Shown here: piece by piece, positions 1-64,000 of the stretch
How the letters are laid out: each line of letters begins with the position of its first letter
Numbering within the stretch: position 1 is the first letter of the stretch
Source: Desulfobacterales bacterium
Lineage (GTDB): Bacteria; Desulfobacterota; Desulfobacteria; Desulfobacterales; SURF-7
Length of the DNA: 64,000 nucleotides
Direction: 5' to 3'
NCBI GenBank assembly: GCA_028277765.1
Contig: JANQFQ010000126.1
Location: forward strand, 30,165-94,164
The notes under the pieces: model-generated
The model's input: the letters and a program-made list of their open reading frames with translations, nothing else
The model's database searches: none
Told to the model about the DNA's origin: nothing
Program-made: the position numbers and the translations under genes

Positions 1-1605
1 ATGACGGATATCAACCGGAAACGATTTATGAAAAAGGACACTTTTTATGGATCTTGTTATCTCCTCTTTTTCAGCAAGTGCTAACAGCTCTTTTTCAATC
101 TTCTTCTTGCTGATGCTTATATTCTTTTCAGGTTCAACGCAGATCACAGGTGTTTGTACTTGCTCGTTACCAATGCCCACAAGCGCGCTTCTGAATACTG
201 CAGGATGCTGATTAAATACCGCTTCACAAGGAATAGTGAAAAGCGTGCCCTGATCAGTTGTTACACGGTGGTTCTTCCTGCCACAGAACCATACTCTCCC
301 TTTTTCATCCATCCAGCCAAGGTCACCCATCCTGTGCCATATCCGGTCATTCTCCCTGATCTTCGCCAGTGCGTCCGCTTTAGGGAGGTTATCATATTGT
401 TTGGTGACAACATCGCCGTCAACAGTTATTTCACCAATGTCACCGGATGGGACAGCAAGATCGTCAGACCAGGTTTCAATCGGTTCATCAATGATTTTAA
501 TGATCCTGATCCTGATATTGTCAAGGGGGTATCCAACACAGGTGCCGGAGTAAGTCTGTTCTTTCTTTTCTGCTTCCTCCAGAATTTCTTTGCTTCCTAT
601 GGAAACGATCGGAAAGGATTCAGTGGCGCCGTAAGGTGTATGGATTTCGGCATCGGAATTAAGTAAAGACGCGAACCGCTTAATATTTTCCGGTAGTACG
701 GGTGCTCCTGCTGAAACCACTCGTTTTAATGAAGGGAGCTTGATGCTATTTTTAGCCGCGTAACTACCGACACGGTTTAAAAGGGCAGGGGATCCGAACA
801 TGTTAGTTATATGGTGCTGTTTTATCGGTTGTATAATATTTTCAGGATTGACCAGCGCTGGTTTGGTGGGATCCATCTCCGGTATCACTGCCGTGATTCC
901 GAGTGCAGGGTCGAATATGGCAAACAAAGGAAAGGTGGGAAGGTCAATCTCATCTTCAGTAATATTAAAATGGGATTTAATCCGGTGTACCTGGGCGTCG
1001 AATGTGCCGTGGGTGTAAATTACCCCTTTTGCAGGGCCCGTGCTGCCGGTTGTGAACATAATGGCGGCTGTTTCATCTTTTTCTGTTACCGCTGGTGTAT
1101 ATGAATCGTATGACATATGACGCAGGTGTTTTAGTGTATACCCGCCCCAGCACCATCTACGTCCCGCAGTGATCCATATGTTAATTGATTTAAAAAATCC
1201 CGGGAACAGCGTACGAAGGATATGGGCTTTTGGAATACCGATAAACGCTTTAGGATGACTCTCCTTAAAGCAGTTGAGCATCCGTTTTATGCCCATACCA
1301 GGATCGACCATGACGGGTATAGCGCCAGTTTTTACAAGGGCGAAAGTGACGATAAAAAAATCGGGTCCCGGCCGGATCATTAAGATGGTTTTTGTACCTT
1401 TTTTAATACCCGATTTTTCAAGGCCTGAAGCAATGATGTCTGATTCACGGTCAAGCTGTTCAAATGTCATGACAGTATAATTGATATCACTATTATTATC
1501 CCGACCGGCAGGAAAGAGGACAGCATTCTTATTAGGCATTTTTTCGGCCCTGTTTTTCAGGTGATCAGCCAGGTTCATGTGGTTCTTATTATCAGGCATC
1601 GGCAT
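1..1605 (-). CDS. oleC: OleC, beta-lactone synthetase (AMP-dependent ligase family); 3' end runs off the window
   Basis: Missing from the ORF track because there is no stop in the window. Manual translation from ATG at 1605 gives MPMPDNKNHMNLADHL...; AMP-binding motif IMFTTGSTGPAKGV (~1020-1065); VDPGMG; C-terminal FPVDIRH at the window edge. Abuts the oleB stop. Confidence 0.9.
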   Translation of the reverse strand, partial: MPMPDNKNHMNLADHLKNRAEKMPNKNAVLFPAGRDNNSDINYTVMTFEQLDRESDIIASGLEKSGIKKGTKTILMIRPGPDFFIVTFALVKTGAIPVMVDPGMGIKRMLNCFKESHPKAFIGIPKAHILRTLFPGFFKSINIWITAGRRWCWGGYTLKHLRHMSYDSYTPAVTEKDETAAIMFTTGSTGPAKGVIYTHGTFDAQVHRIKSHFNITEDEIDLPTFPLFAIFDPALGITAVIPEMDPTKPALVNPENIIQPIKQHHITNMFGSPALLNRVGSYAAKNSIKLPSLKRVVSAGAPVLPENIKRFASLLNSDAEIHTPYGATESFPIVSIGSKEILEEAEKKEQTYSGTCVGYPLDNIRIRIIKIIDEPIETWSDDLAVPSGDIGEITVDGDVVTKQYDNLPKADALAKIRENDRIWHRMGDLGWMDEKGRVWFCGRKNHRVTTDQGTLFTIPCEAVFNQHPAVFRSALVGIGNEQVQTPVICVEPEKNISISKKKIEKELLALAEKEEITRSIKSVLFHKSFPVDIRH

Positions 1606-2508
1606 TTATTGTACAGTGGTCTGGTTTAAAAATACTTTTACTTCATGTAAAACCTTTTCCGGCTCATCTTCAAGCAGATAATGGCCGGCATCTGAAAATA
1701 ATCGTGTTTCCGCGTTGGGAAACCTTTTTTTCCATTCTTCATAATAGGTGCCGTCAAAAACAAAATCGTGTTTCCCCCAGCAGATAAGTTTTGGTATAGA
1801 GGCGAGAATATGAAGATGGTCATCAGCATTTTTTACAATATCGTAGCTGTGATCCCCCGGAGCAAGGGGGATATCCTGTACAAATTTAAGCGTGGCGATC
1901 CGGTTTTTCCATGAATTGTAAGGCGCAATCAATCCTTTTTTCACATCTCTGGACAGCCTTTTTCTGGGAGCCATATAAAGAGCTGCACGGGCAAAAATGT
2001 TCAGGCCCAGGACTGCAGGAATAGCAAAAGAGGCAATATTCCTGACAATCCATAAGCGGAGTGGAATTTTTTTCCCGCCGGGCGGCAGAAACGCTGCTGT
2101 ATTCAAGATGACCATTCGTGCAATTTTATCAGGATGTCTTAACGCATATGCTGTTCCGATCATTCCTCCCCAGTCATGAATAACCAGGGTTATCTTTTCA
2201 TTCAGGTTTAATGTATCAATGAATAACTCCAGATCGTCTATCCTTGATTTTAACCTGTAATCGTATGAATCCAGACCAGGCTTGTCAGAAAGACCACAGC
2301 CGATATGATCAACAGCTATTGTCCTGTAAAGCGGGGACAGGCCTTTTATAAGTTCCCTGAAATAGAATGACCACGTGGGATTTCCGTGAATCATCACAAC
2401 CGGATCACCAGAACCTTCATCAATATAATGGTATTTAAATTTGTTGATTTCAACAAATCTGGATGTAAATGGATACAGGTGCTGAAATTCTGATGTGTTA
2501 AGAGTCAT
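1606..2508 (-). CDS. oleB: OleB, beta-lactone decarboxylase (haloalkane dehalogenase-like alpha/beta hydrolase)
   Basis: HGNPTW oxyanion motif, HDWGG nucleophile Asp, GHYLLED His; lies between oleA and oleC. Confidence 0.9.
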   Translation of the reverse strand: MTLNTSEFQHLYPFTSRFVEINKFKYHYIDEGSGDPVVMIHGNPTWSFYFRELIKGLSPLYRTIAVDHIGCGLSDKPGLDSYDYRLKSRIDDLELFIDTLNLNEKITLVIHDWGGMIGTAYALRHPDKIARMVILNTAAFLPPGGKKIPLRLWIVRNIASFAIPAVLGLNIFARAALYMAPRKRLSRDVKKGLIAPYNSWKNRIATLKFVQDIPLAPGDHSYDIVKNADDHLHILASIPKLICWGKHDFVFDGTYYEEWKKRFPNAETRLFSDAGHYLLEDEPEKVLHEVKVFLNQTTVQ

Positions 2509-2517
2509 TATGTTGGA

Positions 2518-3558
2518 TTACCACTTAATCCCCAGCATCAGGCAGTTGAGGCCGCTTCCTATCCCGAGGAAACCGACAAGATCGTCCTTGACAAGAAATT
2601 CCCGTTCAGAGGCGATTGCTGCTGTAAGGGGGAGGGAGACTGTACCCATGTTGCCCAGAAACTGGAATGTTGTAAAATCCCTGTCATCAGGGATACCGAT
2701 GGAGTCCCGTATGGTTTTTTGATGAACAGAACCGACCTGGTGGCAGATGATTTTATCTGGCTGTCCGTTGGTTAAAGAGAGCTCTTTTTTAAACGCGGTA
2801 AATGTCTCAATCCCCAGCTTTACGCCATTTTTTAAGACACCAACGGAATCCGTATTCATCACATTAAGACCACTTGCAGGGATGCCGGTGTCAGGCCCCC
2901 ATGTACAAAGTTCATGGTGTTCGGCAGCGTTTTTCATGATGCCGCCGATAATTTTATGGCTGTTGGATGCAAGGGATTCGTCAGTAAGGAGTACGGCAAC
3001 AGCTCCTGAACCGCCGGTAAGGGTGGCGACTGTCCTCCTGAAGGTATCCATGTCCATGGCTTCAAGGATACGGTCAATGGTGCTGTAAACGATCTGACGC
3101 GCTGATTCGCATGACACCACAAGGCCGGCTTTTATCTGACCGAGTTCAATGGCGTTTGCCGTATGTATCATGCCGTTGATAACGCCAAGGCAGGCGTTTG
3201 ACACATCGCAAATCTCCGTATCAGGACTTAAACGAAGACCGTGGGAAACCGCACAGGCCGTTGCTGGTTCAAGGTTGTCACGGCATACACCGCCATAGAC
3301 AAGCATCTGTATCTGTTCAGGGGAAATCCCGGAGTTTTCGATTGCTTTCTGTCCAGCGCGGATGGCGCCCATATGCATTTTATAGTCAGGATCCCAGAAG
3401 CGCCGCTCCCTTACACCGGTCAGTGCTTCCAGCTGCCCCTTTTGAAGGTGAAGTTTATCGTAGAGAGGGAGGAGGTTCTCTTCCAGGTCCTCTGATGTTA
3501 CAACGTTAGGGGCCAGTTCATAGCCAAAAGATTTTATATAGACTTTTGAATAAAGCAT
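2518..3558 (-). CDS. oleA: OleA, acyl-CoA condensing thiolase/KAS III-family enzyme
   Basis: RDNLEPATA (catalytic Glu), DVSNACLG (Cys), HQVG and LGNMG (His/Asn), LGIGSGLN; operon with oleBC. Confidence 0.9.
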   Translation of the reverse strand: MLYSKVYIKSFGYELAPNVVTSEDLEENLLPLYDKLHLQKGQLEALTGVRERRFWDPDYKMHMGAIRAGQKAIENSGISPEQIQMLVYGGVCRDNLEPATACAVSHGLRLSPDTEICDVSNACLGVINGMIHTANAIELGQIKAGLVVSCESARQIVYSTIDRILEAMDMDTFRRTVATLTGGSGAVAVLLTDESLASNSHKIIGGIMKNAAEHHELCTWGPDTGIPASGLNVMNTDSVGVLKNGVKLGIETFTAFKKELSLTNGQPDKIICHQVGSVHQKTIRDSIGIPDDRDFTTFQFLGNMGTVSLPLTAAIASEREFLVKDDLVGFLGIGSGLNCLMLGIKW

Positions 3559-3596
3559 CGTATGGTTATGTATAATTTTTAAAAAAAACTGGTTGA

Positions 3597-3625
3597 TTTA
3601 TATACGTGCCTGTTGCTTATGTCAA
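3597..3625 (-). promoter_or_regulatory. Putative sigma70 promoter of oleABC
   Basis: Minus strand TTGACA (3625-3620), 17 bp spacer, TATAAA (3602-3597), about 40 bp upstream of the oleA start. Confidence 0.6.
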
Positions 3626-3748
3626 CTTATCAATTACTGTAAAGATCATGGCCCAGAGGCCCAGGGTTTTCATATCAGACTAAATATTATAAAGTTAGCT
3701 TTTCAAATCCTGTAACTCGTATTTTTACGATTAATATGAAAAATTGGA

Positions 3749-6700
3749 TTAAGCGGGCAATAGCTGGATTCCAAAATCGTCCATTTTGTAAATATACAGT
3801 CCATCAACTTTCAAATAACCATCTGCGATAATACCTGGATATGGATGTTCAAGGATTTTTTTCACAATTGCTTCAACCACGATCTTCTTGTTTCCCTGAA
3901 CAATTTGTCCCCTGTACAGCCATGAATGGGGATGCCCGGTTAAAAGACCGAATCTGTGTGAGTGGGACAAGTCTTTCCATTTGTCCATAACCATAAACTT
4001 CAACAGCTGTGTAAAGGAATCAAGACCGAGTGATCCCGGGCACACAGGATCCTGAAAAAAATGGGCCTTGAAAAACCACTCCTCAGGGTCGACTTCTTTG
4101 GTTCCCCGGATAAAGCCAAGGCCATGGGGGCCGCCGTCGGGAATATACACCTCAATATCGTCGATCATGCGGATGGCCTTTGCAGGCATAACAGCTCCTC
4201 TCACCGGGTCAACCGTTTTGTCATCTGGTGATAATGGCGCGGTGTCTTCTAGTCTGCAGGAGACAGATCTTTCTAGTTCGCCCGGTGAAGGGACATAAGC
4301 GTTTTTATTTGCCCCTGGTATGCCGACCTGTTGGGCGAGTGCTTCTTTTGTAAAAAAACCAAAATAAGATGTTCCTTTATAAACAGTTGTCTCCTGTTGT
4401 TTAATCTCCATATCAAAATGTTCAATAATCATATCCGATGTTTCAGACACCTTGGTCATGCGTGATCGGGTAGTGAGCAGACTGTCTTCAGCCGTTATTT
4501 CATGAAACAGGGTCGTGCTTCCGCCAAGGTTCCGGAATTTGAGTTCCTTTTCGCTCCTGAGGGAAGAACCAGCATATGCGGCAAGCCATCCGCACGGCTG
4601 AAGTGCGATTTCATTGATAATGCAGTAAGGTATGGTGTTTGTCCTGTTTGCCTTGAAGAACCAGTCATCATGATGGATATTAAATTCCGCCTCAATCCAT
4701 CCAGAGGCTTTCAATATCCATGCTTCGGGTTCGATAAGGGTAATACGGTCCATGCACAGGTATGGCGGCCCAGGAAGCCTGGCAACAACTTTTTCGTTAT
4801 CAAAAACCTTATACAGTTCTCCAAAAGCATCTGATGGTTTGCCAACTGCAAAGTCGAGGAGTTGTTTCTTACTGAACAGGGTCGGCTTTCCAACAGAGAC
4901 AGATTCGATATTGTTGTCTTTATCTCTTTTATCCCAGAAAGATTCGACCTCATCTTTTGTGATATTGCTCAATTTAAGGGACATATCTTTAAAAAAGACA
5001 ATTTCATTGCCGTCTGTATACATATGGGCGTCCGCGATAATATACGGTTCAGGGTTGTAGCCGATTTTTTTGATTTCAACCTCATAAATGACATGGTCTG
5101 TTTCAGGTGTAACTGGTCCGCGGCATTTGAGCCGGCTTTTTACACCGATGACCGGTTCATACCGGACATCCTGCTTGTCCGTAACCCAGCCGAGTCGCTG
5201 GGAAAAGACACGGAGTGTGTGCTCACAACACTGATACATCAATGTGCCTGGCATGACCATGTCATCTACAAAATGGCAGGTCAGAAACCAGTCATCAGGA
5301 TGGATGTCTGCCTCAGCACGAATAATCCCCATACTGTACCTGCCGCCTTGAGGATCGATATCCAGGACACGGTCGATGAGCTTCATTCTTCCGCCGGGAA
5401 GGGTTATTGATTTAGGGAGATGAATTCCCTTGAAGTTTTCACCAAAGCCTGTTTCAAGGTCACCCTGTCTAAGGGCATCCACCTGGGTATCATCCATGGT
5501 ACATCTGGAAAAAGAGACCAGGTCTTTCCAGCCTGGATCCTTTGAGCCAGGTTCAGACCGTAAATCTTCTTCCGTAAGGATGATCCCGCCGGAATTCTCA
5601 ACCTCTTCTTCCGTGAAAAAGCCGGCACATCCATTTGTCATACTGATAAGATGTGAATCGCCGATATATCCGTTAAAATTAAAAAAGAACAAATAGGTGT
5701 CTCCCTGGCGGGCAAACCGTTCTATTTTGATTTCATATTGGATCACATCTCCAGGGCAGGGGAGTTCCCTGTGGAATACTACTTCAGCATCAAGAAGCCT
5801 GTATGCCCTTTCTCCTTTAACTTGAAGATCGATCCCTAGAAATGAACATAAAAACAGGTCTGCCTGTCCAGCTTCAACAGATATACATACAGGCGCTCTC
5901 CCTCCGTCAAGATACCAAGCATCAGGAAGGACATCATGCTCGGTTACTATTTTTCCTGACATCATTGAACATTTTTTACCTTCTATAGAGATAATCCTGT
6001 CAACCAGCATGAGCGGTTCATCTGGAAGGCGCACCCTGACATTGTATTCGTCAACAGGCGCGAATTCAGGGCCGAGAACCTTGGCAATCGATCCAACGGC
6101 AAATTCCATGCACAATTCGCGGGAAAAGGCAGGCAGGGAGGCCCTGTTTTTAAATGCTGGATCGTCTGTTATGGATTCAGGCATCCTCTCTTCATGGTGT
6201 ACTGCGGTTCCAGCTATATTTACCTGATGTAATAGGTATTGCTGGAGGTCAAAGGCTTGTGCGTATGTGTCAGAGAGTTCAGTTGAGAAATCAATAAATG
6301 CGTTATGCGCTTCAGATGTTGCTTCAATGCATTGAACCATTGTTCGGGAGAGTTCATTACCGGGAAGTTTTTCTGATACAAATAGCTGGCCGTTGGATTT
6401 GTTGTCAGGAAGATCGATAGTATTATTTATTATATCAGTATATTGAGATTGAAATGGGGCTTTGGTTTCTTCCATGTATGGTGTTGCTGGCCTTAATGGG
6501 GGTTCAGGGGAGGGAGGGGGACTGCCAACAACAATGGTAATTTTGTTTCCTGAATGGGCGTGCATTTCCTTTGATGTTTCAGCCTGGTCAAGAAGCAGGG
6601 GAGGGTATTCATCATCTCCATACAGTTTTTCAAGGTCAACATGGATATGTTCAGCCGCAGTTGCGGCAAGAAACTTTAAAACCGTAAGATAGTCATCTTC

Positions 6701-9700
6701 GCCCCGTGCGCACGCTGAAACAGCCAGGTGTGGTTTATCCTTAAGAATGTTGTTGATCATTCGTGTACAGGATGAATGGGGGCCCATTTCAAAAAATATT
6801 CTATATCCGTCCTTATAAGCCTGATGTATTGTCTCGGTAAAATCAAAACCAAAAAGCGCCTGGTTAAGAATTGACGAGGCTGTGCTATCGGTTGTGAGTT
6901 TGTGGATTCTACCCCGCGCGCAGCTATAATAGTCTATACCATCAGGCTGGTTTACAGGGAATAGATGCAGGGCTTTATAATCTTTTTTTACAGGTACAGC
7001 CGCATTGCAGTGAACAGTTACCACACCTTCAAGTAAAAAGGCTTCACACCCGAGTCTTGTGATGGCGGCTTCAACCTGTTTTTTTCTTCCGCCGATGACA
7101 CATTCATCAGGTGTGTTTACAATAAGCAGATTAACGGAATGAAGCTTTTTCACTGCTTTTTTTACAGCATCAGCAGGACGGTTTACCACAGCAACTGTCC
7201 AGCCAACATCTTCATCAGCAGGGACTTTCCACACCTTTCGAGCAGCATTACACGGACCTGCCAGTTCGGTTTTGAAAAGATTTGAATTTTTCATCCTTTC
7301 AAGCATATTTCCCCGTTCAGGCCATGCGCCGGTTGCGAAATAACCAGCAGTCTCCCCAAGGCTGTAGCCGATCACCGCTTTTGGTTTTATACCGAACCGG
7401 TTCACCAGTTCTGTAACAAGGCCACCATGGACAACCTGCCCGAAGATCATATTCAAAGGGTCTGATATAATGATATTATGCGCGTTTTCTTCCCATCCTG
7501 AATCCCAGGTAACACGCCAGGGGACATAGCACGCAGGTATCATCTGTGTTTTCAGTTCATCGGTTCGATGATCCATATTTCTTAGAAGCTCAGGCCACTG
7601 AACACCTGTGACACGGCCCATGCCCACGTAGTGATTACCTGATCCAGGATAAACAAATGCGACATTGTCTGAGATTCCTGAAGGTTCGGGGGAAAACCAT
7701 ACACCGCCAGGGCCGGTGATTTGGGAGCCGGTTTTTTCTCTTACTCTCTTTTTTGCCTGTTCCACCCATTTGTCAAGATTCAGAATATCACTTGCTACAA
7801 TAGATACAACATAACGGCTGCTCATATCAGGCGTGCTTTTTTCAAACCAGGACCTGGCTGTTAGTTCCATGCTGTCATGGATATCTGCTTTTTTTCGCGC
7901 ATGCTGGAGGAGATGGTCCAAATTCTCTGTGAGGTTCTTTTTATTTGACCCATGAACAATAAACAGACCAGCATTCTGAAGACCAAGAGGTTTTGTATGT
8001 TCTCGAAATACTTTCTGTAAAACAGCTTTGCTCCCTTTTTGTTCATAACCTTCAAGAATAACATGTGCGCAGTTGCCTTCATCTGTCATGGAGGCAATAC
8101 ATGTTCTTCGCGGTCCATTTTTGCTGTTTCTCAGCCAATAAGAGGGATATTTAGGAATATAAAAAATGTTATTGTCCCAGAGATCCTTCATGGCCGGGGA
8201 TGTAAAACCAGGCAGGGGAGGGATGATTTCATGATAAACAGAGAGGCAAGTCTTAATAAATGAGGCCATACTCCCTGCAGCACCTGCATGTCCGATATTC
8301 GGCATTATTGATCCAATGGCTGCCTGTCGGTATAGGGGTATGAGTGTGTCTTCTTGAATTCTAAGATGTTTTTCAAAAAAAACATGAAGGGCTTCTGCTT
8401 CAGCTGTATCTTCAAATTGGTTTCCACTGCCATGGGTTTCAATCTGGCTGATGGATGAGGCTGGTACATTTGCATCTTTAAAAGCGCGTTCAAGAGAGAG
8501 AATATATGATTTTTTTGTTTCCTCAATTGCCTGTTTTTTATTTGAAGACAGGTTTCCACAGGCAACAGCCCCATTTCCAGCAGAACCAATACCTTTAATG
8601 ATAGCATAAATCCTGTCATTATCCCTGACAGCGTGATCGAGCCGTTTTAAAACAACTGCGCCAGCCCCTTCGCATGGAAGGGGACTGTTTGGAGAATGGT
8701 CAAACGGGATGGACGGATTTTTCCTTGAATAGGGGCGTATGATGTTTGACGCAATTAAGTTCCTGATATCACATGATAAATCAACAGCGCCGATGATAAA
8801 AGAATCGGTTTCACCATTTTGGATTGATCGCAGCGCTATTTCCAGGGCTTTAATTCCTGATGCTTCTTCACAGGAGACCACAAATCCAGGGCCGCCGAGT
8901 CTAAATTCACGGGCGAGCCTGCTGGCAATAATACCGCCAAGGTTTCCGAGTGTACGCGCGGACGTAAGCGGGGGACCGCTTGAATCCCTTAGTTGTTCAA
9001 GCCATTCTTCCCTTTGATTGGCGTTAAGTTTTAAACTGTTTTCAGATATCCATTTATCTAATAAATTCAACATGTTCCATCTGAGGTGGTAGTTGGTTGC
9101 CTCAATATCAAAATTTATTCCAATTACCGCACCCATTTCAGGCCGATTTTTTCGTAAAGGGAGGCCCGCGTCTTTCATGGCATTTGCTGCGACTTTCAGC
9201 ATCAGGAGATGCTGGGGAAGGATATCTGGTATCTCGTTCGGCTGGATATGAAATTCACCAATCAGAATTGACAGCTCGTCAATGAAGTTACCAAAGGGCA
9301 TATCATTGTCTAGAAATAGTGATGATATGTTTTCTCCCCCTTTCCACCTGTTTTTAGGTCGTTTTTGGAAAGCGTTTACTCCATTGAATACTACTTCCTG
9401 GAAGTCACGCAATGTCTTGATTTCGCCAAATAAAGTATCCATTCCAATAACAGCTACATTTGGCGTCGATTCTTGTTGGTCGGTTATGGTAAGCGATGAT
9501 TTTTGAAAATGTTTTTTTGTTTCAGGTAACCATTCTTCAACAAGAAGATGCGCGTTGATACCACCGAATCCAAAAGCACTGACAGCAGCTCTGCGCGGGA
9601 TATGTTTATCTCTTTGTTTCCATTCTTCTGGTTCTGTCTGAATTTTAAACGGGCTGTTAATCAGGGGGCTGTCATCAGGCGGTTCTGAAAAATTGAGTGA

Positions 9701-10876
9701 AGGGGGAAGCATCCGATGATTTAAGGCAAGAATCGTTTTGATTAGACCGGCAGCTGATGAAGCGGTTAACAGATGGCCGATCATGGATTTGATCGATCCA
9801 ATAGCGCATTGTCCTTTGTCCCAGCCATCATTGCCCCATAAGGTATTCAGACTTTTCAGCTCTTCTGTATCACCAATGGGTGTTCCGGTACCATGACATT
9901 CAATATAATCCACATCAAAAGGGGACCAACCAGTTTGTTTGTATGCTTTGTGCATTGCCCTGACCTGTCCTTCACTGTCAGGTGTGAGCAGGTTACCTTC
10001 AATGTCATTTGAAAGTCCGATACCGCGGATAAGGGCGAAAATATGGTCATTGTCCCGAAGGGCGTCATTGAGCCGTTTCAGGACAAGCATTCCCGCACCT
10101 TCACCTACAACAAGTCCGTCGGCTGTTTTATCAAACGGCGAGCAAACACCTGAAGGGGAGAGGGCCTGGAGCTGAGTAAATCCGATCTGGGTATAAAGAG
10201 AATCTGGTCTTGAAACACCACCCGCAAGCATCACATCAGCCCGTTTTGAATTCAACGCATCACAGGCAAGCTTTATTGCGTAAAGTGAGGAAGAACAGGC
10301 AGCATCCAAAGTATAGCTCCCTCCACCAAGACCAAAAGCCTTTGCTGTCAGAGATGCTGGAAAACTGGTTATCCTTGAAGCAAGACTCTGGTGTATGGAA
10401 AGGGCTCGAAAGTCTGTTGATGATGAGCCAGGAAACAGAGTCTCTTCAAAAGACCGTCCTAGAATCTCTCTTGTGATAAAGGAGGATGTGTCTGTGGGGA
10501 GAACAATGCAGGCAAGGATAACACCTGTATTTTTTCGATCAATGGATGAGATATCGCACAAAGACAAAGCATTTTGCGCAGTATGAAGAACGATATGATA
10601 TAGAGGATCAAGCTTGGCAAGAAAACGTTCATCTAATGCTGCATGTTGAGGAATAAATTTAAAGTCATGGATAAGGCCGGCCCACCTGGAACATGCTTTG
10701 TCAGGAACAAGTGTTTCACTGAAAACAGTATCTGGCGGAATAATCCACCGGTCATCCGGCACCTCTGATATGGTTTCTTTTTTATTAATGATATTCTGCC
10801 AGTATGTCTTTAGATCAGGTGCACCTGGAAAAAGCCCTGACATACCGACAACAGCAATAGGCGGTTTCGTATGCAT
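3749..10876 (-). CDS. PUFA synthase/iterative type I PKS subunit, PfaBC/Pfa3-type (KS-CLF-AT-FabA-like DH modules)
   Basis: KS with DAACSSS/HGTGT/GHLL; second KS-like domain with Cys->Glu (VSCEEASG, chain-length factor); AT GYSLG; FabA-type DH motifs HFVDDMVMPG and HFFQDPVCPG, each preceded by a pseudo-DH (RLPDEPLMLVDRI, RLPGPPYLCMDRI); no ACP/KR/ER. Confidence 0.9.
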   Translation of the reverse strand: MHTKPPIAVVGMSGLFPGAPDLKTYWQNIINKKETISEVPDDRWIIPPDTVFSETLVPDKACSRWAGLIHDFKFIPQHAALDERFLAKLDPLYHIVLHTAQNALSLCDISSIDRKNTGVILACIVLPTDTSSFITREILGRSFEETLFPGSSSTDFRALSIHQSLASRITSFPASLTAKAFGLGGGSYTLDAACSSSLYAIKLACDALNSKRADVMLAGGVSRPDSLYTQIGFTQLQALSPSGVCSPFDKTADGLVVGEGAGMLVLKRLNDALRDNDHIFALIRGIGLSNDIEGNLLTPDSEGQVRAMHKAYKQTGWSPFDVDYIECHGTGTPIGDTEELKSLNTLWGNDGWDKGQCAIGSIKSMIGHLLTASSAAGLIKTILALNHRMLPPSLNFSEPPDDSPLINSPFKIQTEPEEWKQRDKHIPRRAAVSAFGFGGINAHLLVEEWLPETKKHFQKSSLTITDQQESTPNVAVIGMDTLFGEIKTLRDFQEVVFNGVNAFQKRPKNRWKGGENISSLFLDNDMPFGNFIDELSILIGEFHIQPNEIPDILPQHLLMLKVAANAMKDAGLPLRKNRPEMGAVIGINFDIEATNYHLRWNMLNLLDKWISENSLKLNANQREEWLEQLRDSSGPPLTSARTLGNLGGIIASRLAREFRLGGPGFVVSCEEASGIKALEIALRSIQNGETDSFIIGAVDLSCDIRNLIASNIIRPYSRKNPSIPFDHSPNSPLPCEGAGAVVLKRLDHAVRDNDRIYAIIKGIGSAGNGAVACGNLSSNKKQAIEETKKSYILSLERAFKDANVPASSISQIETHGSGNQFEDTAEAEALHVFFEKHLRIQEDTLIPLYRQAAIGSIMPNIGHAGAAGSMASFIKTCLSVYHEIIPPLPGFTSPAMKDLWDNNIFYIPKYPSYWLRNSKNGPRRTCIASMTDEGNCAHVILEGYEQKGSKAVLQKVFREHTKPLGLQNAGLFIVHGSNKKNLTENLDHLLQHARKKADIHDSMELTARSWFEKSTPDMSSRYVVSIVASDILNLDKWVEQAKKRVREKTGSQITGPGGVWFSPEPSGISDNVAFVYPGSGNHYVGMGRVTGVQWPELLRNMDHRTDELKTQMIPACYVPWRVTWDSGWEENAHNIIISDPLNMIFGQVVHGGLVTELVNRFGIKPKAVIGYSLGETAGYFATGAWPERGNMLERMKNSNLFKTELAGPCNAARKVWKVPADEDVGWTVAVVNRPADAVKKAVKKLHSVNLLIVNTPDECVIGGRKKQVEAAITRLGCEAFLLEGVVTVHCNAAVPVKKDYKALHLFPVNQPDGIDYYSCARGRIHKLTTDSTASSILNQALFGFDFTETIHQAYKDGYRIFFEMGPHSSCTRMINNILKDKPHLAVSACARGEDDYLTVLKFLAATAAEHIHVDLEKLYGDDEYPPLLLDQAETSKEMHAHSGNKITIVVGSPPPSPEPPLRPATPYMEETKAPFQSQYTDIINNTIDLPDNKSNGQLFVSEKLPGNELSRTMVQCIEATSEAHNAFIDFSTELSDTYAQAFDLQQYLLHQVNIAGTAVHHEERMPESITDDPAFKNRASLPAFSRELCMEFAVGSIAKVLGPEFAPVDEYNVRVRLPDEPLMLVDRIISIEGKKCSMMSGKIVTEHDVLPDAWYLDGGRAPVCISVEAGQADLFLCSFLGIDLQVKGERAYRLLDAEVVFHRELPCPGDVIQYEIKIERFARQGDTYLFFFNFNGYIGDSHLISMTNGCAGFFTEEEVENSGGIILTEEDLRSEPGSKDPGWKDLVSFSRCTMDDTQVDALRQGDLETGFGENFKGIHLPKSITLPGGRMKLIDRVLDIDPQGGRYSMGIIRAEADIHPDDWFLTCHFVDDMVMPGTLMYQCCEHTLRVFSQRLGWVTDKQDVRYEPVIGVKSRLKCRGPVTPETDHVIYEVEIKKIGYNPEPYIIADAHMYTDGNEIVFFKDMSLKLSNITKDEVESFWDKRDKDNNIESVSVGKPTLFSKKQLLDFAVGKPSDAFGELYKVFDNEKVVARLPGPPYLCMDRITLIEPEAWILKASGWIEAEFNIHHDDWFFKANRTNTIPYCIINEIALQPCGWLAAYAGSSLRSEKELKFRNLGGSTTLFHEITAEDSLLTTRSRMTKVSETSDMIIEHFDMEIKQQETTVYKGTSYFGFFTKEALAQQVGIPGANKNAYVPSPGELERSVSCRLEDTAPLSPDDKTVDPVRGAVMPAKAIRMIDDIEVYIPDGGPHGLGFIRGTKEVDPEEWFFKAHFFQDPVCPGSLGLDSFTQLLKFMVMDKWKDLSHSHRFGLLTGHPHSWLYRGQIVQGNKKIVVEAIVKKILEHPYPGIIADGYLKVDGLYIYKMDDFGIQLLPA

Positions 10877-10960
10877 AGTGATGTTTTCCCTACAATTGCA
10901 ACAATAGGGATTTATGACATGAAATTTTTCAAAAGTACAGATTTATTGAAAGGTATATGG

Positions 10961-11701
10961 TTAATTCTTTTTAATGATAATGATGGTTGTATTGTCCAGG
11001 TAGTTGTAGCGTCTTGCTTTTTTATAAAGGGCTTCCATTAGAAGGTCACAAGTACGTTCTGAATCGTTAGCGGATTTTGAAATTTTCCGAACTGATTCGT
11101 TTTTCATATAACCCCACAAACCGTCTGACGCGGCGACAAGTACGTAATTGTCAGGAAGCGTATAGGTTTTAATTTCAGGATCATCTGTAACACCGATCTC
11201 TTTCATGTCAAGATTGCCGAGGGATCTGGTAAGGTTAATGCCTCTGTCACCCTTAAAAACATACTGGCTCTTAATTGTGGCTCCGTGTTTTTTCAGCCTT
11301 GCAAGTTCATCTTTATTTGAAGTTTGGTGATCAGTTGTTAGCTGGAATTTTTTTTCGCCATTTATAAAAAGCATCCTGCTGTCCCCCACATTTGCCACAG
11401 CAAGGGTTCGGTCCTTGATAAAAAAAGTAAGGGCAGTGCTTCCGATCATGTCATAACCACCTGCTTCAGATGCTTCTTTATACGATTTTTTAAAAGCATC
11501 TTTAAAAGTGATCCCTTTTTTTATCATTTCAATAAACCGTTTGGGAATAATTTTAGTAGCGTTTTCAGCAACCGATACACCGCCATGACCGTCAAAAACA
11601 CCCCCAAGGATGAAGCTGTTGTCTTTGCCGATATACAGAAAATGACGGTCCTGCATATCATTTCTGCTTCCAGTTTCAGTTATGACAAAAGTGTCAAACA
11701 A
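10961..11701 (-). CDS. PP2C-family protein phosphatase
   Basis: RNDMQD, GVFDGHGG, ANVGDSR, TRSLG, ASDGLW, DNTT motifs; TTG start with AGGAG RBS. Confidence 0.85.
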   Translation of the reverse strand: MFDTFVITETGSRNDMQDRHFLYIGKDNSFILGGVFDGHGGVSVAENATKIIPKRFIEMIKKGITFKDAFKKSYKEASEAGGYDMIGSTALTFFIKDRTLAVANVGDSRMLFINGEKKFQLTTDHQTSNKDELARLKKHGATIKSQYVFKGDRGINLTRSLGNLDMKEIGVTDDPEIKTYTLPDNYVLVAASDGLWGYMKNESVRKISKSANDSERTCDLLMEALYKKARRYNYLDNTTIIIIKKN

Positions 11702-11771
11702 TACATGCTCCTGACATCATCAATAGGTATAAAAAATATATATTACTGCACTATATATAACATTTGACAGC

Positions 11772-12758
11772 TTAATTATATTCTTTTTTTTCCCTGCTAA
11801 GCCATTCAATAATTAGTACCATAATAAAACCCGTTATGACAAGAATTAATGCAATAAATACTTCAGAATTAAATTCATCCGGGATAATATTTCTAGTGGT
11901 CAACACATGTTCTTTACCCCTGATGATAATAGAATCGATTGGCTCTTTCCATGGCCATATTTTTTTCATGGCACCCGCCATCAGGCCGGTGAGAAATGCA
12001 AGTGTTATATTATGCCATCGGTCAAGAAGATAGTTTAGAATTCTTGAAAACAGAAGGAGTCCGCATAGGCATCCTATGCAAAAAACTATAATTATCAAAA
12101 TGTTCAAAGGTATAAAAGGATTTTTTAGTGTCCCGGTTATAAATTCGTATTTTCCGAGTATCAGCAGGATATACGCGCCGCTCAAGCCAGGAAGAATCAT
12201 TGCGCATATGGCGATAAATCCTGAAATGAATATAAACCATATGGTTTCAGGTGTTGATACAGGTATCTGCCCGACAATCACATAGGCGGTAATTGTTCCC
12301 ACACAAAAAGATAGAATCGGCATACCGGAAAACCAGTTTTTTACTTTATTCCCCACAACAAATATGGATGCTGCTATAAGTCCAAAAAAGAAGCTCCATG
12401 TATAAACTGGCTGATGATGGATCAGATAGTTCATCAATCTTGCCAGACTGAGTATTGCTGTTCCGATTCCGATAAACAGAAAAAAAAGAAAACGTATATG
12501 AAGCATTGACATTGCGCCTTTAAAGTCAAGCAGGGCCAGTTTTTTCAGCATATTGGTGTTGGCTGATCTTATCGCTTTAAGGAGGTCATGGTATATGCCT
12601 GTAATAAGAGCAATGGTTCCACCTGAAACACCTGGTATAATATCTGCTGATCCCATACAGAGTCCTTTTAATGTAAGAACGGCGGCTTCTTTTACATTGT
12701 CTGGACCAGGACTAGACATAAAGGCTTGTTTCCAGGTCATTCTTTTTTCTATATTCAT
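11772..12758 (-). CDS. DUF368 membrane protein (undecaprenyl-phosphate translocase PopT-like)
   Basis: Two GxADxxPGxSGG-type motifs (MGSADIIPGVSGGT; AMILPGLSGAY), polytopic, KIWPW. Confidence 0.85.
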   Translation of the reverse strand: MNIEKRMTWKQAFMSSPGPDNVKEAAVLTLKGLCMGSADIIPGVSGGTIALITGIYHDLLKAIRSANTNMLKKLALLDFKGAMSMLHIRFLFFLFIGIGTAILSLARLMNYLIHHQPVYTWSFFFGLIAASIFVVGNKVKNWFSGMPILSFCVGTITAYVIVGQIPVSTPETIWFIFISGFIAICAMILPGLSGAYILLILGKYEFITGTLKNPFIPLNILIIIVFCIGCLCGLLLFSRILNYLLDRWHNITLAFLTGLMAGAMKKIWPWKEPIDSIIIRGKEHVLTTRNIIPDEFNSEVFIALILVITGFIMVLIIEWLSREKKEYN

Positions 12759-12904
12759 GATTGGCTATTGCTCATATCGATTATTATATTAATAAGTTAA
12801 AAAAACAGACATTTATTTCGTTCAAAATTTGCCTGTCATCATAAATTAAACTTTTACTATAAACAAAGGTTTCTATAAATTCAATATGAAAAAGTCGGAT
12901 CTGG

Positions 12905-13123
12905 CTATTGATTACCAAGGCCGTTCTGTTTTCCGCAGTCTGGACATTGCCAGGTAATGGCATTACATGTCATGCCCCAGGCGTTTTCATGAAGGCAGCT
13001 CTGACACATTACAAAACCGCATCTGCACATCCAGTAAAACGGAAACTTTTGTCGGCAGCAGTGGCATCCTTCTTTCTTCGCCTTTTTACGGAGGTTCCGA
13101 TATGACGGTATCTTGACTTTCAT
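12905..13123 (-). CDS. Small Cys-rich putative zinc-binding protein
   Basis: 72 aa with 10 Cys (CHCC, CRC, CQSC, CPDC); GGGGA upstream; co-oriented with neighbours. Confidence 0.6.
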   Translation of the reverse strand: MKVKIPSYRNLRKKAKKEGCHCCRQKFPFYWMCRCGFVMCQSCLHENAWGMTCNAITWQCPDCGKQNGLGNQ

Positions 13124-13171
13124 TTTAAAAATTATCCCCGTGGTATTGAACAGATTGGCTGAGAATTAACC

Positions 13172-14125
13172 TTAATCACCGGGGAACACATAACCTTCAA
13201 TCCTCACAAAGTCGTATCCTGCGGATATTGCATCCTTTTCTCCTTGTGAAGAAGACGTTGTAAAATTGTCGGACTTTTTAGAATTCCAGAAAAGTTTAAG
13301 TGGTACTGTGCCGGGTATCAATTTTGGATACACATATCCCTCAATTCTAATAAACATATATCCAGCAGCGATGGCGTCCTTTTCTCCATGGGATGTTGCT
13401 GTTGAAAAATTATCTTTTTTGTCAGTATTCCAGAAGAGCTTAAGCGGCACGGTTCCGGGTTTCTGCTGGGGATAGATATTGCCTTCAGTCCGTACGAACC
13501 TGTATCCTGATGCTATTGCGTCACTTTCCCCTTCAATGGTCGCTGTCGTAAAATTATCCTTCCCAGAAGAACGCCAGAAAAGCTTCAAGGGAACCTTGTC
13601 TGGCTGGGCCATGGGCCGGATATAACCTTCAATCCTTGTAAACCGGTATCCCGCAGCAATGGCATCACGTTCACCGCGCGGTGTTGCTGTGGTAAAAAAG
13701 TCTTTTTTTTCTTCATTATAATAAAGTTTTAATGGAATTGTACCTGGCTGCAGCCTCGGATACACATATCCTTCTATACCGATTAATTTGTATCCGCTGT
13801 TTTTCGCGAAATGATTTCCCCTAGATGAGGAAAGCGTATAATAATCGTCCTTTTTTTTGTTCCGAAAAAGCTTTAAAGGTACAGTGTCATGTTGCTGCTC
13901 AGCATAAATATACCCTTCAATTCTTACAAAATCATACCCCGCGGCCCCAGCTTTTTTTTCACCTTTCATAGTGGCAGTTGTAAAATTATCTCCCCGTTTG
14001 TGATTCCAATAGAGTTTTAAAGGGATCAGTTCGTCTGCAATTGCATAAGGGGCAAGGCAGATGGTATTTAACATTACCAGAGCCATAAGAAAAAACAGAT
14101 TTTTTGTAAATCTAAGATGCAGCAT
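13172..14125 (-). CDS. Secreted protein with six ~48-aa tandem repeats (DUF5648-like)
   Basis: N-terminal signal peptide; six copies of (V/I)PLKL(F/Y)xxxxxxDxFTTATxxGExDAIxxGYxFxRIEGY(V/I)(Y/F)P. Confidence 0.75.
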   Translation of the reverse strand: MLHLRFTKNLFFLMALVMLNTICLAPYAIADELIPLKLYWNHKRGDNFTTATMKGEKKAGAAGYDFVRIEGYIYAEQQHDTVPLKLFRNKKKDDYYTLSSSRGNHFAKNSGYKLIGIEGYVYPRLQPGTIPLKLYYNEEKKDFFTTATPRGERDAIAAGYRFTRIEGYIRPMAQPDKVPLKLFWRSSGKDNFTTATIEGESDAIASGYRFVRTEGNIYPQQKPGTVPLKLFWNTDKKDNFSTATSHGEKDAIAAGYMFIRIEGYVYPKLIPGTVPLKLFWNSKKSDNFTTSSSQGEKDAISAGYDFVRIEGYVFPGD

Positions 14126-14211
14126 AATGATTACATATCACAATAATGCTGAATATCAATGGTATCGATGGAATTTGTTTTTTATAAACAAATATGAACC
14201 GTAAAATTCGC

Positions 14212-14239
14212 TTGATAATCTATTATGATCTGTTATCAT
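14212..14239 (+). promoter_or_regulatory. Possible sigma70 promoter of polA
   Basis: TTGATA, 16 bp spacer, TATCAT with TG extended -10. Confidence 0.35.
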
Positions 14240-14281
14240 TTGCAAACTTTAGGATTAACTTACAGAATTTGAGGCAACTTA

Positions 14282-16966
14282 TTGAAATCAAAGAATAAAA
14301 AAACGTTATACCTGGTTGATGGAAGTGCCTATATTTACAGGGCTTTTCATGCCATCAGGGGGCTTAAAACATCCTCAGGAAGACCGACCAATGCTGTATT
14401 TGGATTTACAAAGATGCTCATCAAACTGATGGAAGACAAGACTCCTGAATATGTGGCCATGTTTTTCGACGCAAAAGGGCCAACCTTTAGACATGATATG
14501 TACAGCGAATACAAAGCCAACAGGCCGCCCATGCCAGATGACCTTGTGCATCAGCTCCCTTATATTAAAGATGTCACAAAAGGATTCAATATACCGGTAT
14601 TTGAAATGACTGGTTTTGAAGCCGACGATCTAATCGGCACCTTAGCCAGAAAAGCTGAGGAAAAGGGCTTTTTAACCGTCATGGTCACAGGGGATAAGGA
14701 TTTTTTTCAACTGGTAACCGAACAATCGATTATCTGGGATCCGATGAAGGACAAGACAACTGATTATGATACAGTAAAAGAGACATTCGGTGTTGACCCG
14801 TGCCAGATGATTGATGTCATGGGGCTTTCAGGTGATACAGCGGATAATGTGCCAGGCGTACCTGGAATAGGGCAGAAGACAGCACTCGGCCTTATAAAAG
14901 AATTTCAAAACATGGACACCCTGTATGATCAGGTAGAAACAATTACAAAGAAAAAGCAGAAAGAGAATCTTATCAGTTTTAAAGACCAGGCTTTTTTAAG
15001 CAGGCAGCTTGTTACCATCACCACTGATGCACCTATAGCGTTTGAACCTGAAAAATTCATAGTAAAAGAACCTGATAATGAGAAACTTGAAAAACTGTAC
15101 AAAGAGCTTGAATTTAGACAGCTGCGGCAGGATGCCGTTCAAAAAGCTGATTTGTCTAAAAAGAAATATACTGCTATTCTTGATGAAAAGTCACTGAATG
15201 ACCTCATCGCTCAGCTTGAAGAAGCGGAGACGTTTGCCATTGATACGGAGACCACGTCATTAGACCCAATGGCAGCAAATCTGGTGGGCCTTTCATTTTC
15301 AACTCAAATTGATGAGGCCTTTTATATACCGATTGCGCATGATTATACTGAAGCACCGACACAGCTCGCTCTGGAACAGGTTCTAGCCAGTTTAAAGCCT
15401 GTTCTTGAAAATCCATCTATTGAAAAAACAGGGCAGAATATAAAATATGACTGGATCATTCTCAGCCGGAACGGAATCGATCTTAAAGGGGTTTGTTTTG
15501 ATACCATGCTCGCATCATATCTTTTAAATGCTTCAAAACGGGTTCACAGCCTTGACCAGATCGCCCTGGATTACCTTGACCATAAAACCATTTCCTATGA
15601 AGATGTGGCCGGGAAAGGGAAAAAAGCTGTTGGTTTTAATAAAGTCCCTTTGGAAAAGGGAGTCCCATACGCGTGTGAGGACGCGGACATTACCCTGATG
15701 GCACAACATGTCTTGAAACCGAAACTTGAGGATGCTGGCCTTATTGATCTTTTTGAAACAATTGAATTGCCTCTGGTGCAGGTTTTAAAACAGATGGAAA
15801 TGAACGGTATATATACTGACAAAGAGAAACTACGCTCCCTTTCCCAATCGTTTGGAAAACAGCTGGAAGAAATTGAAGCAGACATATATTTACAAGCAGG
15901 AGAGGCGTTTAACATCAAGTCTTCACAGCAGCTCGGCCATATACTGTTTGATAAACTTGAACTCCCTGTTCAGAAAAAAACAAAAAAGACAAAAGGGTAC
16001 TCAACAGATGTCAATGTGTTGACGACCCTGTCCGAGATGCATGAACTCCCTAAATTGATTCTAAACCACAGAACCCTTGCCAAGCTTAAATCAACTTATA
16101 CAGACGCGCTATTTGAGCTTATCAATCCTGAAACCAGCAGGATACATACATCTTTTAATCAGACGATAACCGCCACTGGGAGGCTTAGCAGTTCAGATCC
16201 GAACCTTCAGAATATACCCGTGCGTACCGAAGAAGGGAGGGAAATCAGAAAAGCATTTATCCCCCGGGACGGCTGGCATATGCTTTCCGCTGATTATTCT
16301 CAGATCGAACTAAGGGTTCTAGCCCACTATTCAAATGACAGCATACTGATTAAAGCGTTTAAGGATGATGAAGATATTCATACTCGTACTGCTGAAGAGG
16401 TTTTTCAAGTACTTCCTACATTTCTTACAAAGGATCTTAGGGATCAGGCAAAGGTCATCAATTTTGGCATTATATACGGCATGAGCCCTTTTGGCCTTTC
16501 CAGGGAGCTTGGCATTTCTCAGAAAATGGCAAAAAACTACATTGACAGCTATTTTAATCGACACAAAGGCGTAAAACAATTTATCGACAGCACAATTGAA
16601 GAGGCCCGTAAAACAGGAAACACGACAACTCTGTTTAAGAGAATCCGTTCGCTTCCGGATATAAACAGCTCAAATAGAAACACCCGCCAATTCGCCGAGA
16701 GAACAGCCGTCAACACACCTATCCAGGGGACTGCGGCAGACCTTATCAAGCTTGCCATGATAAATGTGGACAATGCTCTGAATAAAAACGAATTACAATC
16801 CAGAATGCTTCTTTCAGTGCATGATGAACTAATTTTTGAGGTTCCGCCTGAGGAGATTGAAACAGTAAAAAAGCTTGTTCAAGAAATCATGGAAGGTGTC
16901 TGGCCCTTGAAAGTACCGCTGAAGGTAAACATGGGTGTAGGGGATAACTGGGCGGAAGCGCATTAA
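14282..16966 (+). CDS. polA: DNA polymerase I
   Basis: 5'-3' exonuclease (LVDGS..YRAFHA), 3'-5' exonuclease (IDTETT), polymerase motifs ADYSQIELR, KVINFGIIYG, VHDEL; TTG start. Confidence 0.98.
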   Translation: MKSKNKKTLYLVDGSAYIYRAFHAIRGLKTSSGRPTNAVFGFTKMLIKLMEDKTPEYVAMFFDAKGPTFRHDMYSEYKANRPPMPDDLVHQLPYIKDVTKGFNIPVFEMTGFEADDLIGTLARKAEEKGFLTVMVTGDKDFFQLVTEQSIIWDPMKDKTTDYDTVKETFGVDPCQMIDVMGLSGDTADNVPGVPGIGQKTALGLIKEFQNMDTLYDQVETITKKKQKENLISFKDQAFLSRQLVTITTDAPIAFEPEKFIVKEPDNEKLEKLYKELEFRQLRQDAVQKADLSKKKYTAILDEKSLNDLIAQLEEAETFAIDTETTSLDPMAANLVGLSFSTQIDEAFYIPIAHDYTEAPTQLALEQVLASLKPVLENPSIEKTGQNIKYDWIILSRNGIDLKGVCFDTMLASYLLNASKRVHSLDQIALDYLDHKTISYEDVAGKGKKAVGFNKVPLEKGVPYACEDADITLMAQHVLKPKLEDAGLIDLFETIELPLVQVLKQMEMNGIYTDKEKLRSLSQSFGKQLEEIEADIYLQAGEAFNIKSSQQLGHILFDKLELPVQKKTKKTKGYSTDVNVLTTLSEMHELPKLILNHRTLAKLKSTYTDALFELINPETSRIHTSFNQTITATGRLSSSDPNLQNIPVRTEEGREIRKAFIPRDGWHMLSADYSQIELRVLAHYSNDSILIKAFKDDEDIHTRTAEEVFQVLPTFLTKDLRDQAKVINFGIIYGMSPFGLSRELGISQKMAKNYIDSYFNRHKGVKQFIDSTIEEARKTGNTTTLFKRIRSLPDINSSNRNTRQFAERTAVNTPIQGTAADLIKLAMINVDNALNKNELQSRMLLSVHDELIFEVPPEEIETVKKLVQEIMEGVWPLKVPLKVNMGVGDNWAEAH

Positions 16967-16981
16967 GGCAGGATATGAGAC

Positions 16982-17258
16982 AAATCCGAAATCCGAATAT
17001 CGAAATCCGAAACAAATTCGAATGTTCGAAATTCAAATGTTCAAAACTCTTTAGGATACTGAATGAAAAAAATGTGAAATTACAACGACGCGAAAGGGTT
17101 TTTGCTTGAAGGACCGAGCCAGCGAAGGAGAATGAAGAAAAGTGAGATAATGATGTGTCGGAGTGTCGGTGATGCTATCATATAGTGTGTTGAGTTTTAA
17201 TATTTGAAAATTTAGATTTTGGATTTGTTTCGGATTTCGATATTCGGATTTCGGATTT
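16982..17258. repeat. Long inverted repeat built of AAATCCG-type heptamers (MITE/REP-like)
   Basis: Perfect 36-bp inverted repeat 16982-17017 / 17223-17258, imperfectly extending to ~67 bp arms, with ~140 bp non-coding interior. Confidence 0.85.
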
Positions 17259-17308
17259 TACACCACAACCTTGAGGCTATGATGTTTACAGGAATAGAAG
17301 GTAGGAAG

Positions 17309-17503
17309 TTAATCTTTTTCTTCAGACTCTACATCATCTTTCTTCTCAGGTGCGTCAGTATTTCCCTTAACGGAATCATGAACAGTATTATAAATTTCCC
17401 TGAACAGGTCATGGCAGCTTGATGGAGAAACCCTGCCCACTTCAATAAATTTTACTAAAATCTCTTTTGCGGTCCTTAAAATCTGTTCATCAACAGAAGC
17501 CAT
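17309..17503 (-). CDS. Conserved small helical protein (deltaproteobacterial; resembles Ros/MucR N-terminal region)
   Basis: AKEILVKFIEVGRVSP motif; AGAGGA RBS; acidic tail. Confidence 0.7.
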   Translation of the reverse strand: MASVDEQILRTAKEILVKFIEVGRVSPSSCHDLFREIYNTVHDSVKGNTDAPEKKDDVESEEKD

Positions 17504-17590
17504 ATAGTATCCTCTTCTTAATATTCATAATAATTTTCATCTGTTAACAAATATTTTATTTTGTGTCAAGATGCTTTCACAACTCAAGGT

Positions 17591-17619
17591 TTGACATGTG
17601 GCGTTTATTTATTTATTAA
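17591..17619 (+). promoter_or_regulatory. Putative sigma70 promoter of queF
   Basis: TTGACA, 17 bp spacer, TATTAA. Confidence 0.5.
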
Positions 17620-17653
17620 ACACACCTATACAGGTTCATGAGGGAAGATAATT

Positions 17654-18070
17654 ATGAAAAAAGATAGAAACAGTAAGAATGTACCGTATGAAATTGAAAA
17701 TCCTGACAATGTTACTACTGGTATACTTGAAGTTTTGGAATATCAGTATCATTCTAAACGGGGGATTGATATTACCATCAGTCAGCCTGAATTCACATCC
17801 GTCTGTCCGATGACAGGACTTCCTGATTTTGGATGCATTACCATCAAGTACAGGCCGGGCAGAAAAATTGTTGAATTAAAATCGTTAAAATTCTATCTGC
17901 TTCAATACAGGAGTGTGGGCATATTTTATGAACATGCTGTAAACAGGATACTTGATGACTTGGTTTCTGCGCTCGATCCTGAATTTATGGAAGTTACAGG
18001 TGATTTTACTGCACGGGGAGCGATAACAACAAGCGTTACAGCTAAACACGGTGAAAGTAATGAAACATAA
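17654..18070 (+). CDS. queF: preQ0 reductase QueF (type I)
   Basis: PEFTSVCPMTGLPDF, VELKSLKFYL, FYEH, ARG motifs. Confidence 0.95.
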   Translation: MKKDRNSKNVPYEIENPDNVTTGILEVLEYQYHSKRGIDITISQPEFTSVCPMTGLPDFGCITIKYRPGRKIVELKSLKFYLLQYRSVGIFYEHAVNRILDDLVSALDPEFMEVTGDFTARGAITTSVTAKHGESNET

Positions 18071-19040
18071 TAAAATAACGGTCTTTTTTTTGTCGCACAT
18101 TTTCTTGGCGGTTTTTATGGCGTCCATCATAACCGCGCAGGGATGTTCGTATCCAAGAACTATAAAAACATGGTATGCTTCATTTTCTGGGGATAGAAAA
18201 GCAAGAGGAATCGCGATAATAGACAGTAATTTAAAAAGCATTATTACGATTCCGTATCTGGAGAATAAAACACTTTACAGCAGTGATAAATTAAAAAAAG
18301 TTTTTTTACCAAAGCTCGTAGCAGCCGTAAAAGAAGCAAATGAAAACATTATTGTTGTGAACCCTGAGAAGGTTGGGCTAAATGTTCAGGCGGAAAAAGT
18401 AGAAGGCACCGATCAGCTTGACAATTTTGTACTCGCTCAAAAGGGTCGGTCGGCAGGCATTAGCACAATTATAACATGCACGTTTACATCGATAACCAGT
18501 GATAAAAAGAAAAAAGGGATATGGGGTTTCAGGAAGTATAAGGACATTGTTCACATGCATATGCTTCTGAATATTTATGACACGGAAACAGGTTCGAAGA
18601 TACTTGAAGAAACCGTTACTGGATCGGTTTTTATCGATGAAGCAGATCTGGCTATGCTTTATAATGGAAATACTGCTAATGCAGCAATACTTGACAGCGC
18701 GGTTGACGATATTGCCAAGACCGCAGGTATAAAGATCAGTACTGTTGTGTCTCTACAGCCCTGGAAAGGATATATAAAATCAATCTCAGGAGAGAGAGTG
18801 ACTCTTAATGCTGGAAGCATTTCAGGCCTGAAAACAGGGGATATCCTTTACGCGTACGACAGCGGAAATATTATTGAGGGGAAAGAGAAGCATAAATTTT
18901 ATCTGCCCGGCGGCCGGGTCACGTGTAAGATGGAAATTCAATCAGTCACCCCGGAAACGTCACAGGCTGTAATTATTTCAGGGGAAAGGTGCAGTAAGGA
19001 TAGTTGTGTTATCTTTCCAAATGAAGACCAGGAAGAGTAA
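18051..19040 (+). CDS. Putative lipoprotein, CsgG/FlgT-like
   Basis: Hydrophobic N-terminus with TAQGC lipobox-like site; C-terminal PWKGYI...VTLNAGS..GLKTGD resembles FlgT C-domain; start may be ATG 18060. Confidence 0.55.
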   Translation: MKVMKHNKITVFFLSHIFLAVFMASIITAQGCSYPRTIKTWYASFSGDRKARGIAIIDSNLKSIITIPYLENKTLYSSDKLKKVFLPKLVAAVKEANENIIVVNPEKVGLNVQAEKVEGTDQLDNFVLAQKGRSAGISTIITCTFTSITSDKKKKGIWGFRKYKDIVHMHMLLNIYDTETGSKILEETVTGSVFIDEADLAMLYNGNTANAAILDSAVDDIAKTAGIKISTVVSLQPWKGYIKSISGERVTLNAGSISGLKTGDILYAYDSGNIIEGKEKHKFYLPGGRVTCKMEIQSVTPETSQAVIISGERCSKDSCVIFPNEDQEE

Positions 19041-19042
19041 AA

Positions 19043-20005
19043 TTAAAAAATCTTTTTCTTATAATCATATATTAACTTTTTTGCTGTTTCTTCATCTGTA
19101 ATCTGTTTTATCGCTTCCCTGAAATGGCTACAACCGGGCAATCCTTTGACAAACCATCCAAGACGGCTCCGCATCATTTTACACGCGAGTTCTTCACCTA
19201 AGTATTTAACTGAATCTTCAAGATATCTCACCATCAAATCAAACCTTCGTGCCAGGTCAGGTTCAGGGACCGGTCTTCCATCTAAAAGCGCATTAATATC
19301 AGAAAAAATTGTTGGATTGCTGATTGCCGCTCTTCCTATCATAACTGCGTCGCACCCTGTTTCTCCTATCATTTTCAATGCATCCGCTGGTTCATTGATA
19401 TCACCGTTACCGATCACTGGTATGGAGACATGATTTTTAACCGCTTTAATGATGTTCCAGTCCGCTTTTCCGCTAAATCCCTGAACAGCAGTACGAGGAT
19501 GGACAGTTATTGCGTCAACACCGCAGGCTTCAGCGATGTTTGATATGTCAAGGGCCTGGTAGCCTGAATTGTCCCAGCCGGTTCTGATTTTTATGGTGAG
19601 GGGTATCTGTATGCTTTTACGTATAGACAAGAGAAGGGCTTCTGTTTTCTTATTATCTTTCATGAGAGCCGCTCCTGAACCCGTTTTAACAATTTTTCGC
19701 ACAGAACAGCCGAAATTGATATCAATAATATCAGCCCCTGAATTTTCTATAATTACAGCTGCTTCAGACATTATTGACGGATCATTTCCAAAGATTTGAA
19801 CTGAAAGCGGTTTCTCGGTTAGATCGCTTTCAAGCATTCTTTCCGTTCTTGCAGATTTATGGACAAGGCCGTTCGAACTGATCATTTCTGAACAGACAAG
19901 TGAGCACCCTTCTTCTTTGACAATGAGCCGGAAAGGAAGGTTTGTTATCCCTGCAAGGGGTGCCATTATTGTTTTGCCTTCTAGTATAATATTTCCGATT
20001 TTCAT
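19043..20005 (-). CDS. dusB: tRNA-dihydrouridine synthase DusB
   Basis: MAPLAG, DINFGC, KIRTGW, HPRT, GNGDI, MIGRA. Confidence 0.92.
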   Translation of the reverse strand: MKIGNIILEGKTIMAPLAGITNLPFRLIVKEEGCSLVCSEMISSNGLVHKSARTERMLESDLTEKPLSVQIFGNDPSIMSEAAVIIENSGADIIDINFGCSVRKIVKTGSGAALMKDNKKTEALLLSIRKSIQIPLTIKIRTGWDNSGYQALDISNIAEACGVDAITVHPRTAVQGFSGKADWNIIKAVKNHVSIPVIGNGDINEPADALKMIGETGCDAVMIGRAAISNPTIFSDINALLDGRPVPEPDLARRFDLMVRYLEDSVKYLGEELACKMMRSRLGWFVKGLPGCSHFREAIKQITDEETAKKLIYDYKKKIF

Positions 20006-20895
20006 TCAGATCCCCGATGCTCAGTAATGGCTGGGTTTGCGTAACAGAAGAGACAGTTATGATAGCAGGGGTGAACGCTGTATGATCCGATATCTTTTGA
20101 AACCATACATCCGCATCCTTTACGTGTCCGCTGCCCTGGATCTTTTTTTAATAGGAGATTCCCACCGTAGAGTTCCATCAGAAGATCATTTGGAATACAT
20201 GATGCAGCAGATACAGATGAAGCTTCGGGTAAAGAGTCGATGACCTCCTGTTCACAGCATGTGAAGAGTTTGATATCCATATGTTTAAGTGTTTTTTCCA
20301 TCTTCAGAAGTATATCTCCTTTGGTTGATAGTTCTGGATCAATAAAGGAGAAACCAGCGATATGTTTAACCCGGTTTCTAATTTTTCGGTAATCATCCAT
20401 AAAGCTTGTAATGCACCGCGAAATACCGCAGGAAGAGGCCTTTTCAGAAATTTTTTGAAAATCTTCAAGGTTGTTTTTTACGTGCGGACCGCCTTTTGTA
20501 TAGAAACAGATTGGATCAAATCGCCACTGTATGCTTTGAGCGCCGAACTTGTCACACATATGAATCAGCTGTTCACATCGCTTTTCAAGAGCAGGAACTT
20601 CAGGTTCCAGTAAATCATTCTCAGAGTTTATGGTAAAATTAAAAAAAAGATTGTATCCTTTTTCCAAAAGTTTTTCACCGTATCTGCCTTTAAGAAATGG
20701 ACCAAAGTTTTTTGACCAGAAAACAATCGAATGTACTTTGTCCTGAATGACAGGTATAATAGATATCTTTCTATTATAAGGATTGATCACTTCGAAAAAA
20801 CCTTGCCTTAAACCGGCCATAAACCAATTCATATAAAAGGCCGGTATATCGCTTCTTCTTGAAGCTGAAATAACGATTTTAGGGGAGTTGGTCAT
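20002..20895 (-). CDS. DUF1848 family protein (radical-SAM-like Cys cluster at C-terminus)
   Basis: ISASRRSDIPAFY N-terminus, VFWSKN, WRFDPI, C-terminal CGC..SKDIGSY...CYHNCLFCYA. Confidence 0.85.
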   Translation of the reverse strand: MTNSPKIVISASRRSDIPAFYMNWFMAGLRQGFFEVINPYNRKISIIPVIQDKVHSIVFWSKNFGPFLKGRYGEKLLEKGYNLFFNFTINSENDLLEPEVPALEKRCEQLIHMCDKFGAQSIQWRFDPICFYTKGGPHVKNNLEDFQKISEKASSCGISRCITSFMDDYRKIRNRVKHIAGFSFIDPELSTKGDILLKMEKTLKHMDIKLFTCCEQEVIDSLPEASSVSAASCIPNDLLMELYGGNLLLKKDPGQRTRKGCGCMVSKDIGSYSVHPCYHNCLFCYANPAITEHRGSE

Positions 20896-20922
20896 TTTAC
20901 AGCGGATGCTGCAGGCGGGTTT

Positions 20923-21240
20923 TTATTTCCTGTGGTCTGCCAGCGATATCACTTCAGCCCCCTTGGAATAATCCGAAGAATCAAGATGCCTTATCTCTTG
21001 AGGGCCATGAATTTTTTCAAATTTTATTTTTTTCCCATTCATGGGAAATTCCTGCCCGTCGATATATACATCCTTAAGAATCCATGTAACTGTCTTCAGG
21101 GGTACTTGCAGCATAAGGAGTTTTACATGGTACCAGTCGGGTTTGGTATCAGCAATGATTTCTTCAATGCGAGCAAAAACCAGAGGCTTCCCTTCTACAT
21201 TAATTAATATTAAATCATTCTCCTGTGTCATTATGCGCAT
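20923..21240 (-). CDS. Conserved hypothetical protein
   Basis: 105-aa ORF with FARIEEI..D.KPDWY; start may be ATG 21231, which has better RBS spacing. Confidence 0.7.
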   Translation of the reverse strand: MRIMTQENDLILINVEGKPLVFARIEEIIADTKPDWYHVKLLMLQVPLKTVTWILKDVYIDGQEFPMNGKKIKFEKIHGPQEIRHLDSSDYSKGAEVISLADHRK

Positions 21241-21467
21241 TCCTTTTTTCCAATCATTTTATAATTTATCCAAAATTGAAAGACAAGAAATAAATGTTTT
21301 TTTTAGTGTTGACCTGATAATAATAACCATTAAGATATAATTGTATGTAAGGTGTGAACATTTCATTAAAGCGTAAATATCATTAAAGGAGAATAACGAC
21401 AGTATTTGTCGTTTCCCTTTGTGACAGATATTTTCTTTACAGGATTAAAAGGGTAGAAAGGCCCTGT

Positions 21468-22571
21468 ATGATCAGGAAAAGTAACTATTTCTCTATTAAG
21501 AAAATTTTAACAGCTTCCATTGTTTTATCAATTATATCAGCATTTTGTAATTCCTGCGACACATCGAACAACGATCTTCAGCGTAAAATGGAATCCAATC
21601 CGACTAACTTTATTGCGTACTGGGGAGAGGAATGGAGAAAAAAGCCTTTTTACACCAGGATACAGCCTGCTTCTCAGGAACTGATAGAGAAAATAGATAT
21701 TGAAAACCAGCTTTACGGTTTCGAGGAAAAACCCTTTTCAAATCCTCCCCCTGATGAACTCGCAAAAGCGATGTTATCTTTGGATAAAAGTATGCCGGAG
21801 AATCTTAAAGCATTGCTGAATGATCGATTTATCGGTATCTTTACCGTAAAAAAACTTGGCAGTACTGGGTATACAGAAACGGTTTACGATACTGAAGAGA
21901 GGGAACAATACGCGTATATTGTTTTAGATACAGATCTGCTTAAAAACATGAAAGCAAATGAATGGGCAACGTGGAGGGAAAACAGTTTCTTTAATACACG
22001 AAAAAGTAATAAATATACAATTAAGATGGTTATAGAATCCGGTAAAAACAATACAATCGTTAACGCTTTCAGATATATTCTACTCCATGAAACAGGTCAT
22101 GTACTGGGTGCTGTAAGCCGGGTTCATTCATCGTGGCGGGATTGGCAGACGGGGCGGGGCGGGAGTATGGATTTCCCTTTTCAGCAGCTTTCATGGGAAA
22201 TGGATGAAAACAATAATATCATCAGCCTTTTTGACAGCAGGTTCCTTGAGAGAAAAAATATAAAGGCATATGCATTTGAAAATTCAATTCTTTCAAATGA
22301 ACAGATTTTGATTACATATCGTAATATGAAAATTTATTCAAACTATCCAAGTCTATACGGCGGGCAGAATGTCTGGGAGGATTTTGCGGAAAGTTTTACT
22401 GTTTATTTTCACACGGAAATTGACCACAAACCTTGGGAAATTTCTATTTTAGACAATGAAAAACCTGTACTGACAATCAAATCCTGCTGGCAGGATGAAC
22501 GCTGCCTGGAAAAAAGAGAATTCATGAAAAAATGGTTCAGAAATCCGTTTTCAGAGGAAACATCCAACTAA
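21468..22571 (+). CDS. Putative exported zinc metallopeptidase (HExxH)
   Basis: Signal/lipoprotein-like N-terminus, LLHETGHVL, downstream SLYG..NVWEDFAES. Confidence 0.6.
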   Translation: MIRKSNYFSIKKILTASIVLSIISAFCNSCDTSNNDLQRKMESNPTNFIAYWGEEWRKKPFYTRIQPASQELIEKIDIENQLYGFEEKPFSNPPPDELAKAMLSLDKSMPENLKALLNDRFIGIFTVKKLGSTGYTETVYDTEEREQYAYIVLDTDLLKNMKANEWATWRENSFFNTRKSNKYTIKMVIESGKNNTIVNAFRYILLHETGHVLGAVSRVHSSWRDWQTGRGGSMDFPFQQLSWEMDENNNIISLFDSRFLERKNIKAYAFENSILSNEQILITYRNMKIYSNYPSLYGGQNVWEDFAESFTVYFHTEIDHKPWEISILDNEKPVLTIKSCWQDERCLEKREFMKKWFRNPFSEETSN

Positions 22572-22610
22572 AGAATATCAGCAGAAACGGCCAAGGAGAG
22601 GACGATTAAA

Positions 22611-23081
22611 ATGTTCGAAGCATCAATTCCTGGGTATGGTATATTACGGCTCAAGCATATTGTCCTGGATTATAACGGCACACTCGCATGTGACGGAGAA
22701 ATGTTCAGCGGCGTACAATCACGCTTAACAGATCTTGCTGGCATATTTGATATACACGTTCTGACCGCAGATACGTTTGGTAAGGCTGCTTCCGCTCTTA
22801 AGGGAATTCCATGCAGCCTTTCAATCCTTGCGCAAGAAAATCAGGATGAAGGTAAACTCAGCTATATTAAAAAAATTGGGGCTGAATTTTGTGTATGTAT
22901 CGGAAACGGGAGAAATGACCGTCTTATGCTGAAAGAGGCGGGCCTGGGTATATGTGTGATACTGGATGAAGGCGCTTACCTTGGTACTATTCATGACGCG
23001 GATGTCGTTTTCACCGGCATCATTCCCGCGCTGGACCTTCTTGCCAATCCTCTTCGCTTGAGGGCAACTTTGAGGTCGTGA
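22611..23081 (+). CDS. HAD-family hydrolase (soluble P-type ATPase-like)
   Basis: DYNGTLA, TADTFG, K, IGNGRND motifs. Confidence 0.85.
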   Translation: MFEASIPGYGILRLKHIVLDYNGTLACDGEMFSGVQSRLTDLAGIFDIHVLTADTFGKAASALKGIPCSLSILAQENQDEGKLSYIKKIGAEFCVCIGNGRNDRLMLKEAGLGICVILDEGAYLGTIHDADVVFTGIIPALDLLANPLRLRATLRS

Positions 23082-23173
23082 AAAACATATTCACCGTCTG
23101 TTTGAATGATAATATACTGATTTATAGTTCTTTTTTTAAAATTCAATTTTCTTGCAAAAAGGATATTTGCCCA

Positions 23174-23902
23174 ATGAACGATGAAAAAAAAACCGATTAT
23201 GGCGTTAGACAATGGGGATGGGTTATCATATTCGGGATTGCATTTGCCTGGGTTGAAAGCGCAGTGGTTGTATATCTCCGACAAATATACTATGATGGAG
23301 CAGATCTGTTTCCGATTGTTATCGTCAAAGAAGAAGGTAGAATAGTATTTGATTATTTGATGCATATTGAGCTGGTAAGGGAGGCGGCAACATTGATAAT
23401 GCTTGCTGCAATCGGTATTGTCGCGGGCAGAAACAGACTCCAGAAATTCTGCTATTTCATGATCGTTTTCGGCATATGGGACATTTTTTATTATGTATGG
23501 CTGTGGGTGATGATCGCCTGGCCTGAGAGCCTGATGACATGGGATATCCTATTTCTGTTGCCGCTTCCATGGGTGGGACCGGTTATTACGCCTGTTTTAA
23601 TCGCTTTAACCATGGTGACCGCAGGAACCTTGTTGATTTATTTTGATGAAAAAGGGGCTGATATCCGAATCAGGTGGTTTGACTGGGTCATTGAATTTGG
23701 ATGCGCTCTGCTCCTGATTGTCGCTTTCTGCTGGGACTGGAAGAATATCATGCAGCTTTCCGAGGGAGGGGTGACAAACACCGGCATACCAAATCCATTT
23801 GCATGGTGGCTATATCTTCCAGCATACTTTTTTTCAGTTATTTATTTTGCCTTAAGGCTTAGAAGTTTTATCGGTTTCCCGGAAAAGATGACGAAAACCT
23901 AA
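23174..23902 (+). CDS. Hypothetical polytopic membrane protein
   Basis: AFAWVESAVVVYLR, REAATLIML, WDIFYY, WDILFLLPLPW.GPV; start moved from GTG 23078 to ATG 23174 (AAGGA upstream). Confidence 0.7.
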   Translation: MNDEKKTDYGVRQWGWVIIFGIAFAWVESAVVVYLRQIYYDGADLFPIVIVKEEGRIVFDYLMHIELVREAATLIMLAAIGIVAGRNRLQKFCYFMIVFGIWDIFYYVWLWVMIAWPESLMTWDILFLLPLPWVGPVITPVLIALTMVTAGTLLIYFDEKGADIRIRWFDWVIEFGCALLLIVAFCWDWKNIMQLSEGGVTNTGIPNPFAWWLYLPAYFFSVIYFALRLRSFIGFPEKMTKT

Positions 23903-24008
23903 GAGCATAGAGATAAGAGCATAGAGTTACAACTTGACACCGTATTTTATTTTCTGTAATTTATTGAAAAACCAGTCAATTTTTCACTTAAAGCTGACAA
24001 CATTAAAT

Positions 24009-24710
24009 ATGGCCAAAAAGGCATACAAAATAGTATATGAATTTTTTTTCAAAAAGGGAAAGAGCAAGGTCTTTCAACTTGCGCTTCATCCTGAAACGAT
24101 TACACTTTTGCGGCTGAAAACAGAACCGAGAAAAGAATATGAATGGACACTGTTAAAGAACAATCAATGTGAATGTTGTCCTCTTGATGAAAATGAACAC
24201 AAATACTGCCCAATAGCCGTAAATATCGCAGAACTTGTTGAAGAGTTCAAAAACACATTTTCTTTTAATGACTGCATCGTTCGGTGTGCAACCCCTGAAA
24301 GAACATATTTAAAAAAGACATCTATCCAGGAAGGCCTTTTTTCAATATTTGGTGTTATTATGGCTACAAGCAATTGTCCTATAATGGATTTTTTAAAGCC
24401 GATGGCCCGTTTTCATCTCCCTTTTTCAACCATTCAAGAGACCATTTTTCGCTCAACATCGATTCATCTACTTAGACAGTATTTCAACCAGAAAAAAGGT
24501 AAACCAATGGATATGAATCTGGAAAAACTTGATGAACACTATGGAAAAGTACAGCTACTGAACAAAGGGATGCTTGCAAGGACAAATACAGTCCTGGAGA
24601 AAAGTGCTGATGCTGACAATAATGCTATTATTATTCTGAATGCACTAGCACAGATGTTTAACGTGGAGATCGAAGAAAATTTAAACTCAATTGAGTATCT
24701 TTTTCCGTAA
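24009..24710 (+). CDS. Conserved Cys-containing hypothetical protein (DUF6901-like)
   Basis: WT.L..NQCECCPL...YCPIA, SNCP, PMARFHLPF; ATG 24009 preferred because the ORF-track TTG 23934 overlaps a TTGACA -35-like element. Confidence 0.6.
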   Translation: MAKKAYKIVYEFFFKKGKSKVFQLALHPETITLLRLKTEPRKEYEWTLLKNNQCECCPLDENEHKYCPIAVNIAELVEEFKNTFSFNDCIVRCATPERTYLKKTSIQEGLFSIFGVIMATSNCPIMDFLKPMARFHLPFSTIQETIFRSTSIHLLRQYFNQKKGKPMDMNLEKLDEHYGKVQLLNKGMLARTNTVLEKSADADNNAIIILNALAQMFNVEIEENLNSIEYLFP

Positions 24711-24844
24711 ATAATTACTGCCGGATGTTTCATTCAAACACCGTAATTATAAAAAACAATTTGATATATGATGTATAGTCGGTAATAATAAATAATAGAT
24801 ATCTTTTAGATATATTAATGTGATTATTTCTTTTGGAGTCTTTA

Positions 24845-26209
24845 ATGCAAGGCAACAGCATTCTGATAATTGACGCCAGCGCTGCTATCCGAAAGAGCTA
24901 CGCAAAACTGCTGCAACAACTGAACGCGGAAATCACAGAAGCTCAGGACGGCCAGCATGCACTCGAACTGTTAGATACCGTCAAGAGTTATGATCTGATT
25001 ATCAGTGATATTGAAATGCCCCGTATGAACGGGATCGAACTGTGTAAAAATCTTAAGAGCAACCCAGCTACTCAAGGTATTCCTGTTGTTATGGTAAGTT
25101 CGTTTGAATCGGATAATGATATCAACAGGGGCTTTCAGGCAGGGGCCTCCGCTTATATTTCAAAAAGCGATGCAAAAGTTCGTCTTTGTGAGACTGTTGA
25201 AGGCATACTTTCAAAATCATCCATGATGAAAGAAAGAAGTGTGCTGGTAGTAGACGATTCCCAGTCAATAAGAAATGTGGTGACAAGCGGTCTAAAACAG
25301 GCGGGTTTTAAGGTGTTAGAAGCGGAAAACGGAAGGGAAGCGCTTGGGATCCTCAGCGAACATAAACCGGATCTTATTTTAAGTGACATTGATATGCCTG
25401 TGATGAACGGGTTTGAATTCTGTGAAGCGGTCCATTTTGATTCCCAGCTTAGCACGATACCTTTTATGGTGATGAGCGCGAACAGTGACCGGGCGCATAT
25501 GAACCGTATGATGCAGCACGGCGCGTCCGCGTATATATGCAAACCGTTTAATGTTGATCAACTGGTTATTCTTGTTGAAAAACTGCTTTCCGACCAATTT
25601 CTGCTTCTTCTTAAGGAACGTGAACGGCTTGATGCAGAACGGAATCTCATGGTTGCCAGTATCACCAGCTTAGTTTCAGCTTTAGAAGCAAGGGATTCTT
25701 ATACAATGGGTCATTCGGAATCTGTTGGTGACATTGTTTCCGGTATGGCGGGACTTAGTGGCGCCAGCAGGATGGAAATTGAGAGTACGATCATTGGCGG
25801 AAGGCTTCATGATATCGGAAAAATCGGTGTTAGAGACAGTGTGCTTTTAAAACCCGAACACTTGAATAAAGTTGAGTTCGCCCATATTAAAGAGCATCCA
25901 ATTATAGGGGCTAATATACTAAAATCGATCCCCAGCCTTGCTGAAATTATACCAATCGTACGGTTTCACCATGAAAGAATGGATGGTAAAGGTTATCCAG
26001 ATGGACTGAAAGGGGATAAAATACCCTTATGGGCTCGGATGACAGCTGTTGCAGACACCTATCACGCTTTAATCAGCAACAGGCCATATAGGGCAGGGAT
26101 GTCTCATGAAAAAGCTCTGGAAATAATTAAAGACGCGAGGGGTACACAGCTCTGCCCTGACAGTGTTGAACTTTTTTTTAACTGGGATTCCTTGAACAAA
26201 AAGACATAA
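24845..26209 (+). CDS. Response regulator with two REC domains and HD-GYP phosphodiesterase
   Basis: Two REC domains (SDIEMP, SDIDMP); YTMGHS, LHDIGK, HHERMDGKGYPDGL; GGAG RBS before ATG 24845. Confidence 0.9.
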   Translation: MQGNSILIIDASAAIRKSYAKLLQQLNAEITEAQDGQHALELLDTVKSYDLIISDIEMPRMNGIELCKNLKSNPATQGIPVVMVSSFESDNDINRGFQAGASAYISKSDAKVRLCETVEGILSKSSMMKERSVLVVDDSQSIRNVVTSGLKQAGFKVLEAENGREALGILSEHKPDLILSDIDMPVMNGFEFCEAVHFDSQLSTIPFMVMSANSDRAHMNRMMQHGASAYICKPFNVDQLVILVEKLLSDQFLLLLKERERLDAERNLMVASITSLVSALEARDSYTMGHSESVGDIVSGMAGLSGASRMEIESTIIGGRLHDIGKIGVRDSVLLKPEHLNKVEFAHIKEHPIIGANILKSIPSLAEIIPIVRFHHERMDGKGYPDGLKGDKIPLWARMTAVADTYHALISNRPYRAGMSHEKALEIIKDARGTQLCPDSVELFFNWDSLNKKT

Positions 26210-26219
26210 AAGAGAACAA

Positions 26220-27929
26220 TTACAGATCAATCTGCTCTTTTGTCAGCTCTTTCTCCGCATACTTTTTATATATACCGCTTTCTAAAAACAGATCATAAAT
26301 GTCAGGATCGATATGATTATCCTTTTTCATGAATCCCAGGATTCTTATTGCCTGGGATAGTTTCATCGGTTCTTTATACGGTCTGTCTTTTGCGGTCAAG
26401 GCTTCAAAAATATCTGCAATGGCCATAATTCTGGACTGCCATGACAGTTGCTTATCTGGTAATCCCTGGGGGTAGCCTGTTCCGTCAAGTTTTTCATGAT
26501 GAGAGCTGGCAAATTCAGGGACTTTTTTCAATTTTTCAGGGAACGGCAGCTGTTCGGTAATTTTTAAGGTCATGGTGGCGTGATTTTCAATAACCTCTCT
26601 TTCCCTTTCAAGGAGGGTACCTTTTCTGATACAGAGGTTATTGGTTTCATCGTCTGTAAGATAATGAAATTGTTCGTCATTAATATTATATGTTTTCTCT
26701 GCAATCTCCTGCATACGATCAACTTTTTCATCACTCATAAAGTCGCCCGTGTTATTACAGGACTGGATAAATTCTAGGTCCTGTCTGAGTTCGTGAATAT
26801 CTTTCTCTATTGCTTTATCAATATTTTCGATCTCCTCATTTGAGGCAGCGCTGTTTTGAAGGATGTCGATTTTTTTCTTCAGATACTTATTTTCAATGAG
26901 TGTTTCAATGAAATGGAATCTTGTCGCAACCAGTTCAATCCGGTCAAACACTGTTTCAAGTTTTGTGGCCTTATCAACAATATATTCAGGTGTGGTTACT
27001 TTACCCACATCATGCATCCATGCGGCAATACGCAATTCTTCCATTTCATCGTCATTAAAAACGATATCTTTAAACTTCCCTTTGGTACTGTTATTGATTG
27101 TTTCAGCGATCAGCATGGTCAGATCGACAACACGGTTGATGTGTCCGCCGGTATATGGAGACTTTTCATCAATTGCAGTAGCAATACTTTTAATGAATGA
27201 ATAAAATAAGTTTTTCAGGTCCTGGATCAGCTGTACATTGGTCAGTGCAACCGCAGCCTGAGATGCGAGCGATGCGATCAGGTCCTCATACTCGATTGAA
27301 AATTCTATTACCTCTCCGGTATCAAAATCCTGCGCGTTCAGGAGCTGCAGAACACCGATGATGTTGCTCTCATGGTTTTTCAGCGGCATAACCAGCATAG
27401 ACTTGGAACGATATCCAGTGGATTCATCATACTTTCTTGTGCCTGTCAGGTTAAAATCATCAGCCATATACACATCAGGTATGTTGACCGGTTGGCCTGT
27501 GAGAGCTACATACGAGGAAACATTTGTATAATTTTTAACATCGTTTACATAGAGTGGTACATTCGGCAGTTTAATCTTTATGCCGCTTGTTCCACCCATT
27601 CTTATGTTCAGGCTGTTATTCTGGAGGATTTCAAATTTAAGGCTTTGATTATCATTGTCGATGGTATACAGCGTGCCGGCGTCCGCATTGGAAAGCGCCC
27701 TTGCTTCGTCAACGATCATTTCAAGCAAGCTCTTGATATCTTTTTCCACAGAAAGAGCCATTCCGATATTTGACAGCTGGCGTATACGCGTCAGCTGGTC
27801 TTCAGCGTAAAGTTTTACCTCATTTACCACAACATTTAAAAGGTTGCTGAGTTTTTTATCCTGGGAGAGATTGCTGATGTCAATATTAGAAACCCGGCTG
27901 TTTTTATCGTCTGATTCCATGTCAGGCAT
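26220..27929 (-). CDS. GAF + HD-GYP phosphohydrolase
   Basis: GAF (ADAGTLY, NIPDVY, IIGVLQLLN); YTGGH, MHDVGK, long helical insertion, HHEKLDGTGYPQGL, DRPYK. Confidence 0.9.
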   Translation of the reverse strand: MPDMESDDKNSRVSNIDISNLSQDKKLSNLLNVVVNEVKLYAEDQLTRIRQLSNIGMALSVEKDIKSLLEMIVDEARALSNADAGTLYTIDNDNQSLKFEILQNNSLNIRMGGTSGIKIKLPNVPLYVNDVKNYTNVSSYVALTGQPVNIPDVYMADDFNLTGTRKYDESTGYRSKSMLVMPLKNHESNIIGVLQLLNAQDFDTGEVIEFSIEYEDLIASLASQAAVALTNVQLIQDLKNLFYSFIKSIATAIDEKSPYTGGHINRVVDLTMLIAETINNSTKGKFKDIVFNDDEMEELRIAAWMHDVGKVTTPEYIVDKATKLETVFDRIELVATRFHFIETLIENKYLKKKIDILQNSAASNEEIENIDKAIEKDIHELRQDLEFIQSCNNTGDFMSDEKVDRMQEIAEKTYNINDEQFHYLTDDETNNLCIRKGTLLEREREVIENHATMTLKITEQLPFPEKLKKVPEFASSHHEKLDGTGYPQGLPDKQLSWQSRIMAIADIFEALTAKDRPYKEPMKLSQAIRILGFMKKDNHIDPDIYDLFLESGIYKKYAEKELTKEQIDL

Positions 27930-28126
27930 GTTTACAACATATCCTTTAAAATGTCAGTATAAATAAAGATTTTTCATAATATTTCAGGCGCCATTTGAAG
28001 TCAATAACCTTCTATTTTATAACCGGTTATTGATTTTAATAATTATATTATTTATGCTATTCAAGTTTATATACTCTTTACAGCTTTTGATGAATAATTG
28101 ACTGATTTTGTGTGTTGATTTTAATA

Positions 28127-29611
28127 ATGAAGAATTTTTTTTATCCTGTAAAAGTCCTTGTGGCAGGTCTATCTGTCTCCCATTTTCTGTTTACAATCCT
28201 GGTTTTTCTATCAAATAAAGGCCTCTATCAAAAACTGGTATCAATTAATAATGCTGGATATATTACCGTACCCAACAGTCGGGTAATGTCGAGCCTGTGT
28301 GATTTTGGGCCGGCTTTTTTTGGGGCATTTTTCTTCACGGTTACTGCCGGGGCGGGGATTACGTTAACCTGTCTCCTGAGTGTCTGGTTATGGGACAGGT
28401 TGTTTTTACGAAAAAAATATTTTCTTTACTTCTGCTCTATCTGCTGGGCAGGTCTGTTCATTATGTTGAATATCAACAGACTGAATTTTTCAATCTCATT
28501 ATGTTTTACGCTCATTTCTGCTGTGTCTGTCTTATCTGCCTTTAAATGGCTTCCTAAAAAAACGGAGAAGCGCTTGATCCATCACGCTATTATGCATTTT
28601 ATACCGGTGTTACTTCTCTTTATTTTGTGGGGATGTCTGATTAATAAAACTGTTTTTGTCGATTTCAGAAATAGTTTTCTTTTTTCCAGCAAAATCGGTG
28701 CGAAATTAAACAGCTTCTACTACAGATATACCCTGTATCCTGCTAATATTATAAAATCTCATAACCAGAGAATCCTTAAAACATGCAGTATAAAAACAGA
28801 TAATCACATTCAGTTGAAAAAAATTGAAAGAAGACTGCTCAAGTATGATTTTCTCAATATTCCTGATCTAGAGAACCCTGACATGGCTGTTTATGAGAAA
28901 GATGGTGGATTGATTTTCAAGTGCGGTAATAAAACCATTGTCAGTGTATCAGGTAAAGAATTTTTTAGAAATCCTTGGAAGTATATCAATCAATTTTCTA
29001 AGAAAAGCGATAGATATACATACTTCAAATATATTGTTATGATTTCTCTTGTCATAGCGTTTCCAACAGCCATTTATATAATGCTTCATTTTTGCTTCAA
29101 TTTTGCCGCAGGCTGTCTACTGAAGATGAATGCATCGCCTGTTATCGCGACCTGCCTCTGTTGTATTATCGGGGCAGTGATACTTATATCATTATATCTT
29201 TTCAGGACAATTCCAGCTGATTTAGAAAATGTTGACACACTCCTTTTGTCAGCAAATCTGAGTGACAGGGTTTCAGCGTTAAGGCTGATATACCAGGAAA
29301 AAAAAGATATTCTCAATTATCCTGATTATCTTGCCCGAGATGAAAGCGATCATGTGCCTGAACGGTTCTGGCTTGTTAAAAACCTGGGACAAAGCAGAAA
29401 CAGGGCCGTGGATAAATACCTTTTAGCCTTTATCAACGATTCGCATATTAATGTGGCCTGTAATGCTTTATATGCTGTTGGTAAGAGAGGAAACAGGAAG
29501 TTTTTCTATATAATAAAAAAAAGAATAATGACATCAGAACACTGGTATGAACAGAGATATGCGTATATGGCATTAAGAGACTTGGGATGGAAACAGAAAA
29601 GATCACATTAA
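28127..29611 (+). CDS. Membrane protein with C-terminal HEAT-like repeats
   Basis: Multiple TM segments then ERFWLVKNLG, D...NVACNALYAVG, WYEQRYAYMAL. Confidence 0.65.
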   Translation: MKNFFYPVKVLVAGLSVSHFLFTILVFLSNKGLYQKLVSINNAGYITVPNSRVMSSLCDFGPAFFGAFFFTVTAGAGITLTCLLSVWLWDRLFLRKKYFLYFCSICWAGLFIMLNINRLNFSISLCFTLISAVSVLSAFKWLPKKTEKRLIHHAIMHFIPVLLLFILWGCLINKTVFVDFRNSFLFSSKIGAKLNSFYYRYTLYPANIIKSHNQRILKTCSIKTDNHIQLKKIERRLLKYDFLNIPDLENPDMAVYEKDGGLIFKCGNKTIVSVSGKEFFRNPWKYINQFSKKSDRYTYFKYIVMISLVIAFPTAIYIMLHFCFNFAAGCLLKMNASPVIATCLCCIIGAVILISLYLFRTIPADLENVDTLLLSANLSDRVSALRLIYQEKKDILNYPDYLARDESDHVPERFWLVKNLGQSRNRAVDKYLLAFINDSHINVACNALYAVGKRGNRKFFYIIKKRIMTSEHWYEQRYAYMALRDLGWKQKRSH

Positions 29612-30228
29612 AAATTCTATTGATATCAATAATGATTGTCATCTTGTCTGAATTAACGGCAATCCTGATAGCGTCAAAAACAGCTTACAGTCACATGTTC
29701 ATTATCGGTATGTTGCGGATTGTGGAATCTGGGTTGTTAATTTGGATTATGATACAGTGCAGCATGGGATTGAAAGGGATCGGGCTTTCAAAATCTGATA
29801 TCATCCCTGGGATAAAAAAAGGGTTTATATGGTCGGCGGGATTCGGCATTGTGGTTCTGATTGCAGGTGGTATTATCTTTTTGTTCGGTAAAAATCCCTT
29901 GATGATGTTAAGATCAGACCTTCCCGGAAGTATCGCTAATATTATCATGTTTTTTATTGTCGGTGGCATACTCAGCCCTGTGGCGGAAGAAATATTCTTC
30001 AGGGGCGTGATTTATGGATTTTTCCGAAGATGGGGCGTTGCCGCGGCTGTGGCGATAAGCACGGTATTATTCGTGCTGCCCCATATGGCCAATACATCTG
30101 TGCCCCTGATACAGATGATCGGCGGGATCATATTCGCGTGCGCCTATGAAATTGAAAAAAGAATGATGGTCCCGATTATTATTCATGTACTGGGAAATCT
30201 TGCGTTGTTCAGCATTTCTTTGATATAA
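29587..30228 (+). CDS. CPBP/Abi (CAAX-type) intramembrane protease
   Basis: [20 protein letters not shown] motifs. Confidence 0.9.
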
Positions 30229-30298
30229 ACACACCTGCTTTACTGGCAGAATCATTTGTGTTATAAGCAGGAATATTAATTTATACCGGGAATTTATT

Positions 30299-30784
30299 AT
30301 GAGGATCGGTTTAGGATACGATATACACCAGCTTGTCACAGGACGTAAGTTGATCTTAGGAGGTGTGGACATCCCTTTTGACAAAGGGCTTCTGGGGCAT
30401 TCTGATGCTGATGTGCTTGTTCACGCTGTTTGTGACGCTCTGTTAGGGGCTGCCTGCTTGGGAGACATCGGCATGCTTTTCCCGGACACGGATCCTGAAT
30501 ACAAAGACATAGATAGCATGAAACTACTCATAAAAACATATGACTTGCTGAAAGAAAATGGATATTCAATTATAAACATTGATGCGACTGTGTCTGCGGA
30601 AGCGCCAAAACTCTCTTCATACAGAGAAGAAATGCGGGGGAATATTTCTAAAGTGTTACACACGGATTCTGATAGTGTCAATGTAAAATTTACAACATCT
30701 GAAGGCTTGGGTTTTGTAGGAAAAGGAGAAGGAATCAACGCCATGTGTATTGCGCTGATTGAAAAAAGGAGCAGGAAAGAGTGA
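30299..30784 (+). CDS. ispF: 2-C-methyl-D-erythritol 2,4-cyclodiphosphate synthase
   Basis: [26 protein letters not shown]. Confidence 0.97.
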
Positions 30785-32238
30785 CCGTTAAAATATATAA
30801 TACACTGAATAGGCAAAAGGAAGACTTTATCCCGATAGAGCAAGGTAAGGTAAAAATGTATGTATGCGGGCCGACTGTTTATGATTCTTGTCATATCGGC
30901 CATGCCCGGTCAGTTGTTGTATTTGACGTGATTGTTCGTTATCTCAGGGCAGTCGGTTATGATGTAACATATGTCAGAAATTTTACAGATGTTGATGATA
31001 AAATCATCAAACGTGCCAATGAACTCAACGTGGATTCAACAGAGATTGCAGAAAAATATATTAAAGAGTTCCATGAAGATATGGATGCATTGAATGTAAA
31101 AAGGGCAGATATCGAGCCTAAAGCCACAGAACACATACAGCAGATCATCAACGTAACAGAAACGCTGATAGATAAAAAAATGGCTTATGAAGTTGATGGA
31201 GATGTGTTTTTTACAGTTGAAACCTTTGATGGATACGGCAAGTTGTCGGGTCGCAAGCTGGATGACATGGAAGCAGGCGCGAGAATTGAAATTGATAAAC
31301 GGAAAAAGAATCCATTTGATTTTGTATTGTGGAAGTCCTCAAAACCTGATGAACCTTCCTGGGATAGTCCATGGGGTAAAGGTCGGCCTGGATGGCATAT
31401 TGAATGCTCAGCTATGAGCTCTGAATATCTCGGGAAGACTTTTGATATCCATGGCGGCGGGAAGGATCTGATATTTCCCCATCATGAGAATGAAATCGCT
31501 CAGTCCGAGGCGGCGTTTGACCGGCCTTTTGCGAAATTCTGGGTGCACAATGGATTCGTAAAAATCGATGATGAAAAAATTTCCAAGTCCCTTGGCAATG
31601 CCATTGTTATCAAGGATATACTTAAGGCGTATCATCCTGAAGCCTTACGTCTCTTCCTGCTCTCCAAACATTACAGGAGCCCTATTGACTTTACAGATCA
31701 AGCCATAGATGAGGCCACCTCCGGACTTGATAAGATGTATGCACTTCTTGATCGCATTGAATCCAATGAAAACGTTGGACCGGTTACTGATACAGCCCAA
31801 GATCAGGCAACAGGGAAATTATGGGAAAGCTTTTGTGATGCCATGAATGATGATTTTAATACTGCATTGGGAATAGGGCTTTTGTTTAATGCTGTGCGTG
31901 ACTTAAACCGTCTGCTTGATGAACAGACGGATTTACGGTCCGAAGATGCTATAATCAAGATACAGACAGAAAGAGCAGACATTCTTAAAATCGGTTCTAT
32001 TCTCGGCATACTTTCAGAAGTACCTTCTGAATATTTCAGCAATAAAAAATCCTCTGCTGTGAAAAATGCCGACATCAATCCTGACGAGATTGAACAGATG
32101 ATTTTAGAACGCGCAGAAGCCAGAAAAGCAAAGGATTTTTCAAGGGCAGACCAGATAAGAGATAAACTAGATGCCATGAACATTATTCTTGAGGACAAAC
32201 CTGAGGGCACGGTCTGGAAAATAAAAGACACAAAATAA
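30781..32238 (+). CDS. cysS: Cysteine--tRNA ligase
   Basis: [34 protein letters not shown] variant KISKS. Confidence 0.97.
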
Positions 32239-32285
32239 AATCTTCCGACACTTTAATTTATTAAAATGGTTACACGATATTTCTC

Positions 32286-34277
32286 ATGCCTTCCTTTAAG
32301 CTTGTAACAGACCTAAATCCAAAAGGCGATCAGCCGTCAGCAATAGAGAAATTAAGTCAAGGGATCACATCCAACAAGAAGCACCAAGTACTCCTTGGCG
32401 TTACAGGTTCCGGTAAAACATTTACAATGGCGCATGTCATACAGAGCGTTGAAAAACCTGTATTGGTTATTGCGCCGAATAAAACACTGGCTGCCCAGCT
32501 CTACAGTGAATTCAAAGCACTTTTCCCTGAAAACGCAGTGGAGTATTTTGTCAGTTATTATGACTACTATCAGCCGGAAGCATATATACCGACCAGCGAT
32601 ACATATATCCAGAAAGATTCTTCAATCAACGACATGATCGACAAGCTTCGCCATTCAGCAACAAGATCTGTGCTTTCACGAAGAGATGTCATCGTAGTTG
32701 CCAGTGTATCCTGCATTTTCGGTATTGGAGCGCCTGAGGATTACCTGGAAATGCGTGTTGAACTTGAAACTGAAATGGAGATACAGATGAATGACCTTTT
32801 TGCCCGGCTGGTTTCCATTCAATATGAACGGAATGATTATGATTTTCACAGGGGCACGTTCAGGGTCAGAGGAGACCGGGTCGATATCTTTCCTGCCCAT
32901 GAAGAGGAAAAGGCCGTCAGGATTGAGTTCTTCGGCGATTATATTGATACGCTATCAGAGATTGACCCCCTCAGGGGAAACAGGATTAATCAGAAAAGCA
33001 GGATAGTCATATACCCAGCAACTCATTATGTCACCCGTAAACAGACGCGCAAAAGAGCTGTTAACACAATTAAAGAAGAACTCAAAGAAAGGATCGATTA
33101 TTTCAGGGTGGAAAACAAGCTGCTTGAGGCGCAGCGAATAGAAGAAAGGACGAATTTTGACCTTGAGATGATGCTGGAAATTGGTTATTGCAACGGCATA
33201 GAAAATTATTCAAGACATTTAACAGGAAGAAATGCCGGTGACCCGCCACCCACGCTTATCGACTATTTCCCTGATGATTATCTTATGTTCATAGATGAAA
33301 GCCACATTGGCATTCCCCAGCTTCATGCCATGTTCAAAGGTGACCGTTCCCGCAAACAGACCCTTGTGGAATATGGTTTTAGGCTTCCCTCTGCCCTTGA
33401 TAACCGGCCGCTGACATTTGAAGAGTTTTCATCAAGAATATCTCAGATCGTGTATGTATCAGCAACACCGGCAGAACATGAACTAGCCAAGGCGGGGAAA
33501 AATATAGCTGAACAGATTGCCAGACCCACAGGACTTTTAGATCCTGTCATTCAGGTCATAGAAGCGGAGCATCAAGTTGATGACCTGCTTGAGCAGATTC
33601 AAAAACGGATAGAAAAAGACGAAAGAGTACTGGTAACAACGCTCACCAAGCGGATGGCCGAAGATCTAACGGATTATTACACCGATCTCGGTATCAGAGT
33701 CCGGTACCTGCACTCTGATATTAAAACCATGGAACGGATGGAGATCATCAATGACCTGAGAAAAGGGGAGTTTGATGTGCTGATCGGTATCAATCTCCTC
33801 CGTGAGGGGCTTGACATACCTGAGGTCTCCCTGGTAGCGATTTTAGACGCTGATAAGGAGGGGTTTCTACGGTCCGGCAGGTCTCTGATACAGACATGCG
33901 GTAGGGCGGCAAGGAACCTTAATGGCACGGTTATCATGTACGCGGACGATATGACAGCATCAATGCAAAAGGCGATTGATGAAACCAGCAGACGGCGGAA
34001 AATTCAGGAGAAATATAATAAAGCTTACAATATATCTCCGGAGACGATTATGAAGGGAATAACCCCTGTATTCGATTTTGTCACCAGCAACAGGAACGGC
34101 GAGAATCTTATTGCTGAAAGTATTGAGGAATATCTGGCTACCGACAATTTTGATGATGTGATCAGTACCTTGGAAAAAGAGATGAAAAAGGCGGCTGATG
34201 ACCTTGATTATGAAAGGGCTGCGGATATAAGGGACCGTATAAAGAAACTAAACAGTTTATTTCTGTTTGATTCCTGA
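32286..34277 (+). CDS. uvrB: Excinuclease ABC subunit B
   Basis: [37 protein letters not shown]-terminal UVR coiled coil. Confidence 0.98.
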
Positions 34278-34330
34278 AACAACAAATAGTAGCTAAAAAT
34301 GAATTATGACACAGCCTGATTAGGGACCTA

Positions 34331-36175
34331 ATGAAAAAAAGCCTTTCTGATCAGTTATCCAATGTATCAACCCGTCCGGGTGTATATCTGATGAAAAATA
34401 CCGGCGGGGACATCCTATACATTGGAAAGGCAGGCAACCTTAAAAAAAGGCTCTCTTCATATTTTGCCGTTTCAAAAAAAAGAAACACCCGATTTGATTC
34501 TAAAACCAGGTCATTATTAAAAAAGATATCATCATTTGATACGATCATAACATCGACGGAAAACGAAGCCCTTATTCTTGAGGCTGGTTTGATAAAACGG
34601 CATCAGCCGAAGTATAATGTCATTTTAAAGGACGGCAAGCGGTATCCATCTCTTCGGCTTGATATAAAAAACAATTATCCTACCCTGAGTATCGTTCGTA
34701 AAATCAGTAAGGACGGTTCCCTTTATTTTGGACCGTATTCTTCGGCATCATCTGTCCGACAGACAATGAAGACAATCAATAAAACCTTCATGTTGAGAAA
34801 ATGCAAAACAAGGGATTTCAAAAACCGTAGGCGTCCCTGCATTAACTTTCAAATGGGATACTGCCTTGGACCGTGCTGTAACGATGTCTCCCCGGACAGT
34901 TATGATGATATTGTAAAAGAAGTTACACTTTTTTTAAAGGGCAAGGGACAAGAGCTTTTAAAAAAAATAAAGAAGGAGATGCTGGCAGCGTCGGAAGTAT
35001 TTGAGTTTGAAAAAGCTTCCCAGCTACGCGACAGGATGTTTGCTATTACCCGTATCATGGAAAAACAGGCTGTGGCATCAAACGACTTTATCGACAGGGA
35101 TGTTATCAGTTACGCAGGGACTGACGATAACTATGTCATCACAATGCTGAACATACGTGGCGGCCTGCTTATAGGCACCCGTCATTTTGATGCTGGAGAA
35201 AGACTGTTCGGTGAAGCAGGAATGATCAGTGAATTTATAAGGCGGTATTATGAGAAGACCCATTTCATTCCAAAAGAGATTCTTGTTTGTGAACCTATTG
35301 AAGATGCGGAACTGATTGAAAAATGGCTGGGAGATATGGCTGGCAGGAAGGTGACCATAAAATGTCCGAAAAGAGGTGAAAAAGCCCGGCTTGTTAATAT
35401 GGCATTCCAGAACGCGAAAAATGAACATCAAAAACGATCAACAGCAGCAGCAGCCGGTTCTGATCTTCTGAAAAGACTTAAAAAACGTCTTAAGATGGAC
35501 AGGATTCCTGCTCGTATTGAGTGTTTTGACAACTCAAACCTGGCCGGTCAAGAGCCTGTTTCAAGCATGATTGTGTTTCATGACGGGAAACCAGCAAGAT
35601 CCTATTATAGGAAATTTATATTGAGAAATGCTGTTATACCTGATGACTACGCATTTATGTATGAAGTGCTGAAAAGGCGTTTCAGCAAAAAGAGAAGATC
35701 AACGCCACATCCAGATCTTCTTATTGTTGACGGCGGGAAAGGACAACTCAATATCGCTGTTTCCGTGCTGAAGGAACTCGGCCTTGAAAAGAAATTTGAA
35801 GTAATCGGTATCGCGAAAAAGGATGAAAAAAAGGCGGAAGAAGAGGATAAGGTTTTTAAACATGGGCGGGTAAACAGGATAAATTTTTCCAGAGAAAAAG
35901 ACCTGCTTCTTTTTATCCAGAAAATCAGGGATGAAGCTCACCGGTTTGCAGTCTCTTTTCACCGGAAAAGACGGACAAAAGCACTGCTTAAATCAGAGCT
36001 GGACGGCATCAGAGGGATCGGCAAAAAAAGGAAAATAGCGCTTTTAAAGCACTTTGGAAGCGTAAAAAAAATCCGGGCAGCAGCACTCAGTGAATTGAGT
36101 GCTGTGCCCGGGATGACCATCACCTCGGCAAAAGCCTTGCAGACTGCGCTTAAACGCAAAAGACGTTCAAACTAA
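34331..36175 (+). CDS. uvrC: Excinuclease ABC subunit C
   Basis: GIY-YIG (PGVYLM..YIGKA), Cys cluster, IECFDNS, VDGGKGQ, RDEAHRFA, HhH. Confidence 0.97.
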   Translation: MKKSLSDQLSNVSTRPGVYLMKNTGGDILYIGKAGNLKKRLSSYFAVSKKRNTRFDSKTRSLLKKISSFDTIITSTENEALILEAGLIKRHQPKYNVILKDGKRYPSLRLDIKNNYPTLSIVRKISKDGSLYFGPYSSASSVRQTMKTINKTFMLRKCKTRDFKNRRRPCINFQMGYCLGPCCNDVSPDSYDDIVKEVTLFLKGKGQELLKKIKKEMLAASEVFEFEKASQLRDRMFAITRIMEKQAVASNDFIDRDVISYAGTDDNYVITMLNIRGGLLIGTRHFDAGERLFGEAGMISEFIRRYYEKTHFIPKEILVCEPIEDAELIEKWLGDMAGRKVTIKCPKRGEKARLVNMAFQNAKNEHQKRSTAAAAGSDLLKRLKKRLKMDRIPARIECFDNSNLAGQEPVSSMIVFHDGKPARSYYRKFILRNAVIPDDYAFMYEVLKRRFSKKRRSTPHPDLLIVDGGKGQLNIAVSVLKELGLEKKFEVIGIAKKDEKKAEEEDKVFKHGRVNRINFSREKDLLLFIQKIRDEAHRFAVSFHRKRRTKALLKSELDGIRGIGKKRKIALLKHFGSVKKIRAAALSELSAVPGMTITSAKALQTALKRKRRSN

Positions 36176-36194
36176 GTCAAAAGGCATTTCCGTT

Positions 36195-37220
<1,026 letters not shown>

Positions 37221-37469
37221 TTAAACCTTTTTGACTAACATATAGAAAAAATAAATGCAAACAATACATGGTGTTAAACGGCAAATTTCCTCAAAATTAC
37301 TTATAAGATATATAACTAGCTATAATAACAATAATATTTGTTTGTATAGATAAAAATAAAATAAATATATATAATTAAATTTTTTCACAGATTTAACTGC
37401 TCTAGAGTATGTTGAAGCATTGTTTTTTACGTAAAATTCAAAAATATTTGTATTTAACTATTTCAAATA

Positions 37470-37498
37470 TTGACATAACCATTAAAAACAAATATAAA
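37470..37498 (+). promoter_or_regulatory. Putative sigma70 promoter of the TPR-mglA operon
   Basis: TTGACA, 17 bp spacer, TATAAA within a very AT-rich 480-bp intergenic region. Confidence 0.55.
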
Positions 37499-37610
37499 TA
37501 TTTGTTGCATCTTAATATTATTAATAAGATGTAAAAATTAATAATTAATAGTAATTAAACTTGTTTTGTTTCTCTTTCCATGTCTGATGTCATGACGAGG
37601 AAATAAACAG

Positions 37611-38510
37611 ATGGCAATAAATATAAAATCGCTTTTACAGCAGGCAGAGATATATCGTTCTCAAGGCCTTCTCCAGGATGCCGAAAAGAAATATCTTGAA
37701 GTCGCCACAGCTATAAAAAACAGTGATAATATTCAAAATAAGAATAAACTGCTAAAAGCTGTTAAAAAGAAACTATCTGCTGTTCGTAAAGATAATGAAG
37801 ATGTTGAAACAGCACCTACATCTCCGGAGATGTCATCTCATGTAAATGAGATGATTAAAAAACTTTTTTCATTTTCACATGACAAAACCAATGAGGAAGA
37901 AGCCGCCCTTGAAGGCGCCATCGCCCTGGCTAAATTCGGTCAGTTTGAAGGGGCGATTACTGAATTTAAGAAACTTCTGGAGAAAGAATCAGTAGGCGTT
38001 GCCGCAGCTAAAAACATCATCCGGTGCTTCATGACACTTGATTCAATAGACGCAGCGTCAACACAGATGTATGAATGGGAATCAAGCGATTATTTTTCTG
38101 CTGAGCAGATGGAAAAGATCCGAAGCTTTTTTGATGAAATGCTTGAGAAAAAAGGGATTAAGCGGGATCTTGCCGCATCTGATCTGCCTGAGGAAGAAGA
38201 GGCTGTTGAAGATGAAGAATTCCTTGATATCAGCGCTGTTGCAATAACTTTTGACAGCGGTCCTCATAAAGGGGAACAGGTTGAACTGGATGTCAGTTTT
38301 CAGTCTGGAAATATCATCAGCCTTATCATCTCTAGCAATGACGAGCATATGATAGAAAACCTTCAAGTTGGCGTTAAGCTTGAGGATATACACTTCTATT
38401 CTCCCATCGCCATTTTCAGGGGGACGGGAGTAGTTTCAGCAAAAACACAAATTAATTCAGGCCCTAAAAAGGGTGATTACAGTGTAGATATAAAAATTCA
38501 GAGTATTTAG
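37611..38510 (+). CDS. TPR-like protein with C-terminal beta-barrel (degenerate PilZ-like) domain
   Basis: TPR-like helices (AEIYRSQGLLQDAEKKY; ALAKFGQFEGAITEF), acidic linker, beta-rich C-terminus. Confidence 0.55.
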   Translation: MAINIKSLLQQAEIYRSQGLLQDAEKKYLEVATAIKNSDNIQNKNKLLKAVKKKLSAVRKDNEDVETAPTSPEMSSHVNEMIKKLFSFSHDKTNEEEAALEGAIALAKFGQFEGAITEFKKLLEKESVGVAAAKNIIRCFMTLDSIDAASTQMYEWESSDYFSAEQMEKIRSFFDEMLEKKGIKRDLAASDLPEEEEAVEDEEFLDISAVAITFDSGPHKGEQVELDVSFQSGNIISLIISSNDEHMIENLQVGVKLEDIHFYSPIAIFRGTGVVSAKTQINSGPKKGDYSVDIKIQSI

Positions 38511-38597
38511 CGATTGAAATACAACATTAATTTTTTGTTAATAACCGTGTTAGAACTGTACGGATAGATATACGGCCCTGGAACTGGATAGACATAT

Positions 38598-39212
38598 ATG
38601 GCAATTTTTAACATAAAAAAACGAGAAATTGAATGTAAAATTGTTTACTATGGGCCAGGCAGGTGTGGAAAGACTACCAATCTAGAATATATCTTTAAGT
38701 CCTATAAAAAGCAGGTTGAAGGTGAAATGGTTTCCATTAACACAGAAGGTGACCGTACCCTGTTTTTTGACTTTCTTCCTATGGAACTCGGAAAAATCAA
38801 AGGATGTGAAATACGCGTTCAGATGTTCACTGTTCCTGGTCAGGTACAGTACAGTTCTACCAGAAAACTCGTATTAAAAGGGGTTGATGGCATTATCTTT
38901 GTCGCTGATTCAATGGATGTCAGGCGTGAAAAAAATATGGAATCACTCAAAGATCTCCAGAAAAACTTAAAAGAATACGGTCTAAATATTTTCAAAATTC
39001 CACTGGTTCTTCAGTATAATAAAAGAGACCTTGCTGAACAGGGCATACCGATTATGTCTGTTGAACAAATGGAAAGAGACTTAAATCGGCAGCTGAAAGT
39101 CCCTGCATTTCCAGGAAGTGCGATGACGGGAAAAGGTGTTGGGAAAACACTTCAGGAATGTTTAAAACTAACCCTGAAGTCACTTCATAAACAGTTTAAC
39201 TGGGCGGAGTAA
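38598..39212 (+). CDS. mglA: MglA-family Ras-like small GTPase
   Basis: KIVYYGPGRCGKTTNL, DRTLFFDFLP, TVPGQ, LKGVDG..FVADS, QYNKRDL; closely parallels Myxococcus MglA. Confidence 0.92.
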   Translation: MAIFNIKKREIECKIVYYGPGRCGKTTNLEYIFKSYKKQVEGEMVSINTEGDRTLFFDFLPMELGKIKGCEIRVQMFTVPGQVQYSSTRKLVLKGVDGIIFVADSMDVRREKNMESLKDLQKNLKEYGLNIFKIPLVLQYNKRDLAEQGIPIMSVEQMERDLNRQLKVPAFPGSAMTGKGVGKTLQECLKLTLKSLHKQFNWAE

Positions 39213-39222
39213 CTAACGAATT

Positions 39223-40395
39223 ATGGGTATATCCCTTTCAGGTGATCTAAGTTATATGAGTTTAGGTGAACTGGTTCAGATCTTTGGTTCAAACGGCAGT
39301 ACAGGTATACTTCGTCTTATGAATAAGTACAATGATAATCTTGGTGAGGTTCACTTCTTTAACGGTAATCCTGTAAATGCCATATGCGACAAGAAACAAG
39401 GGAAGGATGCCCTCTATATGCTTTTTGGCTGGACTGAGGGTGAATTTGAGTTCAATCTTACAAATGTAAACGAAAAGGATTATATTAAAAAAAGCAGGAT
39501 GGAGATCATGCTTGAAGGTTCAAGGATGGTCGATGATGGTGTTATAGAAAAAGTAGGTCCTGTTTCATTTAAACGGGGGGATAAATCGACTGGCAATGCC
39601 CTCCCTGTTATTTCAGGTCCCCTTGTTGATTACATGTATGTGGTTGATGAAGAAGACTATAAAGACGGGCAGGAAATTATTAAACAGGGAAAACACGGGA
39701 ACTGGAACTGGGTTGTTCTTGATGGGATCGTTGAAATTCGCAAGGAGACTCCTAAAGGCCCGATTCCTATTCTCAGAGTTGGTAATGGTTCATTCGTGGG
39801 AAGTATAGCAGGGCTGCTAACAAAAAATAACGTTCGTAGCGCGTCCGTGGTCGCCGACGGTGATGTCCAGCTCGGGGTCGTGGATTCTCAGCGGCTTTCA
39901 ATGGAATACGCCCGTTTATCACGTGAATTTAAAAATATCATTCTAAGCCTTGATAAAAGGGTTAAGCAGATTACAAATAAGCTTGTTGAAATAGAGCTTA
40001 TGATAAAAACGGATGACTCCAACATCACAAAAGGAAAAGAAATAATAATAAAACAGGGTTCCAACAAAAAAGACGCCTTTATCGTTACAGATGGTAGAGC
40101 ATTTGTAATAAGAAAAACAGACAGTGGTTATGTGCTTCTCGCTACACTTGAAGAAGGAGATTTTTTCGGTTCTATCCCTTTTCTTAACCTTGGGCAGGAA
40201 CCGGATTCAGCGCATGTGATAGCGCCGAAAGGCCAGTTGGTACACGATGTTGTAGACTGTGACCTTCTTCAAAGTGAACACGATAAGCTCTCAGCGACAT
40301 TTAAGAACATGATAGAAAATACTGCGATATTTCTATCAGCAACGACGACGCTATCATGTACGCCCAAAAAAAAGAAAAAAAAGGGGAAAAAATAG
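39223..40395 (+). CDS. DUF4388 (PatA_N-like) domain + two cNMP-binding-like domains
   Basis: LSGDL..MSLGELVQ..TGILRL..GEVHF..G..WTEGEFEF N-domain; two cNMP-fold segments (IIKQG..VVLDG.V..RSASVVA; IIKQG..IVTDG..LEEGDFFG). Confidence 0.8.
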   Translation: MGISLSGDLSYMSLGELVQIFGSNGSTGILRLMNKYNDNLGEVHFFNGNPVNAICDKKQGKDALYMLFGWTEGEFEFNLTNVNEKDYIKKSRMEIMLEGSRMVDDGVIEKVGPVSFKRGDKSTGNALPVISGPLVDYMYVVDEEDYKDGQEIIKQGKHGNWNWVVLDGIVEIRKETPKGPIPILRVGNGSFVGSIAGLLTKNNVRSASVVADGDVQLGVVDSQRLSMEYARLSREFKNIILSLDKRVKQITNKLVEIELMIKTDDSNITKGKEIIIKQGSNKKDAFIVTDGRAFVIRKTDSGYVLLATLEEGDFFGSIPFLNLGQEPDSAHVIAPKGQLVHDVVDCDLLQSEHDKLSATFKNMIENTAIFLSATTTLSCTPKKKKKKGKK

Positions 40396-40413
40396 TTTTT
40401 TTGTAATATCATT

Positions 40414-40782
40414 ATGCCGTTTAAAGAGAGAAAACATAACAGGATAGAATCATTCAAGCTGATTTCCTATACCTGTATAGACGAGAATAACAATGTGGTC
40501 AGTCAGGGAATGGGAAGAACGTTAAATGTAAGCGAGGGAGGTATTCTTCTTGAAACACACGTTCTTGTTGCTGTTGGCACTATAGTATCACTCGCGATCG
40601 GTCTTGAGGATGATCTTGTGAATTTGTCTGGCAAGGTAATGCACAATAAACCGGGTAAAAAAGGAATGTTTGAAGCAGGTATAGAATTCCAACCAATACC
40701 TGATCAGAAAACCGTCCGGGTTCTGAATAAATATATCCAAGCGTTTAAATCACAAATGAAAGGAGATGATTCTGATCAATAG
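40414..40782 (+). CDS. Stand-alone PilZ domain protein
   Basis: RxxxR (RKHNR) and NxSxxG (NVSEGG) c-di-GMP motifs; GIEF. Confidence 0.85.
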   Translation: MPFKERKHNRIESFKLISYTCIDENNNVVSQGMGRTLNVSEGGILLETHVLVAVGTIVSLAIGLEDDLVNLSGKVMHNKPGKKGMFEAGIEFQPIPDQKTVRVLNKYIQAFKSQMKGDDSDQ

Positions 40783-40905
40783 ACGTCATCTCTGTTATTG
40801 ATGTTAACCACACCAACTAATTGTTTTATTCATGAAAATGCATCTCTTATCTTTCATATCGACTTACAAATACAGGAATTGGTATCTCTTATACCAGTAA
40901 AGAGA

Positions 40906-41856
40906 ATGCATTTCGATATTCAAAAAGTTGATTTGTCGAGTATAGATTTACACGACTATACATTTCACATCACTTCCAGAACAGATCATCAGGATATAAA
41001 ACAGTCGATCGCAGACATCGGTTTAATAAACGCTCCCATATTATCACGCAGGGAATCTAGATATATTGTTATCAGCGGGTTCAGACGTATCAACGCATGC
41101 AGTGCGTTAAACATGACAAGCGCAAGCTGCAGAATTGTTACGCCAGATACCAGTATGCATGACTGTGCGAAACTGGCTGTTTCAGAGAATTCATTTCAGC
41201 GCGAGCTCAATCTTGTTGAACAATCCCGTGCCCTAAATTTGCTCACTGAATTTATAAAAGATCAAACAGATACCGCGGTTGAAGCTGCCAGTCTGAACCT
41301 GCCGGGAAATTATTCTCTAATAAATAAAATTAAAAAAATCACCTTGCTCCCTGATCAGATTCAGGAGGGGCTTCTGAACGGTTCCATCTCACTTTCTGTT
41401 ATCCTTGAGATAGAAGAGATGGAAAGGGATGAGGGGATGAAGTTTGCGGAAATCTTTAACAGCCTTAAATTGAGCCTGAACAAGCAGAGAGAAATTATTA
41501 CCCTGGTAAAAGATATCGCTTTCAGAGAAGATACAGGTATTTTGGAGGTACTGGAAAATGATGATATAAGCGATATATTGAATAACAATGATGACAGGAA
41601 TCAGAAAAGCCGTGAATTAAGACTCTTTTTAAAGCAATGGCGGTATCCTTCCTTATCAGAAGCAGAGGCTCATTTTGATCAATGTGTTAAAGAGCTGAAG
41701 CCGGGTACCGGTATCAAGCTGATTCCCCCTAAGTATTTTGAAGGCCCTGATTATTCCCTTCATGTCAATTTCAGGGATGTTGAGGAGCTTGAAGAACGTA
41801 AAGCCGCACTTGATAAAATGATCAAAAGTCCAGCATTAAAAAAAATTTTAGAATAG
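40906..41856 (+). CDS. ParB/Srx-like N-terminal domain protein
   Basis: SIADIGLINAPIL, VISGFRR (GxRR box), EN.FQRELNLVE, helical/HTH-like region; ATG 40906 preferred over TTG 40798. Confidence 0.8.
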   Translation: MHFDIQKVDLSSIDLHDYTFHITSRTDHQDIKQSIADIGLINAPILSRRESRYIVISGFRRINACSALNMTSASCRIVTPDTSMHDCAKLAVSENSFQRELNLVEQSRALNLLTEFIKDQTDTAVEAASLNLPGNYSLINKIKKITLLPDQIQEGLLNGSISLSVILEIEEMERDEGMKFAEIFNSLKLSLNKQREIITLVKDIAFREDTGILEVLENDDISDILNNNDDRNQKSRELRLFLKQWRYPSLSEAEAHFDQCVKELKPGTGIKLIPPKYFEGPDYSLHVNFRDVEELEERKAALDKMIKSPALKKILE

Positions 41857-41900
41857 ATTGAGGGAAACTAATACTGTTTTTTTTTCTTAGCTGTTATCAT

Positions 41901-41977
41901 CCAGCATCTAGCATCCAGCATCTAGCATCCAGTATCCAGTAACCAGTAACCAGTATCTAGCATCTAGTAACCAGTAT
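41901..41977. repeat. Tandem heptamer array C(C/T)AG(C/T)A(T/A) x11
   Basis: ccagcat ctagcat ccagcat ctagcat ccagtat ccagtaa ccagtaa ccagtat ctagcat ctagtaa ccagtat. Confidence 0.95.
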
Positions 41978-41994
41978 AATTAAAAGGCAAGACC

Positions 41995-43092
41995 GTGTCG
42001 TTTTCAGAAATTTATATTGATTGTGATGTGGCTGACACAGATGCTGTAAAAACGATTAAAACCCGTCTTGATATGCCATTAACCATCGTGGATGATGTCC
42101 GCAGCGTATATAGCCTTGTGGCGTCTTCACAGGATCCGGTTAGTAAGGGAAAAGAGATCCTTTTTCTTACGAAAAACAGGGGCACTTTTATTAAAAACTG
42201 TCCAGGTACCCGTTCATATAGGTGCTGTGGATATAAGATTCTTCATATCGGTACCTTCTGTACCATGGACTGTGCCTACTGTATCTTACAGGCATATTTT
42301 CATCCGCCTTTGACACAGCTTTACGTTAACCATGATGATTTGATGGATGAACTTGGGAACCTGTTCACCCAAAACAGCATCAGCAGGGTAGGTACCGGGG
42401 AATTTACCGACAGCCTAATTTGGGAACCTTTTACAGATCTTCCTGCTGTGCTGGTGTCAGAATTTGCGGAACAGACAAAAGCGGTTCTGGAATTAAAGAC
42501 TAAGACCGTTAATGTAAAAGATCTTCAGCATATCACGCATAATCAAAAAACCATCATCTCCTGGTCACTCAATACAAACAGAATCGTTGAAAGAGAAGAG
42601 AGAGGGACAGCATCACTCTCAGAAAGATTAACGGCAGCTGCGGCATGTGAGTCCTGGGGATATAAGCTTGCGTTCCATTTTGATCCGGTGTTTATCTATG
42701 ATGGATGCGAAGATGACTACCAAGAGGTTATTGAACAGATGATTGCTGCTGTTTCTCCTGAAAGTATTGTGTGGATCAGTATCGGTTCTTTCCGGTATAT
42801 GCCGGACCTGAAACCGATTATACAAGAGCGTTTCCCTGAAAGTAAAATCGTCTATGGTGAATTTATAACCGGCCTTGATAATAAAATGAGGTATTTTAAG
42901 CCACTCCGTCTGAAGCTTTACCAGAAAATGGTATGCTGGATAAAAGAGTTGGCCCCGGAGGTTCTGGTCTATTTCTGTATGGAAGATGATGAGATCTGGA
43001 AAAAAAGCATCGGTTTCAAACCGTCAGACAAAGACGGCCTCCCCAGGATGCTCGACAAGAGTGCTGCAAAGCACTGCGGCCTGAAAATTTAA
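41995..43092 (+). CDS. Spore photoproduct lyase-like radical SAM protein
   Basis: CTMDCAYC CxxxCxxC motif, GEFTDSL, ELKTK, SWSLN, ERGTASLSERL, FHFDP, YFCME. Confidence 0.82.
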   Translation: MSFSEIYIDCDVADTDAVKTIKTRLDMPLTIVDDVRSVYSLVASSQDPVSKGKEILFLTKNRGTFIKNCPGTRSYRCCGYKILHIGTFCTMDCAYCILQAYFHPPLTQLYVNHDDLMDELGNLFTQNSISRVGTGEFTDSLIWEPFTDLPAVLVSEFAEQTKAVLELKTKTVNVKDLQHITHNQKTIISWSLNTNRIVEREERGTASLSERLTAAAACESWGYKLAFHFDPVFIYDGCEDDYQEVIEQMIAAVSPESIVWISIGSFRYMPDLKPIIQERFPESKIVYGEFITGLDNKMRYFKPLRLKLYQKMVCWIKELAPEVLVYFCMEDDEIWKKSIGFKPSDKDGLPRMLDKSAAKHCGLKI

Positions 43093-43109
43093 ATAACCAT
43101 TATATTAAT

Positions 43110-43817
43110 ATGTCTAACTTGAAATTGATACGCGCCTTCAATCCACTCAGACCTCAGATCTCAGTCCTCAGTACTTTTTTGAGAAATATAACAGTGATTG
43201 TTCTGTTTATCCTTTGTTGTCATCTGTCTTATGCAAAAGAAATCCGTTTAAGGGTCAAATATGTCATAGACGGCGACACCATTGTCCTATCAAATGATCG
43301 CCACATAAGGTACATTGGTATTAACACGCCCGAAGTTGAACGTAAGGGGAAACATCCACAAAAAGGCGAACCGAATGGAAAGGAGGCTAAGGTTTATAAT
43401 AAAAAGATCGTGCTCGGTAAAACCGTGCGTCTTGAGTTAGACCAGAAAAAAGAAGATCAATACGGTCGTTCGCTGGCTTATGTCTTCCTTGAAAACAACA
43501 GGTTTGTCAATCTTGAGATGCTGGAAAAAGGGTACGCTTTCTTTATTCAAGGAAAGAAAAATAAAAAATACAGTGCTGAACTGCTGAAGGCCCAGCAGAG
43601 AGCCATGATGAAGAAAACAGGGATGTGGAAGGGATGGCGGATTAAAACCAGGACCTATATCGGGAATGTAAATTCAAAACGATTCCATGAAAGAGAGTGC
43701 CAGTTTGGGAAAAGGATTAACAAGAAAAAAATAAAAGTATTTACAAACCAATGGGATGCTTTCTGGAATGGGTATGCGCCGTGTAAGAAGTGTCTGGGGA
43801 ACAAAGCTAGATACTAG
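43110..43817 (+). CDS. Thermonuclease (SNase) family protein with C-terminal Ada-like Zn-binding domain
   Basis: VIDGDT, IRYIGINTPE, DQYGRSLAYV; C-terminal FHEREC...GYAPCKKC; exact start uncertain. Confidence 0.85.
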   Translation: MSNLKLIRAFNPLRPQISVLSTFLRNITVIVLFILCCHLSYAKEIRLRVKYVIDGDTIVLSNDRHIRYIGINTPEVERKGKHPQKGEPNGKEAKVYNKKIVLGKTVRLELDQKKEDQYGRSLAYVFLENNRFVNLEMLEKGYAFFIQGKKNKKYSAELLKAQQRAMMKKTGMWKGWRIKTRTYIGNVNSKRFHERECQFGKRINKKKIKVFTNQWDAFWNGYAPCKKCLGNKARY

Positions 43818-43890
43818 ATAGCTGGTCGTAGTGAAACCACGCGGAGCCTTAAAAGCGTAGATCCCGTTTCTTTTTAGCGGGGATGGTGGT
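43805..43890 (-). repeat. Dispersed hairpin+heptamer repeat, copy A
   Basis: 43853-43881 is the exact 29-bp reverse complement of 52683-52711. Confidence 0.85.
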
Positions 43891-43910
43891 AACAGTGCTA
43901 GGGAGATAAT

Positions 43911-45032
43911 ATGGATAAAAAAGAATGGAAATCTTATAAAGACCTCTCATTTTTTCGCTGGTTTCCTGGCATACCATTCATTCTGATGGGGCTGTTTGCG
44001 ATTTGCAGCCCTATTATTTGTCCCATCCCCATGGCCGGCTCAGGTGAACCGACTCCTCCCCTGGTGATTGTAACTTTTGGTTTATTATCCACTATTGTTG
44101 GAGCATTGATATTTGGCTGGCGCCAGGAAACAGGGATCAATCTCATTCAAGGGACGGTTAGCAAGTGGTGGGGAATCTTCAGGCCCTGGCGTACATCTGT
44201 GTACTACATTAAAGATTTTGACAAGATAACGATCCGACGTGAAGTGAGTGGCGACAGTGAAGGCAAAACAAGGGTTTTTCCTGTGGCGCTTGAGGGGAAT
44301 GAGCAGGTTGTTCTTGAATTGTCAGGAGACACCCTAAGTGCCCGAAAGTTGGCTAAAGATATTGCCCTTTTGCTGCGCCTGGACATATACGATCATTGCA
44401 GCAGAGATGTGGTCATCCGTGAATATGCTACTCTGGGAAAACAATTTATCCAAAGGCTTGATATCACAGACAGAACAACTGAATTAAAACCGCCCCCTGC
44501 CAGGAGTAATTGTACAGTACATAGAAAAGGTAATACCGTGCATATCAATATCCCTTCTATTGGGATTAGCTGGCAAATGATGATACCAGTTGGTGCCCTT
44601 GTTTTTATCCTTATTATTGCCTGGATGATTTTCCGTCCTGAACCACCAGCACCTGATGATCCACCTGGCTGGCAAGAAATCATGGTCTGGGGCAGCCGTG
44701 GCATATTGGTCTTAGCCGCAGTGTTTGGTTTCCGTTTTTTAATAGCACCGGCATTGCAGGATGGCTTTCGCTGTGAACATTTAGCCATATCCCCTGAGGG
44801 GATCCTATTTACTCGCCGTTTTATTTTTCGCTCTTGTAAAGAGATAGACATTAATGATGTAGATGAATTAATCGTTGAGCATCAGGCTGTTAAAAGATTA
44901 CACCAGTTATCGATGGATGTTTACAGACTATCGATCCGCTCTGATGCAGATGAAATGATTGTTGCCGCAGGACATCCAAAAGAAGAGCTACACTGGCTTG
45001 AGACGATGCTAAAAACGCTAATGTCACAGTAA
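43911..45032 (+). CDS. Hypothetical membrane protein
   Basis: 373-aa ORF with GGGAG RBS; two TM hairpins, each followed by a beta-rich soluble domain. Confidence 0.65.
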   Translation: MDKKEWKSYKDLSFFRWFPGIPFILMGLFAICSPIICPIPMAGSGEPTPPLVIVTFGLLSTIVGALIFGWRQETGINLIQGTVSKWWGIFRPWRTSVYYIKDFDKITIRREVSGDSEGKTRVFPVALEGNEQVVLELSGDTLSARKLAKDIALLLRLDIYDHCSRDVVIREYATLGKQFIQRLDITDRTTELKPPPARSNCTVHRKGNTVHINIPSIGISWQMMIPVGALVFILIIAWMIFRPEPPAPDDPPGWQEIMVWGSRGILVLAAVFGFRFLIAPALQDGFRCEHLAISPEGILFTRRFIFRSCKEIDINDVDELIVEHQAVKRLHQLSMDVYRLSIRSDADEMIVAAGHPKEELHWLETMLKTLMSQ

Positions 45033-45194
45033 ATATCCTGGTTCGGAGAACCAGACTTTAAGTTATCCCTAACAGGAGGTTGTTTATAAATACTTGCGCT
45101 GAAAATCCGAAATTCGAACAAATTCAGGTAGAAGGGTAAAACAGTAAAGGTTATAGGAACCCAGGTTATATAGGACCAGGTTTTAAAACCGAAT

Positions 45195-45230
45195 AAAAAA
45201 ACCGATTCTCCATAAGAGAACCGGTTTTTT
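45195..45230. terminator. Bidirectional rho-independent terminator
   Basis: A-tract, CCGATTCTC/GAGAACCGG stem, T-tract between convergent genes. Confidence 0.75.
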
Positions 45231-45263
45231 AATCTAAAGGTTGCCAGAAGAGGCGGTCGTGAG

Positions 45264-47354
45264 TTATTCCTCTTCTTTTTGCTGCTTGTACGACTCGATA
45301 ATTTTTTCTTGTAATTCATGGGGTACCGGCTCATAATGTGAAAAGGACTGTTTGTGCCATCCTTTGCCCTGTGTCATGATGCGGAGGGTAATGCCGTATT
45401 GATGAAGATCGACCAGCGGGACCTGGGCTTTGACAATCTGGATGGCTCCTTCTGAATCCATGCCCTGGACCTTGCCTCGCCGGGTGGAGATATCGCCCAT
45501 GACATCTCCCATAAATTCTTCAGGGACATTTACTTCTAAATTGTATATTGGTTCAAGAATAATCGGGCTCGCGTTCAGGAAACATTCCTTGAAAGCACCT
45601 TTACCAGCGATCTGAAAGGCGATGTCTTTTGAGTCAACTGGATGCATCTTGCCGTCATAAAACGTCGCTTTCACATCAGTGACACGGCATCCGATGACGA
45701 CCCCTTCATTAACTACAGCGTTTACGCCTTTTTCAACTGACGGCACAAATACCCGGTCAACATTCTGCCCCACAAGCGTATCCTCAAACTGTATGCCTTC
45801 CCCCCGGCTCAGCGGTTCCACAAACATCCAGACCTCAGCAAACTGACCAGCGCCGCCGGACTGCTTTTTATGACGAAATTTTGATTCTCCGCGCTTTGTA
45901 ATGGTTTCCCGATAAGGGACTTTGGGACGCAGTTGGTCAACTTCAACATTGTATATCTGTTTTAACTTGTCGAGTGTAATTTTTATGTGTGTATCGCCCT
46001 GTCCTGTCAGTATGGTCTGTTTGACCTCACCGTCATACATATAGTTAAACGTGGGATCTTCATCAGACAGGGCCTGAAGGCCTGTATTGATTTTATCTTC
46101 ATCAGCCCTTGTTTTGGGTGAGACGGCGATGCGCACAACCGGCTCTGGAAATTCCACGTCAGGATAAACAATTGGTGACTTTGGATCACATAGAGTGTCG
46201 ATCGAATGAGTCTTTTTCAACTTTAACACTGCCCCGATATCACCTGCATTAAGAACGGAAACATCTTTTTTGTTTCTGCCGTTGAGGCAGAATACCTGGC
46301 CGATTTTTTCATTAGATTTTGCTTTGGGATTTAACAGATCCGTTCCAGTATTGATCGAACCGGAAATGACTTTATAAAGGGACATTTCACCTACATGCTG
46401 TTCATTCATTGTTTTAAACACAAAAAGTGATGTGGGTTCTGAATTGCTTATTTCTCTTTCTACTTCATTACCATCATTTTCACCCTTTATCTTGCCGCGG
46501 TCAGCAGGGGAGGGCGCATATTTTACGATCAGGTCCATCATATTGCTGACGCCAATATTATTATAAGCGGATGTGACAAATACAGGGAGAAGACTTTTTG
46601 CAATAATCGCCTGTTTCAAGCCGTTTATCAATTCTTCGTCAGTAAGAGCGCCTTCATCAAAATATTTTTCAAGAAGTTCATCATTGGTCTCTGCCGCGAA
46701 TTCGATGAGTGCCTCCATGGCTTCTTCTGCTTTTCCCTGTAAATCTTCAGGGATGTCAGATTCAGTCGCTTTTCCCTTACCATCCTTTGAGAATGTAACC
46801 ATTTTTTTCCCAATTACATCGATGACACTGTCAAAATTTTCTCCCTGATTAACAGGAATCTGCATGGGAGCCGCTTTTTTGCCAAAGGCATTTTGAACTG
46901 AATCCAAAGCAGTGTTAAAATCAGCATTTTCTTTGTCCAGCATATTGATCACAAAACCGCAGGGCACATTATCTTCATTTGCAAACCGAAAAGCGAGCTC
47001 TGATCCGACTACCGCACCTTCAAGACAGTTTATGGTAATCAGGCTGAGGTCTGCCGCTCTTGTAATTGCCTTTGTTTCACTGATGAAATCAAGGTATCCA
47101 GGGACATCAATGATATTTATTTTACGGTTTGCCCATTCAAGATGCATCAGGGAGGAGGTTACTGAAGATTTTCTAGCAATCTCTTCCTTCCGGTAATCGG
47201 ACGTTGTTGATCCTTCATTAATTCTGCCCAGACGGCTAATTTCTCCTGCTGCAAAAAGCATAGCTTCGCTTAATGATGTTTTACCGGTTGAAGCATGCCC
47301 AAGAAGGGAGATATTCCTTATATCCTCTGTGTTGTAATCTTTCATAACATTCAT
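45264..47354 (-). CDS. fusA: Elongation factor G paralog (EF-G2/FusA2-like)
   Basis: Five-domain EF-G architecture, KKQSGGAGQF, HPVDS, ILEPI; divergent G motifs; not in the str operon. Confidence 0.9.
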   Translation of the reverse strand: MNVMKDYNTEDIRNISLLGHASTGKTSLSEAMLFAAGEISRLGRINEGSTTSDYRKEEIARKSSVTSSLMHLEWANRKINIIDVPGYLDFISETKAITRAADLSLITINCLEGAVVGSELAFRFANEDNVPCGFVINMLDKENADFNTALDSVQNAFGKKAAPMQIPVNQGENFDSVIDVIGKKMVTFSKDGKGKATESDIPEDLQGKAEEAMEALIEFAAETNDELLEKYFDEGALTDEELINGLKQAIIAKSLLPVFVTSAYNNIGVSNMMDLIVKYAPSPADRGKIKGENDGNEVEREISNSEPTSLFVFKTMNEQHVGEMSLYKVISGSINTGTDLLNPKAKSNEKIGQVFCLNGRNKKDVSVLNAGDIGAVLKLKKTHSIDTLCDPKSPIVYPDVEFPEPVVRIAVSPKTRADEDKINTGLQALSDEDPTFNYMYDGEVKQTILTGQGDTHIKITLDKLKQIYNVEVDQLRPKVPYRETITKRGESKFRHKKQSGGAGQFAEVWMFVEPLSRGEGIQFEDTLVGQNVDRVFVPSVEKGVNAVVNEGVVIGCRVTDVKATFYDGKMHPVDSKDIAFQIAGKGAFKECFLNASPIILEPIYNLEVNVPEEFMGDVMGDISTRRGKVQGMDSEGAIQIVKAQVPLVDLHQYGITLRIMTQGKGWHKQSFSHYEPVPHELQEKIIESYKQQKEEE

Positions 47355-47460
47355 CCTTTTATATAGAAAAATAAGTTAGTTATGTGCATCAGAGCTTAAA
47401 AGTAATGAAATATATATGTTTCATATTAAAAAATCAACACTATCTTTCACAAAGCTGATA

Positions 47461-48216
47461 TTATTTATGAAAATTCAGTAATACAAAGAATTCTCTATTC
47501 CCTTTTGGGCCGAGAATGGGAGATTCAACGGCAGGTTCAGGCAGAAGGCCGTTTTCCGAGAAAAATTGTGAAAGGTTCTGGATAACCGCATCATGCAGTG
47601 CCGGATCACGCACTACACCCCCTTTTCCCACCTTACCCTTACCGACTTCAAACTGGGGTTTGATCAACGCGAGTATTTTGCCAGGATTTTTCATGAATTT
47701 AGTCACCGCAGGGACAACGATTTTAAGCGAAATAAAGGAAACATCGATGACAGACAGGTCAACAGGGGAGGGGATTTCTTTAAGTGGTAAGTGCCGGATG
47801 TTTGTTCTTTCAAAAATAACGACTCTGGGATCCTGACGTATTTTCCACGCCAGCTGTCCGTAGCCCACGTCAACGGCGAAAACACGTTCAGCGCCGTTTT
47901 GAAGAAGACAGTCGGTGAAACCGCCGGTTGATGCTCCCACATCAAGGCAGATCATGCTGGTAGGATCGATGTTATAGGTATCCAGTGCATGAAACAGTTT
48001 GATGCCGCCCCGGCTGACATACGGTATGTCATCACCTTTAATTAAAATATCTGATGCATGAATGCCAGTATCGATTAATGTGCCGGGTTTATCTATGACA
48101 CAGTTATTTACAAGTACTTTGCCAGCCATAATCATGGCGCGGGCGCGCTGCCGGCTTTTAACAAGACCGAGTTCGGATATGAGTAGATCAAGCCGTTTTT
48201 TTGGAGGTGCTGACAT
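47461..48216 (-). CDS. tlyA: TlyA-family rRNA 2'-O-methyltransferase
   Basis: S4 domain, YVSRGG.KL, DVGASTGGFTD, DVSFISL, LIKPQFE, GPKGNREF. Confidence 0.95.
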   Translation of the reverse strand: MSAPPKKRLDLLISELGLVKSRQRARAMIMAGKVLVNNCVIDKPGTLIDTGIHASDILIKGDDIPYVSRGGIKLFHALDTYNIDPTSMICLDVGASTGGFTDCLLQNGAERVFAVDVGYGQLAWKIRQDPRVVIFERTNIRHLPLKEIPSPVDLSVIDVSFISLKIVVPAVTKFMKNPGKILALIKPQFEVGKGKVGKGGVVRDPALHDAVIQNLSQFFSENGLLPEPAVESPILGPKGNREFFVLLNFHK

Positions 48217-50098
48217 TATTTTCAGAGCTGGAAATCAGTTTAACGGCAGCATCGGTAATGGCAGATGAATCAATGCCGTATTTTGATCGTAGGACAGACT
48301 GGGGCCCATGTTCGACAAAAAGGTCTGGGATACCGAGTCGTTTTATGGAAAAATCAGTAATATTATTTTCAACAAGGGTTTCAAGGACGGCGCTTCCAAA
48401 CCCGCCATGCAGAACGTGCTCTTCAACAGTGATAATCCGTTTGATTGATTCAGCCAGCGGACAGATAAGGTCCGTATCAATAGGTTTAACAAAGCGGCAG
48501 TTCACAACTGTCGCAGAAATGCCTTGTTTTTTTAGTATGGTTTGCGCGTTTAGCGATTCACACACGGTTCTGCCTACAGCAAGAATCAGGATATCACCCC
48601 CTGCACTTAAAACTTCGCCTTTACCGATGGTCAAAGGTAGAATATCATCAGACAATTCAATCCCTGTTCCTTTTCCCCTTGGATATCTGACAGCAATAGG
48701 TCCGTTATGGTCAATGGCGGTTCTTAGCATCCTTTGGAACTCATTTTCATCTTTAGGGGCCATGACCGTCATATTCGGCAGACTCCGTAAATAAGAAAAA
48801 TCAAAAAGGCCGTTATGGGTAGGACCGTCTTCACCGACGATGCCGCCCCTGTCAAGCGCAAACACAACCGGAAGCGCTTCAAGGCAGACGTCATGAAGGA
48901 TCTGGTCATAAGCGCGCTGGAGAAAAGTTGAATATATGGCAACAACCGGTTTGAGCCCTTCAGAGGCCATTCCTGCGGCAAATGTGACACCATGTTGTTC
49001 TGCTATACCCACATCAAAAAAACGGTCAGGATACTTTTCAGCGAACTCAACAAGACCGGTTCCTTCGGGCATGGCTGCTGTGACAGCGATGATATCTTTA
49101 TCTTTTTCAGCCATGTCAATTAATGTATTACCAAAAACTTCAGTATAGGTGGGTATATTATCACTTGCCGGCAGACAGCATCCGGTCTGTACTTCAAAAC
49201 AGCCAACGCCATGAAAATAAACTGGATTCTCTTCAGCTGGCTGATATCCTTTCCCTTTTGTTGTTCTGACATGAAGGAGAACCGGTTCCTGAAGGGTTTT
49301 TATATTTTCCAATATATTGATGAGGTGCTCAAGGTTGTGACCGTTTATGGGGCCGAAATAGTCAAAATTGAATGCTTCGATCAGCATGCCGGGTGTGACA
49401 AAGGTCTTAAATGAATCCTCGGACCTTTTAGCGATCTGGTAGATATCATCTCCAACCTTGGGGAGTGATTTCAGGAACACTTTTAAATCTTTTCTTAAGT
49501 CCTGAAGGTACTTTGCTGAAAACTTGCGGCTGAGAAAGGATGACAGGGCACCTACATTGGGTGAAATCGACATATCATTATCATTCAGGATAACGATCAG
49601 GTCCTTGTTCAGGTCACCAGCCTGGTTTAATCCCTCATACGCCAGGCCGGCTGTCATTGAACCGTCTCCAATGACAGCGATAATCTTCGATGGATCATTT
49701 AAGATACTTTTCGCGCATGACATGCCAAGGGCCGCTGATATGGATGTGCCACTGTGGCCGGTTGAAAAGGAATCACATGAGTTTTCACTCCTTTTAACAA
49801 AGCCGGATAATCCATAATGTTTTCGGAGTGTGTGGAACTGATCTCTACGACCGGTCAACAGCTTATGTGCGTATGTCTGGTGTCCAACATCCCAGACAAT
49901 ATTGTCATCTGGTGCGTCAAAAACATAATGGATCGCTATGGTAAGTTCAACAACACCAAGGCTGGACGCAAGATGCCCCCCGTTTTTTGACACAACATTG
50001 ACGATAATTTCCCGTATTTCCTGCGCGAGTATTGGCAGCTCGGATAGTGTCAATTTTTTTAAATCTGCAGGGGAATTTATTGTTTCCAGCAAACTCAA
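48188..50098 (-). CDS. dxs: 1-deoxy-D-xylulose-5-phosphate synthase
   Basis: GGHLASSLG, WDVGHQ, GDGSMTAG, IAEQH, YSTFLQRAYDQ, DGPTH. Confidence 0.98.
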   Translation of the reverse strand: MSLLETINSPADLKKLTLSELPILAQEIREIIVNVVSKNGGHLASSLGVVELTIAIHYVFDAPDDNIVWDVGHQTYAHKLLTGRRDQFHTLRKHYGLSGFVKRSENSCDSFSTGHSGTSISAALGMSCAKSILNDPSKIIAVIGDGSMTAGLAYEGLNQAGDLNKDLIVILNDNDMSISPNVGALSSFLSRKFSAKYLQDLRKDLKVFLKSLPKVGDDIYQIAKRSEDSFKTFVTPGMLIEAFNFDYFGPINGHNLEHLINILENIKTLQEPVLLHVRTTKGKGYQPAEENPVYFHGVGCFEVQTGCCLPASDNIPTYTEVFGNTLIDMAEKDKDIIAVTAAMPEGTGLVEFAEKYPDRFFDVGIAEQHGVTFAAGMASEGLKPVVAIYSTFLQRAYDQILHDVCLEALPVVFALDRGGIVGEDGPTHNGLFDFSYLRSLPNMTVMAPKDENEFQRMLRTAIDHNGPIAVRYPRGKGTGIELSDDILPLTIGKGEVLSAGGDILILAVGRTVCESLNAQTILKKQGISATVVNCRFVKPIDTDLICPLAESIKRIITVEEHVLHGGFGSAVLETLVENNITDFSIKRLGIPDLFVEHGPQSVLRSKYGIDSSAITDAAVKLISSSENNVSTSKKTA

Positions 50099-50116
50099 GT
50101 GATTAAGACTCCATAT

Positions 50117-51007
50117 TTATCTTTTTCTATGCAGGATATATTGAGCAATCGATCTTAAAGGATCAGCTCTATGATCAAAATGACTTATCACATCAAGGGC
50201 ATTGTTAACAAGCTTTTCAGCAAGTTTTTTTGATTTATCAATTCCAATGAGAGAAGGGTAGGTCATTTTTCCGCGTTCCATGTCTGTACCTGCTGATTTA
50301 CCCATTATTTCAGGATCACCCTCTACATTTAAAATGTCGTCTGTTACCTGAAAGGCAAGACCGATATTCTCTGCGTAAGATTGCAGGTTTTCAACCTTTT
50401 CTGTTTCAGCGCCTCCTAAAACTGCGCCCGTGCAGACCGAAGCCTCTATTAGCACACCCGTCTTTAACCGGTGAAGCTTTTCAAGGTCATCAAAGGAGAG
50501 TTGTTTTCCTTCTGCTTCTATATCATCCATCTGTCCCTGTATCATCCCCTGATAACCGGCAGCAACGGAAACTCTATTCACAATATCAAGATGTTTGCTA
50601 CTATTATTTTCAGACATAGTTTCAGGAGAAGAGAGGATCTGAAAAGCCAAGGTCAGCAGTGCATCTCCAGCAAGGATGGCTGTTGCTTCATCAAAGGCGA
50701 TATGGCAGGTCGGTTTTCCCCTGCGAAGGTCATCATTATCCATGGAAGGGAGGTCATCATGTATGAGGGAATAGGTATGAATCATTTCCAGCGCGCAGGC
50801 TTCCCTGATAATGTTGTCTGAATTTCCACAAACAGCTTCTGCTGAAGCAAGGCATAGAACAGGACGCAGCCGTTTACCGCCTGCCATCAGGGAGTACTTC
50901 ATGGCTGAAGCGATACGTGTTGAATTTGTTGAAGAAGAAAGCAGTTCATCAAGACAGATATTTATCTGGTCCCGCTTTTCATCAAAATATTTTTTTAAAT
51001 CGAACAT
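50117..51007 (-). CDS. ispA: Farnesyl/geranylgeranyl diphosphate synthase
   Basis: GGKRLRP, SLIHDDLPSMD, RRGKPT, FQVTDD. Confidence 0.95.
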   Translation of the reverse strand: MFDLKKYFDEKRDQINICLDELLSSSTNSTRIASAMKYSLMAGGKRLRPVLCLASAEAVCGNSDNIIREACALEMIHTYSLIHDDLPSMDNDDLRRGKPTCHIAFDEATAILAGDALLTLAFQILSSPETMSENNSSKHLDIVNRVSVAAGYQGMIQGQMDDIEAEGKQLSFDDLEKLHRLKTGVLIEASVCTGAVLGGAETEKVENLQSYAENIGLAFQVTDDILNVEGDPEIMGKSAGTDMERGKMTYPSLIGIDKSKKLAEKLVNNALDVISHFDHRADPLRSIAQYILHRKR

Positions 51008-51013
51008 TCTTGG

Positions 51014-51253
51014 TTAGTCCAGATCCTCTTCATCAAACGGTTTTTTAATAACCTCTCCATCCTTATCCTTAAGGAGTACAGATACCTTTTTTTCTATTTC
51101 ATCAAGCTTTTTTGAACATATTTTTGAAATATCAACACCTTCTTCAAATTTTTTTAAGGCATCTTCAAGGGGGAGGTCACCGGTTTCTAGATCCTCTACA
51201 ATCTTTTCAAGCTGCTGGATCGATTCCTCAAATGTCTTCTTTTTCTTTGCCAT
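51014..51253 (-). CDS. xseB: Exodeoxyribonuclease VII small subunit
   Basis: FEESIQQLEKIV..LE.GDLPLE.ALK.FEEG. Confidence 0.95.
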   Translation of the reverse strand: MAKKKKTFEESIQQLEKIVEDLETGDLPLEDALKKFEEGVDISKICSKKLDEIEKKVSVLLKDKDGEVIKKPFDEEDLD

Positions 51254-52601
51254 GGGGCTCTTTTCCTTCCACGCGGCATTTAAAAGATCCTTTTGCTACC
51301 ATAACGTCAAGATGGCTTCCTATAGTGACGTCTTCTGGGTCCTTTACCACCAGGTTGTCTGGTATGGTCCGTGTAATACTATATCCGCGTTCAAGAATTG
51401 ATAGGGGGCTCAATGCCTCCATTTTTCCTGATAATTCACTAATATAATTTCGTTTATAGTTTATAGATCTATCGATGCTCATTAACATCCGTTCATAGGC
51501 ATGGTCGATCCGTTTGGTAGTGGTTTTTATTAAAAATAATGGATTTCCGGCAACCAGTCTTTTGGAAAGCCATTCAAGACGTTCTTGGTTATATTTTAAA
51601 GTGTTTGTAAGCGATCGTTGAAGTCTTATGGTATAATCATCTGTTTTTAAACGCAAATCATCGACTTTTCGCTTGGGATCAATCAGCTGTTTTGTTAGTG
51701 ATTGCAATTGAAGAATACGATGGTTCAGATATGTATTAAAGCTGTTTTTCAGATATAAACGGAGTTCACTGATCCTGAGGTAAAGATCGTTCTTGTTAGG
51801 CACAGCCAATTCAGCGGCAGCAGAAGGGGTCGGCGCTCTTAGATCTGCTGTAAAGTCTGCAATGGTATAGTCGGTTTCATGTCCAATCGCTGAAATAACA
51901 GGTATTTTTGACGCAAATATGGCTCTTGCAACCAATTCTGAGTTAAACGGAGAAAGGTCCTCAAGAGAACCGCCACCACGGGCAAGAATAATTAGATCTG
52001 AATCTCCCTGTTCATTGGCCAGGTTCAATGCATCAACTATTTCAGTTTCTGATGATTTTCCCTGAACTTTAACCGGGAAGATGTTAATATGCAAGTTTGG
52101 ATACCGTCTGTTCAGGATATTTAGGATATCATGTATTACTGCGCCGGTTGGGGATGTTATAACACTGATATTATTAGGTAAAAATGGTATTTCCGCCTTA
52201 TGGGCATCATCAAAAAGACCTTCTATAGAGAGTTTTGCTTTTAGCTGCTCAAACGCGGCCTGTAATGATCCCAGGCCTTGGGGTTCCATGTATTCGATGA
52301 TGAACTGATATCTTCCTCGCGGTTCATATACACTGATCCTGCCGAGGCCGGTAATTCCCATACCTTGTTCTGGGGAGAAGGTCAAACGTCGGTTCTGGCC
52401 TTTAAACATGACCGCGGATATCTGTGCGTCATCATCTTTTAGTGTAAAATAATAATGGCCTGATAAAGGGGCACTGAAATTGGATATTTCACCACAAATC
52501 CATACAATGGGGAAATTGTCTTCAAGCAGGTCTTTAATACTGGATGTCAGCTCAGAGACAGTATATATTTTTTTCTTTATTTGGTCATTATCTGTAATCA
52601 T
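51228..52601 (-). CDS. xseA: Exodeoxyribonuclease VII large subunit
   Basis: GEISN..SGHYYFTLKD, ARGGGSLEDL, SAIGHETD, APTPSAAA. Confidence 0.97.
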   Translation of the reverse strand: MITDNDQIKKKIYTVSELTSSIKDLLEDNFPIVWICGEISNFSAPLSGHYYFTLKDDDAQISAVMFKGQNRRLTFSPEQGMGITGLGRISVYEPRGRYQFIIEYMEPQGLGSLQAAFEQLKAKLSIEGLFDDAHKAEIPFLPNNISVITSPTGAVIHDILNILNRRYPNLHINIFPVKVQGKSSETEIVDALNLANEQGDSDLIILARGGGSLEDLSPFNSELVARAIFASKIPVISAIGHETDYTIADFTADLRAPTPSAAAELAVPNKNDLYLRISELRLYLKNSFNTYLNHRILQLQSLTKQLIDPKRKVDDLRLKTDDYTIRLQRSLTNTLKYNQERLEWLSKRLVAGNPLFLIKTTTKRIDHAYERMLMSIDRSINYKRNYISELSGKMEALSPLSILERGYSITRTIPDNLVVKDPEDVTIGSHLDVMVAKGSFKCRVEGKEPHGKEKEDI

Positions 52602-52671
52602 GGTAACAGTAGCATCTTTTGAAGCAGAGGAATGGTTCTTGTATTATTTACAAAGATATTAATCTTATATG

Positions 52672-52735
52672 CCACCAGCATTCCCGCTAAAAAGAAACGG
52701 GATCTACGCTTCGTTCCGACTAGCATTTAGTATCT
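52672..52735 (+). repeat. Dispersed hairpin+heptamer repeat, copy B
   Basis: cccgctaaaaagaaacgggatctacgcttcg... shared with copies at 43.8 kb and 54.2 kb. Confidence 0.85.
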
Positions 52736-52805
52736 ATTAATCAATTGTATTAATTCAATATCATTAATAATTACTATTTGTCACCAGAATTCTGATACAC
52801 ACATA

Positions 52806-52833
52806 ACGTCTGATAAGATATATTATGTAAACT
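52806..52833 (+). other. dif-like XerCD chromosome dimer resolution site
   Basis: ACGTCTGATAA-GATATA-TTATGTAAACT: 11-6-11 layout matching the E. coli dif pattern (GGTGCGCATAA-TGTATA-TTATGTTAAAT); intergenic; KOPS polarity flips around it. Confidence 0.85.
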
Positions 52834-52874
52834 TTTAATCTGGCCTGAAATAGCCTTTATGTAATCCTGCCCTT

Positions 52875-53156
52875 TTATTCGGTGTCATCCTTTTTACTGT
52901 ATTTGTCTAGCACTTCCCGGACCGCGGGAATGATATAAATATCATCAAAAGGAAAATCGCTGATGCACTCAGCCAGCAGTTGGGTTTTGACCTTAATAGA
53001 CTTTTTTTTATCTAATATGAATTTCTTCTCGCCTTTTAAAGTGCATAAGCCGCTTTTTACTTTTATACCTGAAATTTTCAAATTCTCTTCAGTTACCTTT
53101 ATATCGAGTTTTTCAGCCAGATCGAGTAGGTTCTGATATAACTGATCAGCTTTCAT
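52875..53156 (-). CDS. Conserved hypothetical protein
   Basis: 93-aa ORF, SGLCTLKG..FILDK, DDIYIIPAVRE. Confidence 0.7.
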   Translation of the reverse strand: MKADQLYQNLLDLAEKLDIKVTEENLKISGIKVKSGLCTLKGEKKFILDKKKSIKVKTQLLAECISDFPFDDIYIIPAVREVLDKYSKKDDTE

Positions 53157-53350
53157 GGTCTTATCGCCCTATGAGAAATATGATATTATATGTTAAAATT
53201 GTTTTATATATCGAGAAAATATGTTATGTAAATATAAATTTAAAAAACTTTCAATATTACTTTATGCCTTGAAAATGTTTTTTTTATGTTTTATCTTTAC
53301 TACACATTAGCACGCATAATTATTAAAAATAAAATGGAGGTATTATAACG

Positions 53351-54052
53351 ATGGAAACTAATTATTCAGATTCAATTTTACAAACAGATGTCAATGCAAG
53401 GGTCACATTTATTAAAAAAACATACCAGCATCTTGCTTTTGCTATCCTTGCATTTATTGGATTAGAAGCATTGCTGCTTAATTCACCCATAGCCCCTCTG
53501 ATGGTTTCATTTGTAGGTGCGGGCAAGTTTAACTGGCTGATTATACTAGGATTATTTATGTTTATATCCTGGATCGCTGATAATTGGGCAAGATCAAGTA
53601 CATCACGGAAGACACAATATATCGGTTTGACTGTTTATGTTGTTGCTGAAGCCCTGATTTTTGTTCCCTTGTTATTCATTGCTAAATTATATGCACCGAA
53701 TGTCATCCCTTTGGCGGGGATTTATACCCTATTGCTATTCATTGGGCTTACGTTCACAGCATTTACCACTAAAAAAGATTTTTCTTTTCTGGGCAGCATC
53801 CTTAAAATTGGCGGTTTTATAGCACTTGGTTTGATTGTCACCAGTATTTTTTTTGGGTTTAGTTTAGGGCTGTTTTTTTCCTTTTTTATGATTATTTTTG
53901 CTGCAGGCTGTATTTTATACGATACATCTAATATACTAAGACATTATCATCCGGAACAGTATGTGGCTGCATCTTTATCTCTTTTTGCTTCTGTAGCCCT
54001 TTTATTCTGGTATATTCTTCTCTTTTTGATGCAGCTAGCAAGTAATGATTAA
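53351..54052 (+). CDS. Bax inhibitor-1/YccA family membrane protein
   Basis: R..FIKKTY.HL, ~7 TM segments, KKDFSFLG, ILYDTSNI, LF..ALLFW; GGAGG RBS. Confidence 0.88.
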   Translation: METNYSDSILQTDVNARVTFIKKTYQHLAFAILAFIGLEALLLNSPIAPLMVSFVGAGKFNWLIILGLFMFISWIADNWARSSTSRKTQYIGLTVYVVAEALIFVPLLFIAKLYAPNVIPLAGIYTLLLFIGLTFTAFTTKKDFSFLGSILKIGGFIALGLIVTSIFFGFSLGLFFSFFMIIFAAGCILYDTSNILRHYHPEQYVAASLSLFASVALLFWYILLFLMQLASND

Positions 54053-54101
54053 CTTATATTGCGCTAAACAAATTTTATCTAGAATTATCAGCATAAAAAA
54101 T

Positions 54102-54139
54102 AAATCCCTGTACTTTATATAAAAAAAGTACAGGGATTT
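54102..54139. terminator. Bidirectional terminator hairpin
   Basis: Perfect 15-bp stem AAATCCCTGTACTTT / AAAGTACAGGGATTT between convergent genes. Confidence 0.8.
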
Positions 54140-54190
54140 CATTTTCGTCAATCAAATTCAATGATTATTAAAGATCTGTCTTTTATAATA

Positions 54191-54297
54191 CCTGCTAAAA
54201 AAAAGTAGGATCTACGCTTCGCTACGACCAGTATCCAGTATCCAGTATCCAGCATCCAGTATCTAGTATCCAGTATCTAGTATCCAGTATCCAGCAT
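54191..54297 (+). repeat. Dispersed hairpin repeat copy C followed by 10 tandem heptamers C(C/T)AG(C/T)AT
   Basis: cctgctaaaaaaaagtaggatctacgcttcgctacga, then 10 units at 54228-54297. Confidence 0.9.
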
Positions 54298-54302
54298 ATA
54301 GT

Positions 54303-55652
54303 TCATCCAAGCACTTCTTCAATAACATCCGCTATCTTCTTGCAATATCTACTGGTTTCAACCTTGGTCGGCCCTTCAACCATTACCCTGCACATGGGTT
54401 GTGTGCCAGAATAACGGACCAGCACCCTCCCCTTGTTCGCAAGTTTTTTCGCAACCAGTTGAATTATATTTTTGATTTCAGGCACAGAGTCGATCTCAGG
54501 TTTTGTTTTAACATCAATATTGATCAATTCCTGTGGAAAGACATCCATGACCTTTAAAACTTCTGAAAATGGTTTTTTTGAATCTTTTAAGGCATGGAGC
54601 AATTTTATGGCAGCAATCATACCATCGCCGGTAGTATGGTGGTCCAGAAAAATCATATGGCCTGAATCTTCCCCGCCAAGCACAGCGTTTTTGTTTTGCA
54701 TTTCTTCCAATACGTATCTATCTCCTACTTTAGCCATTGAATGGTTTATATCCATCTCTTTTAACGCGATCCCTAAGCCCATATTGCTCATGACCGTGGT
54801 TACTGCAAGATTGTTCGCCAGTTTCCCTTTTTTTTTCAGATATCTGGCGCAAACAGCGATAATCTGATCGCCGGTGGCAGTATTCCCTTTTTCATCCACA
54901 GCAATCAGCCTGTCTCCGTCACCATCAAATGCAAGGCCGATATCTGCTTTATTCTCAAGTACTTTTTCTATAAGCGTTTCCGGGTGCTGTGAACCGCATT
55001 TATCATTAATATTTTTTCCATCAGGTTGGATAAAGAGCGGTATAACATCTGCCCCAAGTTCTGTAAAAAGTTGAGGAGCTGTTTGAAATGTTGCCCCATT
55101 GGCGCAGTCAATTACGATTTTAACGCCTTTAAGATTTTCATACTCTTTGGTATATATATCTATTAAAAAAGCTTTATATCGCAAAACAGCGTCTTCTATA
55201 ATATTTATTTGTCCAAATTTATCATTCTTTATGGTTTTGGTAGAGTTTTTTTCCTCAAATACTATATTTTCAATCAGGTCTTCATTTGCATCAGATAATT
55301 TAAAGCCATTATGTTTAAAAATTTTGATTCCATTATCATAATACGGATTATGTGACGCGGATATAACGATGCCAGCATCTGCTTTCATGGAAGACGTTAA
55401 GTATGCAATTCCTGGCGTGGGAAGGATCCCAACAGGAAGAACGTTAGTGCCTGTTTTGCATATGCCTGAAATCAAAGCTTTTTCTATTGATTCGCCTGAT
55501 TCCCGGGTATCTCTGCCGATCACTATTTTTGGAGACCTATTTCCTGCAAAAAGAGAGGCTGCTGCAGCGCCAATCTTCTCAATCATTTCAGTGGTCATGG
55601 GATAGTCCCCGACTTTACTCCGAATACCGTCTGTACCGAATAATTCACCCAT
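54303..55652 (-). CDS. glmM: Phosphoglucosamine mutase
   Basis: FGTDG, ISASHNP, DGDGDR, GGEDSGH, RYSGT. Confidence 0.95.
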   Translation of the reverse strand: MGELFGTDGIRSKVGDYPMTTEMIEKIGAAAASLFAGNRSPKIVIGRDTRESGESIEKALISGICKTGTNVLPVGILPTPGIAYLTSSMKADAGIVISASHNPYYDNGIKIFKHNGFKLSDANEDLIENIVFEEKNSTKTIKNDKFGQINIIEDAVLRYKAFLIDIYTKEYENLKGVKIVIDCANGATFQTAPQLFTELGADVIPLFIQPDGKNINDKCGSQHPETLIEKVLENKADIGLAFDGDGDRLIAVDEKGNTATGDQIIAVCARYLKKKGKLANNLAVTTVMSNMGLGIALKEMDINHSMAKVGDRYVLEEMQNKNAVLGGEDSGHMIFLDHHTTGDGMIAAIKLLHALKDSKKPFSEVLKVMDVFPQELINIDVKTKPEIDSVPEIKNIIQLVAKKLANKGRVLVRYSGTQPMCRVMVEGPTKVETSRYCKKIADVIEEVLG

Positions 55653-55777
55653 TATTTGTGTTCCTGACTGATGAAATAATTAATTCTGTATTGGTAAAAA
55701 AAAATTATAATTGTAAATCCTCTGATATTGTTTCGCCTTTTCCGTTGCCGTGGGATTTCGTGCTTCGGATTTTAGTA

Positions 55778-56986
55778 TTATTTATATGAGGATATTATCT
55801 TAAAAACTTCTGTTACCGTATGATCCACTATGCCCTGGAGCCATTGCGTGCCGATTTCAGCGTCATTCTGGTTCAGACTTTTAATAACCTGCAGGTAATC
55901 CTTTCCATTTTTCTTTATGCCTGAATAGATGGATTCAAGGAAACGGTCCATTATTTCTTTTTCGTGTTCAGCCTGTCTTAGATCTAAAACCGTGCTTTCA
56001 AGCTGGCTCCAGCTGGTTAACAACACATTTGTGCTGTCACCTTTTTTTGACGCGTCAACTTTTTCTGCCAGTTCTTTTAATCGCTTTAATCTTTCTGTTA
56101 TACCCATATCAAGTTTTTCTTTAAGTCCTTCTAGTAAACTATCTGAAAAATCAGCGGATATGAATTGTGATCTAATATTGGAATACCAGTGAAAAAGAGC
56201 AACCAAATTCCCCATATAAATAATATTATTTAACACGATTCTTTTTACATTCTGATATGATCCAGGTTTAAACGGTATGTTTATCGATTTTCTACCCCCT
56301 TCAAGCAAAAGCCTGCCAGGTTTTAATTCATCTTTTCGGCAGATCGTTCCTGCTGCTGTGATGGTGCCATATGCCAGCCGTACCGGCCCCACCAGTCCAC
56401 CCTGCCCGCCTAAAAATATTGGTCTTTGATTCAACATAACGCCATTTGGCACATCACCAATTAAGGAGGCGGTTGCCTTATCCTGGTTAGGGGTAAAATT
56501 GAAATGGATAAATGAACTCCCCACTTCACTGTGATCTTTTTTACCAGTTCCGCCAGCCATAAAACAGTCACAGAAATTGATCAGACTCCCCAGGGTAACA
56601 TGCGGGAAGAGAATGGTCTGTTTTAAGGCTACTGTGTGGGCTGCATGTGCCTCTTCCTCAAGAATGGTCCCTTCCCGAACATGAGATCCATATCCCATGA
56701 TTGCTTTTTGTAGAAAAACCGCTTTTTTAAAAAAACCGCATTTTAATTCCACATGAGGTCCCACCTGACAATCCTCAATAGTCACTGGACCTTCATACCC
56801 GAGTTTCGCGCCCTGCATAACCAGGGTCGATTTTCCGTAGATTTTACTGCCAGGATAGATGATGGTCCCCTCTCCAGATATCCTGCCAGTATCAACATCA
56901 TCACTTATGTCAATGCTGTCAGGGCGTGGGATCTTCACCCCTTTGGCGATCAGTTTTTCAGCTTTTTCATTGATTTGGTTGCTCAT
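55778..56986 (-). CDS. GlmU-like left-handed beta-helix protein lacking the N-terminal uridyltransferase domain
   Basis: Starts at a region like the GlmU linker (LIAKGVKI..P.SIDI); hexapeptide repeats, HVREGTIL, HFNF; helical C-terminal extension; directly upstream of glmM. Confidence 0.65.
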   Translation of the reverse strand: MSNQINEKAEKLIAKGVKIPRPDSIDISDDVDTGRISGEGTIIYPGSKIYGKSTLVMQGAKLGYEGPVTIEDCQVGPHVELKCGFFKKAVFLQKAIMGYGSHVREGTILEEEAHAAHTVALKQTILFPHVTLGSLINFCDCFMAGGTGKKDHSEVGSSFIHFNFTPNQDKATASLIGDVPNGVMLNQRPIFLGGQGGLVGPVRLAYGTITAAGTICRKDELKPGRLLLEGGRKSINIPFKPGSYQNVKRIVLNNIIYMGNLVALFHWYSNIRSQFISADFSDSLLEGLKEKLDMGITERLKRLKELAEKVDASKKGDSTNVLLTSWSQLESTVLDLRQAEHEKEIMDRFLESIYSGIKKNGKDYLQVIKSLNQNDAEIGTQWLQGIVDHTVTEVFKIISSYK

Positions 56987-57194
56987 ATGGGCCTCGTTGG
57001 TTGTTTTGTCTGCTTTTAAATGTTATATTAGGCACTTAATTAAAGAATAAGTCAAGATTTTTATGCTGCATTAAATCATTATCAAAAACACTTGAATTAT
57101 TATCAAAAACAATTGTAAATAAACATGTAATTTGCTTTTTTAATAATTCAGATCATTTTAAAATTTATAGAAATATCCTTTAAAAGAGTGACAG

Positions 57195-58820
57195 ATGAGC
57201 GAAACCAGTATCACAGATCTTCCAATATGGAAAAAGCTTCTGCAGCAAGCTGAAATCATCAACAGCAAGAAGAATCACCTACGCAGCCTGCTTCAAGAGG
57301 AGAACAGGCTAAATGATTTTTCCGGAACAGGTGCGGGTATTTTCTATGACTATTCGCATCAGCGGATTGATGGGCAAACAATGGAATTGCTGCTTGAGCT
57401 GGCGGAAACGCGGAAGGTCATGGACACATTCTATTTAATGACAACCGGAAAAAAGGTGAATAAGACAGAAAACCGTGCAGCCCTGCATACAGCTGCGAGG
57501 AGTTTTTCAGATAGGCCCGTGATGGTGGAACATGAGAATGTAATGACTGAAATAACACGGGTACGGGATGAAATAAAAGCGTTTTCTGAAAAAGTTATTT
57601 CAGGAAAGATCTGCGGCTCATCTGGCAAGACATTTAAACATGTTGTTGTCATCGGCATCGGCGGTTCATATCTGGGAACTGAATTCGCTGCCCAGGCCTT
57701 AAAGGCATTTGCTGATAAAAACATAAAACTCCATTTCCTTGCCAATGTGGATGTTCACAATTTTGGATGGATAGCAGATGAAATCGATCCAGAAACCACC
57801 ATGTGGATCGTTATTTCAAAATCATATACAACTGCAGAAACAACCGCTAACACAAAAATGGCATACACCTTTATGGCGGAAAAAGGACTGAATCCTGAAA
57901 AACATTTTGTTACAGTGACTGCAAAAGGGAGTCCCGGAGATGATCCGTCAAATCCTGTTTTGCAATCTTTCCACATGTTTAACTTTATCGGGGGAAGATA
58001 CAGTGTCACATCCGCAGTGGGAGGTGTCCCGTTGAGTCTCTATCTGGGATATGACCGATTCGAGGAATTGCTGCAGGGCGCAGAAGAGATGGATATTCAC
58101 GCGACCAAATCACATGCAGAAAGTAACCTTCCTTTAATCGCCGCCCTCATCAGTATTTGGAATAATAATTTTCTAAATTACCAGGCACAGGCGATCATTC
58201 CATATGCTGCGCCTTTGTGCAAACTGGCTCCCCATGTACAACAACTTTATATGGAGAGTAATGGAAAATCCGTTTCAACTGAAGGAGATGATCTTAATTT
58301 TAATACCGGCGTGATTATCTTCGGGGAACCAGGCACAAACGCCCAGCATTCTTTTTTTCAGCTTGCCCACCAGGGCCGCCCCTTCCCTATTGATTTTATC
58401 GGTGTGATCAATCCTCAGTATGAACAGTATCAAAGTATTTCCAATGGTGTAACCAACCACCAGGAACTCTGGGCAAACCTGATATCACAGCCAAAGGCGC
58501 TGGCTGAAGGTATGGATAATGAAGACCGGGCAAGATTTTTCTCCGGCAACAGGCCATCTTCCACGATTCTCCTGAACGACCTGTCACCAAAAAATATCGG
58601 ACGTTTGCTGTCATTTTATGAAGCAAAAACCGTATATGAAGCGTTTATATGGGGTATCAATCCATTTGACCAGTTCGGCGTTGAACTCGGGAAAAAACTC
58701 GCCTCAGGAGTCAGACAGGAAATGGCGGAGAAAAACACCAATAAAGATCATGCTTTTGATGAAGCGGACCCGATCGCCAAATTCTATCTAAATGCCCTGT
58801 TTTCAGGGAAAATCGATTAA
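57195..58820 (+). CDS. pgi: Glucose-6-phosphate isomerase
   Basis: TENRAALH, GIGGSYLG, SKSYTTAET, GGRYSV, MESNGK, NPFDQFGVELGK. Confidence 0.97.
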   Translation: MSETSITDLPIWKKLLQQAEIINSKKNHLRSLLQEENRLNDFSGTGAGIFYDYSHQRIDGQTMELLLELAETRKVMDTFYLMTTGKKVNKTENRAALHTAARSFSDRPVMVEHENVMTEITRVRDEIKAFSEKVISGKICGSSGKTFKHVVVIGIGGSYLGTEFAAQALKAFADKNIKLHFLANVDVHNFGWIADEIDPETTMWIVISKSYTTAETTANTKMAYTFMAEKGLNPEKHFVTVTAKGSPGDDPSNPVLQSFHMFNFIGGRYSVTSAVGGVPLSLYLGYDRFEELLQGAEEMDIHATKSHAESNLPLIAALISIWNNNFLNYQAQAIIPYAAPLCKLAPHVQQLYMESNGKSVSTEGDDLNFNTGVIIFGEPGTNAQHSFFQLAHQGRPFPIDFIGVINPQYEQYQSISNGVTNHQELWANLISQPKALAEGMDNEDRARFFSGNRPSSTILLNDLSPKNIGRLLSFYEAKTVYEAFIWGINPFDQFGVELGKKLASGVRQEMAEKNTNKDHAFDEADPIAKFYLNALFSGKID

Positions 58821-60271
58821 TTTTTTCTTTTACAGAAATTGATCAATACTGTTTCTAACAAATACTTGGGGTTTTGCCGACTCCGTTTAAGTTTTATATC
58901 GAGCCGGCTGAATGCTTCCATACCTGATATGAGCTCTCTTAACGAATAATTCTCAGCATTTTTAAAGAGCTGATAGACGGGATACGCGTTTTTCGGGTTC
59001 GGGGCAATTAAAAGATCGGTTGAAACAGCTTTTTTTCCTGGTTTTTTCTTTTTACCTTTTTTATCCTTAACCATGGTAGTATTCTTCCACGCTTCAAGCC
59101 TGGTCAGGAGGTTGTTATCGTATTCAGAAATTAAAGGGATGATCTCTCTTGTGAACTGATTATACTGCATACCCGGATACCACGCCCTCCCCTGGCGGCT
59201 TTGGGTAAACTCTTTTACAATCAGCAGTTTGCGTGTCTGGTTAACTGCGGCAGCAAGGATCTGTAAGGGGTAAATATCATCTGCCAGTAGGGACGACACA
59301 TACTCCAGTACGCTTTTTATATTTCTACTGGCCAAAGCACTGGTCAGTTCAAAAATCGGATCTTTTTTTGTCTTCAGTACCAGGGCGTTTATATCAGCCA
59401 GTGATATCGTCTTTCGATCTCCCGCATAAGTGATTAGTTTTTCTAGATTATTGACAAGGGTGACAAGGTCAAAGCCGGTATTGTATATCAATTCCCTTCG
59501 GGCGTCTGGATCCATTTTTTTCTTTTTTTCCGACAGCATGGCATTCAGGGTTTCATTAATGACAGCCTCTTGTGCTTTTTTATCTGCCATACGGTTACCC
59601 TTTGGCACTGAACAGTCGATAATAAGCCCATGCTTATCAATGGCTTTATACAGGGTTCTCCGTTTATCAACCAGGTCTGTGGTGATAATCAGGTGATTCC
59701 CCTTTGGAAATCCTTGTTTTATGACTGTTTCAAGAACAGTGCTGCTGTCCTGATGAGAGGGTATGGTTTGTCTGTTTTCAATACAAAAATCGATCAGATC
59801 ATCAATCCAGGTGTTATCTGTGGTCTGTTTTTCATTTCCCTGAAATAATTGCTGTTTATCGCTTTTAATGTCTTCAAAGGATAGATTTAGTAAGCCGATA
59901 AGTTCTGCAAAGATAGTCGCGGATTTTTTTATTTCATTTATGTCATACGCGTCTTTAGCTCTCTGGAGAAGTTTTCCCTGGTCCCTTTTGGCATAAAATA
60001 TTTTTGAATCACAAAACGCGACAATTCTTTTGCCGCCGAGAAACGAATAAGTATTTAAACGCTCAATACCATCATTAAAATCACCTTCAGCGGAATCAAT
60101 TCTGTCATAATTGAATTCCCTTTCAGATTTAGTTAGCAGAGAGGCCAATAACGTTTCAAGAGATTGTTTAACAAGGAATTCTTCACCAACAATCAAATAT
60201 ACATCAGGAAGCGGTTCATTATCTAGTTGCTGGAGATTTTGGTTAAGTTCTCTGTGACTAATGACGGTCAT
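58817..60271 (-). CDS. holA: DNA polymerase III delta subunit (long form)
   Basis: VYLIVGEEFL, FNYD, VDKRRTLYKAI, NNLEKL..Y.G, IFELT.AL, YPLQIL, D..LK. Confidence 0.8.
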   Translation of the reverse strand: MTVISHRELNQNLQQLDNEPLPDVYLIVGEEFLVKQSLETLLASLLTKSEREFNYDRIDSAEGDFNDGIERLNTYSFLGGKRIVAFCDSKIFYAKRDQGKLLQRAKDAYDINEIKKSATIFAELIGLLNLSFEDIKSDKQQLFQGNEKQTTDNTWIDDLIDFCIENRQTIPSHQDSSTVLETVIKQGFPKGNHLIITTDLVDKRRTLYKAIDKHGLIIDCSVPKGNRMADKKAQEAVINETLNAMLSEKKKKMDPDARRELIYNTGFDLVTLVNNLEKLITYAGDRKTISLADINALVLKTKKDPIFELTSALASRNIKSVLEYVSSLLADDIYPLQILAAAVNQTRKLLIVKEFTQSRQGRAWYPGMQYNQFTREIIPLISEYDNNLLTRLEAWKNTTMVKDKKGKKKKPGKKAVSTDLLIAPNPKNAYPVYQLFKNAENYSLRELISGMEAFSRLDIKLKRSRQNPKYLLETVLINFCKRKN

Positions 60272-60278
60272 TCTATGT

Positions 60279-61046
60279 TTATGTTTTTTTGGTTTTTAGC
60301 GCGTATAATATCAGAACGATGAAAGAGACAGCAGCGGCAGACAAACCGATTGTTTGGGAAATTGAAAATATATCAAGAATGGTTGCGCCTCTTTCATCTC
60401 CGCGGAAAATCTCAATGATCGATCTGATAATACCGTAAACCAGCATGTAGACCCAGAAAACCTGGCCGTCATACTGTTTATGTTTTCTGAAGTAAAAGAG
60501 AAAAATAAAAACAATAAGATTAGCCAGGGCCGCATAAAGTTGGGTGGGATGAAGAAGGATATCCTGCCTTGCGAGCGTGTCTTTATGGCTAAAAATGACC
60601 GCCCAGGGCAAATCGCATTCTTTCCCATAGCAGCATCCCGCGAAAAAGCATCCAATCCTGCCAAAAAAATGTCCGGCCGGGATAACAAGGGCAACGATAT
60701 CAGCAGTGTTCCATACCGGCATTTTTTTAATTTTAGCATAGATAAATGCGACGATTAACGAGGAGATAAAACCACCGTAATAGACTAAGCCGCCATGCCA
60801 TATCCTGAATATCTCTAAAAGATCTGATCTGAAAAGATTAAAGTTAGTTGCCACGTAAAACAGACGCGCACCTAAGATTCCAGAGATAATAATGTAAAAT
60901 GCCAGGTCCATTATTTCTTCTGGGTTCATTCCCGTACGTTCAGCTTCATATTTGCCTATGAGTATGGCAGTTAGTATGCCGATAGCCACAAAAAGTCCGT
61001 ATGTGTATATGGTCAGAAAACCGATTTTATAAATAATTGGATACAT
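60279..61046 (-). CDS. lgt: Prolipoprotein diacylglyceryl transferase
   Basis: YGL, GARLFYV, GGLVYYGG, GRIGCF..GCCYG, HPTQLY, EIFRGD. Confidence 0.96.
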   Translation of the reverse strand: MYPIIYKIGFLTIYTYGLFVAIGILTAILIGKYEAERTGMNPEEIMDLAFYIIISGILGARLFYVATNFNLFRSDLLEIFRIWHGGLVYYGGFISSLIVAFIYAKIKKMPVWNTADIVALVIPAGHFFGRIGCFFAGCCYGKECDLPWAVIFSHKDTLARQDILLHPTQLYAALANLIVFIFLFYFRKHKQYDGQVFWVYMLVYGIIRSIIEIFRGDERGATILDIFSISQTIGLSAAAVSFIVLILYALKTKKT

Positions 61047-61053
61047 ATATTAT

Positions 61054-61587
61054 CTATCTTTCATCTGAAGTTAATTCATCCGGCATTTTTTTTAAAATAA
61101 TATGAAAAACAAATATGCTCATACCGATGGTGATCGCACTGTCAGCAATATTAAACGCCGGCCAGGGATTAAATAACTTTAAGGGGATCAATGGGATTGA
61201 AAAATCTAAAAAATCAATCACATATCCCAATCTTATACGGTCCACCAGATTCCCAAGCGCCCCGCCAAATATCATTGCCAGTCCAAAAGAGAGGATCGGA
61301 TGGGATTTTGGTGTATTTATATAAAAATAAAAAATAAAGCAAAGGGCTATCGATGACACAAAAAGAAACATGATAGCTCGCGTTAATTGACTCTGTTCAG
61401 CTAAAAAACCGAATGCACCGCCGGGATTGTGGAGATACGTAATGTTAAAAAAAATTGGAATTATCGTAATCGATTCATAAAGGCTCATCTTGCTGTCAAC
61501 CAGGTACTTGGTAATCTGATCAACAGCTACAAGAACAGATGAAATTACAGCAAGTTTAATATATTTACCTTTATCTTCAATACGCAT
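61054..61587 (-). CDS. lspA: Lipoprotein signal peptidase II
   Basis: DQITK, NPGGAFG, GALGNLVDR, VIDF, FNIADS. Confidence 0.96.
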   Translation of the reverse strand: MRIEDKGKYIKLAVISSVLVAVDQITKYLVDSKMSLYESITIIPIFFNITYLHNPGGAFGFLAEQSQLTRAIMFLFVSSIALCFIFYFYINTPKSHPILSFGLAMIFGGALGNLVDRIRLGYVIDFLDFSIPLIPLKLFNPWPAFNIADSAITIGMSIFVFHIILKKMPDELTSDER

Positions 61588-61630
61588 GTGAATCGATAAC
61601 TTTATATAGCTATGTTATGAGCAACCAGGA

Positions 61631-64000
61631 TTAAGTTGTCATTGTTTCCAGGGCACTGCAACACCGTCCGCAGACGGTTGGATGAGTCTGATCAGTTCCA
61701 ACGGATGTATCATATCGCCAGCATCGGTCGCACTTATCACCCTTTGCCGACTGTACCATAATGAATAATCCTTCAATATCATTGCTTTCAAAAGCATTTT
61801 CGAGTTTTTCGCCATTTACCAACAGCGCTTCTGATACAATAAATATACTACTAAGGTCTTGGGCATAATAGTCGAGGGTTTCATAAACGTCATTGGTTGA
61901 AGATATGGTAACAGACGCGTCCAGGGGATGCCCCACGAGCTTTTTCTCTCTGGCCTCTTCAATCGCTTTGGTGACTTCACTTCGAACATCGAGGATACAT
62001 TGCCATTTTTTTGCAAGAGCATCATCATGCCATTCTTTTTCTGTATCCGGTAGCAAAGCAAGATGAATACTCTCTTCTTTTTCATTGGCTGCCGGCATAA
62101 ATTTCCAGATTTCTTCCGAAGTAAAAGGGAGGATGGGCGCCATAATTTTTGCTATAGAATCGAGCATGATATAGAAAACCGTCTGAGCACTCCTCCGTTC
62201 AGAAGATACAGGAGGTGATGTGTACATTCTGTCTTTTAATATATCCAGATAAAATGATGACAGATCAATGGTGCAGTAGTTATAAAGAGCGTGGTGGACT
62301 GTGTGGAACTCATAATCCGTATATGCATCGCGGGCTTTACAGATAAGTTCTGACAATTTGTGTAGGGCGAACCGGTCAATATCAGGGAGTTCATTGTAAG
62401 GCACTGAATCGGTTTCAGGATTGAAGTCGAAAAGATTACCGAGCATAAACCGGCAGGTATTCCGTATGCGCCGGTATGCATCACTCAGCTGTTTCAGTAT
62501 ATTATCAGATATACGGATGTCATCCCTGTAATCGGACGCGGAGACCCATAATCGCAGTATTTCAGCACCATGCTGTTGGATAACCTTCTTCGGCGCGATA
62601 ACATTGCCGAGGGATTTAGACATTTTTTTGCCGTCAGCATCAACAACAAAACCGTGTGTCAGTACTGTTTTATACGGCGCACTCCCCCTTGTGCCGACCG
62701 ACGTCAGCATGGAACTGTGGAACCAGCCGCGATGCTGGTCACTCCCTTCCAGATATAGATCACACGGCCAGTTTAAGTTTTCTCTTGTTTCAAGCACAGC
62801 TGCATGGCTGACACCTGAATCAAACCAAACATCAAGAATGTCATCTTCTTTTGTGAAACTTTTATGACCGCATTCCTGACACGCGGTATTATCCGGTACA
62901 AGTTCATTGGCGTCTTTTTCAAACCAGATATCTGCGCCGTTTTCTATAAACAGGTTAAAAATATGATCCAGGATGGTTTCATTGATAACGACGGCATCAC
63001 ATTTTTCACAATAAAAAACCGTAATCGGTACCCCCCATGTCCTCTGTCTTGATATGCACCAGTCCGGCCGATTTTCAATCATACCGTAGATCCGTTCTTT
63101 GCCCCAATGCGGTACCCAAGAGACTTTGTCAATTTCAGACAGAGCGTCTTTTCTCAGCCCGGTTTTATCCATGGATATGAACCATTGGGGGGTAGCCCGA
63201 AAGATAACCGGTTTTTTGCACCGCCAGCAATGGGGGTATGAATGCGTGATTTTTTCTGAAGAGAGCAGAGAACCGTTTTCATCAAGGGTGTTTAAAATCT
63301 CAGGATCTGCCTTAAATACAAACTGCCCGGCGAATGTTTCCACTTCGTCAGTAAAACAGCCTCTGGCGTCAACTGGTGAATAGACATCCAAGCCGTATTC
63401 CATACCAATTTCATAGTCCTCACGGCCATGGCCTGGCGCAGTATGTACACAGCCGGTACCGGCTTCCAAAGTTACATGTCTGCCGAGGATGATGATCGAT
63501 TCCCGGTCATATAACGGGTGACGGCATTTTTTATGTTCCAACATCTTTGAATCAATTTCAGCGATTATTTTGTAATCATTAATACCAAAAGAAGCCATAG
63601 ATATCATGACAAGTTCTTGGGCCATGATCAGGACACCGTTATTTTCCGTCTCTACTGCAGCATAGATAAAATTCGGATGTAGTGCTATGGCGAGATTTGC
63701 TGGCAGGGTCCAGGGAGTTGTTGTCCAGATCACCATAGATACTTTTTTACCTGCCAGTTCAGGTATCTCTTTTTCCAGGTTATCCATGAGTTCAAATTTT
63801 ACAGATATAGATGGGGAGGTTTCATCTTCGTATTCGATTTCAGCTTCAGCAAGTGCTGTTTTGCAGCTGCAGCACCAGTAAATCGGCTTTTTACTCCGCA
63901 CCAGGCTCTCTCCAAGGGCGAACTTGCCGAATTCTTTGGCAATAATTGCCTGGTAGTCATAATTCATCGTTAGATACGGATGTTCCCACTCTCCCATGCC
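61631..64000 (-). CDS. ileS: Isoleucine--tRNA ligase (type 1); 5' part lies outside the window
   Basis: WTTTPWTLPAN, GTGCVHTAPGHG, DWCISRQR, EGSDQHRGWF, KMSKS, C-terminal CDRCW..CGRC Zn finger. Confidence 0.97.
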   Translation of the reverse strand, partial: GMGEWEHPYLTMNYDYQAIIAKEFGKFALGESLVRSKKPIYWCCSCKTALAEAEIEYEDETSPSISVKFELMDNLEKEIPELAGKKVSMVIWTTTPWTLPANLAIALHPNFIYAAVETENNGVLIMAQELVMISMASFGINDYKIIAEIDSKMLEHKKCRHPLYDRESIIILGRHVTLEAGTGCVHTAPGHGREDYEIGMEYGLDVYSPVDARGCFTDEVETFAGQFVFKADPEILNTLDENGSLLSSEKITHSYPHCWRCKKPVIFRATPQWFISMDKTGLRKDALSEIDKVSWVPHWGKERIYGMIENRPDWCISRQRTWGVPITVFYCEKCDAVVINETILDHIFNLFIENGADIWFEKDANELVPDNTACQECGHKSFTKEDDILDVWFDSGVSHAAVLETRENLNWPCDLYLEGSDQHRGWFHSSMLTSVGTRGSAPYKTVLTHGFVVDADGKKMSKSLGNVIAPKKVIQQHGAEILRLWVSASDYRDDIRISDNILKQLSDAYRRIRNTCRFMLGNLFDFNPETDSVPYNELPDIDRFALHKLSELICKARDAYTDYEFHTVHHALYNYCTIDLSSFYLDILKDRMYTSPPVSSERRSAQTVFYIMLDSIAKIMAPILPFTSEEIWKFMPAANEKEESIHLALLPDTEKEWHDDALAKKWQCILDVRSEVTKAIEEAREKKLVGHPLDASVTISSTNDVYETLDYYAQDLSSIFIVSEALLVNGEKLENAFESNDIEGLFIMVQSAKGDKCDRCWRYDTSVGTDQTHPTVCGRCCSALETMTT

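Follow-up and report, generated by a model that had tools for sequence, protein, structure and literature searches.

An SP-lyase-fold radical SAM enzyme co-inherited with a ParB-derived partner and a GT2 glycosyltransferase in Desulfobacterota

Introduction

When a relative of spore photoproduct (SP) lyase is found in a bacterium that presumably does not sporulate, a question arises: what is there for such an enzyme to act upon? In the Desulfobacterales genome considered here, the question is sharpened by the company that the gene keeps. In the window, i.e. the whole 64-kb stretch of DNA that was analysed, the radical SAM enzyme is encoded on the plus strand at 41995-43092 (365 aa, GTG start), directly behind a gene for a ParB-fold protein at 40906-41856 of the same strand (316 aa), the ATG start of which aligns with the starts of its homologs; a TTG further upstream, at 40798, is not common to them. 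The 138-bp gap between the two genes consists mostly of an array of 11 copies of a 7-bp repeat (41901-41977, plus strand); such arrays are present at 32 places in the genome, and this one is considered a bystander.

An earlier, sequence-only reading of the locus had proposed an undescribed DNA repair or modification system, in which an orphan ParB-type clamp would deliver to DNA an enzyme of the SP lyase (SPL) family with a substrate other than SP. The gene order and the orphan status of the ParB-fold gene are borne out: no parA was found within the 64-kb window, and the canonical parB (with a GERRLRA motif) forms an operon with parA on another contig (C53), separately from the paralog at 40906-41856. 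The host, likewise, fits the description of a presumed non-sporulator, as no Spo0A was found above the cut-off and no SASP was found in the genome, which is 91.8% complete. Whatever the substrate, the locus offers a direct test of an old puzzle, namely the annotation of spore photoproduct lyases in non-spore-forming bacteria.

Results and discussion

Co-inheritance of the pair

The order was surveyed in 151 genomes; weak matches (E no better than 1e-41) and additional copies were treated as paralogs and left out. An enzyme ortholog is present in 139 genomes and the partner also in 139; both are found in 136, neither in 9, and only one of the two in 3 + 3, the surveyed genomes being kin and these counts, like those for the phylum, not independent. 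The 136 pairs comprise 49 that are split over contigs and 87 that share a contig; in the latter set, 27 lie within 300 bp, 19 within 3 kb, 33 at 3-20 kb, and 8 are distant or opposed. The phylum survey covered 251 genomes, 9 of them from the order. The enzyme, accepted at E <=7e-41 (five genomes with weaker matches were dropped), was found in 149 genomes; among the partner matches listed (E <=2e-29, cross-matches of canonical ParB dropped), the partner was found in 148 genomes, and both proteins in 145. In the 4 genomes scored as enzyme-only, a short partner adjoins the enzyme, so that a partner is present in 149 of the 149 enzyme genomes.

In pairs from outside the order, a distance of 400 bp or less separates the two genes in 95 of 136 cases (5 with the order reversed), and they are directly adjacent in 31 of 40 loci fetched from different families, the neighbourhoods of which are otherwise unrelated; chance adjacency via order-level synteny was therefore rejected. 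Beyond the phylum, where four loci carry the labels of other phyla, the range is indicated only by Atlas labels (Thermodesulfobacteriota, Candidatus Binatota). The pair is a real, conserved functional module, as the sequence-only reading had supposed. Our literature searches turned up no account of the pair, or of the trio discussed below, although one might exist in supplementary files or in Iyer et al. 2013. The main text of a ParB-fold survey (PMC12704722) contains none of the words radical, spore and lyase, and RadicalSAM.org, as far as its SPL cluster goes, presents that cluster without ParB or GT2 context.

A rebuilt SP lyase

The enzyme scores 92 bits against PF20903 (SPL; cut-off 27), being the only match to this family in the genome, and stays below the cut-offs of the TIGR04070 equivalog (113 of 400 bits) and of TIGR03886 (44.9 of 437.55); its identity to SplB is 22-23%. 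The structural model (pLDDT 96) matches SP lyase over the whole length with TM 0.79-0.80 (0.80 and rmsd 3.1 for 4fhc), versus 0.48 at most for the other radical SAM enzymes listed in the fold search. When residues are mapped by sequence alignment onto the Geobacillus SP lyase, with roles taken from PMC3467042, the radical SAM cluster motif C89-x3-C93-x-Y95-C96 (42259-42282, plus strand) and the SAM contacts D139, K170 and S191 are kept. So are R267 and K297, the equivalents of Arg273 and Lys309 that contact the intra-lesion phosphate (39/39 enzymes), and Y326, the equivalent of the base contact Tyr339 (37/39).

The rest of the pocket is rebuilt. The position of Arg193 is occupied by S or A in 39/39 enzymes, that of Glu268 by S in 37/39 and that of Cys140 by E in 38/39; at the position of Tyr98, 38/39 have an aliphatic residue or Phe, but a clade sampled through 80 metagenome loci has Tyr in 60 of them. 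The lesion-flipping hairpin is 6 residues shorter than in SplB, and its Arg-Tyr tip (Arg304/Tyr305) is gone. Of the dihydrothymine contacts, that is, Arg193, Glu268, Tyr339 and the hairpin tip, only Tyr339 is kept in the alignment. At the other end of the protein, a 35-residue C-terminal extension (YxCME...), absent from SplB, opens with the conserved C328-M329-E330. Such a pocket appears to rule out SP as a likely substrate, and the enzyme is likely not a canonical SP lyase, in agreement with what had been proposed.

One argument that had been used for a new substrate does not hold. The motif GTGEFTDS (42391-42414, plus strand) is indeed present where Bacillus SP lyase carries its H-donor Cys141, with E136 aligning with Geobacillus Cys140 (the Cys140/141 position) and D139 with Asp143. 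However, clostridial SP lyases also lack Cys140/141 and have their H-donor Cys at the position of Geobacillus Ser76 (PMC3467042). Since C69 of the present enzyme aligns with Ser76, and so sits at the clostridial H-donor position, the loss of Cys141 alone is not diagnostic.

Cys69 does not stand by itself: it belongs to the set of three in the loop C69-P-G-T-x4-C77-C78 (42199-42228, plus strand), the additional N-terminal cysteines of the sequence-only reading. In 59 sequences, C69 is accompanied by C77-C78 in 45, and C77 is lost with a Cys at 71 instead in 8; this swap is seen wherever C77 is lost (8/8, in two lineages). Of the remaining sequences, one has four loop cysteines and 5 have none or one, and a further 160 loci have three in 157 cases and four in 3. 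Because the number three is kept by swapping position, the loop cysteines are suggested to be ligands of a metal or an auxiliary cluster. In 5/5 sequences of a clade in which GT2 was not found (see below), the loop cysteines are lost, and H228, W260, K168 and Y326 are also changed.

Could the enzyme, nevertheless, be an ordinary SP lyase of the clostridial type, with its neighbours being incidental? The above-cut-off match to PF20903, Cys69 and the databases, which label homologs 'spore photoproduct lyase' or 'DNA photolyase', are on the side of this possibility, but it has to accommodate a TIGR04070 score of 113 out of 400 bits, 22-23% identity, the loss of Arg193, Glu268 and the hairpin tip, an obligate partner, and a ~92%-complete genome with no Spo0A or SASP found, so that we consider it highly improbable.

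A ParB-derived partner

The partner scores below the family cut-offs (35.8 of 58.45 bits for TIGR00180; 15.8 of 26.3 for PF02195), and yields clear matches to ParB/Noc among PDB sequences (best E 4e-5). Its model (pLDDT 95) matches ParB, Noc, KorB and PadC; specifically, the N-domain aligns with PadC over 97 residues (Z 15.4, rmsd 2.1) and with KorB over 89 (Z 11.5, rmsd 1.9). Within 40906-41856, the ParB/Srx N-domain (residues 1-100) is followed by a helical middle region, an inserted helical domain (~190-246) and a ParB-like beta-beta-alpha C-terminus. The GFRR box pointed out earlier is present at residues 58-61 (41077-41088, plus strand) and corresponds to the P motif GxxR.

Conservation was judged from 32 family members, with the genome's own ParB as reference and residue roles from PMC13229309. 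G39, G58 and R61 are present in 32/32 partners, S34 in 26/32 and N95 in 23/32. None of the 32 retains the catalytic Glu of GERR, for which F, Y, R, W or C stands in the five most frequent classes; in the C motif, Gln does not figure among the most frequent residues at its position and Arg is found in 8/32, and the equivalents of Myxococcus Q52, R54 and E93 are not kept. The positions of the recognition helix (helix-turn-helix) vary freely, and short partners lack that region. What is conserved is the C-terminal part, with E196, D/E203, R207 and the motifs RYP and FEG. Moreover, 4 of the 40 fetched loci encode the C-terminal half only, the N-domain being absent in every frame, and the same is true of 66/67 metagenome loci of one clade, counting those with enough upstream DNA; in the Atlas, such short partners form clusters of 162-194 aa labelled uncharacterised. 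The CTPase domain of the partner is thus dispensable, and the nucleotide-binding head optional.

Structure prediction for the complex of enzyme and partner gave a score of 0.80 versus 0.00 for the best control, with 100% contact agreement between runs and pLDDT of at least 86 for the partner; this mark is reached by 116/157 solved pairs versus 2/215 mismatched pairs, a calibration that is only roughly valid for the alignments used. In the prediction, enzyme residues 284-304, i.e. the shortened hairpin (42844-42906, plus strand), and 331-333, in the C-terminal extension, meet partner residues 203-207, 247-253 and 276-281; the docking surface on the partner (203, 206-207, 247-250, 253 and 276-281, with the RYP and FEG motifs) spans residues 203-281, encoded at 41512-41748 of the plus strand. 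Conservation is higher in the interface columns of the partner than in its other columns (0.54 vs 0.36), and these interface columns belong to the half that short partners keep; in the enzyme, interface and other columns hardly differ (0.52 vs 0.51). To our knowledge, there is no solved complex of an SP-lyase-fold enzyme with a ParB-derived partner.

These data bear on the clamp that had been proposed to deliver the enzyme to DNA. Its physical side is supported by the predicted coupling of the two proteins (0.80). Its CTP-dependent side is not: with the hydrolysis residues lost and 66/67 loci of one clade devoid of the CTPase domain, a CTP-dependent clamp is not the core of the system. Given the predicted complex and the existence of C-terminal-only partners, the partner is best seen as an enzyme subunit; this would be a case of a ParB protein turned into a subunit of an enzyme, whose CTPase head can be shed.

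A glycosyltransferase as the third member

The sequence-only reading missed a third member of the module, a GT2 glycosyltransferase, which in this genome is unlinked (contig C141, 175-993, minus strand) and is the ortholog of a GT2 that stands beside the pair elsewhere. In the phylum survey, GT2 is present in 141/251 genomes, 138 with the enzyme and 3 without it; all three genes are found in 134/251 genomes, or in 138 once short partners are counted, and none of the three in 98/251. Among 125 carriers from outside the order, the three genes form an uninterrupted GT2-partner-enzyme run in 37, and GT2 is linked to the partner alone in 7 and to the enzyme alone in 5; in the 80 metagenome loci of one clade, GT2 lies upstream in 51 of the 52 that have enough upstream DNA. 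There are exceptions. GT2 is missing from 11 of the 149 enzyme carriers, and the 99% complete genome G288 has a typical enzyme and partner and no GT2 match. The ortholog was not found in 3/3 genomes of the clade whose enzymes lost the loop cysteines. Among the 9 order genomes without the pair, all of them drafts in which one missing contig would remove both linked genes, 6 still have GT2, and 3, of one family, do not. The identity of GT2 across the phylum is 44-64%. Over 23 loci, the three proteins have correlated pairwise distances (0.88-0.89), which shows joint inheritance at most, since kin share history. No fourth gene was found to recur beyond single lineages in the examined loci.

Both the DxD and the ED motif are kept in GT2, whose acceptor side bears two basic patches (mean net +4.5 and +4.6). 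A co-inherited glycosyltransferase with active-site motifs and basic patches argues for a product that is built, not for the reversal of damage, and tilts the reading of the module from repair towards modification.

What might be modified is another matter. The named families nearest to GT2, all below cut-off, are polysaccharide transferases, and a fusion of one GT2 with a nucleosidase-like domain (PNP_UDP_1, a weak match of E 0.0017) was seen. The product of the trio might then be a small molecule, a cofactor or an envelope lipid that carries a sugar, with the fold of SP lyase retargeted to a nucleotide-like or phosphorylated substrate. The GT2 matches to polysaccharide and natural-product transferases, the fused domain and the occupation of the hairpin by the partner in the predicted complex would all suit such a pathway, as would the resemblance of a radical SAM enzyme, a nucleosidase and a GT2 to hopanoid side-chain synthesis. 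However, transporter, carrier or lipid genes are not a recurrent feature of the surroundings of the module, and a ParB-derived subunit would have no obvious role in such a pathway; we consider a small-molecule product unlikely.

Neighbourhood and mobility

The locus had also been described as lying near uvrBC, polA, xseAB and dif. The distances hold: a uvrC-like gene ends 4.7 kb upstream of the pair, a polA-like gene lies ~24 kb upstream, an xseA-like gene 8.1 kb downstream, and a dif-like 28-mer (52806-52833) 9.7 kb downstream, these gene names and the dif consensus being our assumption and not the outcome of a family search. The block seen in the order, judged from 20 loci that were selected because they lie on long contigs, is uvrB-uvrC-mglA-like-purC-partner-(TetR, acs-like insert)-enzyme-nuclease-fusA, where the names, apart from those of profile-matched genes, are largely presumed. 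When the flanks (3.5-7 kb) of 80 other loci were searched with profiles, no homolog of uvrB, uvrC or xseA came up; this set combined 20 loci of GT2 with 60 non-order loci of the enzyme or the module. Hence the closeness to uvrBC and dif is judged to be order-level synteny, and the argument drawn from it was rejected. Two other neighbours were rejected as well: purC, which is the tighter neighbour inside the order (17/20 loci), where the pair is often split by the TetR/acs-like insert, lies on another contig here and is found in only 3/80 non-order or GT2 loci, and the downstream thermonuclease is found in 9/21 order loci vs 2/80 others.

It is at this point that the repair of some other DNA lesion has to be weighed, with the ParB-like protein bringing the radical enzyme to the damage and the GT2 link having another cause. 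The whole-length SP-lyase fold, Cys69 at the alternative H-donor site and the order-level closeness to uvrBC would agree with repair; so would a gene, which we take from its motifs to be endonuclease-III-like, that adjoins the enzyme in 4 loci belonging to one family of the GT2-less clade. Yet repair leaves GT2 unexplained in 138/149 carriers with frequent operons, calls for one conserved loop cysteine where there are three, and sits poorly with a dispensable CTPase domain and with uvr neighbours not found outside the order. We regard this explanation as rather improbable.

There is little to connect the module with viruses. No viral copy was confirmed with the enzyme patterns in viral contigs and PHROGs; of two phage-collection matches at 21-24% identity, the one inspected is a different SPL-like gene that has no partner and sits among bacterial-type genes. 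Viral matches of GT2 are generic (best 1e-34), and PADLOC gave no match for the module. The module is single-copy and resides within unrelated housekeeping operons; it looks like housekeeping, not like anti-phage modification.

A housekeeping role brings to mind stable RNA: the enzyme and partner might alter a nucleoside of tRNA or rRNA that GT2 then glycosylates. The conserved single-copy GT2, the similar branching of the three genes, their constitutive operons and the lack of viral copies in the searches are what one would expect in this case, the kept phosphate contacts suit RNA equally, and the DNA-flipping tip is lost. Against it, the closest solved relatives of both enzyme and partner work on DNA, no RNA-binding domain is seen, and no tRNA-modification gene recurs in the neighbourhoods of the 80 loci; we consider an RNA substrate improbable.

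A sugar-modified DNA base without oxygen?

A nucleic acid substrate is suggested by the contacts to phosphate and base that the enzyme has kept and by the descent of the enzyme and its partner, and a built product by GT2. The explanation that we tentatively prefer is that the three-gene, co-inherited module makes a sugar-modified DNA base by an oxygen-independent route. The housekeeping-like distribution, the lack of viral or defence matches and the GT2 exceptions keep this explanation at well under even odds.

The following sequence of events can be envisaged. The partner would dock on the shortened hairpin of the enzyme, as predicted, and might hold or bend the nucleic acid, which would be DNA rather than RNA, and in this way make up for the missing tip that flips the base. 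The radical enzyme would activate a DNA base, with the thymine methyl as the likeliest site. The three loop cysteines, possibly together with C328, might form a second site, for a metal or an Fe-S cluster, that takes up the electron, in which case the substrate radical would be oxidised and not quenched. GT2 would then attach a sugar to the activated base, if the steps indeed follow in this order.

Parts of this scheme have precedents. ParB-like activators of phage thymine dioxygenases are described as working without their NTP residues (PMC13229309), GT-A enzymes are reported to add sugars to DNA bases (bioRxiv 2023.12.21.572611), and thymine in DNA is modified, according to PMC8989533, by gp53 of phage M6, a radical SAM enzyme of the SPL-like type.

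A bolder version of the preferred explanation, which we consider doubtful, is that more than half of Desulfobacterota carry a chromosomal mark similar to base J, made by a two-cluster radical SAM enzyme, a domesticated ParB subunit and GT2. In this version, and no less speculatively, the ParB subunit would switch on the enzyme, the base methyl would be oxidised and GT2 would glycosylate it, in what would be an oxygen-independent counterpart, in the DNA of these bacteria themselves, of the TET/JBP plus glycosyltransferase route. Enzymatic oxidation and glycosylation of DNA bases are familiar from eukaryotes and phages, where they depend on oxygen. If true, the retention of a radical SAM route by the chromosomes of a large, mostly anaerobic bacterial group would amount to new chemistry and to a new bacterial DNA mark. 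The original interpretation of the locus is supported in part: the pair is a conserved and so far undescribed unit, with GT2 added.

Comparison with known systems

The enzyme shares with SplB (Geobacillus 4FHC-4FHG and 4RH0; TIGR04070; PMC3467042) the fold, the CxxxCxYC motif, Asp143, Lys174 and Ser195, as well as Arg273, Lys309, Tyr339 and a Cys at the clostridial Ser76 position. It differs by the replacement of Cys140 by Glu, of Arg193 by Ser/Ala and of Glu268 by Ser, by the shorter hairpin, the three-Cys loop, the CME extension and the newly conserved E166, K168, H228 and D230, and, unlike SplB, it has a dedicated partner and GT2, and non-sporulating hosts. The partner, in turn, is similar to ParB, Noc, KorB and PadC in the N-domain fold, GxxR, S34, G39, N95, domain order and ParB-like C-terminus; unlike these clamps, it has no parA partner, does not keep the equivalents of Q52, R54 and E93, scores below the TIGR00180 cut-off, and has a variable recognition helix, an extra helical insert and a dispensable N-domain.

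The phage M6 glycinyl-thymine isomerase gp53, compared by its description in PMC8989533, resembles the enzyme in that an SPL-like radical SAM protein modifies, and does not repair, DNA thymine; in contrast to the module, it is viral, acts on an amino-acid adduct of 5-hmU and is described without a ParB partner or GT2. The closest parallel appears to be the 5mYOX systems with their ParB activator, as described in PMC13229309: there, too, a ParB-derived protein serves a base-modifying enzyme, its NTP chemistry is non-essential, and glycosyltransferases occur in the loci; a ParB-derived activator co-encoded with an enzyme and a glycosyltransferase is common to both. The 5mYOX enzymes are, however, Fe/2-oxoglutarate dioxygenases of the TET/JBP kind and viral, whereas the enzyme of the module is a radical SAM protein, chromosomal and single-copy. 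According to the same account, the 5mYOX systems need the N-terminal ParB domain, which the partner of the module lacks in a whole clade, and a stable complex was not detected, whereas one of enzyme and partner is predicted here. By analogy, the module seems to work most like ParB-activated base modification, with a different chemistry and in a different location.

Genomic surroundings of the pair

Upstream of the ParB-derived partner gene, genes for a TPR protein, an MglA-like small GTPase, a DUF4388-cNMP protein and a PilZ protein (window 37611-40782) form a block that is conserved within the order Desulfobacterales. In most loci of this order, purC overlaps the partner gene; in the source genome, it has been relocated to a different contig (C152:20246-21139). 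The gene for the SP-lyase-fold radical SAM enzyme is immediately followed by a thermonuclease-family gene (window 43110-43817) with a weak Ada Zn-binding tail, which follows the enzyme in 9 of the 21 order loci and rarely does so outside the order.

Arrays of the 7-bp unit C[CT]AG[CT]A[AT] are found at window 41901-41977 (11 copies) and 54228-54297 (10 copies); across the whole genome there are 32 such arrays, of 4-23 copies each. The cumulative GC skew has its turning point close to a dif-like 28-mer (window 52806-52833), which is flanked by a presumably xseA-like gene and a BI-1-like gene. At window 1606-10876 lie a large gene (2375 aa), which we assume to be type I PKS-like, and genes that are presumably 3-oxoacyl-ACP synthase-like and hydrolase-like; this region is possibly an olefin or polyketide cluster.

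Variant forms in other genomes

Five loci (L121, L122 and L242-L244) represent a separate enzyme subfamily, which lacks both the three loop cysteines and the glycosyltransferase GT2, the module's third member. In four loci of one family, a presumably endonuclease-III-like gene adjoins that of this subfamily's enzyme, and the gene order is often reversed. At L116:6997-8637, the module's GT2 is fused behind a PNP_UDP_1 nucleosidase-like domain (a weak match). A further SPL-like subfamily, adjoining a short-chain dehydrogenase gene, is represented by L208:5829-7969, in a record that is filed as phage and looks bacterial; a different radical SAM gene pair lies near this SPL-like gene.
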